A stretch of DNA of 63,725 nucleotides, the filler included, from Basidioascus undulatus (Eukaryota), in the NCBI GenBank assembly GCA_000826855.1. It is 8 parts of 8 records of this genome, joined end to end, with 100 filler letters (N's around TTAATTAATTAA, not from the genome) between each part and the next. Parts side by side here need not be neighbours in the genome. Positions count along the whole stretch, not along the records: positions 1 to 23,449 come from JTLS01000266.1; 7 more parts are not named here. The stretch is one strand, 5' to 3'. Under the pieces are notes generated by a model. That model was not told where the DNA came from and ran no database searches. It worked only from the letters and a program-made list of their open reading frames with translations. The translations under genes were made by a program, and so were the position numbers. Below, one piece after another: positions 1 through 63,725 of this stretch. The first letter of the stretch is position 1. Each line of letters starts with the position of its first letter.

Positions 1-2254
1 CCTCCTCTTTGCCTCCTCCGCACCCCGCACATCCGCCCCCGCCCCTGCCGCTGCCCCCACCGCCGCCGCTGCTTCCCCAGCAGCCACACCCTCCGCCGCG
101 GGCGCGAAGCCGTGGCAGGCGATCGATGAGGCGCCTGTGGACGTGTATTGGTCCAAGAAGGACGGGCGGATTGGGCGGACGGGCAAGGACGCGCCGAGCC
201 GGCACAAGGGGAATCTGAACACGCTCGCGATTGAGGTGCGTCTTCGGCGGGGCTTGCAGAGGGGTGGGGTGATGCTGATCGTGGTATTGGCCGGGGTTCA
301 AACAGCCGTACGACACCAACTACCACAAGGAGCACCAGATCAAGCACCTCTCGTTCCACGCGTACCTGCGCAAGCTGCATGACAAGAACCCGCCCACCTC
401 GTCCGTCGCGTCGCTCCCCCCGCTCTCGGAACCCTCCTTCAAGTACATGCAGTGGGTCCCCGCTGCGATAACGCTCGGGGTGCAAGAGTTCCGGATGGTC
501 GACCACGTCGAGTTCTCCTCGCCCGCGATGATCGAGAACCTGCTCAACTTCTGGCGGGCGACGGCGACGCAGCGCTTCGGGTTCCTCCTCGGACGGTACG
601 AGCCGTATGACAAGGTGCCGATGGGGATCAAGGCCGTCGTGGAGGCGATCCACGAGCCCCCGCAGGAGGGCGAGCTGGACGGGCTGACGCTCGGCCTTCC
701 ATGGGAAGACCAAGCGCGCGTGGAGGCCCTTGCCCGCGACGCGGGGCTCGAGGTCGTGGGCATGATCTATACGGATCTGACTCAAGCGCCGGGGGAGAGC
801 GCGCCCCAGTGCAAGAGGCACCAGGACAGCTTCTTCCTCTCCTCGCTCGAGACATGCTTTGCCGCAAAGCTCCAGCTCGCGAACCCTACGCGCACAAGGC
901 ACTCGCCCACAGGCACGTTCCAGTCCCGCTTCGTCACGTGCGTCCTGAGCGGCACGCCCGAGGGCGGCGTCGACGTCGCCGCGTACCAGGTCAGCGCGCA
1001 GGGCGCGGCGCTCGTGGATGCGGACATCGTCGAGCCGAGCGTCGAGCCGGGTACCATGCGCCTGAGGGAGAGCGTGAAGGGGCGCTATGTTCCGGATGTG
1101 TTTTATCGGTATAAGAACAAGTACGGCATCGACGTCAAGCAGTACGCGAAGCCTTGCTTCCCCGTTGAGTACCTCCTCGTCAACGTGCGTTTCCCCTCAC
1201 TCCTTCACTCCCTGTCCTTTCTCCCCTTCTCTCTCCCGCTTATCTTCCACCCGCCTGCTGACTTCTCCCGTTCTCCCCCCACAGCTCACGCACGGCTTCC
1301 CCGTCGAGCCGAACCCGCTCTTCCTCTCCTCGCGCTTCCCGATCGAGAACCGGCCTGGGCTGCACGACCAGTCGGTGGACAAGCTCGTCTCGCTCCTCTC
1401 CCCGCTGGTCAAGGACCTCCCCGGCGTCGCGTACCTCTCGCCGGAAGACGTCGGCGTCTCCTCTTCCTCCGGGAAGGGGAAGGGGCGCACCGAGGATGCC
1501 GGGCGGGTGGAGGAGCTCCGGAGGGTGCTCAGCGATTGGCACTTGGTTGCGTGGTTGGAGGAGAGCGGGCTATTCTCGAAGGTGCGCCGCGCCATTCTCG
1601 CGCTTTTGTGTGCGGAGGGGAAAGAGGTGTTGACAAGCTTTTTGGGCGGGCCGACAGGACGACGTCAAGAAGTTCATGCACGTTGCGACGGCGCACGACG
1701 ACCCGCACGCGCTCGAGGGGGTCGTGTCCACGGACGGTTGGAAGACGCTCATGCACATCGTCAAAGAGCGCTCCGCGCGTACGTTATCCCTTCCTCTTCC
1801 TCCCCTTCCCTTCCCCTCTTAACTCCCCCGCGCCTTCAACTGACCCCCCTTCCCCCAGCGACCGCCCAACCCCACGACTACCCTGGCGCATTCGGCGGCG
1901 GCGATGACGTGGACATCCCGCCCGAGGCATTCGACTCTGCCGCCGCGGGCGGTGGAGCGGGCGGGCTGTCGGACGAGGACGAGGCTGCTATCCAGAGCGT
2001 GAGCGATTTCATGTTAACAGGGCGAAGAGGAGGTGTAGAAGGAACGCTGATGTGTGTTCGCGGGTGGACAGCTGATGGCCTTCGGTGGGTTCCCGTATGA
2101 GAGTGCCAAGGAGGCGTATTTGGCTTGCGATCGGTGGGTCGGGCCTTTCTTTACTGGCTTTTGGTGGTGGTGAGGACAGAGAGCTGATGTGCGTGCTGGG
2201 GGTGGTAGCAATTCGGAGCACGCTGCGAATCTGCTGTTCGAGAACGCATTCTGA
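1..2254 (+). CDS. NPL4: Nuclear protein localization protein 4 (Cdc48-Ufd1-Npl4 adaptor), multi-exon, 5' end outside the window; C-terminal UBA domain
   Basis: Spliced translation contains IKHLSFHAYLRKL, AITL..QEFRMVDHVEF, QRFGFLLGRYEPY..VPMGIKAVVEAIHEPPQ, VGMIYTDL, FFLSSLE, SRFVTCV, YVPDVFY, AKPCFPVEYLLV..THGFP and FPIENR, all Npl4 hallmarks. Stop TGA at 2252-2254. Confidence 0.96.
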
Positions 2255-2787
2255 GCCGGAGGGAGAGAAAGGGATGGGATGGTGGGCCGTTGGGCGTAGT
2301 GGTTGATGATGAGATGAGACGCTGAATGCAGGGCGTCTTTTGAGCTTGAAGCTCAGTTGGTTCGTGTTCGTGATCGAGAGGGGAAATGAGGCACAGCGCT
2401 GTTGGGACGGTTGGATAGGCGATCAAGAAGGGGACGATCAGTCCAAGTGTGGGATGCGAGTAGCGAGAAGGTGCGCCAGCCCGATCGAGGTGAGCGCAAG
2501 ACGGAGATGATCATGTGGGCGGATGAGTGGACGCAGCTCTGATGTGAGTGAGTGAACGTTTGGGAGGAAAGGGTAGCACTTGATGGGTGATGCGGATTCG
2601 AAAAAGGCGCGGTGAGTGCTTGAGCGGGTCCGGCACGCCCAGATGACCTACATCTTCGCAGAAGAGTGAAAGAGAGGGGAGGGTGGGAGAAGTGGTATCA
2701 TGCGATGCTTGAGTGATGATGGTAATGGTACATACGCCAATGCCTCTAAACCGAGAGAAAAGCAAAAGAAGACGTGGATGTTGATGA

Positions 2788-3367
2788 TCATCGAGAAGCG
2801 TAAGGCGAGTTGTTCTCCTTGATCGGGACCTGCGCGGTCGAGGAGGCGCCGTCTTGCCTGCGCGAGCGCATCCACTCGTCTTTGGCGGCTTCGACAACTT
2901 CTTCGGAATTACTTTGACGAGGCAGAAAGTCAGCGTTGGCAAATGAGCGAAAGATGAGGATGCGAAAAGGCGGAGGGAGGAAGACGGCGAACAGAAGACG
3001 GAGGGGAGGGGGGACGGGGAGGGAAGGAAAAGAGGAAGTGGGACGTGGGATGTGGGGGCGGGGAAGAGGGAGATGAAGCGAAGAAGAAAAGGGGAGGAAG
3101 GGAGGAAGAGGATCGGCAAGGGCAGGAGGGCGGAGACGAAGGGAGGATGGGAGATCGGAGGGGATGAGATCGAGGGCGAACTTACTGCTTCGCCATGCAC
3201 TCCTTCAAGGCCCGATGCGGCGCCCTACACGCCCACACAATACTGATCGTCCTCCCCTGCGAGCACTCTGCAAAGGCGCGGACGACGTCGTCGCACGCCT
3301 TAAGCGCCGCGAGACGCGTCTCTTTCCGCAGCGCGTCTTCCTCGCGGCGGGAGATTATTGCGTCCAT
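2788..3367 (-). CDS. CMC1: Twin CX9C cytochrome c oxidase assembly protein, Cmc1 family (2 exons)
   Basis: MDAIISRREEDALRKETRLAALKACDDVVRAFAECSQGRTISIVWACRAPHRALKECM shows twin CX9C. Intron at about 3185-2911, then exon 2 NSEEVVEAAKDEWMRSRR...stop. Confidence 0.88.
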
Positions 3368-3861
3368 GGTCGGCGGGGATTGGAGGGAGGGCGTGGGAGG
3401 AGTAGGTAAGAGAACGGTAAGGGTAGGGGTGTGGGAGGAAGATGGAGAGGGTGGGGAGTGGAGGAGATGGAGGAGGGGGAGGTTGAGGTCGCTGCAGGCC
3501 ATTTCGAGCGAAGGAAAGTCAGTACGAGGAGGGAAAGATGCAGATTGAGGGTATGCTGGACAGAATGATGTGGACGCACTGCACGGTCCCAGCAAATAAA
3601 TCGAGTGTAGTCAAAGGGGCTGGCTGGCCCAGGCAAGAGGCTGGCCGTCGATGAACGTTCAAGCTGTGCACGAGCAACCGCGAAGACGCTCGCTCTCGCA
3701 TGCTGGCGAGGCGGCGCAACTGCCGGGGCGCCGGTATCGCCGAACTCTCGCTGTGGATTCATTCCAGATCTTAAATCCGAAATGGTCTTCCCCAATCTCA
3801 GCTCAGCTCACCTCATCGTTCCTCGATCCCGAACGCTCACCGTCTTCTTCCACATTCGACA

Positions 3862-5732
3862 ATGCTGCTAGACCGTCCCGCTTCACTCCTCGTACGCTCT
3901 ATCAGAATTCACAGCAAATAGCAGAGTGGAGGGTAAGAGGAAGCTGACGATCGCCATAGGCCCGCCCCCTCACGCGCTCGCTCGCCACGCCCGCCTCGGG
4001 CGCTGCCGCAGCGGGGCCGTCCGCCCTTGCCGCGCGCGTCAAGGCGAAGCTGGACGACGGGCTTACGCTGGACGATTTTGTGCGGGCGGATGTGGTGGAG
4101 GAGGGGATAGTGGAGAAGGAGGGCGATGGGCGGGTCAGGCTGGGGAGGACTGGGGAGTACGTCTTCCTTTCCTCATTTCCCCTTCCCCTTCCCTTTCTTC
4201 TTTCCTTCCTACCTTCCTCTTTTATCTTTCTTCGGAGATGATTCACTTAATAATGTTGTGTTTGGGATGGTCAGGCCCCGCCTCCCCACCCACTTGCGTT
4301 CCCCCGCCGGCGCGGCGCCCACCTCCCCCTCCTTCAAGAAGCTGCGCTCCGACCTGCGCGGACTCGGGCTGCACACAGTGTGCGAAGAGGCGCGCTGCCC
4401 CAACATCGGCGAGTGCTGGGGCGGCTCGAGCAAGGAGGCTGCCACGGCGACGATCATGCTCATGGGCGACACGTGCACGCGCGCGTGCCGCTTCTGCTCG
4501 GTCAAGACGAGCCGGGCTCCTCCCCCGCTGGACGTGCATGAGCCGGAGAATACCGCGGAGGCCATTGGGAGGTGGGGGATTGGATATGTCGTGCTTACTA
4601 GTGTGGATCGGGACGGTGCGTTTGCTGCTCTCCTCCTCGCTCCAGGGACTCATCCCCCTCCCCCGCAGATCTCCCCGACGGCGGCGCCGCCCACTTCGCC
4701 TCCACGATTCGACGGATCAAATCCAAGTCCCCGTCAACCCTAATCGAAGCCCTCACAGGCGACTTCCACGGCTCCCTCTCAAGCGTGCGCGAACTCGCGC
4801 TCTCCGGCCTCGACGTGTACGCGCACAACGTCGAGACCAGCCCGGAGTGCACGCCGTTCGTGCGCGACCGGCGTGCGTCGTTTGCGCAGAGCTTGCGGGT
4901 GCTGGAGGAGGCGAAGCGGGTGAGGGGGCGCTTGGGGGCGGGGGTGGTGGATGGGTTGGAGGGAGTGGTGACGAAGACTAGTATTATGCTGGGGGTGGGG
5001 GAGACGGAAGAACAGGTGATGGGGGCGCTGAAACGTACGTCGGGCGTGGCCTTCTTCTTTTGTGGCTGGCAGGGGAGTTAGGGCATGACTGAAATGCGGG
5101 AGGGGGAGGGAACAGAACTCCGCCAGTCTGAGGTCGACGTCGTCACGTTCGGGCAGTACATGCGTCCGACGAAGCGGCACATGAGTGCGTCTTGTCTCCT
5201 CCCCTTTAACCACTCCTCCTCTCCTTTTCCCCCTTTCCCCCTCCTCTTCCTCTTCCGCCTCCTCTTCCTCTTCCCCCTCCTCTTCCTCTTGCCCTCCCCC
5301 TCCTCTTCCCCCTTCCCCTTCCCTTTGAACCGCGCGTCTTCCATTCATGCGACTGACTTCCGCGCTCGCCACGCTCGCAGAGGTCCACCGCTACGTCGAC
5401 CCCGCCGAGTTTGAGCGGTGGAAGACGATCGCGGAGGACATGGGCTTCCTGTACGTCGCGTCGGGCCCGCTGGTTAGGAGCTCTTACAAGGTGCGTTTGT
5501 CTTCCTCTTCCTCTTCGCACCTCCCTACCCATCCATCCTCTCTTCCTCGATGCTGATCATTGGGACTGAACTGCAGGCCGGCGAGTTCTTCATCAAGAAC
5601 GTGATTGAAAAGTCGCGCGCGCGGGGCGTCGCAAAGGCCGTCAAGGACCTCGCGGCGGCGGTGAGCCCGCTTGCTGGCTCTTCTTCCTCTTCTTCCCGGG
5701 TGGGAAAGGAGGCGGAGAAGTCGCAGGAGTAG
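3862..5732 (+). CDS. LIP5: Mitochondrial lipoyl synthase (radical SAM), multi-exon
   Basis: [86 protein letters not shown] and [16 protein letters not shown] are all present. Confidence 0.97.
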
Positions 5733-6713
5733 GGTCGGGGAGCGCTGCGGTTGGGGGAGATGAGAGGGAGGGCGAGGGGCGTGACGGTCGATAGAACACT
5801 TTACTTGATTCTCTCTGCTGCGTGGATGGTTTGGTGGGTCTGCAAGAAGTGGGCATTCCCGGCCAAGCAAAATCTCAAAAGTGTCTTTCCACCAGCAACC
5901 AGCCCAGCCCCAACCAGTCCACTACCAACTGGGTTGCTAAAGCTCACGGACCTTCTCACATATCACCAGAATATTCTTGCTCCTTATCTCACTTCGGCCT
6001 CTCTGGACCGCCTCGCTAATGAGCTGTCCGTCCCTCCGCCTACACACCACCCTCGCGGTCCGTCAGCGCGCGGCGAGGCTGTTAAGATCGCAGCTGCCAG
6101 GAAAAGTTGTGCAGGGAAAGTCAGGTGCAATGATAGATGAACATTTGTTTCACCTTGACAGAACCATCGTCAGGGGCGAACAAATCGGCTGAGGGCGTGG
6201 CAATGAGCAAGCGGCGTTGGCTGGTTCAGGCCGGCGCTGGCAGCTCTTTGGCCCAAACACAAGTAGTAGGCTTGCGTGGAATCTTGGCAAGAGTATCTCC
6301 TAGAGATCAAACCGAGTAACGGCATAATACAAAGAAATCAACAACCAGTGAACCAACGGCGCCAGCGCTACCCGCCACATTCAGTAGGGATAGAAGTTGT
6401 GAACGAGCATGTGGCGAGTCAGACCAGACTCTTTTGCGATGAGTAGCCATCCTTTTGAGATAATTCGTCAAGATTATGAAAGTCCAGGGTGTGAATGTAT
6501 TCAGTAAGCGATGCTCTCCGGTACAAGAAGCACAATTTTGACTCACAAGACTTGGCGACCTTTGGCGGCGCAAGCATGACAAGACGTCAGTAGTAACAAT
6601 TCCGTTCGTGTCGGTTTGCTGCTTACTTTGGTGGTATGTCGGACAGTTGAATTGTCTCGATGGTGATTCCACCCTCCAAGTTGGTGTATGACCGTGTATG
6701 TGCCCTGCTACGG

Positions 6714-7630
6714 TTAGCGGTTGACCTGAACGATAACGCGTTCGGCGGTTGATTTTTGGACCTCATCCATCACGACGAAGCTCTGCGCACCGATATCGAG
6801 AGTTCCCGAAAGATTGAGACCGCCCCTTGGTGTTCGATCCCTCACGAGAGCTATGCTCAGGGCTGTGAAGGTTTTCTCAGTTTCAGTGACTTCGGAACCG
6901 TGCGAGACGATGAAAAAATATGCTTGCAAGCTGTAGAAGTTGGTCAGGTTGATAAAAGCTCGGCAGCTGGCCGTAGTAGCCACGACCGGCTTCAACAAAA
7001 ATCAGCTACTACAAACCGAAGGCACGCACCTGCGTTCGGGAACAAGAACGTACCACTAAGGTCTAACGATGCCCCGAAAGGCAGATGTCAGTTATGCTCG
7101 TGCTTTGAGATCGAGTTGTGTACATACTATGGCAATGGCTTTGGCGAGCGTGTTATTGGTGTAAGTAATAACCTGGGGATTAAAGACGTCAGCATGAGCA
7201 CCGCACGGCAGACACATAGTAGAAACACCATACGAACGTGATGATGTTGTAAGACCCACACAAGAAGAAAACGAGGGTCTCGAAGCAGAATGCGAGCGAG
7301 ACCTTAGAAGCAAATCGAAATTAAAAGTTGGGGTCAAGTCGGTGTTAGAGCATGAAGGAGCTTGGAAAATGAATCTCACAGATCCGGAGTAGTCGGTGCG
7401 AAGCTGAAGAAGGCCCAACGCCCCAGGAGTGAAGATGACGGTATCCTGAATGAGGACTGTGTGGTAGATGTCCCTCGAGAAATATGAGCTCTGTAATTTC
7501 AAGGTGAAGTAGAAATCTCTCACTATATATGGCCTTGCTTGAAAGAAGCCTCTGATTCTTTAGGAGGATGACACAGACGCCCGTAGATACATCGTAGAAC
7601 ACACCCTGCGCTGGCAAAGCTTCAGACACG
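6714..7630 (-). other. Possible small-exon gene or gene remnant (hydrophobic product), unidentified
   Basis: Several short open segments with GT..AG borders on the minus strand (e.g. VITYTNNTLAKAIAI before gtatgt; FINLTNFYSLQAYFFIVSHG...VIVQVNR*). No family recognised. Confidence 0.3.
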
Positions 7631-7854
7631 CGACATCAATTTCTTGCGGCAAAAATTCAGATATATCAAAATTCTCTTACTGAAACACCACACTATAATA
7701 CAGAGATATGTGAGACGACGCGGAGCTAACAGCAGCGCTGGTGACTTACAGACTATTTGCCCAAACGCCAAGATCGCCAAAAGGAGAACAATGTAAAGCT
7801 TCTTTCGCCATCTACACACACATTTCTGCTCAGTATTCACTGATAAAAGCACAG

Positions 7855-9362
7855 AACGGCGCGGTGGTACGTACATCGCCACGGTCCACAACGAGAGCAA
7901 CACGATCGCCTGGCAGCAGGTCATGAACGGCGGCGACGGCGAAGGTCCCTTCCGCGCCGCAATCCAGCAATCCGGTGCTTTCACTGCGCTGTTCAGCGGG
8001 GTACATCGCTTAGCTTGCTCTCTCATAAACACACCACCGCTCAGGAGCCTACTTTGGACCTGCCTTCACAGAAAGCAGCCGCATAGGAGGACGTCTACGA
8101 GCGCGCCGGGTGCGCCAACGCGTCGCAGCCGGTGCAGTGCCTGCGACGAGCTCGACGGCGAGCCATCAACGCGACGTACGGCTCGTCGTGGGGCTCGCCG
8201 TTTGGCCCCGTCGTTGACGGTGACATCATCCCCGATACGCCGGGCAAGCTCGCGGCGCAGGCCACGATATCCAGGGTTCCAGTTATGGCGGGGAGTAAGT
8301 CGTCGATCGTTCGGCTTTCGCTTCGGGTGCTCAACATATTGTTCTTCCCGCAGCGAATCTCGACGATGGTGAGCCAGAAACAGGGACTCAGCGTACTCGA
8401 AGCGGTCCAGCGTGCTGAGCACTCCTTTCAGGAACCATCTTTGCTCTCATCACGTTAACCAACATTGCCACCCTTACAAATGAGACGTCCATTGCGACCT
8501 TCCTGAACAGCTGCTTCCCGTGCGTGCCCTCATTCCACCGCAGTCCTTCCAGAAGTTTTACTGATACTGTTGTTGCCTTTACTCGTGGGAGACTTTCAAG
8601 GGAACCGAGCAGGCAGCTGTCATTCTGTATTACAGCGCCGATCCTGCGGAAGGCTCCCCGTACGGAACGGGCAACGCGACGTTTGGTCCGCCGGACTCCC
8701 AGTAAAGAAGGTGCGTCTGAGAGTATGGCATACCTTGCAATGGTATGGTGTCACTCATGTTGTGCAGCTGCCTTACCCTAAGCGCGCCGCTTCCATCTTC
8801 GGGGATTATGTCTTCCGATGCCCCACGTCGGCACATCAGTGAACAGGCCGCGTCTCTAGCTGCGTGAGTCTGTGCCCTTGTGCATCCATTTGTTTCCCGT
8901 TGAGACTGTCAACTATTGGGGGAATCTTCTTCCCGTAGCGGCACTGGGCGTATAAATTCACAGCAAGGTCCGTCCCCAGGGCTTCTTTCTTCTTCCTGTC
9001 ATTCCTCGCCATGTACTCACGTATCCCACTTGGTCAGGGCAGCAAATCCGCTTCGTCTACTCCAACTCGGACCTGACGGGGCCCGCTCTCCATCGCGGAC
9101 CTCCAGCAGACGATCACGGATGCCTGGCTTCGTTTTGCGGTGCACCATGATCCAACCTACAACTCCGGTACGGCCAACTCGTTCCATAATAAACTATCTC
9201 ACCACCTACTCACACACCACAACTACCCGCACAGACCTCGACTGGCCGGAATACTCGGCTTCCTCGCCGCAGCTCCTCCAGTTCCTCGCCGGCAACGTCA
9301 CTCTCATTCCCGACACATATCGCACAGATCAGATCTCGTACATCAATCACATCAATAACTAG
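7855..9362 (+). pseudogene. Type-B carboxylesterase/lipase, C-terminal half only (apparently 5'-truncated)
   Basis: Exons read QVMNGGDGEGPFRAAIQQS, FGPVVDGDIIPDTP, VPVMAG, NLDDG, DPAEGSPYGTG, RAASIFGDYVFRCP and DWPEYSASSPQLLQF...DTYRTDQISYINHINN*. No HGGG or GxSAG exons recognised upstream. Confidence 0.7.
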
Positions 9363-11671
9363 AGTAACCCAAGCTTCTAATAGGACCTATCCTTCGGATG
9401 CATTTGCTTCGCTGGGTATACTTTGGACGGAGACATGCCTCAAGACGCGGAATTGCCCTCGGACTGAACCAGCTCAGACAGCACTGAGTACTAGGGATTA
9501 GGAGGATTCAATGAGGCTAGTGACCAAGGAATAAAACACAGTGATCTTACGGGAAGCGTCCTCGCTGAGCACGAACTTCCCCTCACGAGCAAAGCCCCAG
9601 CGTAGAATGTGAAGTCCTTGCACACTCCAACCTTTCGTGAAGCCTCTTTGAAAGAATACTAAGGCTTTCTACAACTACACTATGGATCAGACACTTGCCG
9701 AAAACAGATTTGGACGGCTTGTTGCACGGCGTGAAGCGGCGCGGGAGAAGCGAGACACGCTATCCGTCTCTGGTCAGCCTGCTTTTGGGTCGCCGTTTTT
9801 CTTTCGAGTACTCTTGCATTTCCGACATGCATTTTTCCGAGAGAACGGACCCTGCAAAAACGTGATCCGTGACAGTTTTCTTGGCTGAGACTCGTGCACG
9901 CGTGCTTCACGGCGTGTGTCGGGCTTGGACAGTTTCTGTTCCCTTTGCCATTGCGGATCTTGATATGCAAATTTTAGGACCCATTCGCTTACCCATGTGA
10001 AAGTGAAGTAACATAAAGTGCACTTGCATGCAGCGTCGCCGCGGGGCATGAACCAATCCCTCACGACCAAAACCCAAGGACGCGTTGATAGCAGCACCTT
10101 TTGCACACCTCGGAGCTCCAGCCGCTTCATGTTCCTAATAATTATCATTTTCTTGTCCCTTGTCTCCATCAGAGGTCTACCCTTTGCACGTTGCCTGTCT
10201 GGTCGCTCCGCCGGTTCAATTCAGTTTGGTGTGCGCATTGCAGTTTTCCTACCTTACACACCCGGCCTGCGGTACAGTGTTCCATTAAGCCACCTATAAC
10301 GTAAAGTATAGGACTTACACCCCAGGCATGGCCCTTCAGTCCGGTCCCGCTTAACCTTGGAGTAGAACAGGGGGAGGCAGAACCCGGAAAGGGGACTGGA
10401 CAGCCAGGGCGAACGGCATGAGACAATGTGCTTCCAAGCTGAATGCTTCTTCAATGCCCGACAACAGTTGGCAGGACGTTTCCCAATTGGGAGCTGGGCG
10501 ACCTGGACTTTCTCGTACTCAACCCCGCAAACCAAAGCCGATTCTGTGCGGTTGTTCTGCGCAGCCGCTTCACTCGAAGCGTCTTCTTCTGCTACTAAGC
10601 TAATGAGCCCGTTGTAAAGGGGGTTCAGTATCTCTCACTGTGAAACAATCTCCCGGAAAAACCACCAGCCTTCCTCTCGCATGATCACAGACCTCCGTGA
10701 TGGAATGGCCCGCTACAGCCCTTTTTCGATGGTTCCCGGTATCGCAAGCTGAGACCCGGAAGGCTCAATGATCCGAAGTTTCTTGGGTCTCTGGGTATCT
10801 ACAGCAACATTTCTATAGATGCATATTCAACAGCATCGGTGGAGGAAAGGGGTTTGATCGGCTTGGGTTGCAGATCTGCCTTCACTCGCTGTGAGAACTG
10901 GGACAGCATTCCGCGCTCCATGCATTTCCAAGCTCTTGTGTAAAAAATTTCCCAATTTTACGAATAAATGTATAGCTCACCTTGAGCCAGTGAAGGCTCA
11001 ACGTCGCATGTCGAAAACAGGAGGTCCTACAGTGCATGGCGTGGGAAGTCGTTGCACACCTGACCCCTACATTAAGTCTGATTGACAAGACATGGAGTAA
11101 TATTCTGGATTACCACATTTTCAAGGAGCGATGACCGAACACTGCAGCAGTTTTAGCTTCACAGAGATGTCGACGCTGCATGGGCTCAAGCTTCCTCCTG
11201 GCGTGTATGGTTCGAGACTCAGCCACCTGCCTGCACAATATCCATCTTTCTCTCGCTGTATACCTCCATAGGCTCAAGTCGTTGTTCGAACCGGCCGCAA
11301 TAGGCTGTGACAACGCTGAGGCGGTGAAAACTGTCGGGCTGTTCAGCGAAGTTTCCGCTCTGTCTTTCTCTTGACCCGAAGTAGGAACATGGATTACATG
11401 GATACTGCCGAGGAAACGACAAACCAAATGGAAAAAAAGGCATCTTCACTCTTGCGTGCGCCCCGCTTACGTTACGTGTTCTCGCGCGAACGCGGCGCGG
11501 GGTCGACACGACCCAACGCAAGTTGGTCTTGAACCGCGTTCACTATCGCCCCTCCGCCCTCGCTGCGTGCCTGGGGACTGCCACCGCCGACGCTGCAGTC
11601 CAGTCCACGTCCACCACACCGCCCCCGCTGCCGCCAACGACGAGCACGCCCTTGGGCGTCGCGAGGCCAAG

Positions 11672-13889
11672 ATGAACCGCGGCAGTACGATGAGCCTTTT
11701 GGAGGCGCACGAGGTCCTGAACGTCGAGCAGGTGAGTAACCAGCGCTAAATGAGACAAGACATGCCTATTTCCTCGGCTCTCAGGCCTTGAGGCGGTTTT
11801 CTTATATTTCAATCCCTTTGTTTTGTAGGGCGAATCGCTCGACACTGTCCGATCCGCGTACAAGCGGATGGCGATGACCTCGCACCCGGACCGGAACCCG
11901 GACCTGCCCGACGCGACGCAGCGCTTCCAGCGCGTGAGCGAGGCATACGAGGTCATCACCCGCCACCACGAGCGCGCGAGCCGGCCGCAGATGCCGCACG
12001 GGTACACCGCCGGCGGGCCAGGCATGGGCCACCGCGCCCCGTTCTTCTCCTTCGGCGGCTTCGGCGGCGGCGGGGGGTCGTTCTACTTCACCCCCGGCGG
12101 GCCCGCCGGTTCGAGGGGATACTACGAAGATGAGGACGACTACGACGGGTTCGAGTTTGATGACGACGAGGACGACTTGTATGATGATGAGGAGGACGAG
12201 TACGAGGATGAGGACGACAGGGGCGACTTCTTCTTGTGCGTACACCGCTCTTCTCCTTGGTTCGCGGGTCTCTTTAGCGGTTTGGGACTGACTTGTTTTA
12301 CCGATTTCCTGCCCTTCCCACAGCTTCCTCTTCGAAGAGCTCATGCGCGGCCGCTCTCACAGCACCCACGGCGCGTACAAGAGTGCGTCTTCCTTCTTCC
12401 TTCCCCTCCTTCTGCTCACCCTCTGTGTTCCGCTGCTGACTTCCCTTCTCTCCCCCCTTTTCTCTTGAAGGCTACCGCACCAACCACCCCCATCACCACA
12501 GCGCCCGCGCCTCCGAGTCGTCCCGCCTCAGCACCGAGTGGGCGCGTCAGGCTCGCGCGGAGCAGGAGGCCGCCGAGGCGCGTCGCAAGGCCGAGGCGGA
12601 GGAGATGAAGGAGCGCAAGAGGCAGCAGCAACTGTGGGGTGCGTCTTCGTCTTCTCTCTTCTCTCGCTCTCCCCCTTCGCTCTTTGCTGCTCGGCTTTCA
12701 CAGTCCCCCGCGCTGACCTCACCTCGTCTCTCTTCGCTCTCCGCAGAGGCCGAGCAAGCCGCCGAGCGCCAGTCCAAAACCAAAGCCGCGAAAGCCTCCG
12801 CGGCCGCGGCCGAGCGGGACGCGGCCGAGCGGCGGATCCACGAGCGTCTGCGCGCCCGACAAGTGACGCGGAGCGCGACGTTCGCGGCCGCGCGCGCCGG
12901 AGATGCCGCGGGCGTACGCGACGGCGTGTGGGCGCAGGACGTCGACGTCAATGGCGGGGAGCGCCTACCTGGCTTGGAGGACGCCGAGTGGGAGGAGGTC
13001 AGGCGCGAGGGCGTGAGGAAGGCGCAGGAGCGGGTCGGGAAGGACGGAGGGGGGAAGGCGCCGGCTGTGGGGGTGGCGGCAGGGGTGGCGCCGAACGGGA
13101 ACGCACATAGGAATGGCGCGGCGGGAGGAGGAAAGTGAGTGCTTTCGCTCGGGCTTGGGCGTGGGTGGGGAGTAGCGCTGATGGAGGGTGGGGCCTGGTG
13201 CAGCAGGAAGAAGAAGGGCGGCAAGGCGAAGGGGAACGCGAACTGCCAGGCGAACGGTCATGCCGCGCAGAAGAACGGTGCGCCCGCGGCCGACGGGAAC
13301 GGCAAGGCGCCCGCCGCTGCTGCTACTATCGACCTCGGCGACCCGAAGGACACGTTCCTGCACATCGCCGTGCGGAAGGGCGACCAGGAGCTGATCGAGT
13401 GGCTGCTCGAGCACGGTACGCCTTCCTTCCCTCTCCTCCATTCCCTCCAACCCTCTCTACCTCCCTCCAACCCAGTCCTTCTCATACACTTCTCCCTCCC
13501 TTCCCACAGACGCTAACCCCCTCGCCCGGCACTCCACCACCTCCCAATCCTTCCTCCACCTAGCGCTCGCGCTCCCCTCCACGCCGCCCCCGCTCCTCAC
13601 CGCCCTGCTCGACCGCTTCCCCCCAGACTCGCCCGATCCGGACCTCTCCGGCCCGGCCTACCCGCTCCCCTCCCCCGAGAGCGACACCCTCCTGTCGCTT
13701 GCCGTCAGCGGGGGGTCCGCCGAGAACGTCCGGACGGTATGCGAGTGGGCCACGGACGAGGAGGTCGGGAAGGCGTGGGAGTGGGTCGGGGAGATTTTGG
13801 GGGGCAAGGGGTGGAAGGGGGAGAAGGGGTGGAGGAAGGTCAGGGACGTGTTGGAGGAGGTCGTACCGAGTTTGAGTGGGAGGCGATGA
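11672..13889 (+). CDS. J-domain (DnaJ/Hsp40) protein with acidic tract, coiled coil and C-terminal ankyrin repeats, multi-exon
   Basis: AYKRMAMTSHPDRNP..ATQRFQRVSEAY gives a J domain with HPD. D/E tract at about 12125-12220. Ankyrin-like segments DTFLHIAVRKGDQELIEWLLEH, ANPLARH..QSFLHLAL and DTLLSLAVSGGSAENV. Confidence 0.85.
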
Positions 13890-14254
13890 GCGCGTGGGAG
13901 CAGGGGGAGAAGGGAGAGGAGACGACGCTGCATTTGACTGGGGCGAAGGCCCGCTTATGCTCACTTACTGCATACATCGCTAGCACTCGAGTTCATACAT
14001 ACATACTGCATTTTCACAAATCGGACGGTGGGCCTGCTGAGCTGGCCTGGCGTCGTGCAGCATGCGTTTCCTCGCCCTGTGGCGCGTTCGCTAGGGTCGA
14101 TCATCTCGCCGCTCGCTAGGGCTGGTTTTCTTCATTACATCTCGCCACACTCGTTCTTAGATCATCTCTACTCGAGCTCACTCCGCTCACGGCGAAAAAA
14201 CCCGCATGCCCTTCTCACGAGCGCCGTGCACAACCGCCCTCAGCAGACCTCCTC

Positions 14255-14648
14255 TCAGCTCGCTGCCGGCGACCCCCGCGCGCCTGCACTCAACGGCGAC
14301 CTCCCCTCCGCCGCCGGCGTCCCACCCGCACTCGAGCCCCTCACGCCCGCAGCTCCACCCGGGCTCTTAAGCGCATACAGCGGGTTCCTCGGCTCCACCG
14401 CCGCGCCGACCGATCCAGGCACGACGGCCATCTCCACCGCGTCCGCGCTGCCCACCACGTCGGGCCACAGCTCGTCAGGGAAGGTACACCCACGCAGGGC
14501 GGACGAGGCGTAGGTCGCGGTGAATATGTAGCGGTCCGGAGAGGACGGGGGTGGGGCCGAGGAGGGAGGGAGGGGAGGGAAGGAGGAGAGGATGTGCGGA
14601 AGGGCGTCAGAGAGTGACTGGGAGGAGGGAAGGCAGTAAGTCAGCCAT
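14255..14648 (-). CDS. Small hypothetical protein (probably 2 exons)
   Basis: ATG at 14648, then an open frame with G/C-rich third positions (SPDRYIFTATYASSALRGCTFPDELWPDVV...AAS*). No family recognised. Confidence 0.35.
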
Positions 14649-15439
14649 GGCTCGCACTGAGGAAAGGAGGTGGAGCGGAGCTGTGAATGGGGAATTGGGA
14701 GAGGGTACGGACGAGGGAACAGAGCAGCGACCGCCGGAAGAGGCGCGGCTGCGAGTGGAAGACTATGGGGATGAGCGGGAGTGGGTGCGTGGGCGTGGAG
14801 GACGCCATGTATTCAGCACTTCTATTGTTGTCTAACAACGCGCTGACTGGACATGTGGCGGAAAGAGAAGGAGAAGCCGAAAGGCGATCATACAGACAAG
14901 CTTTCGAGGACGTCAGCTGTTCGGCTGCTCGCTGAGCGACTGTGGGTGGGTTCGTACCATCCGTCTGTCGATATTCCTTAGATTCCAGAGTAGCTCCTAT
15001 AATATTGGTCCAACATAAAGGCTGAACTAGTGAAAGCTGTCAGCACCTTACAGGATTTTCAGTAAAGGTGTTAGTGTCTAGGGTGTTTAGTGCGCCGAGA
15101 CGGCTTCGCCTTTCGCTGCTGAAGTACTGGTTTTTCCGAGCTCAAATTTGCCAAGCGGAGTCGCAAGGTAATTCTATATTTAGGAGAAAGAGGAGAAGTA
15201 GGAGCGAGCCCCATGGAGAGTCATACTGGAGGGGTGGCTGTCCAGACTGGGCCGTTCCGGTCCATTTCTCCTCATCCTCCGTGATGACAGGCCCCTCCAG
15301 TCCCTCTCCTACACAGAAAAGTAGCATGTGTTCTTCCGCTCCTCCCACTCAGCTCGGTCCCCCTCGTCCTGCTCCTCCCCAGCGGGCTCCCATGTCTCCC
15401 TCGGGACACGTGCTCCCGGTCGCCGACATGCACCCCACC

Positions 15440-16900
15440 CTAGCACCAACACCAGCTGGGATTATAGCCAAAATTGTGAGGTTCACCTGAGCACAGCACA
15501 AGTTCAGCTGAACAGTCTGTAAATTCACCTGAGGATACAGCTTCTCAGTTGAAAAATGTAAGTTTTGGATGAACATGTCACTGGAAGAATGACTGTCACA
15601 GAAAAAGACCATCTTTCCCTGGACTGTCTGATCCAAGCATGTCTGCACTGTCTACTTAAAGACTGTCACTGGAAGGACTGACATTGAGATGTTGGTCGCT
15701 GATATGACAGTCACTGAGAGGACTGTGCCATAACAGACTGTCTCTCCCAGGACTGTCTTCTGCAGGACTGTCTTTTTCCCAGGACTGTCTTGATCCAAGA
15801 CTTTTGCTTAAAGACTTGTCATTGAGAAGATTGGGACTGAGAGAACAGTCATTGAGGACTGCCACATGATAGACTATCTCTCCCAGACTGTCACATCAGG
15901 GACTGTCACTGAAAGACTGCCACTTTGGGGACTGTCCCTCCTATGACTGTCTCCTCAAGGACACTGGCTGAAAGGACAGACAGTCTCACGACTGTCAGTG
16001 CAAAGACTATCTTTGCACTAAAATTTTCTAGCTGACTGTCTGATCCAAGGCATCTGCCTAAGAACTGTCACTGGAAAGACTGTCTTGCTGAAAACTGTGC
16101 CAAGAAGGGTTGACATTACTGAATTGAAGTTCACTTAGACAGAAACTCCAGACATGATATCTGGTGAAATATATGCATGCCTGGAGAAAACACATGTCTG
16201 AAGAAATAGACATGTGTCAGAAATTCCAGACAGGGTGTCTGGCCAGATAGACATGTATCTGGGAAACATAGACCTATGTCTGGAAAGACAGACATGGGTT
16301 TGAAATTTCAGACAGGGTGTTGCCTGGTCAAATAGACATGTGCCTGAAAAAGATAGACATGTGTCTGAAAAAAGTAGACTTGGGTCTGAAGAAACAAACA
16401 TATGTCTGGGAAAATGGACATGGGGCTGGAATGACAGACAAGGTGTGTCTGGCTGGATAGACATGTGTGTCTGCCAGTACAGACATGTCTGTGTGGCTGG
16501 AGAGATGTGTGTCTATAAAGATAGACAAATGTCTGCCAGGATAGCATGTGTGTCTGACTGGATAGATGTGCGTCTGCTGGGACAGACATGTGTCAGGGTG
16601 GAACCCAATGGGCTTGCCAAACAGGGAAGGTGCATCCAGAAGGGGACCCACAGTTGCACACAAGCAGCCCTGCAGTTGCATTAGAGGTCAATTGTTGGAG
16701 TTCCTGTAGCTTGCTTGATGCAGTATGTTCTGCTGAACTCCTCAGACCTCCAGCTGAGGTACCCCTTCTTCAAGCAGGAACAGGCTCAGAGCAGCACAAA
16801 TCAGGTTCAGTAATACTTCAGTTTCAGCTGAATGTTCAGCTGGATGCATCAATGTTCAGGGGAAGGAATAAACAAGACATGGAGCGCTTTAAGTGCTCAC
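15440..16900. repeat. CpG-depleted island with two degenerate short-motif arrays (GACTGTC-type, then AGACATG/GTGTCTG-type); probable transposon remnant or satellite
   Basis: Dozens of GACTGTC/GACTRTC copies at about 15590-16100 and AGACAT/CAGACA/GTGTCT copies at about 16135-16600. Only a handful of CG dinucleotides in about 1.45 kb. Confidence 0.75.
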
Positions 16901-17504
16901 TCGCTGCCTAAACTGAGAACTGAAAACTGAGAATCGAAGAACTAAGGGACGTAACCCACCCACAGATGCCTATCTCAGCAGAGTACTGGACTAAAACTCC
17001 CTTTTTGCAATGCAAAGATTGAAAGACAGGCCTGCAGTTCAGCCTACCTTCTCCTCTCCTCTCCGAGCCCAAGCCCTGCCTGCCTTTACACCCTAGGTTC
17101 TGGGAGAGCTGCAAAGGCCTTTCATTAAGACAAGAAACAGCTTGACCAACTAGAAGTAAGGAGCAACCTTGCTGTGTTCAAGTGCTGCAGTGCCGTACAC
17201 CGCTTCCAGCCGCAGCGTGTTTCTTGCATGCAAGAGGCAGGTGTCTGCGTAGATTTTGAACATATGCACTGTGCAGCCCCAGTCCCCACTTGCTCTCTTT
17301 CTTATTCCCTTCCCCGATGTCTCCCAGCTTAAAGCCCTGCACAGGACGCTGCGACATCGCACATCCATTCCCGTTACGGTCTGCGGTCACGAGACCGTCT
17401 TCCTCAAACATCCCGTCCGCGCCGTCGTCATCTTCCTTATCCTCCTTATTTTCCTTTCCCACTCAGTGACCCTCTCTTTTCCAAAACATAACACCTTTCC
17501 AACA

Positions 17505-17954
17505 ATGCATCCCACCCGCCGCTTCCTCCACACCTCCCGCCCCTCCTTCAAGGTCTTCCCCGGCGCGCCAAACGGGACTGCGCAGAAGGTGCGCGTTGCA
17601 TTGCGGTTGGCGTGGGATGCGAGCTGAGGTGGTGGGCGGGTAGAGGAACCGGACCGGTGAGTATCGAGACCTTGTATTTATGAGAGAGGTTTGGAATGTA
17701 CTGAGGGGGGATGGAGAGGGGTAGATGAGCAGTTCTATGAGCGCTTGAACAAAGAGCGGGAGGAGAAGGAGCGTGCGAAGCTGGCGGGGAAGGAGGGCGG
17801 AGGTACGCCTGCGCTTGTCCCCTTCCATCGACGGGAGAGAAACTTACTGAAAAGGCGAGGGGCACTCAGAGAAGGGGTCGGAGAAGGGGAGCAAGGGAGG
17901 AGGGGAGGGTGCCGTGATGGGGTCGTGAGCTGGAAGGTGGACGCTATGGGCTAG
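17505..17954 (+). CDS. Small hypothetical protein, probably mitochondrial (multi-exon; 3' end uncertain)
   Basis: MHPTRRFLHTSRPSFKVFPGAPNGTAQK is presequence-like. GT..AG introns give RNRT then DEQFYERLNKEREEKERAKLAGKEGG. Confidence 0.5.
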
Positions 17955-18728
17955 CTGGGCGGGTACGGTAGGCTGAGATCGCTGGACACTGTTGATTACC
18001 GAGCATTTCGAACATTCATTTCTCTGAAGCATCATATCTGCTTGGCACGGCAGCTGCGTTCTTAACACCACCAGCAGGCGTTGCATTGATCGCATCGCTT
18101 CGCTTCGCATCGCATTACCCCGGCTGCGCCTGGCCCTGCTCTCTGGGCCATTTCTCACCTTTCACCCACCCGCCGCTTCATTTAGGGTTTCTACTGCGCA
18201 AAGCTATACTATTATCCTATTGACCAACTTACCGGCTAGGCACTCAATCGACGAAGCGTCCGGTCTTGCTTGTACTGCGCCTTCTTCGCTGAAGCCTGCT
18301 GCGTCCCCATTTCATTGGAGAATACATTATGGTTCGGAACAATTCTGTGCCAGAAATACAGAGTCTATGCTGCTCGAGCACGTAGGTATTAGTTGGTGGG
18401 CACTTTGCCAGCGGAGCATCGGCCGCGTTGCCACCTTGCGCCGCACGACTGTGATCCCTCAAAAGAAGAATATTCTGTATACTTCCTTGTTACGGATTGA
18501 CGAAAGGGAGGTTCAATTCAATCGCATGTGCGCATTCTCAGTCCCGGCGCGGTGCAGCAAGGTGCAGAGTCCAAGCAGTCAAGCTGCTGTCCTCCAAGTC
18601 TCCTTCCTGTATTGCGACGCACTCAACCAACGTTGCGCGATGCACTCAACCACGCAGCCAGAGAACGTCGAGGACAGACGGCACGCTTGCGAGTACGGCA
18701 AAAAATGCATAACCGCCCCGCCGGCCTC

Positions 18729-19916
18729 TCACGCCTCAGGCAGGTTGCTCATAACAGCCCTCTCGTCCTTGATGCCCTCCGTCAAGCGCGCCCTCTCCGC
18801 CCACAGCACCTTGTACGCGCTCCGAATCGTCGAGTCGCTCACGCCTGCAACGCTCCCAATCTCCACGGCGGTCTTCGGCTTCCCATACAGCGCGCTCGCA
18901 AAGAAGATACAGCTGCCCGCGATGGTGATTGGGCTGCGGCCCGCTAGGACGCCGTGCGTGCGCGCGGCGACTGCGACTGCGACGGCGCCTGTCTGGACCC
19001 ACACGGGAAGGTTGAGGTGGTTGCAGTAGCGGACCATGAGGTCCTCTGCAGTCGTGCCGCTGCTCGCCTCGTCGGGCGCGCGGGGCGTCTCGAACGCTGC
19101 CTCGAGCGCCTTGAAGCACTGCCCGATCGTCTTCTTCGGCACGCGGGTGAGGCCGCAGATCTCCTTGAACGTGCGCGGGACGCGCGCCTGGCGGCACGCG
19201 ATGAAGAGGCAGGCGGCGATGATCGCGTCCTGGGACTTGCCGCGCAGGAGGCGCTCCTCGTCGACGCGCTTGAAGAGCTGCTTCGCGATGTCGACGATCG
19301 AGCGTGGGAGAGAGATCTGGTCCGCCATGCTGCTTATGTCCCGGAATGCGTTCAGAAGATTCCGCTCAGACTTTCCGGACGCGGACTTCGCCGCCGCCCG
19401 CTGCAGCTCGCGCGAGAGGCCGGAGTGCCCGTCCCGAGAGGAGATGATCGTGTCCAGCGTGTCGAAGCCCTCCATGAGCGGGTTCGACGCTGCTCCGACA
19501 CGCGATGGGTCGTCGCCTTCGTCGTTGGCGAATGTCTGCGCACCCGAGCCAGCCGTGAGTCCCACCTACATCGGAGACATCGGAAGAAGGGGAAGAACGC
19601 ACGCGCCACTCGCTCCGCGTGTCCACCACGCGATCCCCGAGGATGAGCCCGCAGTCCCCACAGACCAGATCGCCCGACGAGAACTCCTCCACGACGTTCG
19701 GATGCGGATCGCGGCACTCTGGGCAGATCTGTCCGCCACGACACCCACCATCCGCCCCACCCGCGTCAGCGTCTTCCGCCCGCCCCGGAAGCCCATTGCA
19801 AGCGGCGGTAGGCTGACCAGCTTCACCGACAGGTCCGGCGCGAACGGCGCGGGCGCGGGCGCGGGGCCCGCCTCGGTGAAGCGCTTGGCGAGGGGGAAGG
19901 CTTGGGGAGTCGCCAT
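18729..19916 (-). CDS. SUA7: Transcription initiation factor TFIIB (3 exons)
   Basis: Zn ribbon ICPECRD..VVEEFSSGDLVCGDCGL, B-reader DTRSEWRTFAND..DDPSRVG, and cyclin repeats (IAACLFIACRQ..VPRTFKEI; LAGRSPITIA; VAGVSDSTIRSAYK). Confidence 0.97.
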
Positions 19917-22900
19917 TGTGCGTTGGGCGGGGCGGCGGGAATGCGAGGCAAGGACGAAGACGCTGGCTGGCTGGAAGATGGACGAAGCGAGATGTATGGA
20001 CGGGTACGAGCGAAGGACAGCGAGTGGAAGACGACAGGATTGATACGATCGAAAGCAATGGACGATCGTCAGCGAGCGTTCTCTGCTTCAAAGAGATGTG
20101 CTCGCCACTAAGATCCACAAGCCCGACTCGACTCCCAACACGCCCAGACTCCTCCGACCGGTACAGGAAGATCAGGGATGTACCTGATCGGCTCGATTGG
20201 GGGACGACGGAAACAACGGCTGGGGCGCTACGAAGGATTGAAGGGAGTGGGGCGATAAGGACGAGCGGAAGACGATGATAGTTGGCGTGGAAGCGTACCG
20301 GGGGCGACGACCTGCTCTTTGGGCCGACTTGAGCGGTAATCGGCGAGCTGCACCTGCTTGTCTGCGTTGCCAAACAAGCTCCCTCTACTTCGTCCGTTAC
20401 AGCAGTTTGTTGCAAAAGGTTAGGTCTCTGTTCCTTGCCCCGCGGGATGCAGTCACCTCGTCCGGCTTTCTGGTCATCCAAGTCAGTCAGGCCCAAGATG
20501 CCGTTGTTCAGCTAAAAACCAAGCAGCAACAAGAATAAGGCATGCGACGGGACTTTTTGCTATATACGTAAAGACAACACTTGGGGGCGGGTTGTGAACT
20601 CCATCGCCTGGGCGTCTCGCACTGGAACGAATGCTCGCCACAAGAAAACAGTCAAACTGAGCATCACATGTCTGCTGCAGGTATGTATGCTGTAAGAGTG
20701 ATTAGCCAATCTTCGAAAACAAGATAGACTTTGTCTAAATGTCCAACATGTCGCTCAACGTGCCAGGCATTCCGCTGAACTGAGGCATATCACAACCTCC
20801 AACAAGGAGGCTGCAGGTTCACCTTGAATGGATATTAGCCAAGTTGTCCAGATACACATCTGAAGAAGAAGAGAAAGGGTAGTTGGGTGCAAGCAAGGCT
20901 TTTTTGGGTGTGAGACCAAATCCTCCGATCCGATGAGTTTGGAAGCTTCAGTCTGCGGTGGCGTATTGGTGCAACGGTTCGGTACTCATTTATTCACTCA
21001 CCTCTCGATCCTTCCAGCGCTTATGGCTGTCGCAGGCTTAAAGGTCCGTCTTTCGATCACCTGAGCGCAGGGAGGCACGTCATCGAAGGCAAGCCCATCG
21101 TGGCGGCGTCCCGTCCCCTTCAGCCAGGAACATGTCCTTCCAACACATTTGGATTTGGACCTCCTCCCTGAGGGGTCGAAGCTTCACCGCGGCACCCAGC
21201 CTAGGGGCCAGCCAACGCGACTTCAGTGTCGTCGGCACGAGATCTCGCCCAGAGGCCGCCGGCCACAGAACTTCTGACCTAATTAATCAAACAGAGTTCT
21301 GAGATCCGACATCCGTGCTGATCGCATTGTGCTCGGAAGCGACTTTCTGCGCTGCGAGTTTTACTGGACTCGCCGCACGTTCGCCTGCTTCGTCGCCCCT
21401 CCGCTTGGCCGCCCTCGCCAGAGTTCCATTGCGCAGTCCCGGACGTGTGCTCGCCCCCTTTTCGAGATACATCGCTTGTGGCGTACCTGCATAATACACC
21501 GATGAGAAGGCTTGTCGAGCGTCAAGCGGTTCCGTGGAGCCGAACTGCGGGGCTGTTTGGACTTCTCTACATGCACGGGTTCATGACAGCGTTAAGCACT
21601 GACCGTAGAAGTTCAGGCAGCTCGAAAAGTTCCCCTACAGGGCAGTGCGGTTTAATGATCCAACCACGCGAACAGGCTCCTGGCGTCGCTACAGATACGA
21701 GTTGCGTCCAGCAATTTGCGCGTGAAGATCGTGCAAGATGTCTACCAACGGCTGCACCCCGGCCACCCTTTTGCTCTTACACACGATCAAGTCGCCGCGT
21801 CCTTCGATATCATTGAATCATTCTATGCCGATGTCGGCGGCCTCTGCGAAGTCTGCGGCGCTGCTTGTTGATCGATGTGCCGGGCATGCTTCGGTGCTGC
21901 GTATTGCCGGCAGGCGCATCAGAAGGAGGATTGGCCAAGGCACAAAACTGTTGTCTTTTGCACCCGAGCATTATGCTTACTCTAGCTCGTTTGGTCCTTC
22001 CATCTGCAATGGTGCAAGGCCCACCGGGTGTGAGGGGCCGGCATGGGCGCCGGGCGGGCTGCTATGTGTTGAGGGGGTAGCTAGCGATCGGGGCATGCGG
22101 CAATACTAAAGATTCCATTGCAGTATTTTTAATATGATAGTGACGCTCTAGAGGTTCGACCGCACTAGAAATCATAGGTTCAGAGCGTCTTGAGTAACGT
22201 AGCGGGACCTGAATGGCCCACACACCCGTCTGCTTCCTTGATGTCAAGCTTGATGGTTTACTGCAGTGATTGCGCAAGGCTTCCACCGTACGTTTTTCTG
22301 CTCTGTATGTGAGCGGAGTGGGTCTCCGCCTCTTTCTGTTCCCAAGATCGCCTCGTAGTACCTTGCGCAGTCACCTCGCGTCAACGCGCGTGGCCGCTAT
22401 TGACATTCCTTTGCCCTTATCATCCTACCGATTTCACTTCTGTCTCAGTTGTACTTGAAAGTTGTGAATATCAATTCGCAATCTCCATTCAGATGCGGGA
22501 TTGACGCTTCGCGGCTTCGCCAATAATCTTCCTTCGCTCGCCTGCCTTTCATGAAACTACGTCAACATCCCCCCAGTGCCAGCTAAAGTTAGTCCCAGCT
22601 GTCCTTTCGAAGGTTTATATAACTATGTAAGAAGCAAACCGACATGTCTCCTAGGCCTGTAGGCAAATGCCCGTTCTAGTACCAGCCTGGCCATCTGCCC
22701 CAGCAACTTCCGCTTGCTTCTGTGTCAGTCGGGGCAAGCCTCGACCAAAGGCCTCCAGTCTTCCGAAAACGTCAGACGTACGAAGGAGACAGGAAACCAG
22801 CGTCTGTGCCGTTGTGTCCAGATTGACTTTGTGCACTGCGAGTTGATCATCAGCACTGACTCGCTCGCAAGTTCGCCGCTGCATCACCAGGCCCATTACG

Positions 22901-23381
22901 TAGTGTCCGGCGTGTGCTCGGTCCATTTTCGAGGATATTTAGTTGAGGTTTGCCACCAAACGTATCCCAAGCAGAACGCTACAGCAGGTTTATAGGGCGG
23001 ACAAAGACTACGAGGCTTGAAGAAGGCGGATGCGCACCAGAAAGCAGTTGCGTCGCTTGCCCCGACCCACCCTGCCTTCGTCTCCCGTCACAACTTTTTG
23101 ACCGGCATCATGACGTCGTGGAACTTTCCTGCGAGTTCAACTTGCTAAAGTGCCATCGGAATCAAACGGAAGCGGCGTGTGCAGTGGACCAAATCGGGTG
23201 GCGATTATGCATGCACCGAACCCGATCATGATGCTCCTGACGACTCTTCAGACAGCGGCGCAAGACCACACCGACGCACACGCAGAGCTTAGTGGAAGAT
23301 GACCTGGCTCAGCCCTCATGCGACAGCTATAGTCGTACAAGGATTGCATGGAACCCATAGCGAGAATCGCACAACAGCCTC

Positions 23382-23449
23382 TCAAACCTCCTTCCCCTCT
23401 CTGCGGGCCTTGGCGCGCTCCTCCTGCGCACGCTTGAGCGCACGCAAGT
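23382..23449 (-). CDS. Probable 3' end of a gene cut by the contig end
   Basis: Open frame LRALKRAQEERAKARREGKEV* with genome-typical codon usage, starting at the contig edge. Confidence 0.35.
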
Positions 23450-23549
23450 NNNNNNNNNNNNNNNNNNNNNNNNNNNNNNNNNNNNNNNNNNNNTTAATTA
23501 ATTAANNNNNNNNNNNNNNNNNNNNNNNNNNNNNNNNNNNNNNNNNNNN
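23450..23549. other. Artificial contig spacer (N44-TTAATTAATTAA-N44); same spacer at 26250-26349, 29049-29148, 31838-31937, 34627-34726, 37415-37514 and 60939-61038
   Basis: Identical 100-nt N runs with a central linker giving stop codons in all six frames. Confidence 0.98.
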
Positions 23550-26349
23550 GTAAGGCGAGCGGCAAACTATTTACACAAGTGCCCGTCCCAGAACCCAGAT
23601 CCTTACAGTGTGGGTTAGTGCGCACCCCACGGATCCGACCGGCCCCTGCGGACCCAGCTGGGCGCTCGGATTCTGCACGGATGGGGCTGTCTTGGGTAGA
23701 TGCGGGATGTAACGGGGTGTAGGGTGCGTGTTGGGAAGAGGGATGAGGACGAGGATGAGGAGGGACAATTCACAGAACGTACAGAGCAAGCGCCGGTGGT
23801 GGTATGGAAGCCCAGCGCGTCCATTGTAGTTGAGCGGATGCACTACAGCTTGCACTACGAAGTATTTTGAAGCAAATGAGAACAAAAGAAAATCATTGGG
23901 AGACGCGGCTCGTTCGCGATTTACTTCCAGCTTAGGCTGGGAACTCCGCGTAGGGATGGCCGGACGGCGAAGCCATGGCACTATATTTTTGTCTGTAATT
24001 TTGTCAGACGAGGTCCAACATGATGTGGCAACGCAAGGCTCTGTCAACCTGCGCAGCCGTCGGCCGCCAGCATCGGTGAAGATTGCCGACAGAAACTGGG
24101 TCGGTCTTGCGTGGAGAGAGCAGATGGTAGAGAAACTTTAGTGTACACATATGAAAACGTGACAGATGAAAGGTCAGGATAGGTCTTGGAGATCTTGGCG
24201 TGAGAACTGCAAGTTCTGCATCAAGCATATCTTTGGCAATTTAGGGCAAGCATCAGCTGCGCCACTACCACGCCCACGGTGTTGAGGACTTCCTTAAGCC
24301 AGTGAGCTTCGAATTTCATTTTCGAACCTAACTCTCGGTTCCCCGTAGGAGGCGCTTGGTTCTGACGAGGAGTGGCCTTATGACAGTACGGTCTACAGCT
24401 CGTCTCCCGTATCGAGAGCCCCCTCGGTCCGCGTCTACTTTATCGCTCGGTCCACTATTACGGCTGCCGTTCCTCCTACCCCGGACAAGCTCGAGCGCGC
24501 CGCCGCGCCGACAGGGTGGTGAATCTTCATGGATACATGTTTGAAGGTGCTTCTGGTTATACTGTGGAAAGTGGTCTTTCCGCGTGTCGCTCACGACAGC
24601 TGGCGCTGGCGTTGCAAGGGTACTCAACTGACGACCCACATCCACGTTGTGCCAAGTACTTATCACAGAATGTACCATTGTCCCGTTGTCTCATTTTATT
24701 GGAAGCGTTTCGGGGACATTCTTACGAGCGAGCATCATCCCTCACTCGAGTCTGCACGTGGAGCTTGAAATTCGAGCGTCGTTTCGCTACAGCCGGACAA
24801 CAACGGACACGGCAAATAAGCACCCAATGAGTTGCTCGTCAGCGATTCCAATTTGGAAAGGGCAACCGAGCGAGGAAATGTTTTCTTCGATATGCCACGG
24901 CGCTGCAGCCGGCACGTCTGCATGACTGATTCACTTCAGCTTCAGCATAACCGAAGACTGGGTTCCCTGGTCCGCTTGTTCGGCAGTTGTAGAATTCTTC
25001 AAATTCTGCTGCCTGGCCTCGCCACGATCATAGGCGACTATCTCATTGATATCTCTATGCAGGCCGCTCGCATGAAAGTTGTCGAGGACAGCAGGAAGAA
25101 GCAAGGCTGGTGCAGTTGGGGAGGAGCGAAGGAAATGGGACCACTGGAACAGTGCCTGAAAACTCTCTCTATGCATTACATGGACCATAAGCTCAACAAC
25201 GTTCAGCTGTAGCCTGTGCAGCCGGTGAGTCCTAGCTCTACTCAAAGGGTGTAGTCATTTCGCGCTCATGCGGGGACAACGAGCGCGTCGATAAACAGTA
25301 TGGTCTTCAGCTTGCGGCCGGCAAAAACTCCAGACGGTCGGAACCGTCTACTACATCGTCCGCTTCAACCTCACCGGCGACATCCCTCCGCTTCGGACAA
25401 ATATCGAGCTGTTCTACAGGGGCTGCGCTGCTGGCGCGCGCGGACAAGCGGCCATTCGAGCTCGCCGTTGAGCGCTTCCAGCTTCGTGTCATATCAAAAG
25501 CGACACTGTTTCCCGATCTGATCAGCTACTACAGCTACTCGAAGCCCATGATCACTATCGCGTCTGTTCTCCAGACTTACTCGAGCCTCCCCGGCGACCC
25601 GCTCTTGCTCACGTTCCATGGACTTGTCGACAAGGGTTTGACGGGAGTGAGGGACCCGGGACGCACGGTTTCAATGGCCGGAATCGGGCATGCGCTGTTG
25701 GTATGGGAGGCTTGACGGTACGCTCCGGTCTTGTCTGTTGACCAACGCGGTCTCGCCGCTGGCGTCTTGTGCAGTAAGTTGGCCTCTATACATTAGTTCT
25801 CCTTGCCTTGAATTTGTGCTGCATTTATGTTACGGCTACAATCAGCACCGCAACTTTGATGTGCACTGTCCTGGGCAGCTACGCTCAAGACGCAGTCTCG
25901 AAAGGTGATCAAGATCCTCCCTTACAGATATGAGCTCATGAAGGTATACTACCCTATACGGAGCCTGACGTCTATTAAATTTATAAAAAGATGCTCATTG
26001 CTCTCATTCATGTGGTTCATCGAGCCCCGCCCCCGGACAGGCAAACGCCCCCGCCCGCCACCGCCTCATCTTAAGACAATGGGTCAAGAACAACTAAAAG
26101 CCCCGTTCTAGCACCTCCCCAACAAAAGAAAGGCCTGGTGCTTCAAAATTTCTTTCAGCCCTCTCCAACAAGCTGCGTTACTGGGCCCCGCCACCCATCC
26201 TCTCAGCAGGGCCTTCTCGCGATTCGCTCCTTCGGCTCCCTGAGCTACTNNNNNNNNNNNNNNNNNNNNNNNNNNNNNNNNNNNNNNNNNNNNTTAATTA
26301 ATTAANNNNNNNNNNNNNNNNNNNNNNNNNNNNNNNNNNNNNNNNNNNN

Positions 26350-27198
26350 GGAGGGGGGACAAACCGAGACTCGTCCCAGATCTGAACGCAGTTGGAGGCG
26401 GTCGCAAAAGTAGGCGTCTGCCGATGATGCGTGATCGCGCTGTACCCCCGCACACACCCAATCAGCGTCTATCCCTTCCCTCCCTTTCTCCGCAAGAAGA
26501 GAACGCACTGTACCGCCGCCTTCGCAGTCCATGTCCGAATCGGCTTCACGCCCGCACTGCTCCCCTCGCCCGCATCCCCCCCGTCCACATCCGCGTCCGA
26601 CCCACTCGCATCCCACATCCGGACCGCGCGGTCCACCCCGCCCGAGAGGAGGCGCGCATCGCCCCGCGCGGACTTTGACGTGTGGCTGAAGGCGAGGGCG
26701 TTGACTATGCCGGAGTGGGCGGACGGCAGGGAGAGGAGCGAGCGGCGCGTCGGGATGTCATGAACCGCAATTTCTGGGTGGGAGAGGAGGGGTTGAGCAT
26801 CGGTGGGTGAGAGGGAAGAAGACGGAGGGAAAAAGGAATGGGGAAAGAGAAGACGGAGCCCGAAGACGCACCTCCCATCCCCCCGCCAGTAGCCACCACC
26901 CCGAGCCTCCCCCCATCCCTCGCAAGCGCATACACGCCATCCCCACACTCGATCGCGCCCACAAAGGGCTTGGCAAACATGCGTTCAAGCTTGGACGCCG
27001 TGACGGCGCGCGTGTACTCGCGCTGCTTCGCGAAAGGGTGTTGCGACGGGTCCGGGTTCCGCGGGAGCGCGACGGCGTCCCCGGGGCGAGAGGGCAGGAC
27101 CGTGTCGAGCGAGCGGGAGAGGGCTTGAATTTTCTGTGGAGGGAGGCGAGTGAGGCGAGACGAGGGAAGAGGGAACAGGGAGGGAAGGGGCGGACCAT
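26350..27198 (-). CDS. SOF1: U3 snoRNP WD40 protein Sof1/DCAF13, N-terminal part (3' end cut by gap)
   Basis: M|KIQALSRS...PRNPDPSQHPFAKQREYTRAVTASKLERMFAKPFVG..GDGVYALA followed by WD40 repeats (AHSGIVNALAF; LLSGGVDRAVRMWD). Confidence 0.95.
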
Positions 27199-27497
27199 GC
27201 TGGGCGAGGAGGCGAGGAGGAAGATCGAGGGACGCGTCTCGGAGCGAGCGCGATCGAGTGGACTACCGGGAATACAGCACCCGAGAATCCACGAGATTTG
27301 GAGTTAGTTGGATGAGAGCTATGAGATAGCGAGAGCGCGGCGGTGTGGGTATTGAATCACTTTGGAAGGCGAGGGAGGGAGGAAGGCGGCTCACAATAAT
27401 TTTCGGGTTAGGTATGATCTTGGGACTATTGCGCCAAATTCGATCGCTTTCAAGTGATGCGAACTTTCATGTGATACGAAGAACTCTCCCCAATAAG

Positions 27498-27514
27498 CTC
27501 ATCGCCCTCATCGC
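27498..27514 (-). promoter_or_regulatory. Two PAC-like motifs (GCGATGAG) upstream of the ribosome-biogenesis gene SOF1
   Basis: CTCATCGC at 27498-27505 and 27507-27514, about 300 nt upstream of the SOF1 ATG. Confidence 0.5.
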
Positions 27515-27819
27515 CATCTCCCCATAGCGCATCGCGAAGTGCTGCGAACAATGCACGCTCGCGATCTTGCGACACACTCTGCAGGAGTATCGATGCCCGC
27601 TGCATGAAAGATCAAAGAAATAAAAGAGGGCGAGAACTGGATTCGCCAACGATTGGAAGCCAGCGCGCTCGTCGGTCAAGCTAGCGCCGTTCGGTGAGAT
27701 GCCGGGCGCAGCGCGCGATGCCGGCGTTCGCACCCGCGCTTGCCCTCTCCTCCCCTCCCCTCTCTCTTTCTCCTCTCATCTTCTCCTCCCCCTCCGAGTC
27801 TGCGTGTTCTCTATTACCC

Positions 27820-29048
27820 ATGGACTCCCCCACATACCTAATGACCCGTTCGCGCTCCCCCGCTGAGGAGGAGAGGACGGTGCGGGCGATGGGCGAGTCG
27901 CAAGACTACGGCGTGCGCTCGCTCGACTCGTCCCTAGCGCACTCGGCCCCGCTCGTCGTCGCCTTGCCACACGCGCACCACACTGAGTCCGAGACTGAAT
28001 CCGAGGAAGAGGTGGAAGAGTCCCGCCCATCCTCCCCCTCCGCGTCGTCCCACTCGGACACGTCCTCCTCGCTCTCCACCGCCCACCCGCTCGACGCCCT
28101 CCTCCGCCAACGCGACCGCCCGCGATCCTCCCCCAACCCCACGCCCAGCCCCAACCCCCCCAGCAACCTCAGTCCCCTCCAAGCGACCCCCTCAGCGAGC
28201 ACGAGCGTCGCAGCGCACCTGCACTCTCCCCCGGGCTCGCCCGCCTCCCTCGCATCCTACCCGACCGACCCGCTCTCCCTCTCCCTCTCCTCCCTCTCTC
28301 AGCATTCCTCGTCATCCCCCGCCTCCGAGGCCTCCCAGCCGCACTCCCACTCCTCCGCCCCCACCGCCCCCCAATCAAGCGAGCTTATCATGCCCCGCGT
28401 GTTCCTCCCGCGCCTCCCCGCGCCCACGCTCCTCGGCGAGGCGATGGGCCGCGTGCGGTACCTTGTTGTGGGCGCGCGGGGCGTGCCGGCCGAGAAGATT
28501 GTGCGGGGTGCCGTGGACGCGTGTCCGGAGGTGTGGAGGGTCCATGAGAATTGCGAGGATGAGGGAGGGTGGAAGGAGGTCGTTGTGAGCTCCGCGGGGG
28601 TCGTCCGCGATGGAGAGCTCAGGGGCGCAAGGAACCTCACGTTTACTATCGCTCCTCGGTGGGACGGAGACTACGACGATGGTGCAGGGGGTACGGATGA
28701 GGACGTGAGTCAGCCTCTCGCTTCTCGTCCTGCTCACACACCTGAATCTCACCTTTCCACCACCCAGTTCCCCCCCACCCTCCTCCCCACCCTCCTATCG
28801 CGCGTCCAACCAACGCACGCACACCTCACCTCCCTCCTCTCCTCCTCCGCCGCACCCACGCCCCAGCTGCTCGACCTCCTCTCCTCCGGACGCGGAACCG
28901 ACCTATACACAGGCCTCCTCATCCTCTCCCCCTTTCGCAAGTCCCTCCCCTCCGCCTGCCCACCACCTCCTACTAACCCCCTTCTCCCCGCAGCTTTTGA
29001 CGCGGAAAGGCTCGAGACCAGATTGCTCACAACAATATATGAGCGGGA
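27820..29048 (+). CDS. Hypothetical protein with Ser/Pro-rich N-terminus and a globular part (3' end cut by gap)
   Basis: Long ORF from MDSPTYLMTRS with ELIMPRV..LGEAMGRVRYLVVG. Introns at about 28705 and about 28937. Confidence 0.7.
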
Positions 29049-29148
29049 NNNNNNNNNNNNNNNNNNNNNNNNNNNNNNNNNNNNNNNNNNNNTTAATTAA
29101 TTAANNNNNNNNNNNNNNNNNNNNNNNNNNNNNNNNNNNNNNNNNNNN

Positions 29149-29208
29149 AGCCCAACAGATGTTAGAAAGCATTCTAGTCTGTCGCCTTAACCACTCGGCC
29201 ATCTGGTC
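29149..29208 (-). tRNA. tRNA-Ser(AGA), intron-containing, 3' part cut by contig end
   Basis: Reverse complement GACCAGATGGCCGAGTGGTTAAGGCG-ACAGA-CT-AGA-A-[11-nt intron]-A-TCTGT-TGGGCT. Confidence 0.88.
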
Positions 29209-29296
29209 CTATGCTCCTATAACGCAACTGTACTGACCTGACATAGCGCACCCGAAAGGAGCCAAAAAATGGTAACGCCCAGACACGCAAAAGATT

Positions 29297-29388
29297 CGAC
29301 CAGAGCAGGATTTGAACCTACGCGGGCAGAGCCCATGAGATATCGAAGGGATTCGAGTCTCACGCCTTAACCGCTCGGCCATCTGGTC
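29297..29388 (-). tRNA. tRNA-Ser(CGA) with 10-nt intron
   Basis: Reverse complement GACCAGATGGCCGAGCGGTTAAGGCG-TGAGA-CT-CGA-A-[TCCCTTCGAT]-A-TCTCA-TGGGCTCTGCCC (long variable arm)-GCGTAGGTTCAAATCCTGC-TCTGGTC-G; full cloverleaf. Confidence 0.95.
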
Positions 29389-30409
29389 ATGCCAATAGAG
29401 TTCGGCTTGACAAATTTAGATAAGTGCGCCTGAGCGTGAATCCTTACAATAGTGTTGATATCCACAGCCGCACAAACAGTGCTGTACATACCACACCACC
29501 TGTCAGTTTAGCGCCCCAGATTATACGCTCCGTGTGTGGGGTGGCGTTAGGGCGTCGTTGGAAGGGCTTCCGCAGGCAGCAATTTCGCCGAGACTCGAAC
29601 CGCAGTCTGCAGGCAAACCGCCGAAGCCTGCGTCGTCTCGATGTAGCATTGTACCTCCTAATAGGGGGGCAGTTCTCGGTTGGGAGAGCTTCGGCTGACA
29701 CCAGACTTCCCTGAGTTGTGGAAGGTGGAAGTGGTGTCTTCGCACACTTGACGTTCGGCGACCTTAAAGACAAGGCGAATCTCTGACGCTGGCGGGTTCT
29801 GTCAAAAATCCGCCTGACGGCCAAGGTCGGAGAATTCAACATTACGTAAACATGAATCTGTGGGATATTTGTTTCTTTGAGTGAAGAGAATCAGTGGTCG
29901 GAAGCGAGAAGAGCACTGAGGCGAAGCAGTAGTGCCGCAAGTGTCTTGCAGTCGAAGCAGAGGTTGGTAGCCGAAGAACATTTTCTTCCTTTGCAGCATC
30001 TGTTTGTTCTGATTTCAGAAAGGAGAGCTGTGTAGTGCCTGTCACACTCAACAAAAGCGACTGAAACATCCGACTATCCCTTCATGCCACTTTGCCAGGG
30101 GTGTCCTGGCCCGTGGTTGCACGCTGCGCCACCGCGAGTGCCTGTTTAGACTCCATGCGTTGATCATCAGGGACATATAGTAGCGGTTTTATTGCCCTAC
30201 TCAAGAGTACACGAAACCTTTCCGTTCCTCTCTGTCAGCCGCAAAGAAAGTGTTATCTCAGCCAGCGTGGGAAAGCTCGCGTAATCCCCCACGCACGATG
30301 CGCCCTCGGCCCGCACGCCGGGTGTCCTTGGTCGCGACGTTCACCCTCCCAAACTCATCGCAGCCCACACACCCTCCGCGAACTACCCAACTGCACCCAG
30401 ATTAACGCA

Positions 30410-31614
30410 ATGGACCGCCCCGACCCGCTGCTGAAGCTGGAGAAATACCTACTCCTCGCCAAGTCGGCGCGCAGCATCGCGGTGACGAAGCTCATCGAGG
30501 AGGCAACCGCCGCGCCGGGCGTGCACGTCTTTGCCGAGCTTATCGACTTGCCGAACGTGCAGGAGGTCGGTCACAATCTTCCCTCCTTCGCACAAGAGCC
30601 GGTGGGGTGCGGGTTTAGGTGAAAGGCTGACGCTGGGGGCGGGCCGCAGCTGGCGGGAACGGAGAACGAGAAGTGGTTGGAGCTGCTCAGGCTGTTTTCG
30701 TGGGGGACGTACCAGGACTACAAAGGTAAGTGCAGGTGCTGTGAGGTGTTGAATACGCTGCGTGTGCTGAACTGCGCGCTGCGCAGCTCGCGCCGCCTCG
30801 CTTCCCCCGCTCAACGACGCCCAGCTTACCAAGCTGAAGCACCTCTCCATCTGCTCTCTGGCCCTTGAATCCCGCGTGCGTTCCCCTCTTCCCCCCCTCT
30901 CCTTCCCTCTCCCCCCTTCCCCGAAGCTCAATTCTTCTTCCGCGCCGCAGTCCATCCCCTACACGACCCTCCAAGTCGCGCTCGATATCCCCAACATCCG
31001 CCAGCTCGAGGACCTCGTGATCGACGCGATCTACGAGGACATCCTCCTCGGCAAGCTCGACCAGCGCCGGCAGATCCTCGAGGTGGAGTACACAATGGGG
31101 CGCGACCTCGCCCCGGGACGGGCGGAGGACATCCTGGAGACGCTGCAAGAATGGTTCGTCCCTCCCCCCCCACCCCCTGGCTTGTCTCATCTTGTCATCT
31201 TCGCATTATTTCTGACGTGCGTACGACTAGGTCCAACACGACCTCCCAGCTCCTCCAATCCCTCTCCGACACCGCGAAGAGCGCGACCGTGGCGCACGAC
31301 GCCGCGCGGCGGGCGGCGGAGCAGGCGGACGCGGAGCGGGACAAGGTGCTTCGCGAGATCCAGGGTAAGCTTAGTGGAGGGGGCAGCACGGCGGCGGGTG
31401 GGAAGGACGCGCGCTGGACGGACGCGATGGAGGTGGATCCCGTGGAGGAAGGCGGGCCGATGGTCCCCAAGGGGAAGAAGAAGTGCGTGTTGTTTCGTCT
31501 GGGGAAAATGAACGGGAGCAGAAGGAGGGATTATGCTGACGTGATCGATGGAGGGGGGACAGGGCGTCCCAGAACCCGCCACATGCGAGCGCGCGCAAGC
31601 GCAATCGCAACTGA
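30410..31614 (+). CDS. CSN7: COP9 signalosome subunit 7 (PCI domain), multi-exon
   Basis: LEKYLLLAKSA..AVTKLIEEATAAPGVHVFAELIDLPNVQEL, ELLRLFSWGTYQDY, AQLTKLKHLSI and IPYTTL..LDIPNIRQLEDLVIDAIY..GKLDQ..LEVEYTMGRDL. Confidence 0.92.
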
Positions 31615-31937
31615 TCCTTGTGCTTCGCGTTCCCTTCCCCTGTTTTAACCTCACACCACACCGCATCCGCAACGACCCCTGTACTTCTAGCCCCTGCAGA
31701 CGTTCCACATAACCATTTCTTGTGCAGCTCCCCACGCTGCGAGGCTTGCATTCGTCAACACACTAACCAAAACCGATCGATCGCATCGCAGTGTCAGAAC
31801 GCCTCGGTCTCACTACCCCCCCCTCCATTCCTCGAAGNNNNNNNNNNNNNNNNNNNNNNNNNNNNNNNNNNNNNNNNNNNNTTAATTAATTAANNNNNNN
31901 NNNNNNNNNNNNNNNNNNNNNNNNNNNNNNNNNNNNN

Positions 31938-33537
31938 GGAGGGAAGGGGGGGACCCACCCCGCTCGTTGATCATGGGACGGTTCGTGATCGTCCCCGAGC
32001 GACAGGCAAACTTGAGCGTGTTGAGCGTATCCGAACGGAAGCGGATGCCGGGCGCGAGGTTGCAGATGAGCAGGCCGAGTGAGTCGCCGCCGAGCGCGCC
32101 TGGCAGTACATCACATCAGCAAGGATAAAGGCTGCGGAAGGAGAAGAAGCGGGAGGCGGGAGAGTAGAAGGGAGGGGAGAAGGGAGGAAGGGGGGACGCA
32201 CTTTGGAGGATGCGCGTGAGCTTGTCGTTCCGGTAGGGCACGCGCGTTTGGTTTGTGTTCAACGCGTCGACGACGTTGCCGAGGGCTGGGTGGGAGCGTC
32301 AGGGGGCCATGGGAATCTAGAGGCCTGAGAGAAGACTCTGGTGGGACGTACCGGAGAGTGACTTTAGGCGTTCGGCGTGTGGGAATGTCAGTTGGCATAT
32401 GGTAGGATGAGGGAAGCGAGACGCACAGAGTTGATCGACACACTCTCCTTCATCCGCTCCGCATTGTTTCCCGTATGCTTGTTGTTCTCCGACCCCGCCA
32501 GATCAATCAGATTAATGCGCCCAACAAGCGCTACCCCGCCGGCCATCCTCATCAGCTCCTTGCCTTTCCCACCTCCTCCCGACAGCGACTTACTCTTCTC
32601 CTCCTTCGTGTCCTTGCACTCGACGGTGATGCCGAGTATCGCATGGCTGCGCGAGCTCGCGGCGTTCAGGTTCGTCGCGCCCGTGGAGCGGTGCTTGTTC
32701 GCGACGGCGTAGAGCTTGTTGAACGCCTCGGCCGAGGCGATCGGGTGGGCGGAGAGCCCCGCGACGAAGACTTTGTCGGACGCGTCCGAGCGGATGTCCA
32801 GCGGCTTGACCTGTCCTCCCCAACAACCCAGCGCGACATCAGAGGAGGAAAGGCGGTGAGGGGGGAGGTGGGGGACGCACCTCGGACTTAGGCACGAGCA
32901 GATCGTAGACTTTCCCCGCGTACAGCTCCATGTAGTCGCACGAGAGCGTGATCTCGTACCGCCGCAGACGCTTCTGCTTGAGGAAGAGCGCCTCGACGAC
33001 GCGCGGGATGATGCCCTTGTCGGTGGGCGTGCCGGACATGGTGTGCGTCTTTCCGGAGCCGGTGACGCCGTCTGGATGATGGGTGTGGGACAGTGCTCAG
33101 CTGGGAGAATAGGGACGGGGAAGGGGTGATGGACGGACAGCAGAACACGGTTACGGCCTGGTGAGGGCGTGTGAGCGGGTGGGACAAGAGCGAGGGAAGA
33201 AGCAGGATGAGCTCACCTGCCCCTTGTACACACTATCGATGAGCGGAGCGACGTCCTGCTCGTACACCTCCTGCTGGGTGCTCTCCGGCCCATGCACACT
33301 CGCGAAGCTGCCGGGTCCCCCAACCCATCCCATCCCGCAATCAGTTCCTACCTCCTCCTCTTCCACCAGGGTCCACCTCATCCGTCCTCACCTAAACCGG
33401 TGAACCTGACTCTGGTTCTGAGCGCCCAAGCACTCGACGCTCCGCCCATCGTCGAGGATCCTGAGCCCGTCGTCGACGAGCTCGCTCGGGAGGGCGGGGC
33501 GGAGGCGGACCGAGATGCGGATTTTGGTGTCCGCCAT
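31938..33537 (-). CDS. Kinesin motor protein, N-terminal motor domain (Kid/KIF22, kinesin-10-like); 3' end cut by gap
   Basis: KIRISVRLRP, P-loop GVTGSGKTHTM, YMELY..KVYDLL, switch I LNA.SSRSHAIL, switch II INLIDLAGSENNKHTGN, PYRNDKLTRILQ and TLNTLKFA. Confidence 0.92.
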
Positions 33538-33728
33538 GGCGGGGCGAGCGAAAGGAGAATGGGCGTGCTGGGAGAATTGGCGAGTGGGATTGCTGTGGTA
33601 CTGGGTATGATGAGCTTGGTGGTCTTGAGGAGGTGAACGTCGGCTGTGGTTAGAACATCGTCGCGCTCCGCAAGGCCCCTGGTTTGGCCGCGCGCTTACG
33701 CCACGGTGCTGACGTGGCAAAAAACAAC

Positions 33729-33754
33729 ACGCGTCGCGAAGGGACTTGACGCGT
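33729..33754. promoter_or_regulatory. Two MCB (ACGCGT) cell-cycle boxes in the divergent kinesin/SOS7 promoter
   Basis: ACGCGT at 33729-33734 and 33749-33754 within the ~335-nt head-to-head intergenic region. Confidence 0.55.
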
Positions 33755-33871
33755 CTGGCTCTTGATCTCTTTCCTCCATCACCACTCACACGCTGCACCC
33801 TCCTCACCTTCATAATTTCTACTACTGAATTCTGAATTATTTCGATCATTTCCAACACTCGCGAAATCACA

Positions 33872-34626
33872 ATGGCGTCTCCCGACGTCCTCGATCGGTC
33901 TCAGCGGTGCGTCCTGGAGACCTCCAGACCCGCACGACCTTCGCATCTCATTCGCACATTCTTCCATGCCTTCCCCACAGCCTCCTCTCCGCTCACTCGA
34001 TCACCGCGCTGCACCTGCACGGCGCGCGCGCCGACTTCCTGCAAAAGGCCTCGCACGACCTCACGACGCACTCGGACTCTGCGCTCTCGCTCGACCCCAC
34101 GAATCCCGCGCTCGTGGGCGCGGACCTGAAAATGCAGACCGACTTCTTCGGCAAGCTCAAGTTCAAGTTTGTCGAGCAGCAGACCAAGGAGAACTTTCTC
34201 AAGAAGATCACGGCGCCCGATCCGCCGCTTGTGCAGCCGGAGGACAACGCGAGCCTCGAGGAGCAGAACAGGGAAGAGAAGGGGGAGCTTAAGAGGGCGA
34301 AGGTGGACTTGGAGAGTAGGTCGGAGGAGATGGAGAGGCTCGTGGAGGATATTTGCAAAGGTACGTTGTGGCAGGGGTCGCCGCGCAGGGAGATGGATGA
34401 GTGAGGGCACTGAGATGGACGGCGCTGTCGGTGGTAAGAGCACGACGAGTACGAATCTGAGATCGCACAAGTGACCAGCCTGGTCGACGAGATCCGTGCA
34501 ATGCAACTCGAGATCGCCAAGCTCCGCGCCACCCATCCCCCCGAAGAGGTCTGTCCCGTCCGCCTTGCCCCTCCCCCCCCACGCTCCCCTCCTGATAAAT
34601 TCCCACTCGTTTCTGTCCCGCTCATA
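33872..34626 (+). CDS. SOS7: Kinetochore protein Sos7/Kre28 family (3' end cut by gap)
   Basis: PALVGADL..QTDFFGKLKFKFVEQQTKENFLKKI..DPP.V....NASLEEQN...K..LK..K matches the Sos7 pattern, followed by coiled coil. Confidence 0.8.
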
Positions 34627-34726
34627 NNNNNNNNNNNNNNNNNNNNNNNNNNNNNNNNNNNNNNNNNNNNTTAATTAATTAANNNNNNNNNNNNNNNNNN
34701 NNNNNNNNNNNNNNNNNNNNNNNNNN

Positions 34727-37414
34727 TCCCTGCCCCTTCAACGCCTCTACCACCTTTTCCGCGCCCCCACTCCCGCCAAGGCGTCTTCTTCCTCTGCCCC
34801 CGCTGCCGCGCAGCCCAAGCGCAAACGCACGAACGTCGCGAGGGCGTGCGTGAATTGCCGGAGACGGTGCGTTGGGAGGAACGAGATGAAAGCAGAGGAG
34901 GGAGGCTGATGTGGGTTGTGGGATGGGGAATGGGGGGAGCAGGAAGACCAAGTGCGATGGGGTCCACCCGGAGTGTGGGACGTGCAAGTTGTACAAGGAC
35001 GAGGTGCGCGCTTTCATTCTCTCCGGATATACTCATGAAATGCAGAGTGTTTGGTGCGGTCGTCCTTCAGTGCGCGTACGGCGAGGACGATGATGGTCGG
35101 AAACCAGCTTCGCGTCAAGTACGTCTTCCTCTTCCCCTTCTCCCTTTCTCCCCTCCCAATCTTCTCCCCCCTCCCCTTCCCCCTCTCCTCCGCTCCCCCA
35201 TTCTCCCTCTCGAACTCACACCTGCTAAACCCCTCGCCCTACCCGCAGTACGTCGAAGCCCTCCGTTCTCGAATCAAAGCGCTCGAAGCGCTCCTCGAAG
35301 CCCGGGGGATCTCCACCTCCGCTGACTCTGCGTCCGGCGCCGCTGCCGCTGCCTCTGGTGGTGTTGGGGCTGGGCCAGAGACAGATGCTGGGACTGGAGG
35401 AGAGCAGGACGAGGCGGACTTAAGCTCGAGGGTTGGGAGGCTGCTCGTTCGTCCCTTTCCTCTCCTCCCTCTTCTCCGTCTTCCCTTCCTTCCCATTATC
35501 CCTCCCGATATTTGGTTGACGTGGAGGGACGATCCAGATGGAAGATGACACCGGCGACCTCCGTCTCTACGGCCCCACATCCGCGTTCCACCACCTGCCC
35601 GCGCCCGCACGTACCTCCCCCGCATCCCTCGCACCGCACTCCCCCGCCTCCCTCGCCTCCACCTCCTCCTCCCCGCCAGGCTTCCTGCCCCTGCACCACC
35701 TCTCTCCTCCCCCCCAGCCCGCCGCGGCGCAGTTCGAGTGGAACAGACACCTCCCCCCGGATGTGCCGCTCGATCTGGCCGAGCATGATTTGCTGCTGGA
35801 TCGGTTCTTTAGGTACTTTAGCGCGTGGGGGGAGAGGGTGGAGCCGCATCTGTTTTTAAGGGTGAGTCTGTCGTAGCGGAGGCGATGGAGGGTTGGAGGC
35901 TGATTTTAGTGGGGATAGGACATGCGCATTGCTTTGACGTCTTCCACCCCCGTACGGGTGCAACACTACTCTCCGATGCTGGTCCGTCCCTTCCCTTCCC
36001 CATCCTCTCCCTACCACACCCCATTCCCCATCCTCTCCCTACCACACCCCATTCCCCATCCTCCCTTCCCTCCCTCATTGCTCGCTCTGCTTTCCCCTTC
36101 CCTCTTCTTCCTTTCTTCATCCTTTGCCGACGACCGACGGACTGGGCTCCCCACAGCACAACGCCCTCCTCGCCCTCGCTTCCGCCTACTCGTCCTCTCC
36201 CTCCATCTCCTCCCCGCGCACGCGCATCGCCTTCGGGCAGCACGCGAAGCGCACGCTCGAGCAGGAGTGCGAGCGCCCCGCGCTCAGCACCGTGCAGGCG
36301 CTGGCGCTCCTGAGCTCTTACCACTCCACCCGCGCCGAGCATGGGCTGGGGTGGCTTTTTATGGGGATGGCCAATCGGACGGCCGAGAGCTGTGAGTTCC
36401 CCGCGGAAGAAGGGGGAAAAGGGGAGAGTGGGGGCTGATGAGATGGTGGGGTGCGGGGGCGCGGGATAGTGGGCTTAAACGTGGACTGCTCGCCGTGGGT
36501 GAGGAGCGGGGATATCTCGGAGAGGGACATGCTTGAGGTGCGTTTCTACATCCCCGTTCCCCTTCCCATCCTGTAGTTCCTAGCGATGGGAGATGGTGAT
36601 GGAACAGCGCAATACGACCTTCTGGACCGCGTACGTGCAGGACAAGCTGTGGTCGATCTATGTTGGGAGGACGGCGGGAATCAGCGAGTATACGTGCGTG
36701 TCTTCTTCCTCCTCCCTTCCTTCTTCTCTCTTCCTCTCCCTCGCATCTCCTCTTCTCTCTTCCTTGCCAAGTCCGGGCGGTTCAACTCGCTCTCGTGCAC
36801 AGGACTCCTCCCCCGCGCGTCGACCCCGAAACCGACGCGCTGCCCTGGACGTGGCCGGGTGACTCGCCCGGCCCAGACGGCGAGCCGCCGCGCAACCAGC
36901 CGGGCATGCTCAGCAGCGTGTTTGTGGAGACGGTTAAACTGAGCTTGATTGCGCAGCGGATCATGAACGTCGTGTGAGTTTTCACCCTCTACTCCACAAC
37001 TTCCATTTCAGCGTACTGTGTTAGAGAGAAGAGGAGAGTGCTTACGGGGCTTGGGGTGCCATGGCAGATACGGGCTGAGATCGGACCTGTCAGCGCTGGC
37101 GAAAGGTAACTACGTTAGTGAGATTGGGTGCGTTTTCGAGAACTTGATTTGGCGGAGGTTCGAGTATGCTGACGAGAGGAAATACCGATGCAGACTCCAG
37201 CTGGACGCGTGGCATGAGGCGCTGCCGTCCAAGCTCGTTCTCAGCTCGCACTCAACACGCAACGCGCTCCCACACGTCCTCATGCTCCACCTCGCCTTCT
37301 CCTGGCTCACGATCCTCCTCTTCCGCCCCTTCTACCGCGCGCTCTCCCCACTCCCACACCACCCCTCCACCTCCCCAAACAACTCCACCACCCCCTCCAC
37401 CCCCGCCGCGCACG
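34727..37414 (+). CDS. Zn(II)2Cys6 fungal transcription factor with fungal-specific TF domain (partial, both ends at gaps)
   Basis: Spliced RACVNCRRRKTKCDGVHPECGTCKLYKDECAY, then YVEALRSRIKALE, LRLYGPTSAF, LSTVQALALLS, GWLFMGMA.R and RNTTFWTAYVQDKLWSIYVGR. Confidence 0.95.
35995..36064 (+). repeat. Tandem ~28-nt repeat (about 2.5 copies) inside an intron
   Basis: TTCCCCATCCTCTCCCTACCACACCCCA repeated. Confidence 0.8.
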
Positions 37415-37559
37415 NNNNNNNNNNNNNNNNNNNNNNNNNNNNNNNNNNNNNNNNNNNNTTAATTAATTAANNNNNNNNNNNNNNNNNNNNNNNNNNNNNN
37501 NNNNNNNNNNNNNNATGGGGAGCGCTCAACAAGTGCATTTCGCACTTGAATGCATCCCC

Positions 37560-38765
37560 CACTCCCAAAGTCTGATCCTCCACCGCCACCTCCAACACCC
37601 GCCCTCACCCTTACCTAACCTCCCCATCTCCCAACACCCGACAAGTCCATCCCCCCCGGTCTAAAGTCAACCTCCGGATCCAGTTTCCGCATCCAGCGCC
37701 GAGCTGGGGTCGTCCGCCGCCGCAGCGCAACGGACGTGCCGCAGGGGACACTGGCGAAAGTGGTCCGTTAGGAGCGCGGGGTAAGGGGATGGTAAGGAAG
37801 GGTCGGAGGGAGGGGAGAGGGTCCGCCCCTGTAGTTGGGAGGTGTGTGGATCGTCGATGAAAACTGTGAGGCGGTAGTCGTCCTGTCAGAAGGTATTAGC
37901 GAGCTGTGAGTGCGCGCGGAGACCGGGGGAGGACGGGAAATTGTGCACCTCCGGATCGATCCAGAAGTCGTACGACTCAAAGTCGCGCGCGTACGGGAGG
38001 TAGAGCAGGAGCCTATTCGCGTGTGAGTTGATCGGGGGCGCCCCGTTTTCTGAAGGGGGGATGAGAGCGCTGTAGCGGGTGTTGAACTGTCGTCTCGGTC
38101 AGCTTACAGGGAGCAAGAGAACAGAGCAGGTGAGGTGAATCATACCTCCTCTTCATAAGCCAGAGGTATGACATGTACCGCCTCAAAATGGGTACACGGT
38201 TCCGCACGCCTCGTAGGGACTGGAAGACCAGAGACGCGGCATTTTGCATCCCGGACTCGAATGGAGGAGGTTAATGAGTCGGGCTGATATGAATAAGTCT
38301 GAGTGGGGAAATGGTCAAGGAAGAGGGAAGAAGTGTGTACGCACTGCTGCATGTGAGCGGGAGAATGTCGAGGGAGCTCGAGGGCGCGGACGCTCGGGGG
38401 TGAAGGTGATGGGCTGGTTGGCTAAGCGGGTTCATGTCAAAGTTGATTTCCTGAATCTAAGATGTGGACCTAAAGACGCACTGGAGGACAAGACGACATA
38501 ATCCCCAACCCCGACAGCCTCGTCCGAAGCTGTGATCGCAGACTCCCCCGCGTTAGCATCCGCTGAGCGGAAGATCATCACGTCCCCGTAGCACTCGAGC
38601 GCAACGGCCAGCCATGCAAAGGCTTTGCTCCAAGTGATGGGAAAAGTGGTTTATTGGAAAGAGCCTGAGATGTGAGCATCAGCATGCCGGGCATGAGAAT
38701 GCGTGTCACGACTGCGGACCTGCGACCTCTACACCGTCGGAGTTGTAAAAGTGTACGTTCGGCAT
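37560..38765 (-). pseudogene. Fungal HNH endonuclease (HNH_2-type) gene with an in-frame stop and eroded catalytic residues
   Basis: Spliced MPNVHFYNSDGVEVAG-SFQ* (TAA at 38651-38653), then IRVRDAKCRVSG..FEAVHVIPLAYEEE, INSHANRLLL....RDFESYDFWIDP and PALLTDHFRQ. Confidence 0.75.
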
Positions 38766-39062
38766 TCCATCGTCTTCAGAAAGGGAAGATAGTATGATGA
38801 TGATGGTGAAGGTCGAAGAGTGAGATGAACGAGACAGCAGAACGGGAAGTACATTCCTCGGCGCTGACGTATTCAGTACCTGTTGTCCGGCTATCCTTCA
38901 CTGTGTAAGACTCTTAAAAGGCCTTTTCCAAAAAGGAAAAAGTTTAAAGAGGGGTGCGACAGCCACGCAGCCAGTTTCATTTCTCGTAGGAGCGAGATTG
39001 CCCGTCGAGCTTCCACGTCGGCAGCGCGTCGCCGTCGCCCAGTCCGGTCCGGGGGCTTCCTT

Positions 39063-39112
39063 GAATCTCAACCACAACCACCTCGAATCTCAACCACAAC
39101 CACCTCAATCTC
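39063..39112 (+). repeat. Tandem 22-nt duplication upstream of the DNAJC3-like gene
   Basis: GAATCTCAACCACAACCACCTC x2 plus a partial copy. Confidence 0.85.
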
Positions 39113-39226
39113 GCACTCTTGCGCTCCATATTTTTTCTCACATTCTCCTCAGATCCTACACTCCTTCATCACTGTTTCCTTCCCTCGCCCACCGCTCCTC
39201 TACCCCCGCCAGGGCTCTCCGCCACC

Positions 39227-41355
39227 ATGCGGCTAGTCCCCGCAGCGACCGTGCTCGCGCTCCTCGCGCTCTCCACCACCACCACACTCGCAGAGCAACA
39301 GCCCCTCTCCCACCAGGCAGTGCTGGACCAGGCCAATGCCCAGTTCGCGCAGGGCAAGTTCGGCGATGCCGCGAACCTGTATACGCAGGCGATAGGTGCG
39401 TCGGTTCCGAGGACGAGGGGGACCGGGGAAGCTGATGGAGAGGGCTGGTGAGGGCGGCAGATCTCGATCCGACGAGCTACTTGCCGTATTATCGGCGGGC
39501 GACCGCGTACTTGAGTTTGGGGAGGAACGCGGCCGCTCTGAGCGACCTTGATGCAGTGCTCAAGCTGCAGCCTTCGCTTGACCAGGTGCGCTGCCATTAC
39601 CCTGCAAGCCACTTTCACCGGAGACTGAATTGAGGATGTGGGGATCCATACAGGCCCGCCTGCGCAAGGCGGAGCTCCTCGTGAAGGAAGGGTCGTTCAC
39701 GAAGGCGAGGGAGGAGCTGGACCTGTACCGGAAGAAGCATAAAGCGGACTCGAACGCCATCGAGCTGGTGCGTCCTTCCTTTCCCTTGATCCCTCGTCCT
39801 CCTCGGGATAGAAGCTGACTGGAAGGAGGTCGTCCTAATGCCCTAATGCGCTCCAGGACGCCAAGATCAAGGCGGCCGAGAAGCAGCTCGCGGCGGCGAA
39901 GAAGGCGCATAAGGCGGGCAATTTCGACGCCGCGCTCGAGAATGCCGCGGCTGTGTTGCAGGTCGCGCCGAACGCGCTAGACGTGCGCGAGATGCGCGTG
40001 GACTCCTTCTTGGCGCTTGGCGCGATTGAGGACGCCGTGGGCGACATGACGTGAGTCCAATATGCAGGATGGAAGCGAATACGGGAGACGCGGGAACGCT
40101 GACTTGCATTTTGGGGCAGCCGCATCGCGCACCTCCGCCCGTCCTCCCCCGCGCTGCTCCTCCGCCTCGCACATCTCTCCTACTTCCTCCTCTCCTCGTA
40201 CGACCCCGCCCTCTCGCAGATCAAGCAGTGTCTGCACTCCGACCCGGAGTCCAAGCCGTGCAAGCGCTTCTTCCGCCTCCTCAAGTCTCTCCAGAAGGAC
40301 CTCTCGAAGGCGCAGTCCTTCGTGGCCTCCCAGTCCTGGCGCGCCGCCGCGTCCGTCCTCGCGGGCAAGGGCGGCCTGACGGAGCGGGTTGACGAGGCGC
40401 TCGCGGCGGGGCAGCGCGCGGGGGAGTGGGGGCTGGGGGAGCCCCCGCTGCCGCCAGGGCTGGATGTCGAGAAGAACAGCGCGCTCAGGAGGGAGGTGTA
40501 TGCGCTCGCATGCAAGGCTTATGTCCAGCTCGGGACCGAGCCTGCTAAGGCGCAGAGGTTCTGCGACGTTACGCTCGTGCTCGACCCCGAGAACACAGAC
40601 GCGCTCGTGTCCCAGGCGGAGAGGATGCTGAAGGAGGAGAAGTACGAGGAGGCGGTTCGGACGCTCGAGAAGGCGTTCGAGGCGACCGGTCGCTCTTCCC
40701 AAGATGTGCGTCTTTCCTCTCTTCTTCCGGGCCTCTTACAAGCGCAGCTCACCCCTTTGCCCGCACCACAGATCGCCTCGCGCCTCCAGCGCGCTCAAAA
40801 GCTGCTGAAGCAGTCGCGCTCGAAGGACTACTACAAGGTGCTCGGCGTGCCGCGGGACGCGGACGAGCGCGCGATCAAGAAGGCGTTCCGCACGAAAGCG
40901 AAGGACGCGCACCCGGACAAGGGCGGGTCCGTCGAGCAGATGGAGCGCCTGAACGAGGCGTATGGCGTCCTTTCCGACCCCGAGCTCCGCAGGCGCTTCG
41001 ACGCGGGCGACGACCCCAACGACCCCGAGGCGGGCAGAGGCGGGCCGTGGCAGCACGGAGGTGGGGGGCAGGCGTACCAGGTGCGTCCGAGTCTTGCTGC
41101 TTCGCCATGCCTTTTTTCTCACTGGTTTCTGCGCGTATGGAAACAGTTCTTCCAGCAGAGCGGGTTTCCCGGAGGGTTCCCGGGTGGGTTCCAGTTCCCA
41201 GGCGGGGCGGGGTCGCCGTTCGGCCAGGGCGGCGGGCGGGGAGGACAGACGTTCCACTTCCAGGTCAGTCGTGTTTTGCGTTACCTATCTCGTCCCTTCT
41301 GCTTCTACTGCTCGTAGCTGACTTGATCTCGTCTGGCGCTGCGCAGTGGGGTTGA
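39227..41355 (+). CDS. ER-lumenal TPR + J-domain co-chaperone (DNAJC3/P58IPK/Jem1-like), multi-exon
   Basis: Signal peptide MRLVPAATVLALLAL, TPR repeats (DPTSYLPYYRRATAYLSLGR; IKQCLHSDPESKPC), J domain KDYYKVLGV..IKKAFR..AHPDKGGS..LNEAYGVLSDPELR and a G/F-rich tail. Confidence 0.93.
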
Positions 41356-41651
41356 AGGAGCGAATCAGCTGTGCGGCATTGGGAGATGCTCATCGGGTCT
41401 TCATTTCGTATTTCCTTTCTTTTCATTTTTCTTGCAAGCTCCCTTCACGTCGTCTGGTTTTCGCATGCATCGCATACCTCGCATGGATCCGCACCATTAA
41501 GCCCCCCGAGTTTGCCGATGATGAGGTGCACAATGTCACGTGGCTGGCTAGTCGGCGACCGATCGCCGGACTCCGCCGCATCGCGTCTTACTGCTTGCCT
41601 TCATACTTTGGTCTTTGCTCTCCGCTCTCCGGTTTCTTTTTCGAAAGAAGG

Positions 41652-43459
41652 ATGCCCCAATCCACGATACCCGCCTCCGTATCAACCGCCGCCGCCGCCG
41701 CTGTGCCCCAGGCGCGCTCGAAAGCTGGGCAGCAGCTTATTTCCGGCGCCGTCGTCCGTCTCCTCCCTTCCCACCTCCCCTGCGGCCTCTTCTCGACTCT
41801 CAGACCTTCAAGGGAATGCTCACCAATAGATAGCGGCTGCTTAACTGGCGGAACAGTCCGGGTTCGCAGCAGCGGTTGCGCTCCAGCCACTCGACGTGCT
41901 GAAGACGCGCCTGCAGCAGTCGGACTACTCAAAAAACAAGCGGAGGTGAGGAATGTGCGTTGGGCGGGAGGCTATTGGAGCGAGACGCTGAATTGGTCTG
42001 AGGGTGATGCGGGTGGATGGGGAACAGTATACTGTCGGTCGCAAAGGGCGTCGTGCAAGAGGATGGGGTCGTGGGACTGTGGAGGGGGACTGTCCCGACG
42101 CTGCTGAGGTGCGTGGACTGGACGCTGCTGGACTGTGCTGCACACGCCGTATTGGCTGACCGAGAGCTGGGTGTACTCCAGAAACGTCCCTGGCGTAGCA
42201 CTATGTTCGTACCAGTCCTCGTCTTACATCCGTCTGCGATCCTCCCTACCTGACGGCGACTGAACCGCGCTCTTCACACCCTCAAACGCAGACTTCACCT
42301 CCCTCCAGTCCCTGCGCTCCTACCTCTCCTCCGCCGGGTTCTTTCGCCCCACACCCTCACCGTCCCTTCGCCCACTCCCCACCGCCGCGCCCTCTTCCTC
42401 CTCCGAGCTTGCCAAGCTCTCCGCGCAAGGGAACCTCATCTCCGGCGCCCTCGCGCGCACCGCCGTAGGGTTCATCTTGAACCCGTTCACTGTCTGCAAA
42501 GCGCGCTTTGAGGTGCGCTCCTACTCTCCTCTCTTGTTGATTCATACCCCAATCCGCGCCCCACCAACGTCTTCTTCTCCGGGCTGTCCCTCGGCGGCTG
42601 ACATCGGCGTGCGGCGGGCCGGTCAGAGCAACGTCTACCACTACACCTCCCTCCCGCACGCATTCAAAGACATCGTCCGCGACGCCGGCTTCCGCGGGCT
42701 CTTCGCGGGCTTCACAGCCTCTGCGCTGCGCGACGCGCCCTATGCGGGCCTGTACGTCGTCATCTACGAGGCGGCGAAGGAGTACGGATGTGCGTACGCT
42801 TCGGCCAAGTTTCCGATGACTGCAGGGCTTGCATGATGGCTGATGAGATGGGCTGATTTGGGCGGGACAGCGGCGCTTGTTTGGAGGGGCGAGTCAGTAC
42901 CGCTGCCGGCTGTGCATAGCGCTTCGGGTAGGTTTAGGGTTTGCCCGATTGTGGAGCGAGATGAAGTCGCTCATTGCATGGGAATTTCAGGGATTGCCGC
43001 TGGGACGCTGGCTACCGTCGTAACACACCCGTGCGTCTTCCTTTCCGCCAGCGCTTTCTCTTTCGTCCGCAGACGCATTCGGGCTGACTTGACTCTTGCG
43101 GGGGACGCAGGTTCGACGTGATCAAAGTGCGCTCTGGTCGACACCGCCTTTCGGACCGGAAATCCGTATGCTGACTGCCGTATTCTCCACCGCCAGACCA
43201 AGATGCAGCTCTTCCCTCACGAATACCCTTCACTAACAAAGAGCACGCTCCAACTACTGCGGGTCCGTCCTTGACCTCTCATTACACACCTTCATCCCCC
43301 ACGCAATAGCCTTCTCCACAATCCACTAACTTACGCCCGCAGACATCCCCCCGCGTCCTCTGGGCGGGCAGCAGCATCCGCATCGCGCGCAAGGCGCTGT
43401 CCTCCGCGATCGGGTGGACGACCTTCGAGAGTCTCGTCCGATTGTTGAGGAGCTCCTAG
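41652..43459 (+). CDS. HEM25: Mitochondrial glycine carrier (SLC25A38/Hem25), multi-exon
   Basis: LQPLDVLKTRLQQ, GLWRGTVPTLLRNVPGVAL, GNLISGALART.VGFILNPFTVCKARFES, RDAPYAGLY, THPFDVIKT and RIARKALSSAIGWTTFE. Confidence 0.9.
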
Positions 43460-44046
43460 TGGTCGAGGGGAGAGGAGGTGTGAGAAGCGAGGGAAGAGAG
43501 GGATCAAGGGACATGGACTCTCTACTCTACTTGATTGTCCTATTTATTCGTTCGCTCGAGGCAGACGATGTAGAAGATCCACTTCATGCGTCTGCCGCCC
43601 CGCAGCGTGAGACCATGCCAGGAATGCCAGGAGCTGGGGAGAGACCTGTAAGCGACTCTGTTCAGGGCAATGTTGCCCTACATGCGTTTACAAGCTGCAT
43701 GTGTCACAGCGATGTCCTCGAGAACGCGAGCAGGCGGGATTGTTGCCGGTCTACGCTGCTGGTCGACGACAAGACCACGCGATAAGAGCCTTGCAACGCT
43801 GTTTGAAGCCAGAATTACCAAGGCGGGTCGTGAGCACCACCTTGTCCGTGCTACACTCACGTCACCCGACGTGCGCGACATCAGTGCTCCGAAACAGGCA
43901 GGCGCACACGCAGTTCGGTAAGACGCAAAGCACGGTGTATCGGATGCAAGCAACTCCACCTCCATCGTGAACTCGTTACAGAATCAAACTCGTGAAATAA
44001 AAGTCCCAAAAGTGAAGAAAATACAACAGAATAGACTCCAAGATCC

Positions 44047-46617
44047 TCAAGCTCCGTACGTGTTCGTGTTGTCGAGGTCGTCTCGGTCGTAGTGGGACGT
44101 GAGGTCCATCGTCTCGAGCGGGATGACGCTCGTCAGCTTGCAGATCTTGTTCCCGATGTAGAGGAGGAAGAAAAGGAGGAGGGTGATGTAAGACGCCATG
44201 AAGTCCGAGACGTTGAACTCGTAGAGGAAGCTCTGGAACTGAACCCCATGCAGCAACGCAAGTCAGCACCGTAGTCGACAACCGTTGAGAAAGTAGATTG
44301 AGACACACGCCATTGAAGAGCATGACGATGGGGAAGGTAATGACGCAGACCCAGGCCGCCCACGGCTGGAACCATGCGTGGAGGGGAAGCTGGTTGCGGT
44401 CCATGCCCTGAACCTTCATGGCCTTGTAGAAGCGGATGTAACAGATGGCGACGGTCGTCCAGCTGAACATCGAAGCGAGAGCTGTTGGAGAACTGGTAAG
44501 AAAGAGCTGAAAGATATTACAGTTTTGATAATTACTCGTGATGTTAGACAGCCAGTTGAACGCTTGTGCAGCGCCAGAAGAGACGTTGAGGAAGCTGTGT
44601 AGCGATGTCGGTAAGCTTGTTATCTGCGGTTCGGACCACGTCCGCAACTCACGCAAGAAGACCGAACAAGGAGCTGAAGCCTACGGAGTAGATAGGGACA
44701 CCGCCGACGGTCGTGCGGGCAAAGATCTTGGGCGCCTCGCCGTCCTTGGCCATGGTGTAGAGCGAACGGGACGCGGCGAAGAGGAACTCGTTGCCTGAGC
44801 GACGGCAGCGTCAGTAGACCCTTCGGACCTGTCGGTTTCAACTTCAGCGCAGCACTTACCAGACGAGAAAGCACTCGTAAGGACGACAGCGTTGATGATG
44901 TGAGGAAGGACCTTGATACTGGAAAGTGCCGGGAAGATCAGCAAGGAACTGAAGGAAGGTTGCGCGGGTCGGACTCACTTGGCGGCGTTGATCATGACGA
45001 CGAAAGGAGACTGCGCAGCCGTGCCAGATCCCTCCGAGATGGCACCGAGGAGCTCGGGACTCTTGGAGCTGACAGTCATGCCGAGAAGCCAGATGGAAAC
45101 CACGTAGAGCCCAACTGTAGGTGCCGTTCACAGCCTCGTCAGCGACAGTTCCAAAATGCGCTACGACGCCGACGCCTCAAAACTGGCTGCTAATTCTCCA
45201 GAACCCCCGGAGACCCAGAAGTTCAAAATCACTGGAAATGGGCTCACCGATACGGTAGAACACAGCACGGGTAGCGAGCGCCATGGTCTTCTTGGGGTTG
45301 CGAGCTTCAAGTGCAAGGGAGGCGAGGGACTCGATGCCACCGTACGAGAAGGCGGCCTGGGTTAGCACAGCCCTGTGATAGCGGTGAGCCAAAAGTTACA
45401 AGGGAATTTGAAGGACCGTGGACTCACCAGAAACCGAGGAAACGAGCCTTTGAGGCAGGCTTGAGGTTCTGGAACTCGCTGTTGAAGGGCTCCTCGCGCC
45501 AGTAGCGGAAGCCACGACGGTCCTTGTCGGGGCCACCGCCCAGGTCGATGACGAGAGCGAGGATGATTAAGCCAATGATAGTGACGATTTTCAAGCAGCT
45601 GAACCAGAACTCTGTAGGCGTTTCTGGTCAGTGACAGCTTGACACTCTTGCAGGGCCGATTGATGACGAACCGATCTCCCCGAAGCTGTGATCAGAGCGG
45701 TGTCAGTTGGCTATAGACCTTGGTGATCCCGGAGATGATGGCGTACTACTTGACACCGATTATGTTAATCAAAATCATGGCGAGGAGGAGAACGGCGACG
45801 TAAATGGCAAGATGGTTGTCGTTCGAGTCCCAGTACCTTGTAAACGTCGCCGCAATCAGTATGTACTGCAGCGTTTCACAAAGGCGAAGGCGAAACGTAC
45901 TGGATAAGAATGGAAGCCGCAACCACCTCTACCGCGAACGTGATCGAGCATTGCCACCAGAAGTTCCCTATAGAAGGTGGGCGTGAGAAGGGTGGCGGGC
46001 GACTGTCAGTGAATGATCTAGCGGCTCGGAGATGAAAGAAAACGTACATCCACTTGCGAACCCCAGTGCGGGGTCAACGTAACGGGTCGCAAAACCGATA
46101 AAACCACCCGCCGAAGGGTCGTGACAGACCATCTCGCCGAGACAGTACACTGTCGGTCGAGGTCAGAAGGGAGAGAAAGAGAACGGAACGTCAGTTGGCC
46201 GACTTTGCAGTTCTAGAGTAGCACGAGCGACGTACTCATCGCGCCAACCAAAATACCCATAAACAAGTATCCAATCACAGCACCAACCGGTCCACCGTTG
46301 GCGATCGCCTTTCCCGAGCCAACTGCAGTCCTCACAGGATCAGATCCATCCAGATGGCGTCAACAAAACGGACGACGTACGGAAAAGACCGGTACCGATG
46401 GTCCCGGCAATGGCGATCTGCATAATACAAGTCGATCAGGCTCTGAACAATGGTAAACATGAGAACAGGTGGCACGAACCATAGACACTTGTCGAGGCTT
46501 GATGTCGCGGTGGACTTCATTCTTCTCATGCACTTCTGTAACGTGGGTGACGGTGTTGAGGCCGTCGTCCTTGATGTACGACTTCTCGTCGCTGCGGGAT
46601 GGTAACGGGGCGGACAT
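44047..46617 (-). CDS. Amino-acid permease (APC/YAT family, Dip5/Put4-like), many introns
   Basis: HRDIKPRQVSMIAIAGTIGTGLF.GSG..IANGGPVG, LGEM..PSAGGFIGFATRYVDPALGFA, EFWFSCLKI, GFRYWREEPF, AAFSYGGIE, AQSPFVV and LPHIINAVVLTSAFSSGN. Confidence 0.95.
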
Positions 46618-47737
46618 GTCGAGCTGGTGAGGGGGAGAGTGTGCAGCAGTGGGAGGCGTATAGAGCTGCAGCCGTGGTGTTATATGGCAGGGAGGATCAG
46701 GCTGCTTACGTCGGAAGGAGCGAAGCAAGTAACAGGCGTGCTGCCTAGCCCAACGTCCAGATAAGGGTCTATTTCGTGCAAACGCTCAGTGGCTGACAGG
46801 AACACCCGCAACAGCCGACAATCAAAAGATTGGGAAGAAATTGGGCGCTGCCATTGGCTGGAAGCAAAACAGAGCGTCCAGGCCCCGCCACCGCCGACGG
46901 CCAGATCGCTTAAGGCCGCTTATCGCTGTGGCGGCTCGACCCGATTCTGACAGCAGCCTGACAGGCCACCACGCCAGCTCCTTATCGCCACACACTTGAA
47001 GTGGTTGCCTATGGTGGCGAACAGTGCAGAACAGGGATCACATCAGTGTGTTTCTTTGAGAAGATCGCTCCCACAACGTTCCTGTAGCAAGCACCTCAAA
47101 TCAACAGGAACGGGTGTGGTGTTTGGACTCCGTCGTCCTCGCATTGCCAGCGGTTGGAGTGGCTGTAGGCGAGGTTTTATAATTGTTTTGGGACCAAATA
47201 TCAGGATGGAAGACGATAAGCATACATGGTTTCCGTATTCAGATGTCGCCAAGACTCGCTCATGCGAGGGGGTTTGGACGTACAGACGAGTCGCTACGAG
47301 ACTCATGCTGCCCAATGGCGTCTCCGCGAGTCGCTCTCTTTATCAAAAGCTGATACTTGAAGCCTGATAAAGATTTTGGTAGGGTTTGACAGTCTCGAGC
47401 AAGAAGTGGTGAGTGTAGTTTAGAATCCTACTACTCATGCGCACACGCTCAATCGTGTTTGACGCTGTATATACTGTCCGGTTTCCCGAATCCTCACATG
47501 GACCGAGCAGTGTGAACATCGGGCAGCCAGTCATACTTACGAGATACAGCTCCAACTGGGACACTCGGTTTCAAGCAGAGCACAACTCCCCACACCCCCG
47601 GATCCCCGGGACCCCCGCCCACTCTTTCAACGAGTCCCTGCAGTCGTTGACCCACTCGTCACTACTCTGCCAGTCTCCCAGTCACTTTAGCCCCTTTCCC
47701 CTCTTTTGCGAGAACATCTCCAGATAAGTGGGCTCAC

Positions 47738-50596
47738 CCTCTCTTCCCGGTTAAGCATTGCGTTCCAGAAATTTTCGTCGTAGTTGAGAAAGAGCTCGTC
47801 CCCTGCCTCGATTGTGCACTCTAGATAGACGGTTGGAGGTCAGGTCGTTATCGCCTCAGCAAAGCTGTAAAGACTCATCAGCATACTGGAATAGAAGCCA
47901 ATTGCATCTGCTCCTTCAGAAAGACGTCAATCTGACTGGGAGGAAGAGGGAGCAGTATTTCATTCATGTCCAGCAAGAAGGACCGCAGAAAGGAAATCCT
48001 TCTAACCTACATTCCGCTTCACAGTTGGCTTGTACTGCCGGACGACCGTCATCACGCGGGTCCGGGTGATCTGGTTGCTCCAGGAAACATGAGTCTCAGT
48101 CGGGGTTCAGCAGCAGAAGGGAACAGATGTGTGGATGGGGAGGAGAAATTTTAGTGCTCACGCTCCGTTGATATACCGAGTTATGGACTGCCTTTCATGA
48201 CAATGTGTTGATGGTTCTGAACCCTTCAGAGAACAGAATACACCCCAATGGAAACTAGAACCAGTCGGCACTTTCTTCGGGACGTTGCCAATTGCATGAA
48301 AGTGTTGGATGGGCCTACAAGCATTAATCTTATCATGCCCCTCCTCCATTGCAAACAAGTCTTGCATCAGAAGTGTTAGCCAATCATCTAACATCCTCTC
48401 AGCAGGTGCTTACACTTGCGCTGGATGCCCGCATATAACATCCTATCATGCACGCTTGGCTGTCAACAATCCTGCCTTGTAGCCAGCAGGCACAGCCAGC
48501 TTCAGGTGCTCTGAACCATGAACTTAGTCGCGCTCCTCAGTTAAGCCTGTGCGAATGAGCTCCCCGGTCTGAACGTTAAGCAATGATGTGAGCTGAGATG
48601 GAAGAAAGGTGCATCATATAACAGTCATTTCAAACATCCACTGCGACTCACATAAAGTCCAACAAGCTCCCCCTTCTTGATCTTCTCGAGCGCCTTTGCT
48701 CCTACCCCATGAAGTTGAGAGTAGCACGGTCCAATGCACTATGAGGAATGAAGGTGAATCAGAGGAGTAAACCAGAGTCAGTCATCCGGCTTGCCTTGGA
48801 GACTCCGAACGTAATGTCCAGGTTCCGGCACGGTGGCAGAAGTCGTGCACTAACAGGCATGGGTGAGGGGACAGGAACTGGGGTAGGACTGTGTGAGTCA
48901 GGCCGCGTCAGGAAAAATAGGATGTACAGTTGTGACAAAGATCTGGGTCGCATTTTCTCCCCATGTTCCGGTATGCGCATTCGCCTCGGACGCAATCACG
49001 TCCTTGCTCAGCGCAGGTCTTCCGGCAACCCTCGTGATGGCGATCACCTAAGTATGAAGGAAAGCACTTCAGAGACGGAACATTTGAGGATATAAGGCCG
49101 CTTACACTATTTTTCCGCACGCACAAGAGTGCTCGCACAGCGTGCCCTTCTTAAACAGCAGCACGCGAAGTGGTCGCACGGCAGTCCTGGATGACTGCAC
49201 GGCTGATGCCTGTGAATAAATGTCAGCCTTAGACGGACAATGATATTGACCTAAAATTCTACTCACGAGAGCTTCTGGGGGTGCTTCAGCCGCGCGCAAG
49301 GCTGTCCTTGCCCCGCTCTGCCCTACGCTTCCCCGACGCAGCTGCTCACGCGTCTGGCGGTTGTCCGCCTGAACTTCCGAGCTCGGTATCTTGAAGCCGC
49401 ATCTTGACCTTCAAAGCGGTTTTTTTAAGTTAGAGCCGCTTCATGGATAATGCAGGTGGTATCACCTTGTAACAGGGCAGACCAACTGCGTCGGCTATCT
49501 CGCAGGCCGACGCTCCGCAATCAGGGAACCCCGCAACGCACTGGAGCGTCTCGAGCTCCTCAGCAGTGAGCTTGTTGGTCCGACCCTGGGAAACCTCTCA
49601 GCACGTATTTGGGAAATTTCCGATCAGCGTTACAGAATACACACAGTTTGCAGCAAGTAGCAGTCCTTCGAGCACGGCTTCTCGGTCTGGTGCTTGCCTG
49701 GTGCGCGGTCGAGCGGGGGCAAAGCGGAGGTCGTTACTGAAAAGGGATGAGCGAGAGTCTTCGATGAGTTTTCAAAGTGTACCTACGGCCAGATTCCCCG
49801 CATGCACATGTCACGCTAACGCAGCGCAGGCCGATCGGAACGTGTGCGAAGCCGGGCGAAGGACGCGTCCTGTGAGGCAAACGACCGTTACATTAGCTTT
49901 TTCATCCCGTTTAAAGATTGATCATAAGAGGTTACAGAAGAGCGTTAGGTGCACGGTGGGCGCTGGTGAATGAGAGGATCGATTAGGCAAATTTCGTGAC
50001 AGTGTGCGCGGAACAAACGACTCACTGCCGATTCCATAGCTCACTGACTTGCCGCGAGAAGACTCCCGCCTGGTCCATCAGAGCAGCGGCGACTTCTACT
50101 TTCTCGGCTTGCAGGATGACTTCGATCTCGATCACTTCCACTGCACAGCTTGTCATCCTTATTCGAAATCAACCATTCTGTCATTGACGCACTGTCGGGT
50201 CCACACTCCTTCACTCCCTCCGCAGCATACCCGGTCTCTTCTGGACCTCACTGCGCTCTTTGTCGCCAAGCTGGACAGGGACGAAGTTCAAGCCTTCGGG
50301 AGGAGGGATGAGGATGTTGGACGTATTCGCGTGCAGGACGTGCATGTGCGCGCGAGCTGGCTCCGGCCCATTCGGGATCGAGCAGTGGATGATTTTGCGG
50401 TGGGCGGCGAAGATGGCTTTTTCGGGATCTTGAGAAGGCGCCTGAGCGAGGAAGCCGGCAAGAGAGGACGTGGATGGGCCATTGGGCGGCCCGCGGATGG
50501 CATCCTGGAGGCGAGCGGCTTCTCACACTCGAAGTCGTGGAAAGCTTGCTAGCGAAGCTCGATGAGCAACTGCTTGATCCCGGTCTGGTCGGTCAT
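47738..50596 (-). pseudogene. E(z)/EZH2-like H3K27 methyltransferase (SANT-CXC-SET), degenerate
   Basis: In order: KPCSKDCYLL, SACEIADAVGLPCYK (SANT2-like), CEHSCACGK, GCRKTC..C..GEC...GRKCDPDLCHNC and CRNLDI (CXC), GVGAKALEKIKKGELVGLY..GELI, and IEAGDELFLNY (SET). In-frame TAG at codon 16 and TGA at about 50288. Confidence 0.8.
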
Positions 50597-51497
50597 GGAG
50601 AATCGATCGAAAGTGTAGTGTCCTAAAATGAGAGTAATTAATGGCAAGGAAGAGAGGCGTGCAACGCCATCGACGTCAACTCGAACGCTGCGCTGCGCGG
50701 CCAATGCCCAGGGACGTTTGTTTGATTCCCCGCTTACACGCTTTTCAGTGCCGCCAGTGCCGATGATACCTCGAAATGATACGCTATCTTGCTAGAAACG
50801 CTATTTTTTAAACAAGTTTTGACAAGCGAAATGCATGAGCAAATGACTCAGTGGGAGCTTTGTGAAACTGCATACTGCTGCAGCACACCAGGCCCGTTGC
50901 GCTGCTTTCTGAGGCGCATCGGCAGCAAGGTTGAGCAGCACCCAACGCCCGTGAAACTTGCAGTAATTGCTATTTCCCACTATGCCAACTATATGTCGCG
51001 AGGGCACTGCCTCACTCTGAAAGTACAATGGCACACAGACTATGCTCCACACCCATCGCTGCAGCCAAGACTCGCGTCAGGCCGCAACAGATACAGCCAG
51101 TATTAGATTTCGGTAAACCCCAAGAAAGACAAAATAAGACGCAAATGCGAATTCGGAGGATGCATCTTCCTCAAAATGTGCGTAACTGTCGGAAGCATCA
51201 TGGGTGTGTGAAACAACGGCATGCAAGAAGAGGGATACGCGAGACTAAAGGCCAAGAACGACAGAGTGAGGGGCGTGCGATAAGAAAGAACAGACGAAGT
51301 AATGCGAATGAGGTATTACAAACATGCTGAGCAGTGCAGTGTCCATTATCACTACTACAAGTGGCGAAACAACTAGATGCGATCCGCGCGGCGGGTCCAT
51401 GAGAGTCGATGAGAGGAGATAAAAGCTGAGGGGATGCGCAATGCAGGTAGATGAGACAAAGAGGAAAGCGAGAGAAGCGAGGGAAGAAGCGAGAGAA

Positions 51498-54450
51498 CTA
51501 GAAGTGTCCGCCCTCCGCGATATCCGAGTTCGGTGACTCCGGACCCGCATGTCGTGCGCCCTCGTCGGGGGGCACGAGGCGGACGGTATTGTCCAGTCTT
51601 CGCATGCGGATGGGCGTCTCAGGCGGGGTGTCGTCTGACGCCGACGCGGACGGGACATCGTGGAACAGGAGGTGATGTGCGGATGGTGTATCAACCTCCC
51701 CATCCCCATCGTCGTCCGAGTCTCCCCGCCTCAGCCTACCGGCCGGCTCGCGGATGAGCCCCTCGGCGAGGATGACCTCCTCGTTGTCCTCGTCGCCGAA
51801 CGTGTTCGCGCTCGGCGGGCGCCCGACCTTGGCCTCGAACAGCTTGCGCTGGCGTTCCTTCTCGCTCTGGCTCGCGGCGGAGAGGTCGTAGTACGTGAGC
51901 GTGGACACGGCGCTGCCGTCCTTGGAGAGGCGGCGCACCGAGCGGCGGAGGAAGAAGTAGCGCGCGGCGAACGCGGACGCGGCGAGGACGAAGAAGCCGA
52001 CGACGGCGAGGACGACGACGGCGGGGAGGGGAATCGCGAGGTGCGTCTTGTCCTGCAGCGACTTGCCGTGGCTCCCCCCGCCGTTTGTGTTGGACCCGGA
52101 CGTCGGCGACGGTGCGCCGTCGACGATTGGGAGCCTCTGCTGCCGCACGCGGATGAACTCCTCGACCGCTTGGGACGTGTTGGTGATGAGTGGGAGGAGG
52201 CCGACTTGCGGCATGAGGTTGGAGCTCAGGACGTTCTGCTCGTACGAATGAACGGTGTAGCTGGAGAACCCGAAACGCAACCATAATCAGCATCCCAGTA
52301 GACCGCAGAGCGGAGATGCGAGCACAGCACGCACGCATTGCGCAGGAACGAAGCGCCCAGCACCCAATCGCCAAAGTCGCCGAGGACGGGCGCGGCCTGC
52401 AGCGTGCTGATGCAGCGCTTGCCGATCGGGTCGTTGGCGGAGGAGACGGGGTAGGAGATGTCGAGGGGGTGGATGGGGATGGAGACGCTGTTGTCGAAAG
52501 TGAGGGTGATGCTGAGGGGGGTATCGCAATTGCTGTCATCCGCCACAGCCGAGTCAGTCTGGTGCCCAAGTTCGAAGCGATGGTAGGAAATTGGGTTTAC
52601 AGGTAGTCTGGAGATTGGCGTGCATTTGTCAGCGCGCAGCGTTCGGATCAGAGATCAGAGAACCACGTACACCCGCCATCCGAGCCGGGTCCCTCGCCGA
52701 TCACCCCAAAGATGGCGTTGAGCACGGAAGCGGGTCCAAACATCTCCGTTCCTGTGCGCCGGCTCCCCAAAGATCAGCCAGCCCCTCCTCCTCTCAGCGT
52801 TAGGGCGGGGCGCGCACCGCCGGTATCTAGTACCGCTACGGGGTATTGATTCGTCGGGATGGCATTGGACGAGCCGACGGGGATGACCGCGCCGTTAGCG
52901 GTGACGCTGACGAGGTTCAAGCGCCAGAGGGTCTGCGCGCCTGAAGGCGCGAGGACGGAGGAGTAGACGACCTCCGAGACTTGCTCAGCTGTGATCTTAT
53001 CTGGATGCTTACCTGCGGAGTAACATTCTCAATTAGCTTTCCCCTGTCCCAAGAGTGGATGGACAGGATGGTAGCTCACCGACCGCGAGCACGCTCTCTG
53101 TTCGAGGGTCGTCCGGTCGTTCCAGAAGTATTGAAAAGAACTGCGGGTAGAAATAGAGCTCAGGACAACCGTCCAAGAGGGCTCGATTGACCCTTGCGCG
53201 ACCCACCTTGTCCTGCGGCCCAGAAAGATTCGGATCGACGGTCCGGTCGTCGATTCCTAGCAAACGGTTGAAATACGCCCCGCCGAGGTATGGTGCCTGC
53301 ATCGCCAAAAATTTGGTCAGCCCCAATCGCTCGAGCATGATGCCAACTTTGAGAAGCTCACCGTGCCGGGGATATCGACGACAGGAGGAAGAGAGGAGGT
53401 GATAACGCTGTTGGCGGGCAGGCCGAGACCGAGGATGCCGCTGAAGCCCACGCTCAGGTTCTCGTCCGACAGCGTATCCACAGCGGCTGTTTCCAGTGGG
53501 ATCAGCGAGTTGGGTGGAGCAGAAGCGACGTTGAGTGAAGTGACGCACCGAACGCCTGCTGAGGAACCTGGTACTCGCCCAGCGAGGTGTCGTCGAGGTA
53601 GATCGGCCCGGACGCCGAGCCGCGGAGGTATTGCATGGAGAAGCCGCCGTTCTGTCGGGGTGAAGGGGAGGGGGGCGGAGACGAGGGAAATCAGTTGTCA
53701 TTTTCGGGGATGGAAGTGCCGAGGGCAAGAGACAGACGGTGTTGGTCTTTGTCGAGCTCGAGCTGGGATTGTACAGCTTGACGTTGGAGGATTTACATTG
53801 CGAGTTGGTACAGCTCGTGGAGGCGACCCACTTCGAGAGGGCGTCAGCGTCAGTTAACATCGGGAGAGGGAAGAGGGTTGATGGAGGGACACACAAGATC
53901 GGATGAGCCTGTATCTACCAACAAGGGAAACTCCCGCCCGCCGATCGTTACCGGGACAGTGAAGATGCTGTAAAGGTGCCAGAGTTTCAGTAATTCCAAG
54001 ATTAGAAAGGTTAGTGAGTTTGAGAGGAGTGCGAGCAGAATCCTGCGACTGCTCTCAAGGCACGCGTTCAGGGGCCCCGCACGCTCTCATTTGCGATCAT
54101 GTCCCCTCTCCGTCCCTGGGCAAACTCACGGCGACGAAACCGCCCAGCACCCAACTGCCCGCTCTCCCATCCGCCCAAGCGCACACAAACTCCATCCAGA
54201 ATCTCGAAAAACTCACCACTCCCTTGGCGTCGTTCCCTCGCTCGCCAAGTTCAGCGCGACCCCCTCCCAGCCCGGGTCGCCCGCCGCCCTCCTGCTGCTC
54301 TTGCGCCAGCTCGCGCCCCCCCCGCCCGCGCGCTTGCTTTGCCCAGCAGCAGCGCCTGAGCCGCGCGACTCCCAGCGGCGCGCCAGCCGGCTGGGCGCGC
54401 CGGAAGGGACGGGCACGTCGAGGCGCGTGAGGGGGAGCTCCATCGAGCTG
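51498..54450 (-). CDS. Pepsin-family (A1) aspartic protease with C-terminal transmembrane helix and cytosolic tail; start uncertain
   Basis: LLVDTGSSDLWVAS, FSGILGLGLPANS, second catalytic AVLDTG at about 52830, DWVLGASFLRNA, and TM segment AVVVLAVVGFFVLAASAFAARYFFL. Confidence 0.9.
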
Positions 54451-55432
54451 CGCCGGTCGCGTGCGGGCTGAGTGCGAAACCAGGGGATATCGAGAGTCGG
54501 TGGAATATGGATTACGGGATAGAGCGCTGCGCGTGGAGGTGTGAGGAGGCGTAGGCGTAGCTGTTGAGGGTGAACCGTGAGAGACAGAGATGAGGCAGCA
54601 GGAAGAGGCAGGAGAACCGAATGGCGGACGGGCTCAACGGCTGCAAGAGCGAGAAGGGCGGGCGTGCCTCGTGCACCTGCCAAGCTCCGGCGGAACAGAC
54701 ATTCAGTTCGCTCTTCTGCACTTTTTTCTGGCCCTGCTTTCGACTGCCTCAACCATCGCAGACTCCTTTACTTCACATTTGTTTGATTCAATAACAGGGC
54801 CTGTCTTTGGGAACAGTAGAGAACACCGCACCTTCGGAGGATATCTGCTTCGGCTGCCTTGTCAGACTATCTAAAACGGAGCCGTTAGTCGGGCTGTCGA
54901 ACGTCACAATGACCGGGGTTGGTTTCACGACCTGCAGCGGCATAACCGGTAGCGCGGCCCGGTGTTGTGTTGAGGATGGACAAGCGGTTGCAGCACAGCG
55001 CTGGCCATTATTATTGAGAGAACTTGAGGAGGTCTTGAAGCTACTCGTTTTTGGTTATGTATGGCGGGGTGGACTGACTGCCCAACAGCAAGTGCTCGTC
55101 GTGTGGAGAGATGGATCGTCGCAGCGAGCTGGCTGAGCAGTACTGCGAGGAGCACTCAGCGGCCACCCTCTACCAGAGTGCCCAGCATGATATGGCATGG
55201 AGGTTTTGCTAGAGTTATGTTATTTTTGAGCTGATTTGCTCTCGCATCTCAGTTGTAGGCCGCGTGAAACTGTACGAAAGAAAGCAAAAACCGAAGCTGC
55301 TGAGTCAGCATTCACATGGGCCGTTCTCAGAAGTTTCCCAAACTCCCACGCTCGCTGCAGGTTGTGTTCCCCATCTCACCTTGCTGCGGTCTGGTCGGTG
55401 TCTAGGACCTATATACTTCATCATTACGAAAG

Positions 55433-58344
55433 AGTATGTAGTTACAAGTGAAATCCCATAGGCAGCTCTTGTGCCGAGGAGGCTGACATGCGGGTTTGGC
55501 TTTGCAGTGGACGACGACGACGGGATCCTGCTCAACGTCGCCCCGGGCGCCTCGAGCGGCGCTGGGCGGAAGGCGAGGGCTGCGAAGGGCGGGCGCTGGA
55601 CGGATAGGTGAGTGTTCCTTTCATTTCCAGGCGTGGCTTGGCGGCGAGGGTTTCTAAGTGTGGGATTCGTTGCAGGGCGGCCGTCAAGCAAGCTGCGAAG
55701 CGAGCCACAGGGTCTAGCAAGCCCAACAAGCCCAAGGCTCAGCCTCAGCAGTCCCAAGCCCCTCCTCGCCCCACCCAAGCCTCTCCGTCTGCCTCTCATG
55801 TCACGGTCGGCCCCCGCCCGACCAAACGAGCGCGCCAGGACGCGTCTTCCGGCGATGCCGCACCGGCCGACACTTCATCCGCTCCTTCCGCTGCTGCCCC
55901 CACCGGCGCACGCAAACAAGTCATCTCGTCCCTCTTCTCCTCGAACCCCTCCGTTCCCCAAATCTCTACGTCCACCGCTCAACCCTCCAGAAACGTTGCA
56001 CCTTCCAACGCCCCGCTCACCGCCTCCTCGACCTTCTCCGGTGCGGGGCTGCACCCTCTCCTCATCCAGCACCTCACCACCAAGCTCTCCATCTCCGCGC
56101 CCACGTCCATCCAGCGTCTCGCGCTCCCAGCTCTCCTCCGCACTCACAACCCCTCCGACCCGCTCGCGGACCGCGACATCTTCATCCAGTCTCAAACGGG
56201 GTCCGGTAAGACCCTCACGTACCTACTCCCGATCATCCAGGACCTGCTCCCGCTCGGCGAGCTGTCCTACATCGACCGGAGCATCGGCACGCTGGCGATC
56301 ATCCTCGCGCCGACGCGCGAGCTGGCGCGGCAGATCTCGGACGTGCTCGAGAGCCTGCTCAAGATGAGCCTCACGCTGGCGGGGACGGACGCGGAGGAGG
56401 CGCCGCGGCTCGCGCGCTGGCTCGTCTCGGGCATCCTGACGGGCGGGTCGACGCGGACGCACGAGAAGGCCCGCCTCCGCAAGGGCGTCCCCATCCTCGT
56501 CGCCACGCCCGGCCGCCTCCTCGACCACTTCCAGAACACGTCCTCCTTCAACGCGAGCAAGTGCCGCTGGCTCGTCCTCGACGAGGCCGACCGCCTCATG
56601 GAGCTCGGGTTCGAGGAGACCATCACGGGCATCTTGAAGGGCTTGGACGGGCGGAGGAAGCTCGCTATCAAGGCGATCGAGGAGGGCGCGCTCGGGCTCG
56701 GGACCGAGGTCGGGGGCTGGGACTGGTCCCGCCGGAGACGCACCGTCCTCTGTTCCGCTACGATCCGCGAAGATGTCCAAAAGCTCGCGAACACGACGCT
56801 CCGCGATCCGCTCGTCCTCAAAGAGTCCGACGCGCCCAAGCTCCCCGCCGCTGGCTCGCCCTCCAAGCCCCTCTCCCTTCTCACTCCCACCCCCGCTGAC
56901 GACTCCTCCGCCGACATTTCTGCCGACGCGCCGGACCCCGCGTCCGAGACGCGCTTCACCCCGCCCTCCCAGCTCACGCAGAAGCACGTCGTCGTCCCGC
57001 TCAAGCTCCGCCTCGTCACGCTCGTCGCGCTCCTCCGCTCGCTCATCGCGCCTGCTGCCGGGACCGTCACCGCCAACACGCAGGCGAACCGCGTGATCGT
57101 GTTCCTCAGCTGCACGGACTCGGTTGACATGCACTGGAAGCTCCTTGGCGGGACGCGGATGGGCGCTGAGCCTGAGTCGGCAGAGGAGGAGGAGGAAGAG
57201 GGAGAGGCGGAGGAAGAGGACGACGACGGGGACGACGACGACGAAGGGGACGACGACGCGAGCGATGCTTCAGTATTGCCTAAGTCTCCGAAGCGCAAAG
57301 TCGAGTCCAAGAAGCCCGCCGCAGCCGCCGACCCCATCTCCGTCACCTGCGCTCTCCTCCCCAACGCCGCAATCTATCGGCTCCACGGTTCCCTCCCCCT
57401 CGCGACTCGTCTCGCCTCCCTGCGCGCCTTTTCCGCCCGCTCCGGCCCGTCCTCCCCCACGCCCGCCATCCTCCTCTGCACGTCCGTCGCCTCGCGCGGT
57501 CTCGACATGCCGCTCGTGCGCGCCGTGGTGCAGTACGACCTCCCCACCGAGGGCGGGGTGAACGAGTACGTGCACCGCGTGGGGCGCACGGCGCGTGTCG
57601 GGCGCGGCGGCGAGGCGTGGGCGTTCGTCGCGCCTAGCGAGACGGGGTGGGTCGACTGGCTGGAGGGCCGCATCGGGGACGAGGAGGCGGGCGAGGGGAA
57701 AAAGAAGAAGAAGAAGGTCTCGCTCGTGCCCGTGGGCGTGAACGAGGTATTGAAGCGCGGGTTTGGCGGACGCGGAGACGAGTACGAGGCGCGGGCGACG
57801 GACGCCCAGCTCGCTTTCGAGCGGTGGGTGCTCAAGTCTAAGAACGTACGTTCCCCTCGTCCTCCGCTTTTGTCTTCTGTCGGGCCACGCTGACTGACGG
57901 CTTGCCACACAGAACGCATCCATCTCGCGCACGGCCTTCCTCTCGCACGTGCGGGCGTATGCGACGCACCCGACCGAAGAGAAGCAGTTCTTCCACGTGA
58001 AGAACCTGCACCTGGGGCACCTAGCGAAGGCGTTCGCGCTGCGCGAGACGCCGTCGATGGTCGGAACGAGCAAGAAGGCGCCGTCGGCTGCCACGGCGTC
58101 CTCCGCCGCGGGTGCGGGCAAGGACGGTAAGGGCAAGGGCAAGAAGAAGGCGCTGACGACGGAGGAGCGCATGTACGCGTCCGTGCGCGCGCAGGGCCGC
58201 CTGTCGAAGAAGGGAGGAGAGCTTGCCGCGAACGATGGGAGCGAGTTCCAGGTTGCCGACTCGGGGTACTTGATGAAGGCTGCGGGTGGGGCTGTCGGGA
58301 CAGGAGCGAGCAAGGGAGGAGCGGGGAAGAAGAGGAAGAGATGA
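55433..58344 (+). CDS. DBP7: DEAD-box RNA helicase Dbp7 (60S biogenesis)
   Basis: [11 protein letters not shown]-terminus, [67 protein letters not shown] and HVRAYATHP...[19 protein letters not shown]. Confidence 0.95.
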
Positions 58345-58590
58345 GGGGTGGGACGCTTGGATATGGACTCTTGCTTGCAGTCTGCTTTGTGATACGGCGT
58401 GCTGATGCAAGTTTGATGCTTTGCATGGAAGTGAATGGAGGAGAATAAAATAAGGCAAGGGGTGTTGCAAACTACAGTGAAGAACGAACAATCGTGTAAT
58501 GTCCCGCAGAAACCGAACGATTAAGACATGAATGTGCACTGAGCCACCTCGGGCACTGTTCTATCTACGTCCCGTGCGTCCCTCAACCCA

Positions 58591-60249
58591 CTACCTCTCC
58601 TCCTCAAGCGTCTTCACCGCCATCCTAGCGCAAGTCTCCTCCTCGTCCGTCCACGCCACCCAGGTCTGGACCTTCGCGCCCTCCTTCCCGATCCGCACCG
58701 CCTTGGTCTTGCCCTCCTCGACCCCCTCGTTCAAGCCCTCGTCCACCTCCACCCCGAGCGGCGCCAGCGCCTTCCCGACGTCGCTGCGCAGCCGCGCCGC
58801 TTTCTCGCCGATCCCGCCCGTGAAGACGATGCCGTCTACCGGGCCCTGCGCGAGGAGCTTGCACAGGTAGGACGAGAAGAAGTGGAGGAGACGGTCGAGG
58901 TAGACCGCGTACGCCAGCTGGTACTTGTTCACGGGCGGGTCGGGGAACGGGTCCGAGGCGGGCGGAAGGTGGGAGACGATCTTGCCGAAGTTGTTGGTCC
59001 CGCACATGCCGACGAGGCCGCCTTGCCTGCATGATTGCCGGGGTGTTAATACGACGAAATTCGCGATGCGCGATGGCGCGGTGCCACGGCTGCCTGTTAA
59101 AAGTTAAAACGTACTTGTTCATGATCATCTCGCCGCGAGCAATCTGAACGATGAGGATACGCAGAATGATGAGAACGTTGAGAACTGCGCGTTGCTTGAA
59201 AGCGATAGCAAACCTACCTTCATCCCCTTGAAGTCGACGATGTCTGCGGAATGCGGCTGCCAGTGGAAGATGAGCGTTGGGTCGACGCTGCCCGTTCGCG
59301 TCCCGCCCGGAATGCCTGTGCCATTCGCCTGGCGTAAGCGCGCAAGTCGAGCTGAAAAAGAACAACTGCTGCTCACCTTCGAGCGGAGTCAGTCCCATGC
59401 TCGTATCGATGCTCTTGCCCTTCCTGACCGCGCACAGACTCCCACCGCTACCTAAGTGCGTAATGACGATACTCGTGTCCTCCTCCTTCTTCCCCAGCGC
59501 TTGCGACACGGAGCGCAGGACGGACGCGTACGAGAGACCGTGCGCGCCGTACTTGCGCAGCGGGATGCGCGGCTTGTGGTCGGGGTTCTGGGGCGGGAGC
59601 GGGTAGGTGGTGATGTGCTTGGGGAGAGAGGCGTGGAAAAGCGTGTCGAAGCAGAGAACGGAGGTCGACTTGGGGAGGTTTCTCAGGACGGACCGGACGG
59701 TCAGGACGGCGTGGTGGTTCTGCAACCCCAGCCTCAGGTTCAGCCGTTGGTCAAGCGGAAAAATACAATAAGAAATAGAACGAGACATACATGCAAGGGA
59801 GCAAAGGCGCTGATGATATCCATCTTCTCCAGGCCTTCCTCCTGGCCCTTGCGGACGATGATGGGCTTGCTCTCCTCGGCGCCGTGTACAACGCGGTGAG
59901 CCACGACCTCGACCGCGTCCCTCTCGAAACCGTTGGAGATCAAGATCTTTTGCAAGATCTGCTCGAAGATATCTTCGTCTGTGTCAATTTGTGCGCTCAT
60001 GTCAGCTAATCTACCCAAGGGGACCGAGCAGCTTCGTAAACACTCACATGCGGGATGGCCTTCGATCGCGTCCTCCGTCTTCTTGCAGCCAGAGGAAGAA
60101 ACAAGAGTGGTTTTGATGACTGCTCCTTCGGTGCCGATGTTGGATGCGCCGCCTTCGCTGAGCGGCGTGAGATCGGGAAGGGAGAAGAGTCTGTATTTGA
60201 TCGAAGACGAGCCGCAGTTCACGGCGAGGAGTGTACGCTGGGGTGCCAT
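58591..60249 (-). CDS. ackA: Acetate kinase, multi-exon
   Basis: LAVNCGSSSIKY, VAHRVVHG, FAPLHNH, FDTLFH, LRKYGAHGLSY, ITHLGSGGSLCAV..GKSIDTSMGLTPLEG..GGTR.GSVDP, IVFTGGIGE and TDEE. Confidence 0.96.
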
Positions 60250-61038
60250 GATAGTATGAGAATTTTGCTGGGTATGAAGTGCTAGGTTTGTGATGGATTT
60301 TATAGACGAGAGGAGGACGAGAAGCGAATGGACGTGGTGAAGAGAAGGAAGAGTTGAGAAGAAAGCGATCAGCGGTGGAGTGGGTCTTCGTCATGATGTC
60401 AGTACCGTCCGCGACGCGATAACACGTTGCATCAAGCAACTTGGCAAACACTTGCTTCGTGCAATATCTTATTCTGTTAATTCCGGGGGTTATTTTGGAA
60501 AGCAGACGGTCTCCGGAACCCAAATTTGTTGAGTTGAAATATGCTGGCCGTGGCAGAACACAGCGCCTGCTGCAGTCTCGATCTAATCGATGCGAATTGC
60601 TCCCCAAAATCTGAACATAAAAAATCTGCATGAACTTCGGCGTTGTACAACGGCGCAGTACAGAAAGGAGCACCGTCGACATAGCTTGAGGGGACATTGC
60701 ACCATGGACAGACTCTGGATGCGCCAAGCGCAGTCTGTGTCGCGTCAAAATCGAGCTGCGTTTGATGAACACCAGAGAAGCGTGTCCACTTTGAGTCCAT
60801 TGGCAGGTTGGGAAGATCGTGGGTCCTTGTGGAATGACGAGCGGATCTGTGCATGCATGTCATGAACGTCTTAACAACTATTCAATCCTCGTCAACTGTC
60901 AAACCTTGCCACCTCATGTCCACCTCCTTGCCTTCCTTNNNNNNNNNNNNNNNNNNNNNNNNNNNNNNNNNNNNNNNNNNNNTTAATTAATTAANNNNNN
61001 NNNNNNNNNNNNNNNNNNNNNNNNNNNNNNNNNNNNNN

Positions 61039-61530
61039 CCCCTCCTGCCCCGGCGTTCTTCGTGCGCCCCCCGCCGCCACCGGCGGTGGGCGTGGGGATC
61101 GCGCCGATGGCCATCTTGGTGCGGCACTCGGTGCAGTACCACGTTTCGGGGAGGGGCGGCTTGACGCCGACGCAGCCGACGTGGAACCACTCGAAGCGGC
61201 AGGTGTCGGAGTCGCAGCCGATCATCTGCGGGAGCGGTTCAGTTTGAGGGAAAGGAAGAAGGGAGAGAGACGGGGTGGAGAGGGAGGGAGAAGAGAGGTG
61301 GGAAGGGGGAAGAGGGAGGAGGGCAAGGAAAAAGGAGGGAGGTGGAAGGTGGAAGGTGGAAGGTGGAAGGTGGAAGGTGGAAGGTGGGTTCGAGAGATGG
61401 AAGGAGAGGGAGACGAAGACGCACCTCCCCAAAGCTCTTCCTCTGGCAGAAGCAGTACAGATTATTATCCTCTTCCCCATCGGGGGCATGGTTCCCACCG
61501 CCCTCCTCCGCGTCCCCTCCGCCACCCCAC
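61039..61530 (-). CDS. C-terminal PHD finger of an ING-family protein (Yng2/Pho23-like), fragment of 2 exons
   Basis: DGEEDNNLYCFCQRKSFGE | MIGCDSDTCRFEWFHVGCVGVKPPLPETWYCTEC is the ING PHD consensus. No N-terminal ING domain is present upstream. Confidence 0.88.
61341..61387 (+). repeat. Heptanucleotide microsatellite (GGTGGAA)n, about 6.5 copies, intronic
   Basis: ggtggaaggtggaaggtggaa... directly visible. Confidence 0.9.
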
Positions 61531-63177
61531 GCTCCGTAACCACAGCACTAACCAGCCCCGCCGGGGTAACATCAAAGCCCGGATTATAAACCCTCGCCCA
61601 GTCCTCCTTCCCGACCTCCTCAGGCGCAACCCGGACGGTCGCCTGCCCGCCGACATCCTCGCCGCGCACGACCCGCCCGCGGACCTCGCATGCCTCGATG
61701 GCGGGGCGCTGCTCGATCGGGATGGAGTCACCGGACGTAAGACAGGGGTCGATTGTTGCGGTGGGGGCGACGACGAGGAAGGGGAGATGGAAGTGCGAGG
61801 CGAGCAGGGCGGACTGGAAGGTCCCGATCTTGTTGGCGGTCGCGCCGGTGAGGGCGATGCGGTCGGCACCGACCGCTGCGCGGAGGGGAAGGGGCTGGAG
61901 TCAGCAGTCCTGCTTGGGTCGGGCGGTAAAGGGGAGAAGGTGGGAAGGGGACGGAGGGTGGAGGAAGGAGGGGGGAAGGAGAGGGGGAGGAGAGGGGGAG
62001 GAGAGGGGAAGGAGAGGGGAGGGGAAAGGGCAAGAGGGACGCACCGACAGCGTGCACCGCCCCGGACTGCATGAGCGAGCCGACGGCGGTGTCGCAGACC
62101 ATGCACGAGGGGATGCGGAGCGTGGTGAGTTCGAGGGCTGTGAGGCGGGAGCCTGGGGCGTCCAACAAATCAGGGTCAGCACACTCTCCTTCCATTAGAC
62201 GAAAAGAGATGAAAGGAGGGAAAGGCAGGGAAGGGGAAGGGGAAACGGAAGGGAGAGGGAAGAGGAGGGGGAACGAGAACGGGAAGGCGGAGCACCTACC
62301 CTGGTGGTAAGGCGTCGTCTGGGTGTAGTAGGCGCGCTCGAGCCGGCCGAGCTCGTGCAGGCGCGTGATGAGGCCGAGGGCGGTGCCGTAGCCCTGTAGG
62401 TGCGTGGGGTTCGTGTCAATCAGCGGGTACGAGGAGAAATGGAGGCTGGGAAGGCCGAATGGGCGCAGGAAGGAAAGGAAGAGGCAAAAAGTGGTCGAAG
62501 GAGGCGGGTGACAGGTAGGACTGAGGGATGAGGGAACGCACAGAGGTAGCGAGCGACCCAGTGTTGCACACGGTGAGGACGCTGATCTTGCCCCCCGCGG
62601 GGATCTTGCCCTCCTTCTCGAGCTTAGCGAGGACCCACTTGGCGCCGTGGTCAGCCATGGCCCTTCAAAGCACCCATCAGCACCCCACGGCAGAGTACAG
62701 CAAAGGAAAGAAGGTGGAGACTCACATGTTGCGCCCGACGTCCTCGCTCCACACCGTAATCCCCTCCTCCACGACCTTCTCCCTAACTTCCCGCACATCC
62801 TCGCCCGCCTTCAACGCCCCTCTCAACCGCTCCAGGGCAATCCCCAGATTCACCGCCGTCGGGCGCGCAGTAAACAAGTACTCGCAATGTCCCTCCACAT
62901 ACTTCCTGAACGCCTCGATGCTCGCGAGGTGCTCCGACCCCTCCGGGAGGGCGACGAGGTCCTGCGACACCGAGAGAGTCGCGAGGGACGCCAGCGCGGG
63001 CGCGCCGCGGATGTTCATGTTGCGGATGGCAGACCACGCTTCGGGGACGGAGGAGATGCTGAACCAGCGCACTTCGTGCGGGAGCAGGAGCTGGTCGACT
63101 ATGGAGAGGGTGATGCGCAAAGGGGTAGGCCGCGAGAAGCGGATGGACTCGAGAGGGGCGGGGGAGGTGGAGGACAT
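61520..63177 (-). CDS. MRI1: Methylthioribose-1-phosphate isomerase (methionine salvage), multi-exon; true C-terminus not seen
   Basis: IVDQLLLPHE, AWSAIRNMNIRGAPA, LFTARPTAVNL, VLTVCNTGSLATSGYGTALG, TTPYHQGSRLT, VGADRIA.TGATANKIGT and VYNPGFDVTPAGLVSAVVTERGV. Confidence 0.95.
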
Positions 63178-63577
63178 TGTCGCGTGTGGGTAGGTGGTGA
63201 GCAAGGAACAGGAGGAGGAAGAGGAGGAGGAAGAGGAGAGAAGTGCTGGCACTGGAGGACAGGGCAAGGAGAGAACGTGCGATGGCGCATCGCGAAAGCG
63301 TCTTCCTCCTTCATCACGTGCATACTTCTGCTATGAAGCCCTAAACCCCGATGTTCAGCTGGCTATCGCCGACGGTCAAACGTCCACGCGTGACGCGTGT
63401 TCATAAGGTTCAGTTATCCTGTCCTGCAGGAGACGCATCCTGCGATAGCGTCCTCCTAGCGTAGCGTCCAGCAGTTGAACCGCCGCCGCCGCAGCAGCAC
63501 CTTCTCCTGCTTCTGCGCACCGGTTGCTATCAAACCCTCCTCCCCTCCTCCTCCTCCCACCACCACCACGCACCACC

Positions 63578-63725
63578 ATGGCGCACCCCTCCTCCCATTT
63601 GACTCTCGCGCCCACCACCACCAGCGCGACCTCAACGACCTCCTCGACCACCAGCTCGACGTCCTACCGCCCGCGCTCGCCCCTCCCCCCGCCGCTGCAC
63701 TCCCCGCGCTTCCCCACCTCCTTCC
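63578..63725 (+). CDS. Probable 5' end of a gene divergent from MRI1 (low-complexity N-terminus)
   Basis: ATG in CACCATGG context, with the frame open to the end of the window. Confidence 0.4.
   Translation, partial: MAHPSSHLTLAPTTTSATSTTSSTTSSTSYRPRSPLPPPLHSPRFPTSF

Follow-up and report, generated by a model that had tools for sequence, protein, structure and literature searches.

The closest described counterparts of the protein reported here are the canonical fungal Npl4 proteins of S. cerevisiae and Chaetomium thermophilum (PDB IDs 6cdd, 6chs, 6jwh, 6oa9 and 8dar), which belong to the same family and share its fold, and in which CHCC zinc fingers anchor the tower of the protein on the D1 ring of Cdc48. 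In the human system, the two fingers (ZF1 and ZF2) are reported to bind p97 at its D1 ring and N domains, their motion being essential for unfolding, and cupric ions released from a disulfiram derivative are described as acting mainly through them (PMC7785736); this agrees with the roles (p97 contact and target of disulfiram-copper) that an initial annotation of the DNA studied here had given for the fingers. Mammalian NPLOC4 and other basidiomycete Npl4 proteins possess an additional C-terminal ubiquitin-binding module in the form of an NZF finger, while S. cerevisiae Npl4 itself is described as having no NZF (PMC6910952).

Zinc fingers are not a feature of all family members. A 2025 paper describes plant NPL4, as well as that of other non-opisthokonts, as lacking them, places the fingers particularly in the Opisthokonta and proposes the plant state as ancestral (PMC12902296). 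In species without fingers a short strand plus a helix is reported to anchor the MPN domain on D1, and Arabidopsis AtNPL4 (PDB ID 9m3z), although finger-less, is presented as a working CDC48 cofactor in which a zinc-free linker anchors MPN on D1 at the position that the fingers occupy in other Npl4 proteins (PMC12902296). Plant-type NPL4 is further characterized by a strand in the UBXL-MPN linker that docks on the 'triple-F' strand of D1, and reportedly forms no heterodimer with Ufd1.

The initial annotation, which had drawn attention to an Npl4 devoid of finger ligands in the basidiomycete Basidioascus undulatus, left room for the loss being already widespread and described in the clade. For plants and other non-opisthokonts a finger-less NPL4 is in print (PMC12902296), and our protein is therefore less surprising than it first appeared. 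For fungi, on the other hand, a full-text literature search returned no report of finger loss in Wallemia or any other fungus, bearing in mind that the supplements of PMC12902296 may list more species; passages of a paper on Leishmania VCP (PMC7403338) say nothing of Npl4 fingers. As far as this search shows, what is new here is a secondary loss of the fingers inside the Fungi, together with the exchange of a C-terminal NZF for a probable UBA domain.

Structure and integrity of the NPL4 locus

The window (the whole stretch of DNA that was analysed, 63,725 nucleotides including filler) opens within the gene, such that positions 2-2254 of the plus strand encode the 3' part of NPL4 (592 codons up to a TGA stop, as identified by translation and Pfam), with the 5' part lying upstream of window base 1. 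Our model comprises seven exons. Exon 1 (2-235) encodes a low-complexity linker, followed by half (the first) of the zf-NPL4 region, including a Cys-less ZF1 remnant at about 164-235, in which alignment places a Ser (197-199) at the position of the first Cys. Following intron 1 (236-305; 70 nt), exon 2 (306-1184) supplies the end of the ZF1 remnant (E-P-Y-D), a conserved helix, the ZF2 site with its shortened linker containing Q-W-V-P (438-461, from alignments) and the start of the MPN domain. Intron 2 (1185-1284) precedes exon 3 (1285-1581), which holds the remainder of the NPL4 family domain, and intron 3 (1582-1657) separates this from exon 4 (1658-1778) that encodes C-terminal domain sequence. 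After intron 4 (1779-1858), exon 5 (1859-1998) specifies an acidic/Gly-rich linker and the beginning of a putative UBA domain, which continues beyond intron 5 (1999-2071) in exon 6 (2072-2133), and ends beyond intron 6 (2134-2208) in exon 7 (2209-2254) together with the TGA stop; by alignment this last exon occupies the place of the NZF in other basidiomycete Npl4 proteins. Exons 4 and 5 were placed by alignment as well as by the contigs described below. The peptides quoted in the initial annotation are indeed encoded where it had put them, spanning approximately 137-476 across the end of exon 1 (to 235) and the start of exon 2 (from 306).

Contigs of three public runs were compared with positions 1-2300: X1, which is possibly the source of the window, X2, which stems from another study, and X3, which derives from the same sample as X1. 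Over 1-1213 the X1 and X2 DNA contigs show 0 differences from the window. The X3 contigs skip five GT..AG introns (1, 2, 3, 5 and 6) exactly at their predicted borders, and a sixth gap fits intron 4, given that X3 record 4 reaches 1778 and restarts at 1859, with GT and AG present in the sequence. The simplest reading of these intron-less contigs is that X3 derives from RNA or cDNA (the kind of run is guessed as 'DNA?'); one of its contigs also reaches 312 nt further upstream than window base 1. The splicing evidence comes from X3, no run recorded as RNA being among those listed. X3 joins 233 directly to 304 (with the cut shifted by +2 to give GT..AG) and then continues without a break from 304 to 1184, which leaves no hidden exon to bring back the finger ligands.

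An assembly or gene-model error, in which a stretch was deleted or exons were missed, would be one explanation for an Npl4 without fingers, and the initial annotation had proposed examining 130-480 for this reason. The DNA of two studies matches at every base, the spliced contigs bring in no extra exon, and an identical state is encoded in Wallemia assemblies, which are independent of this one (see below). The identity of X1 and X2 and the splicing of X3 therefore refute an assembly deletion or missed exon at 130-480; we could name nothing in favour of such an artefact, and consider its probability negligible.

Loss of the ZF1 and ZF2 ligands

To place the finger sites in context the window protein was aligned with 317 Npl4 proteins, gathered through three word-index searches and the clusters belonging to them. 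At least 3 Cys are present at both finger sites in 250 of these proteins, and in a further 54 the finger sites fall outside the covered region. Eight proteins possess no Cys at either site, namely the window protein, W. ichthyophaga (6 models) and W. hederae, and the same is true of 2 proteins of 'clade X'. The remaining 4 models read as truncated or mis-spliced and were rejected as losses: P0125 and P0128 are truncated, whereas in P0032 (Hermanssonia) and P0276 (Umbelopsis vinacea) a piece of ZF2 is missing although ZF1 and the final residues of ZF2 remain, pointing to gene-model errors.

The ZF1 ligands C-x-H...C-x-x-C are absent from the window protein (0 Cys), the four positions being occupied by Ser, His, a deletion and Thr, while the flanking L-x-I-E-P-Y-D is retained. 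At ZF2 none of the four ligands of C...H...C-x-x-C is left; about 17 residues are deleted and Q-W-V-P spans the gap. The central claims of the initial annotation thus hold: an Npl4 without the ligands of either finger, a second finger replaced by a short linker, and well-conserved flanks that are in frame (within the 592-codon frame).

The zf-NPL4 profile (PF05020) was suggested at the time as a check. Exon 2 still matches well above the cut-off (86.7 bits versus 25; E 2.1e-24), and exon 1 matches weakly (E 0.25). The Wallemia orthologues score 106-108 bits against 216-223 bits for three canonical proteins, and the match of the window protein rests on the flanks rather than on the ligands. Because these proteins remain above the Pfam cut-off, automatic annotation hides the loss of their fingers.

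Judging from the absent ligands, the window Npl4 would be independent of zinc. It could be argued that zinc binding persists in the remnant by way of other ligands (His, Asp or Glu), in which case the protein would not be zinc-free, and one His is indeed kept in its ZF1 remnant. Both Wallemia orthologues, however, have a Glu where this His stands, the three remaining ZF1 ligand positions hold Ser, a deletion and Thr, there is physically no ZF2, and Cys pairs are missing from the tail, all of which makes residual zinc binding highly improbable. Elsewhere in the same window the zinc ribbon of TFIIB is kept (PF08271, E 5e-11; 19369-20511, minus strand), as the initial annotation had noted.

A probable UBA domain in place of the NZF

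Other basidiomycete Npl4 proteins end in an NZF-type C-x-x-C...C-x-x-C finger, a pattern that 200 of the 250 proteins with intact fingers possess; the Pfam model Zn_ribbon_RanBP matches 20 of the 68 members of a mixed alignment. At the C-terminus of the window protein the C-x-x-C...C-x-x-C of the NZF (RanBP2-type, PF00641) is absent, and the Wallemia proteins end in a UBA domain instead, as the window protein probably does. With the Pfam UBA model (PF00627, cut-off 22.4) the W. hederae protein P0177 scores 24.6 bits and the W. ichthyophaga protein P0193 scores 21.2 bits, while exon 6 of the window alone, a query of 20 residues, gives 17.4 bits (E 0.0039). An AlphaFold2 model of P0177 predicts three helices for the UBA (618-659) with pLDDT 92-95, setting it apart from the NZF finger that serves as the extra ubiquitin-binding module in NPLOC4 and in other basidiomycetes. 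This change of tail was not mentioned in the initial annotation.

We also considered whether a UBA tail is found only in finger-less Npl4 proteins. A narrow UBA-tail HMM gave 13 matches with E ≤1.3e-8, all to proteins of the finger-less lineage, plus 4 weak matches with E > 2. A broader HMM nonetheless detected a UBA-like tail in 7 proteins in which both fingers are intact, which rejects the idea, and the type of tail is consequently not simply tied to finger loss.

Conservation of the core and predicted structure

Columns counted as near-invariant if the window covers them and their conservation across the 250 canonical proteins reaches 90% or more (n=139). The window protein keeps 6 of 15 such columns in ZF1, 6 of 15 in ZF2, 0 of 8 in the NZF and 100 of 101 in the rest, the sole changed core column being a Val to Leu substitution. 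For comparison, in three canonical basidiomycetes 14-15 of the 15 columns of each finger are kept, as are 107-109 of the 109 that belong to neither ZF1 nor ZF2. The MPN/CTD core is therefore strongly constrained, and only the zinc modules have been removed. The Pfam NPL4 family (PF05021; MPN plus CTD) matches exon 2 with E 4.8e-88 (295.9 bits) and exon 3 with E 4.1e-6. The UBX-like domain (PF11543, UN_NPL4), which here would lie upstream of the window, is found in the orthologues P0193 (E 6e-9) and P0177 (E 1e-6).

The AlphaFold2 models are confident, with pLDDT 90 for P0177 (78-82 in the ZF1 remnant and 82-87 in the ZF2 linker) and 91.9 for window exon 2 (80-83 in the linker blocks), although canonical homologues were contained in the alignments used, and confidence in the remnant loops may be inflated as a result. 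A Foldseek search with the P0177 model returned the fungal Npl4 structures 6cdd, 6jwj and 8dar (TMt 0.85-0.87, 37-40% identity), and phmmer matched an orthologue to 6chs with E 5e-113. In contrast, AtNPL4 is not close kin (9m3z_G, TMt 0.54 and 16% identity in the same Foldseek search). The window protein, nested within the Basidiomycota and keeping its zf-NPL4 flanks, differs from plant NPL4 in having lost its fingers secondarily within the Opisthokonta.

Orthology and shared ancestry with Wallemia

W. ichthyophaga P0193 and W. hederae P0177 carry the same three changes as the window protein, and the ZF2 deletion is common to P0121, P0122 and P0123 (P0121 clusters with W. hederae). In an IQ-TREE tree (quick search with SH-aLRT support; 70 rows and 415 columns, those of the fingers and tail having been removed) the window and Wallemia proteins form one clade (99) inside finger-bearing Basidiomycota (100), with an end branch of 0.23 for the window protein. 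These data support the view that the window Npl4 is a lineage-specific orthologue and not an artefact. Between the two origins that the initial annotation had put forward, lineage-specific or paralogous, they favour the first, both through the losses common to P0193 and P0177 and through the position on the tree.

As to the second, the window gene could encode a zinc-free paralogue whose role is specialised or reduced, with the main job done by a canonical NPL4 that bears fingers and lies elsewhere in the genome. Such pairs may occur, since animals with finger-less NPL4-like proteins (Styela clava, Schistocerca gregaria) are expected to have a canonical copy as well. We nevertheless find a paralogue unlikely: the protein is placed as an orthologue with Wallemia inside the Basidiomycota on a short branch, its core columns are kept almost without exception, and, as a weaker argument, no canonical Wallemia protein was found among 458 Npl4 proteins (the best 120-150 matches of each search).

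Another possibility is that after losing its docking fingers the protein drifted away from work with Cdc48, either through neofunctionalisation or through early decay. This would fit with reports from the human system that the fingers are essential for unfolding by p97 (PMC7785736). It is set against a frame that is intact and correctly spliced over all 592 codons, a state that persists between proteins diverged to about 65-72% identity, a nearly perfectly conserved core and a ubiquitin-binding tail that was gained rather than lost, and we regard drift as very unlikely.

A putative zinc-free Cdc48 cofactor

Taken as an orthologue, the window gene most probably encodes an expressed Npl4, that is, a ubiquitin-binding cofactor of Cdc48/p97, from which all three zinc modules were lost in an ancestor common with Wallemia. 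In such a scenario the ZF1 loop would have stayed while its Cys ligands went, the ZF2 knuckle would have been excised so that a four-residue linker remains, and the C-terminal ubiquitin-binding NZF would have been exchanged for a UBA domain that binds ubiquitin without zinc.

We infer that it remains functional together with Cdc48 and Ufd1. Npl4 could be held on Cdc48 through its UBX-like domain and Ufd1, and the MPN tower may dock on the D1 ring via an ordered, zinc-free remnant linker, by analogy with what is published for plant NPL4, with extra ubiquitin contact presumably coming from the UBA rather than from an NZF. The protein would therefore need no zinc, and would offer no finger target for copper from disulfiram-type compounds. 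Full function without fingers is not self-evident, because they are described as crucial in animals and fungi (PMC7785736, PMC12902296).

The cleanness of the removal, with three zinc modules gone, 100 of 101 core columns kept and an NZF replaced by a probable UBA, hints at pressure against zinc sites in this Npl4. Although speculative, and in our estimation doubtful, it is tempting to think that selection rather than drift stripped the zinc sites in the ancestor shared with the xerophilic Wallemia, ubiquitin binding being kept through the NZF-to-UBA change. The outcome would be a zinc-free Cdc48-Ufd1-Npl4 unfoldase with plant-like docking on D1, resistant at the fingers to copper, dithiocarbamates and oxidants. 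If this were true it would constitute a natural reversal within the opisthokonts, and the fingers would be dispensable for the core mechanism. Sharing 60-66% identity with canonical basidiomycete proteins across exon 2, this finger-less fungal Npl4 also offers a close natural comparison for what the fingers do, bearing on whether they are needed in ubiquitin unfolding, on how they can be replaced and on insensitivity to copper and dithiocarbamates.

Distribution of finger loss across eukaryotes

Among metagenome contigs we recovered 61 Npl4 loci, all at most 58% identical over their full matches. None of them adds a member to the finger-less clade, and the ZF2 motif C-x-x-C-Q-P is kept in 58 of the 58 loci that cover the site; close to the window, then, finger loss is rare.

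A profile search of 1.84 billion representatives yielded 1492 matches, of which the best 150 were examined. These 150 included 141 new representatives, comprising 82 with both fingers kept, 35 that were uninformative and 24 that were odd. Within the same best 150 of 1492 matches both fingers are lost in Arcella, Pyxidicula, Chroomonas and Styela clava, and only ZF2 is lost in Flabellula, Rhizamoeba, Oscarella and a Schistocerca-labelled protein. Such finger-less or ZF2-less proteins from other eukaryotes frequently carry UBA or UIM-like tails.

One might suppose that all finger-less Npl4 proteins represent a single old paralogue. The finger-less rows are, however, scattered on the tree such that at least 5 changes of state are needed, and an AU test in which all 20 ZF2-less rows were held together, a group named after the tree had been seen, gave p 8.9e-6; the idea was accordingly rejected. 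The proteins of Arcella, Pyxidicula, Flabellula, Chroomonas, Styela and 'clade X' resemble the window protein in that one finger site or both are free of Cys, but they belong to separate lineages and keep a Cys-free loop at ZF2, where the window protein has its short deletion.

Finger-less Npl4 in a fungus-like lineage

Npl4 proteins that lack both zinc fingers (ZF1 and ZF2) were also found in a second fungus-like lineage, here called clade X, whose members P0199 (612 aa) and P0202 (595 aa) derive from metagenome/Logan sources. These sequences share approximately 40% identity with chytrid and zygomycete Npl4 and fall close to the fungal base in the tree. Both finger sites are Cys-free loops in the two proteins, and the C-terminus of each is UBA-like.

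Such losses are readily overlooked. The Pfam zf-NPL4 domain, which spans the finger region, scores 98-108 bits on finger-less Npl4 (P0193 from Wallemia ichthyophaga, P0177 from W. hederae and P0199 from clade X) and 216-223 bits on the canonical proteins P0009, P0039 and P0102, both ranges being well above the 25-bit cut-off; domain annotation alone therefore masks the loss of the zinc ligands.

Gene models and animal homologues

In most strains of W. ichthyophaga an upstream SPX/RING protein and Npl4 are annotated as a single model (P0001, 1117 aa), while in one strain they are two genes (P0194, 464 aa, and P0193, 661 aa), and the joined form is probably a gene-model fusion. The models of Hermanssonia centrifuga (P0032) and Umbelopsis vinacea (P0276) omit the middle of ZF2 while retaining ZF1 and the last ZF2 residues; these gaps look like mis-predicted introns and not real losses.

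Among animals, two annotated Npl4 homologues lack fingers: that of Styela clava (P0358; XP_039256624) is without both and has a UIM-like tail, and that of Schistocerca gregaria (P0387; XP_049848811) is without ZF2 and has a UBA tail. Because the latter sits on a long branch and clusters with amoebozoan-like sequences, it is possible that it represents a paralogue or contamination.

Other sequences associated with the window

A TFIIB-like gene at 19369-20511 on the minus strand retains an intact Zn ribbon (PF08271, E 5e-11), and zinc ribbons have therefore not been generally lost on the contig that bears NPL4. No match to Cdc48 or Ufd1 was found among the 33 window ORFs scanned. An acetate kinase family ORF lies at 58628-59983 on the minus strand (PF00871, E 5.8e-32), and further ORFs matched DnaJ (two), kinesin, a PCI domain, an amino-acid permease, a DEAD-box helicase and eIF2B.

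The spliced contig in record 4 of X3, a sequencing run with contigs that skip the predicted NPL4 introns, departs from the window sequence past position ~1932, where a 255-letter loose end fails to match it; the contig may be chimeric, or the assembly may have folded back on itself.

Follow-up and report, generated by a model that had tools for sequence, protein, structure and literature searches.

An NZF-to-UBA exchange at the C-terminus of a predicted zinc-free Npl4 in Basidioascus undulatus and Wallemia ichthyophaga

An Npl4 gene, of which the 3' part is present, was identified at positions 2..2254 of the DNA of Basidioascus undulatus, and its predicted product ends in a UBA domain of the Rad23 UBA2 type at the position where most related Npl4 proteins carry an NZF zinc finger. 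The window, that is the full stretch of 63,725 nt that was analysed, contains the gene within its first part (JTLS01000266.1), and all coordinates refer to the + strand unless stated otherwise. The spliced model consists of seven exons with 592 visible codons, and the 5' end of the gene, which encodes the UBX-like domain, is upstream of the window start. With a probability of roughly 75%, the gene encodes the Npl4 of the Cdc48-Ufd1-Npl4 unfoldase from a basidiomycete grouping with Wallemia, in which a Rad23-UBA2-type UBA was swapped for the NZF and has taken over the role of that finger. The lineage-specific exchange of NZF for UBA in a fungal Npl4 predicted to be zinc-free is supported by the sequence comparisons given below.

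The region coding for the UBA domain (1966..2251, residues 547-592 of the visible model) is split by introns 5 and 6. Exon 5 (1859-1998) completes the Npl4 C-terminal domain, continues through the conserved DIPPE linker motif and a Gly-rich linker, and enters UBA helix 1 at 1966. The remainder of helix 1, the FGGF loop and helix 2 are encoded by exon 6 (2072..2133), while exon 7 (2209..2254) encodes helix 3 and ends with the TGA stop codon (2252-2254), leaving approximately three residues beyond the helix. A Rad23-UBA2 profile, which was built from 61 Rad23 C-terminal UBA domains, matched the spliced tail at residues 547-591 with 61.9 bits (E 3.2e-19, 121 sequences). Among the 121 Npl4 sequences, the only other match of this profile was Wallemia ichthyophaga (65.8 bits). 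The stop-to-stop pieces containing exons 6 and 7 scored 21.5 bits (profile positions 15-35) and 16.2 bits (positions 36-48), abutting at 35|36, and were the top two of 7,784 such pieces drawn from the first 4 kb of the window and 61 other Npl4 loci; the third piece reached 9.1 bits. With the Pfam UBA model (PF00627), the Wallemia tail aligned over model positions 2-37 of 37 and scored 20.6 bits (E 4e-4), and codons 1-20 of exon 6 (2072-2131), taken by themselves, scored 17.4 bits (E 0.0039); neither value reached the gathering score of 22.4 bits. The B. undulatus tail contains a Gly-Phe loop (FGGF) and a hydrophobic pair (LL) in helix 3. An earlier note on this DNA had claimed a terminal UBA domain resembling the C-terminal UBA of Rad23; the domain could be confirmed by the HMM search of the tail with the Rad23-UBA2 profile, with the Pfam model staying under its threshold, and the resemblance by the comparisons described next.

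When a library of 1.84 billion proteins was searched, the tail proved closest to Rad23 proteins, with the C-terminal UBA2 as the matched part, and the XPC-binding domain of Rad23 was present in 31 of the 40 best library matches to the Wallemia tail. Eight of ten PDB sequence matches were UBA2 domains of Rad23/hHR23. When both UBA domains of a Rad23-length protein were matched by the B. undulatus tail, the C-terminal one outscored the other in 40 of 41 proteins, by a median of 22.7 bits, and the C-terminal domain was the best match of the tail in 58 of 67 cases. Our own profile of internal UBA domains also gave 50.5 bits on the B. undulatus tail; the UBA2 assignment rests on the resulting 11-bit margin together with the library, PDB and paired-domain comparisons, by which the tail is classified as a Rad23-UBA2-type domain. 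The UBA2 of Rad23 and hHR23A,B (PDB 2qsf_X, 1dv0, 1f4i) provided the best matches in both sequence and structure. The A-Y-x-A-C-[DE]-[KR]-N...A-A-N-x-L-F signature is common to Rad23 UBA2 and the Npl4 tail, as are the Gly-Phe loop and the extreme C-terminal position. Unlike in Rad23, the host of the domain is an Npl4, in which UBL, UBA1 and XPC-binding domains are all missing; neither an XPC-binding nor a UBL sequence adjoins the tail, and the Rad23 family architecture (UBL, UBA1, XPC-binding, UBA2) is absent. Compared with most Rad23 UBA2 domains, the tail has one extra residue in its loop; this longer form could also be found in about 11 of the 29 Rad23 fragments that were aligned, four of which have it as LGGF.

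Structure prediction was conducted on the Wallemia orthologue. The AF2 model of its tail (pLDDT 90.7) has helices at 5-18, 22-31 and 36-46; it was folded with Rad23 UBA2 rows in the alignment and leans to that fold. The best Foldseek match of this model was yeast Rad23 UBA2 (2qsf_X; TM 0.86, rmsd 1.3 Å, 49% identity), and nearly all of the Foldseek matches listed were UBA domains (TM 0.63-0.86). With this short query, no Foldseek match at E <= 0.001 was obtained. A full-length Wallemia model, for which the alignment contained no Rad23, also placed helices at 619-632, 636-645 and 650-660, with a pLDDT of 77-83 for the block. For the Wallemia orthologue, the models predict a compact three-helix bundle of approximately 40 residues.

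The identity of the remaining protein as Npl4 was evident from Pfam NPL4 (PF05021), which matched exon 2 (306-1184) at 4.8e-88 with 295.9 bits against a cut-off of 24, and exon 3 (1285-1581) with 27.7 bits. The other two exons are exon 1 (2-235), which is cut by the window start, and exon 4 (1658-1778). Pfam zf-NPL4 (PF05020) matched exon 2 with 86.7 bits (2.1e-24), compared to 216-223 bits in relatives. At the place of zinc finger 1 of this region (197..235), the ligands are replaced or deleted: the ligand columns hold C or H in 115-116 of the 121 aligned Npl4 sequences, and R, K, gap, gap in B. undulatus and S, E, gap, gap in Wallemia. At the place of zinc finger 2 (441..476), a 17-residue deletion within a continuous exon takes out all four ligands (C, H, C, C), which are present in 118 of the 121 sequences and, among complete sequences, are absent only from B. 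undulatus and Wallemia. The loss of both internal fingers that had been claimed for this protein was thus upheld, as all eight ligand columns (aligned Npl4, n=121) are substituted or deleted. The visible protein contains five cysteines and no CxxC. The loss in B. undulatus and Wallemia is secondary and occurred within fungi. The Npl4 of W. ichthyophaga has a UN_NPL4 match at 4.3e-08. Elsewhere in the window, an intact TFIIB zinc ribbon is encoded at 19366-20511 on the - strand, and genome-wide avoidance of zinc was rejected. The base composition of the window was 58% G+C.

Among the best 120 Npl4 relatives, 109 have an NZF at the position of the tail, 10 appear truncated or mis-modelled, and one, that of Wallemia, has a UBA. 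The T-F/Y/L...C-x-hydrophobic-C pattern, which marks ubiquitin-binding NZFs, could be found in 109 of the 109 NZFs. In contrast, the NZF profile (RanBP2-type finger, PF00641) reached only 1.3 bits in positions 1-4000 of the window, compared to 32-62 bits in 19 other loci, and together with the missing CxxC this leaves no NZF remnant in that region. The proposed exchange of the NZF for a UBA was therefore supported. A UBA tail was found in 0 of 61 metagenome Npl4 loci, of which 19 had an NZF; the best of these loci showed 58% identity, and none was a close relative. The best 150 of 183 matches in a representative library included no Npl4, and the Npl4 of Wallemia itself was also not returned, so an Npl4-UBA protein whose cluster is represented by a sequence lacking the tail could escape this search. 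Word-index searches with the Wallemia tail, which carry little weight because shared 5-residue words are required, returned only the Wallemia cluster among proteins of 614-1955 aa (six candidates) and no match among those of 30-613 aa (one candidate). P0212, a protein with a weak Npl4-profile match (15.7 bits), was rejected, as the match lies at N-terminal residues 24-109 and no Npl4 core is present. In the literature open without subscription, searched by titles and the beginnings of abstracts and partly by passages, no description of an Npl4 with its own UBA, nor of the Wallemia Npl4, was found among the papers listed.

The available text of PMC9377798 describes the NZF of human NPL4 as its strongest, highest-affinity ubiquitin site, yet as dispensable, including for unfolding. 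The UBA would assume the job of this finger and hold the polyubiquitin chain of the substrate near the Npl4 tower in a zinc-free manner; both the binding of ubiquitin by the tail and the expression of the tail are predictions. In the accessible portion of PMC3105319, the UBA2 of Rad23 and the UBA of Dsk2 protect only at the C-terminus and require the Gly-Phe loop, the effect is lost with an unstructured extension, and a Leu pair in helix 3 is required for ubiquitin binding in Dsk2. By analogy with Rad23 and Dsk2, a tightly folded terminal UBA2-type domain with a Gly-Phe loop probably also spares the C-terminus of Npl4 from engagement and degradation. A tentative possibility, compatible with the role in ubiquitin binding, is that the tail acts mainly in cis as a protective cap, the stable fold of which blocks the start of unfolding by the proteasome or Cdc48 at the long flexible linker, and not as a receptor of substrate ubiquitin. 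The replaced NZF speaks against this, being a ubiquitin binder if the pattern seen in 109/109 NZFs has its usual meaning. The cap would agree with the terminal-only, loop-dependent protection by UBA2 domains (PMC3105319, in part), since the Npl4 tail is of UBA2 type, has FGGF and ends about three residues past helix 3, and with the dispensability of the NZF for unfolding (PMC9377798, in part). However, the parts of PMC7785736 and PMC9377798 available describe the Npl4 of S. cerevisiae as having no C-terminal module whatever, so a cap is not generally needed.

Binding of a partner other than ubiquitin, for instance a shuttle factor's ubiquitin-like domain or a further Cdc48 cofactor, would make the tail a recruiter of a protein and not of a chain. 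Partners other than ubiquitin are known for UBA folds, and among the structural neighbours of the tail are the Tap UBA with its FxFG peptide, the hHR23A UBA2 with HIV-1 Vpr and the Dsk2 UBA with its UBL, which would suit such a function. It is nevertheless improbable, as the UBA stands where a ubiquitin-binding NZF stood, and the elements of ubiquitin contact, namely the Gly-Phe loop together with the Leu pair of helix 3 (according to the portion of PMC3105319 available), were kept in both lineages.

The exon-intron junctions of the model are predictions, placed by splice signals and homology. All six introns have GT-AG borders and lengths of 70-100 nt, and in five of them a CTGAY branch-like motif occurs 14-29 nt 5' of the acceptor; intron 3 has TTGAC instead, 25 nt 5' of the acceptor. 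Intron 5 (1999..2071) is 73 nt long and of phase 0 (GTGAGC...CTGAT...AG), and intron 6 (2134..2208) is 75 nt long and of phase 2 (GTGGGT...CTGAT...AG). Both had been given in the earlier note with exactly these borders, and the three exons splice to the peptide quoted there, letter for letter. Because exon 5 carries both the Npl4 linker motif, which NZF-bearing relatives share, and the initial 11 residues of the UBA, the tail belongs to the reading frame of Npl4. With intron 5 retained, the frame enters 34 unrelated residues and then reaches a stop. It is very improbable that the three exons lie outside the mature Npl4 mRNA, whether as an artefact of the gene model, as decaying pseudo-exons or as a mini-gene of their own. 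The W. ichthyophaga models were annotated automatically and several are fused to the gene upstream, which would leave room for such an error, but UBA helix 1 begins in frame with the linker inside exon 5, introns 5 and 6 are as complete in their signals as the other four, and no in-frame route to a stop other than the spliced tail avoids unrelated sequence. Moreover, the tail is conserved (25/44 residues identical to Wallemia, against 56% for Npl4 overall), whereas the linker before it has diverged past alignment.

In the phylogenetic tree, the Npl4 proteins of B. undulatus and Wallemia were sisters with 100% SH-like support, and the identity to W. ichthyophaga was 70% over exon 2. Both tails have FGGF. 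The W. ichthyophaga protein (P0274, 661 aa) has an equal UBA tail and equal finger losses with equal boundaries, and differs in a longer linker that is rich in Glu, Gln and Arg; in longer W. ichthyophaga entries, the protein is joined to an upstream SPX-RING gene model. The swap is, as judged from these sequences, not private to the B. undulatus genome but common to W. ichthyophaga, and the UBA tail was found in these two Npl4 lineages only. As both proteins have the UBA tail and both finger losses and no NZF remnant is left in the B. undulatus DNA, the comparison indicates one swap before the lineages split, in their common ancestor, with the UBA kept since. The domain would most likely derive from a copied RAD23 3' end. 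A chimeric assembly, with the 3' end of RAD23 misassembled onto NPL4, may be dismissed: the tail is equally similar to Rad23 UBA2 (24-27 of 44-46 residues) and to the Wallemia Npl4 tail, but the same architecture occurs in W. ichthyophaga entries of 661 to 1125 aa from several contigs and several annotated strains, the join lies within a single exon, and the surroundings contain neither an XPC-binding sequence nor any other part of Rad23. In a broader scenario, which we consider unlikely, the three zinc sites (ZF1, ZF2 and NZF) were purged jointly in the B. undulatus/Wallemia ancestor and only the ubiquitin-binding one was replaced, by a Rad23-type UBA without metal; the resulting unfoldase with its zinc-free adaptor would be immune to the action of copper or oxidants on the Npl4 fingers, by which human p97 is blocked, as an adaptation of a xerophilic/halophilic lineage, with a finger-free, plant-like D1 anchor re-invented.

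The Npl4 proteins of other Basidiomycota (e.g. Mycosarcoma maydis, Tulasnella and Trametes) consist of UN_NPL4, zf-NPL4, NPL4 and NZF. They resemble the B. undulatus protein in the MPN and C-terminal domains, where the identity over exon 2 is 55-62%, in the DIPPE linker and in having a small module of ubiquitin-binding type as the last domain. Whereas other Npl4 proteins end in a four-cysteine NZF (109/120) and keep the internal fingers (115-118/121), that of B. undulatus ends in a UBA and has no finger ligands. The NZF of human and rat NPL4, as far as described in the available parts of PMC9377798 and PMC7785736, takes the same position and presumably the same role of an accessory ubiquitin-binding module, but it has an unrelated fold and depends on zinc. 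Npl4 without the internal fingers ZF1 and ZF2 is already known from plants and trypanosomatids, in which, according to the sections of PMC12902296 and PMC7403338 available, the fingers are absent from the outset or across the whole supergroup; the fungal loss is secondary and accompanied by a UBA tail. By language-model features, the Wallemia protein was nearest to plant NPL4 clusters without zf-NPL4 (scores 0.87-0.88, a lead only), and these clusters show no UBA tail. In the UBA-UBX cofactors of p97/Cdc48 (FAF1, UBXN7, Ubx5, p47/Shp1), a UBA likewise delivers ubiquitin chains to the ATPase, as outlined in the accessible text of PMC9377798; there the UBA belongs to a distinct UBX adaptor and usually occupies its N-terminus, while in B. 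undulatus it is fused to Npl4 itself.

The internal zinc fingers of Npl4 are described, in the available portion of PMC7785736, as indispensable for p97's unfolding activity and as the target of the copper that a disulfiram metabolite releases. A fungal lineage that has dropped both fingers and exchanged the NZF for a UBA represents a natural experiment, offering a complex for the study of finger-independent anchoring to Cdc48 and a ready-made zinc-free Npl4 for tests of metal sensitivity. It also suggests that the terminal module of ubiquitin-binding type in Npl4 is interchangeable between unrelated folds. For annotation, the tail serves as a warning, as a domain that lies just below the Pfam threshold and is split by two introns is missed in domain tables.

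The window begins inside an Npl4 gene on the forward strand, in eukaryotic DNA with 58% G+C content. Seven exons (2–235, 306–1184, 1285–1581, 1658–1778, 1859–1998, 2072–2133, and 2209–2254, +) joined into a single open frame of 592 codons with a TGA stop at 2252–2254, and exon 2 matched the Pfam models NPL4 (4.8e-88) and zf-NPL4 (2.1e-24). All six introns were 70–100 nt long, started with GT, and ended with AG; a CTGAY branch-like motif was found 14–29 nt upstream of the acceptor in five, and TTGAC 25 nt upstream of it in intron 3. The spliced model and its signals agree exactly with the two 3′ introns and the tail peptide predicted in the earlier note. A single exon, exon 5, encodes the DIPPE linker motif, which also precedes the last domain in other basidiomycete Npl4 proteins, then a Gly-rich linker and the opening 11 residues of a UBA domain; the tail thus belongs to the Npl4 frame and not to a neighboring mini-gene. 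Retention of intron 5 led the frame into 34 unrelated residues and then a stop.

The tail, spliced from exons 5–7, was compared with a Rad23-UBA2 profile built from the C-terminal UBA of 61 Rad23-length proteins. Residues 547–591 of the spliced protein scored 61.9 bits (E 3.2e-19 among 121 sequences) and the Npl4 of Wallemia ichthyophaga scored 65.8 bits, while none of the other 119 Npl4 proteins exceeded 4.7 bits. The exon 6 and exon 7 pieces alone scored 21.5 and 16.2 bits, abutting at profile positions 35|36; when the first 4 kb of the window and 61 other Npl4 loci were cut into 7,784 stop-to-stop pieces, these two ranked highest (third best, 9.1 bits). Pfam UBA scored below its 22.4-bit cut-off both on the opening 20 codons of exon 6 alone (17.4 bits, E 0.0039) and, narrowly, on the Wallemia tail (20.6 bits, E 4e-4, model positions 2–37 of 37).

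AlphaFold2 modeling of the Wallemia tail revealed three helices with a mean pLDDT of 90.7; since the alignment consisted of Rad23 fragments, this model is biased towards the fold of a UBA. The full 661-residue Wallemia protein was also modeled, from 43 NZF-bearing Npl4 sequences (NZF, the RanBP2-type C-terminal zinc finger) and no Rad23, and again showed three helices, at 619–632, 636–645, and 650–660 (block pLDDT 77–83). Foldseek returned no match at E ≤ 0.001 for the Wallemia tail model because the query was only 47 residues long; the matches listed were UBA domains almost throughout, with yeast Rad23 UBA2 (2qsf) at the top (TM 0.86, rmsd 1.3 Å, 49% identity).

The type of UBA was evaluated with phmmer: among 1.84 billion representative proteins, the Wallemia tail had 183 matches at E ≤ 0.001. 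All of the best 40 carried Pfam UBA, 31 carried the XPC-binding domain, a marker of Rad23, and none carried an NPL4 domain. The window tail matched all 150 proteins listed among the 183. Among the listed proteins of Rad23 length (300–450 aa), its best match was the C-terminal domain in 58 of 67, and the C-terminal domain outscored the internal one in 40 of the 41 matched at both, by a median of 22.7 bits. Eight of ten PDB sequence matches were UBA2 of Rad23 or hHR23A/B (best 2qsf_X, 2.5e-7) and the other two were Cbl UBA. These results bear out the proposed likeness to the Rad23 C-terminal UBA, although the assignment to UBA2 calls for caution, as an internal-UBA profile also gave the window tail 50.5 bits against 61.9. 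With its FGGF loop, the tail has one residue more at this point than most Rad23 UBA2 domains; the longer loop occurs in roughly 11 of the 29 Rad23 fragments that were aligned (four as LGGF), including the best matches of the window tail.

Among the 120 best Npl4 relatives, basidiomycetes almost throughout, 109 had a four-cysteine NZF in the last 45 residues, all with the T-F/Y/L...C-x-hydrophobic-C pattern; ten, apparently truncated or mis-modeled, stopped within the Npl4 domain or ran into unrelated sequence, and one, W. ichthyophaga, ended in a UBA. An NZF profile matched 19 of 61 metagenome Npl4 loci (32–62 bits), none of the 61 had a UBA tail, and no NZF remnant was found in window positions 1–4000 (best score 1.3 bits). 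The replacement of NZF by UBA described in the earlier note is thus upheld and should be widened to a lineage feature common to the window and Wallemia, the only two lineages known to carry it so far. FastTree analysis of 110 of the 121 Npl4 proteins, leaving out 11 rows of <590 or >850 residues, placed the two as sisters (SH-like support 100%). Of 44 residues in the tails, 25 are common to both, whereas the preceding linker is unalignable; the sister position and the kept tail beside a diverged linker fit a single acquisition, with purifying selection acting on the domain afterwards. In most of the public Npl4 entries for W. ichthyophaga (P0001, P0271–P0273, P0276; 1106–1125 aa), an SPX and RING-finger protein (residues 1 to ~455) is fused to Npl4 in one gene model; one strain has separate models (P0275, 464 aa; P0274, 661 aa).

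The internal fingers of opisthokont Npl4 are regarded as its anchor to the Cdc48 D1 ring. The four ligand columns held C or H in 115–116 of 121 aligned Npl4 proteins for finger 1 and in 118 of 121 for finger 2, while the window and Wallemia showed other residues or identical deletions at all of them, in agreement with the reported loss of both fingers. At the place of finger 1 (window 197–235, +) the ligands were substituted, and at that of finger 2 (441–476, +) a 17-residue gap within a continuous exon removed the finger, with W. ichthyophaga matching the window at both places; the lost-finger stretches had pLDDT <50 in the full-length Wallemia model. The visible window protein has five cysteines and Wallemia seven, with no CxxC in either, compared to 12–16 cysteines and four CxxC apiece in three relatives. 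With these ligand losses and few cysteines, the description as zinc-free holds, judging from sequence, for the visible window part and for the entire Wallemia protein. Genome-wide avoidance of zinc was contradicted by an intact TFIIB zinc ribbon in the ORF at 19366–20511 (−; Pfam 5.1e-11).

Rad23 UBA2 prefers K48-linked chains. On the simplest reading, a UBA in the place of the NZF would serve the same auxiliary purpose without zinc, keeping the chain of the substrate close to the Npl4 tower, and we infer such a role as chain holder by analogy. The human NZF is described as the highest-affinity ubiquitin site of NPL4, dispensable for ERAD and only improving unfolding efficiency (PMC9377798), and budding yeast Npl4 as having no NZF (PMC9377798, PMC7785736). 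The UBA2 of Rad23 and the UBA of Dsk2 are described as cis stabilization signals that act only at the very C-terminus, need a Gly-Phe loop, and are lost if an unstructured tail follows (PMC3105319). The window tail is very C-terminal, has the Gly-Phe loop, and is followed by no unstructured tail; a second role in shielding Npl4 from engagement by its own machine or the proteasome is therefore likely by this analogy.

Finger-less Npl4 is known from plants, where a linker strand takes over the finger contact on D1, and from other non-opisthokont lineages and trypanosomatids (PMC12902296, PMC7403338); the plant NPL4 paper among these describes Opisthokonta NPL4 as containing the finger domain. 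The present protein is a variant of this known adaptor with a UBA tail. No description of an Npl4 with its own UBA and no mention of Wallemia Npl4 were found in the open-access literature. Language-model features, taken as a lead only, placed P0274 closest to clusters of plant NPL4 that lack zf-NPL4 (0.87–0.88) and lower against the ascomycete Npl4 cluster (0.84); no UBA occurred in any of the clusters listed. Overall, the observation in the earlier note was confirmed and its interpretation is supported.

A Cmc1-like cytochrome c oxidase biogenesis gene (3182–3610, −; Pfam 1.2e-12) converges with the 3′ end of Npl4, leaving about 900 nt for both 3′ UTRs. Elsewhere, the window holds housekeeping genes at 55608–57893 (+), 58625–59983 (−), 40103–41317 (+), 11829–12608 (+), and 32388–33212 (−), comprising a DEAD-box helicase, an acetate-kinase family protein, two DnaJ-domain proteins, one with a sub-threshold ANAPC3/TPR-like match, and a kinesin motor fragment. 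Acetate kinase is slightly unusual in a basidiomycete, but known from fungi.
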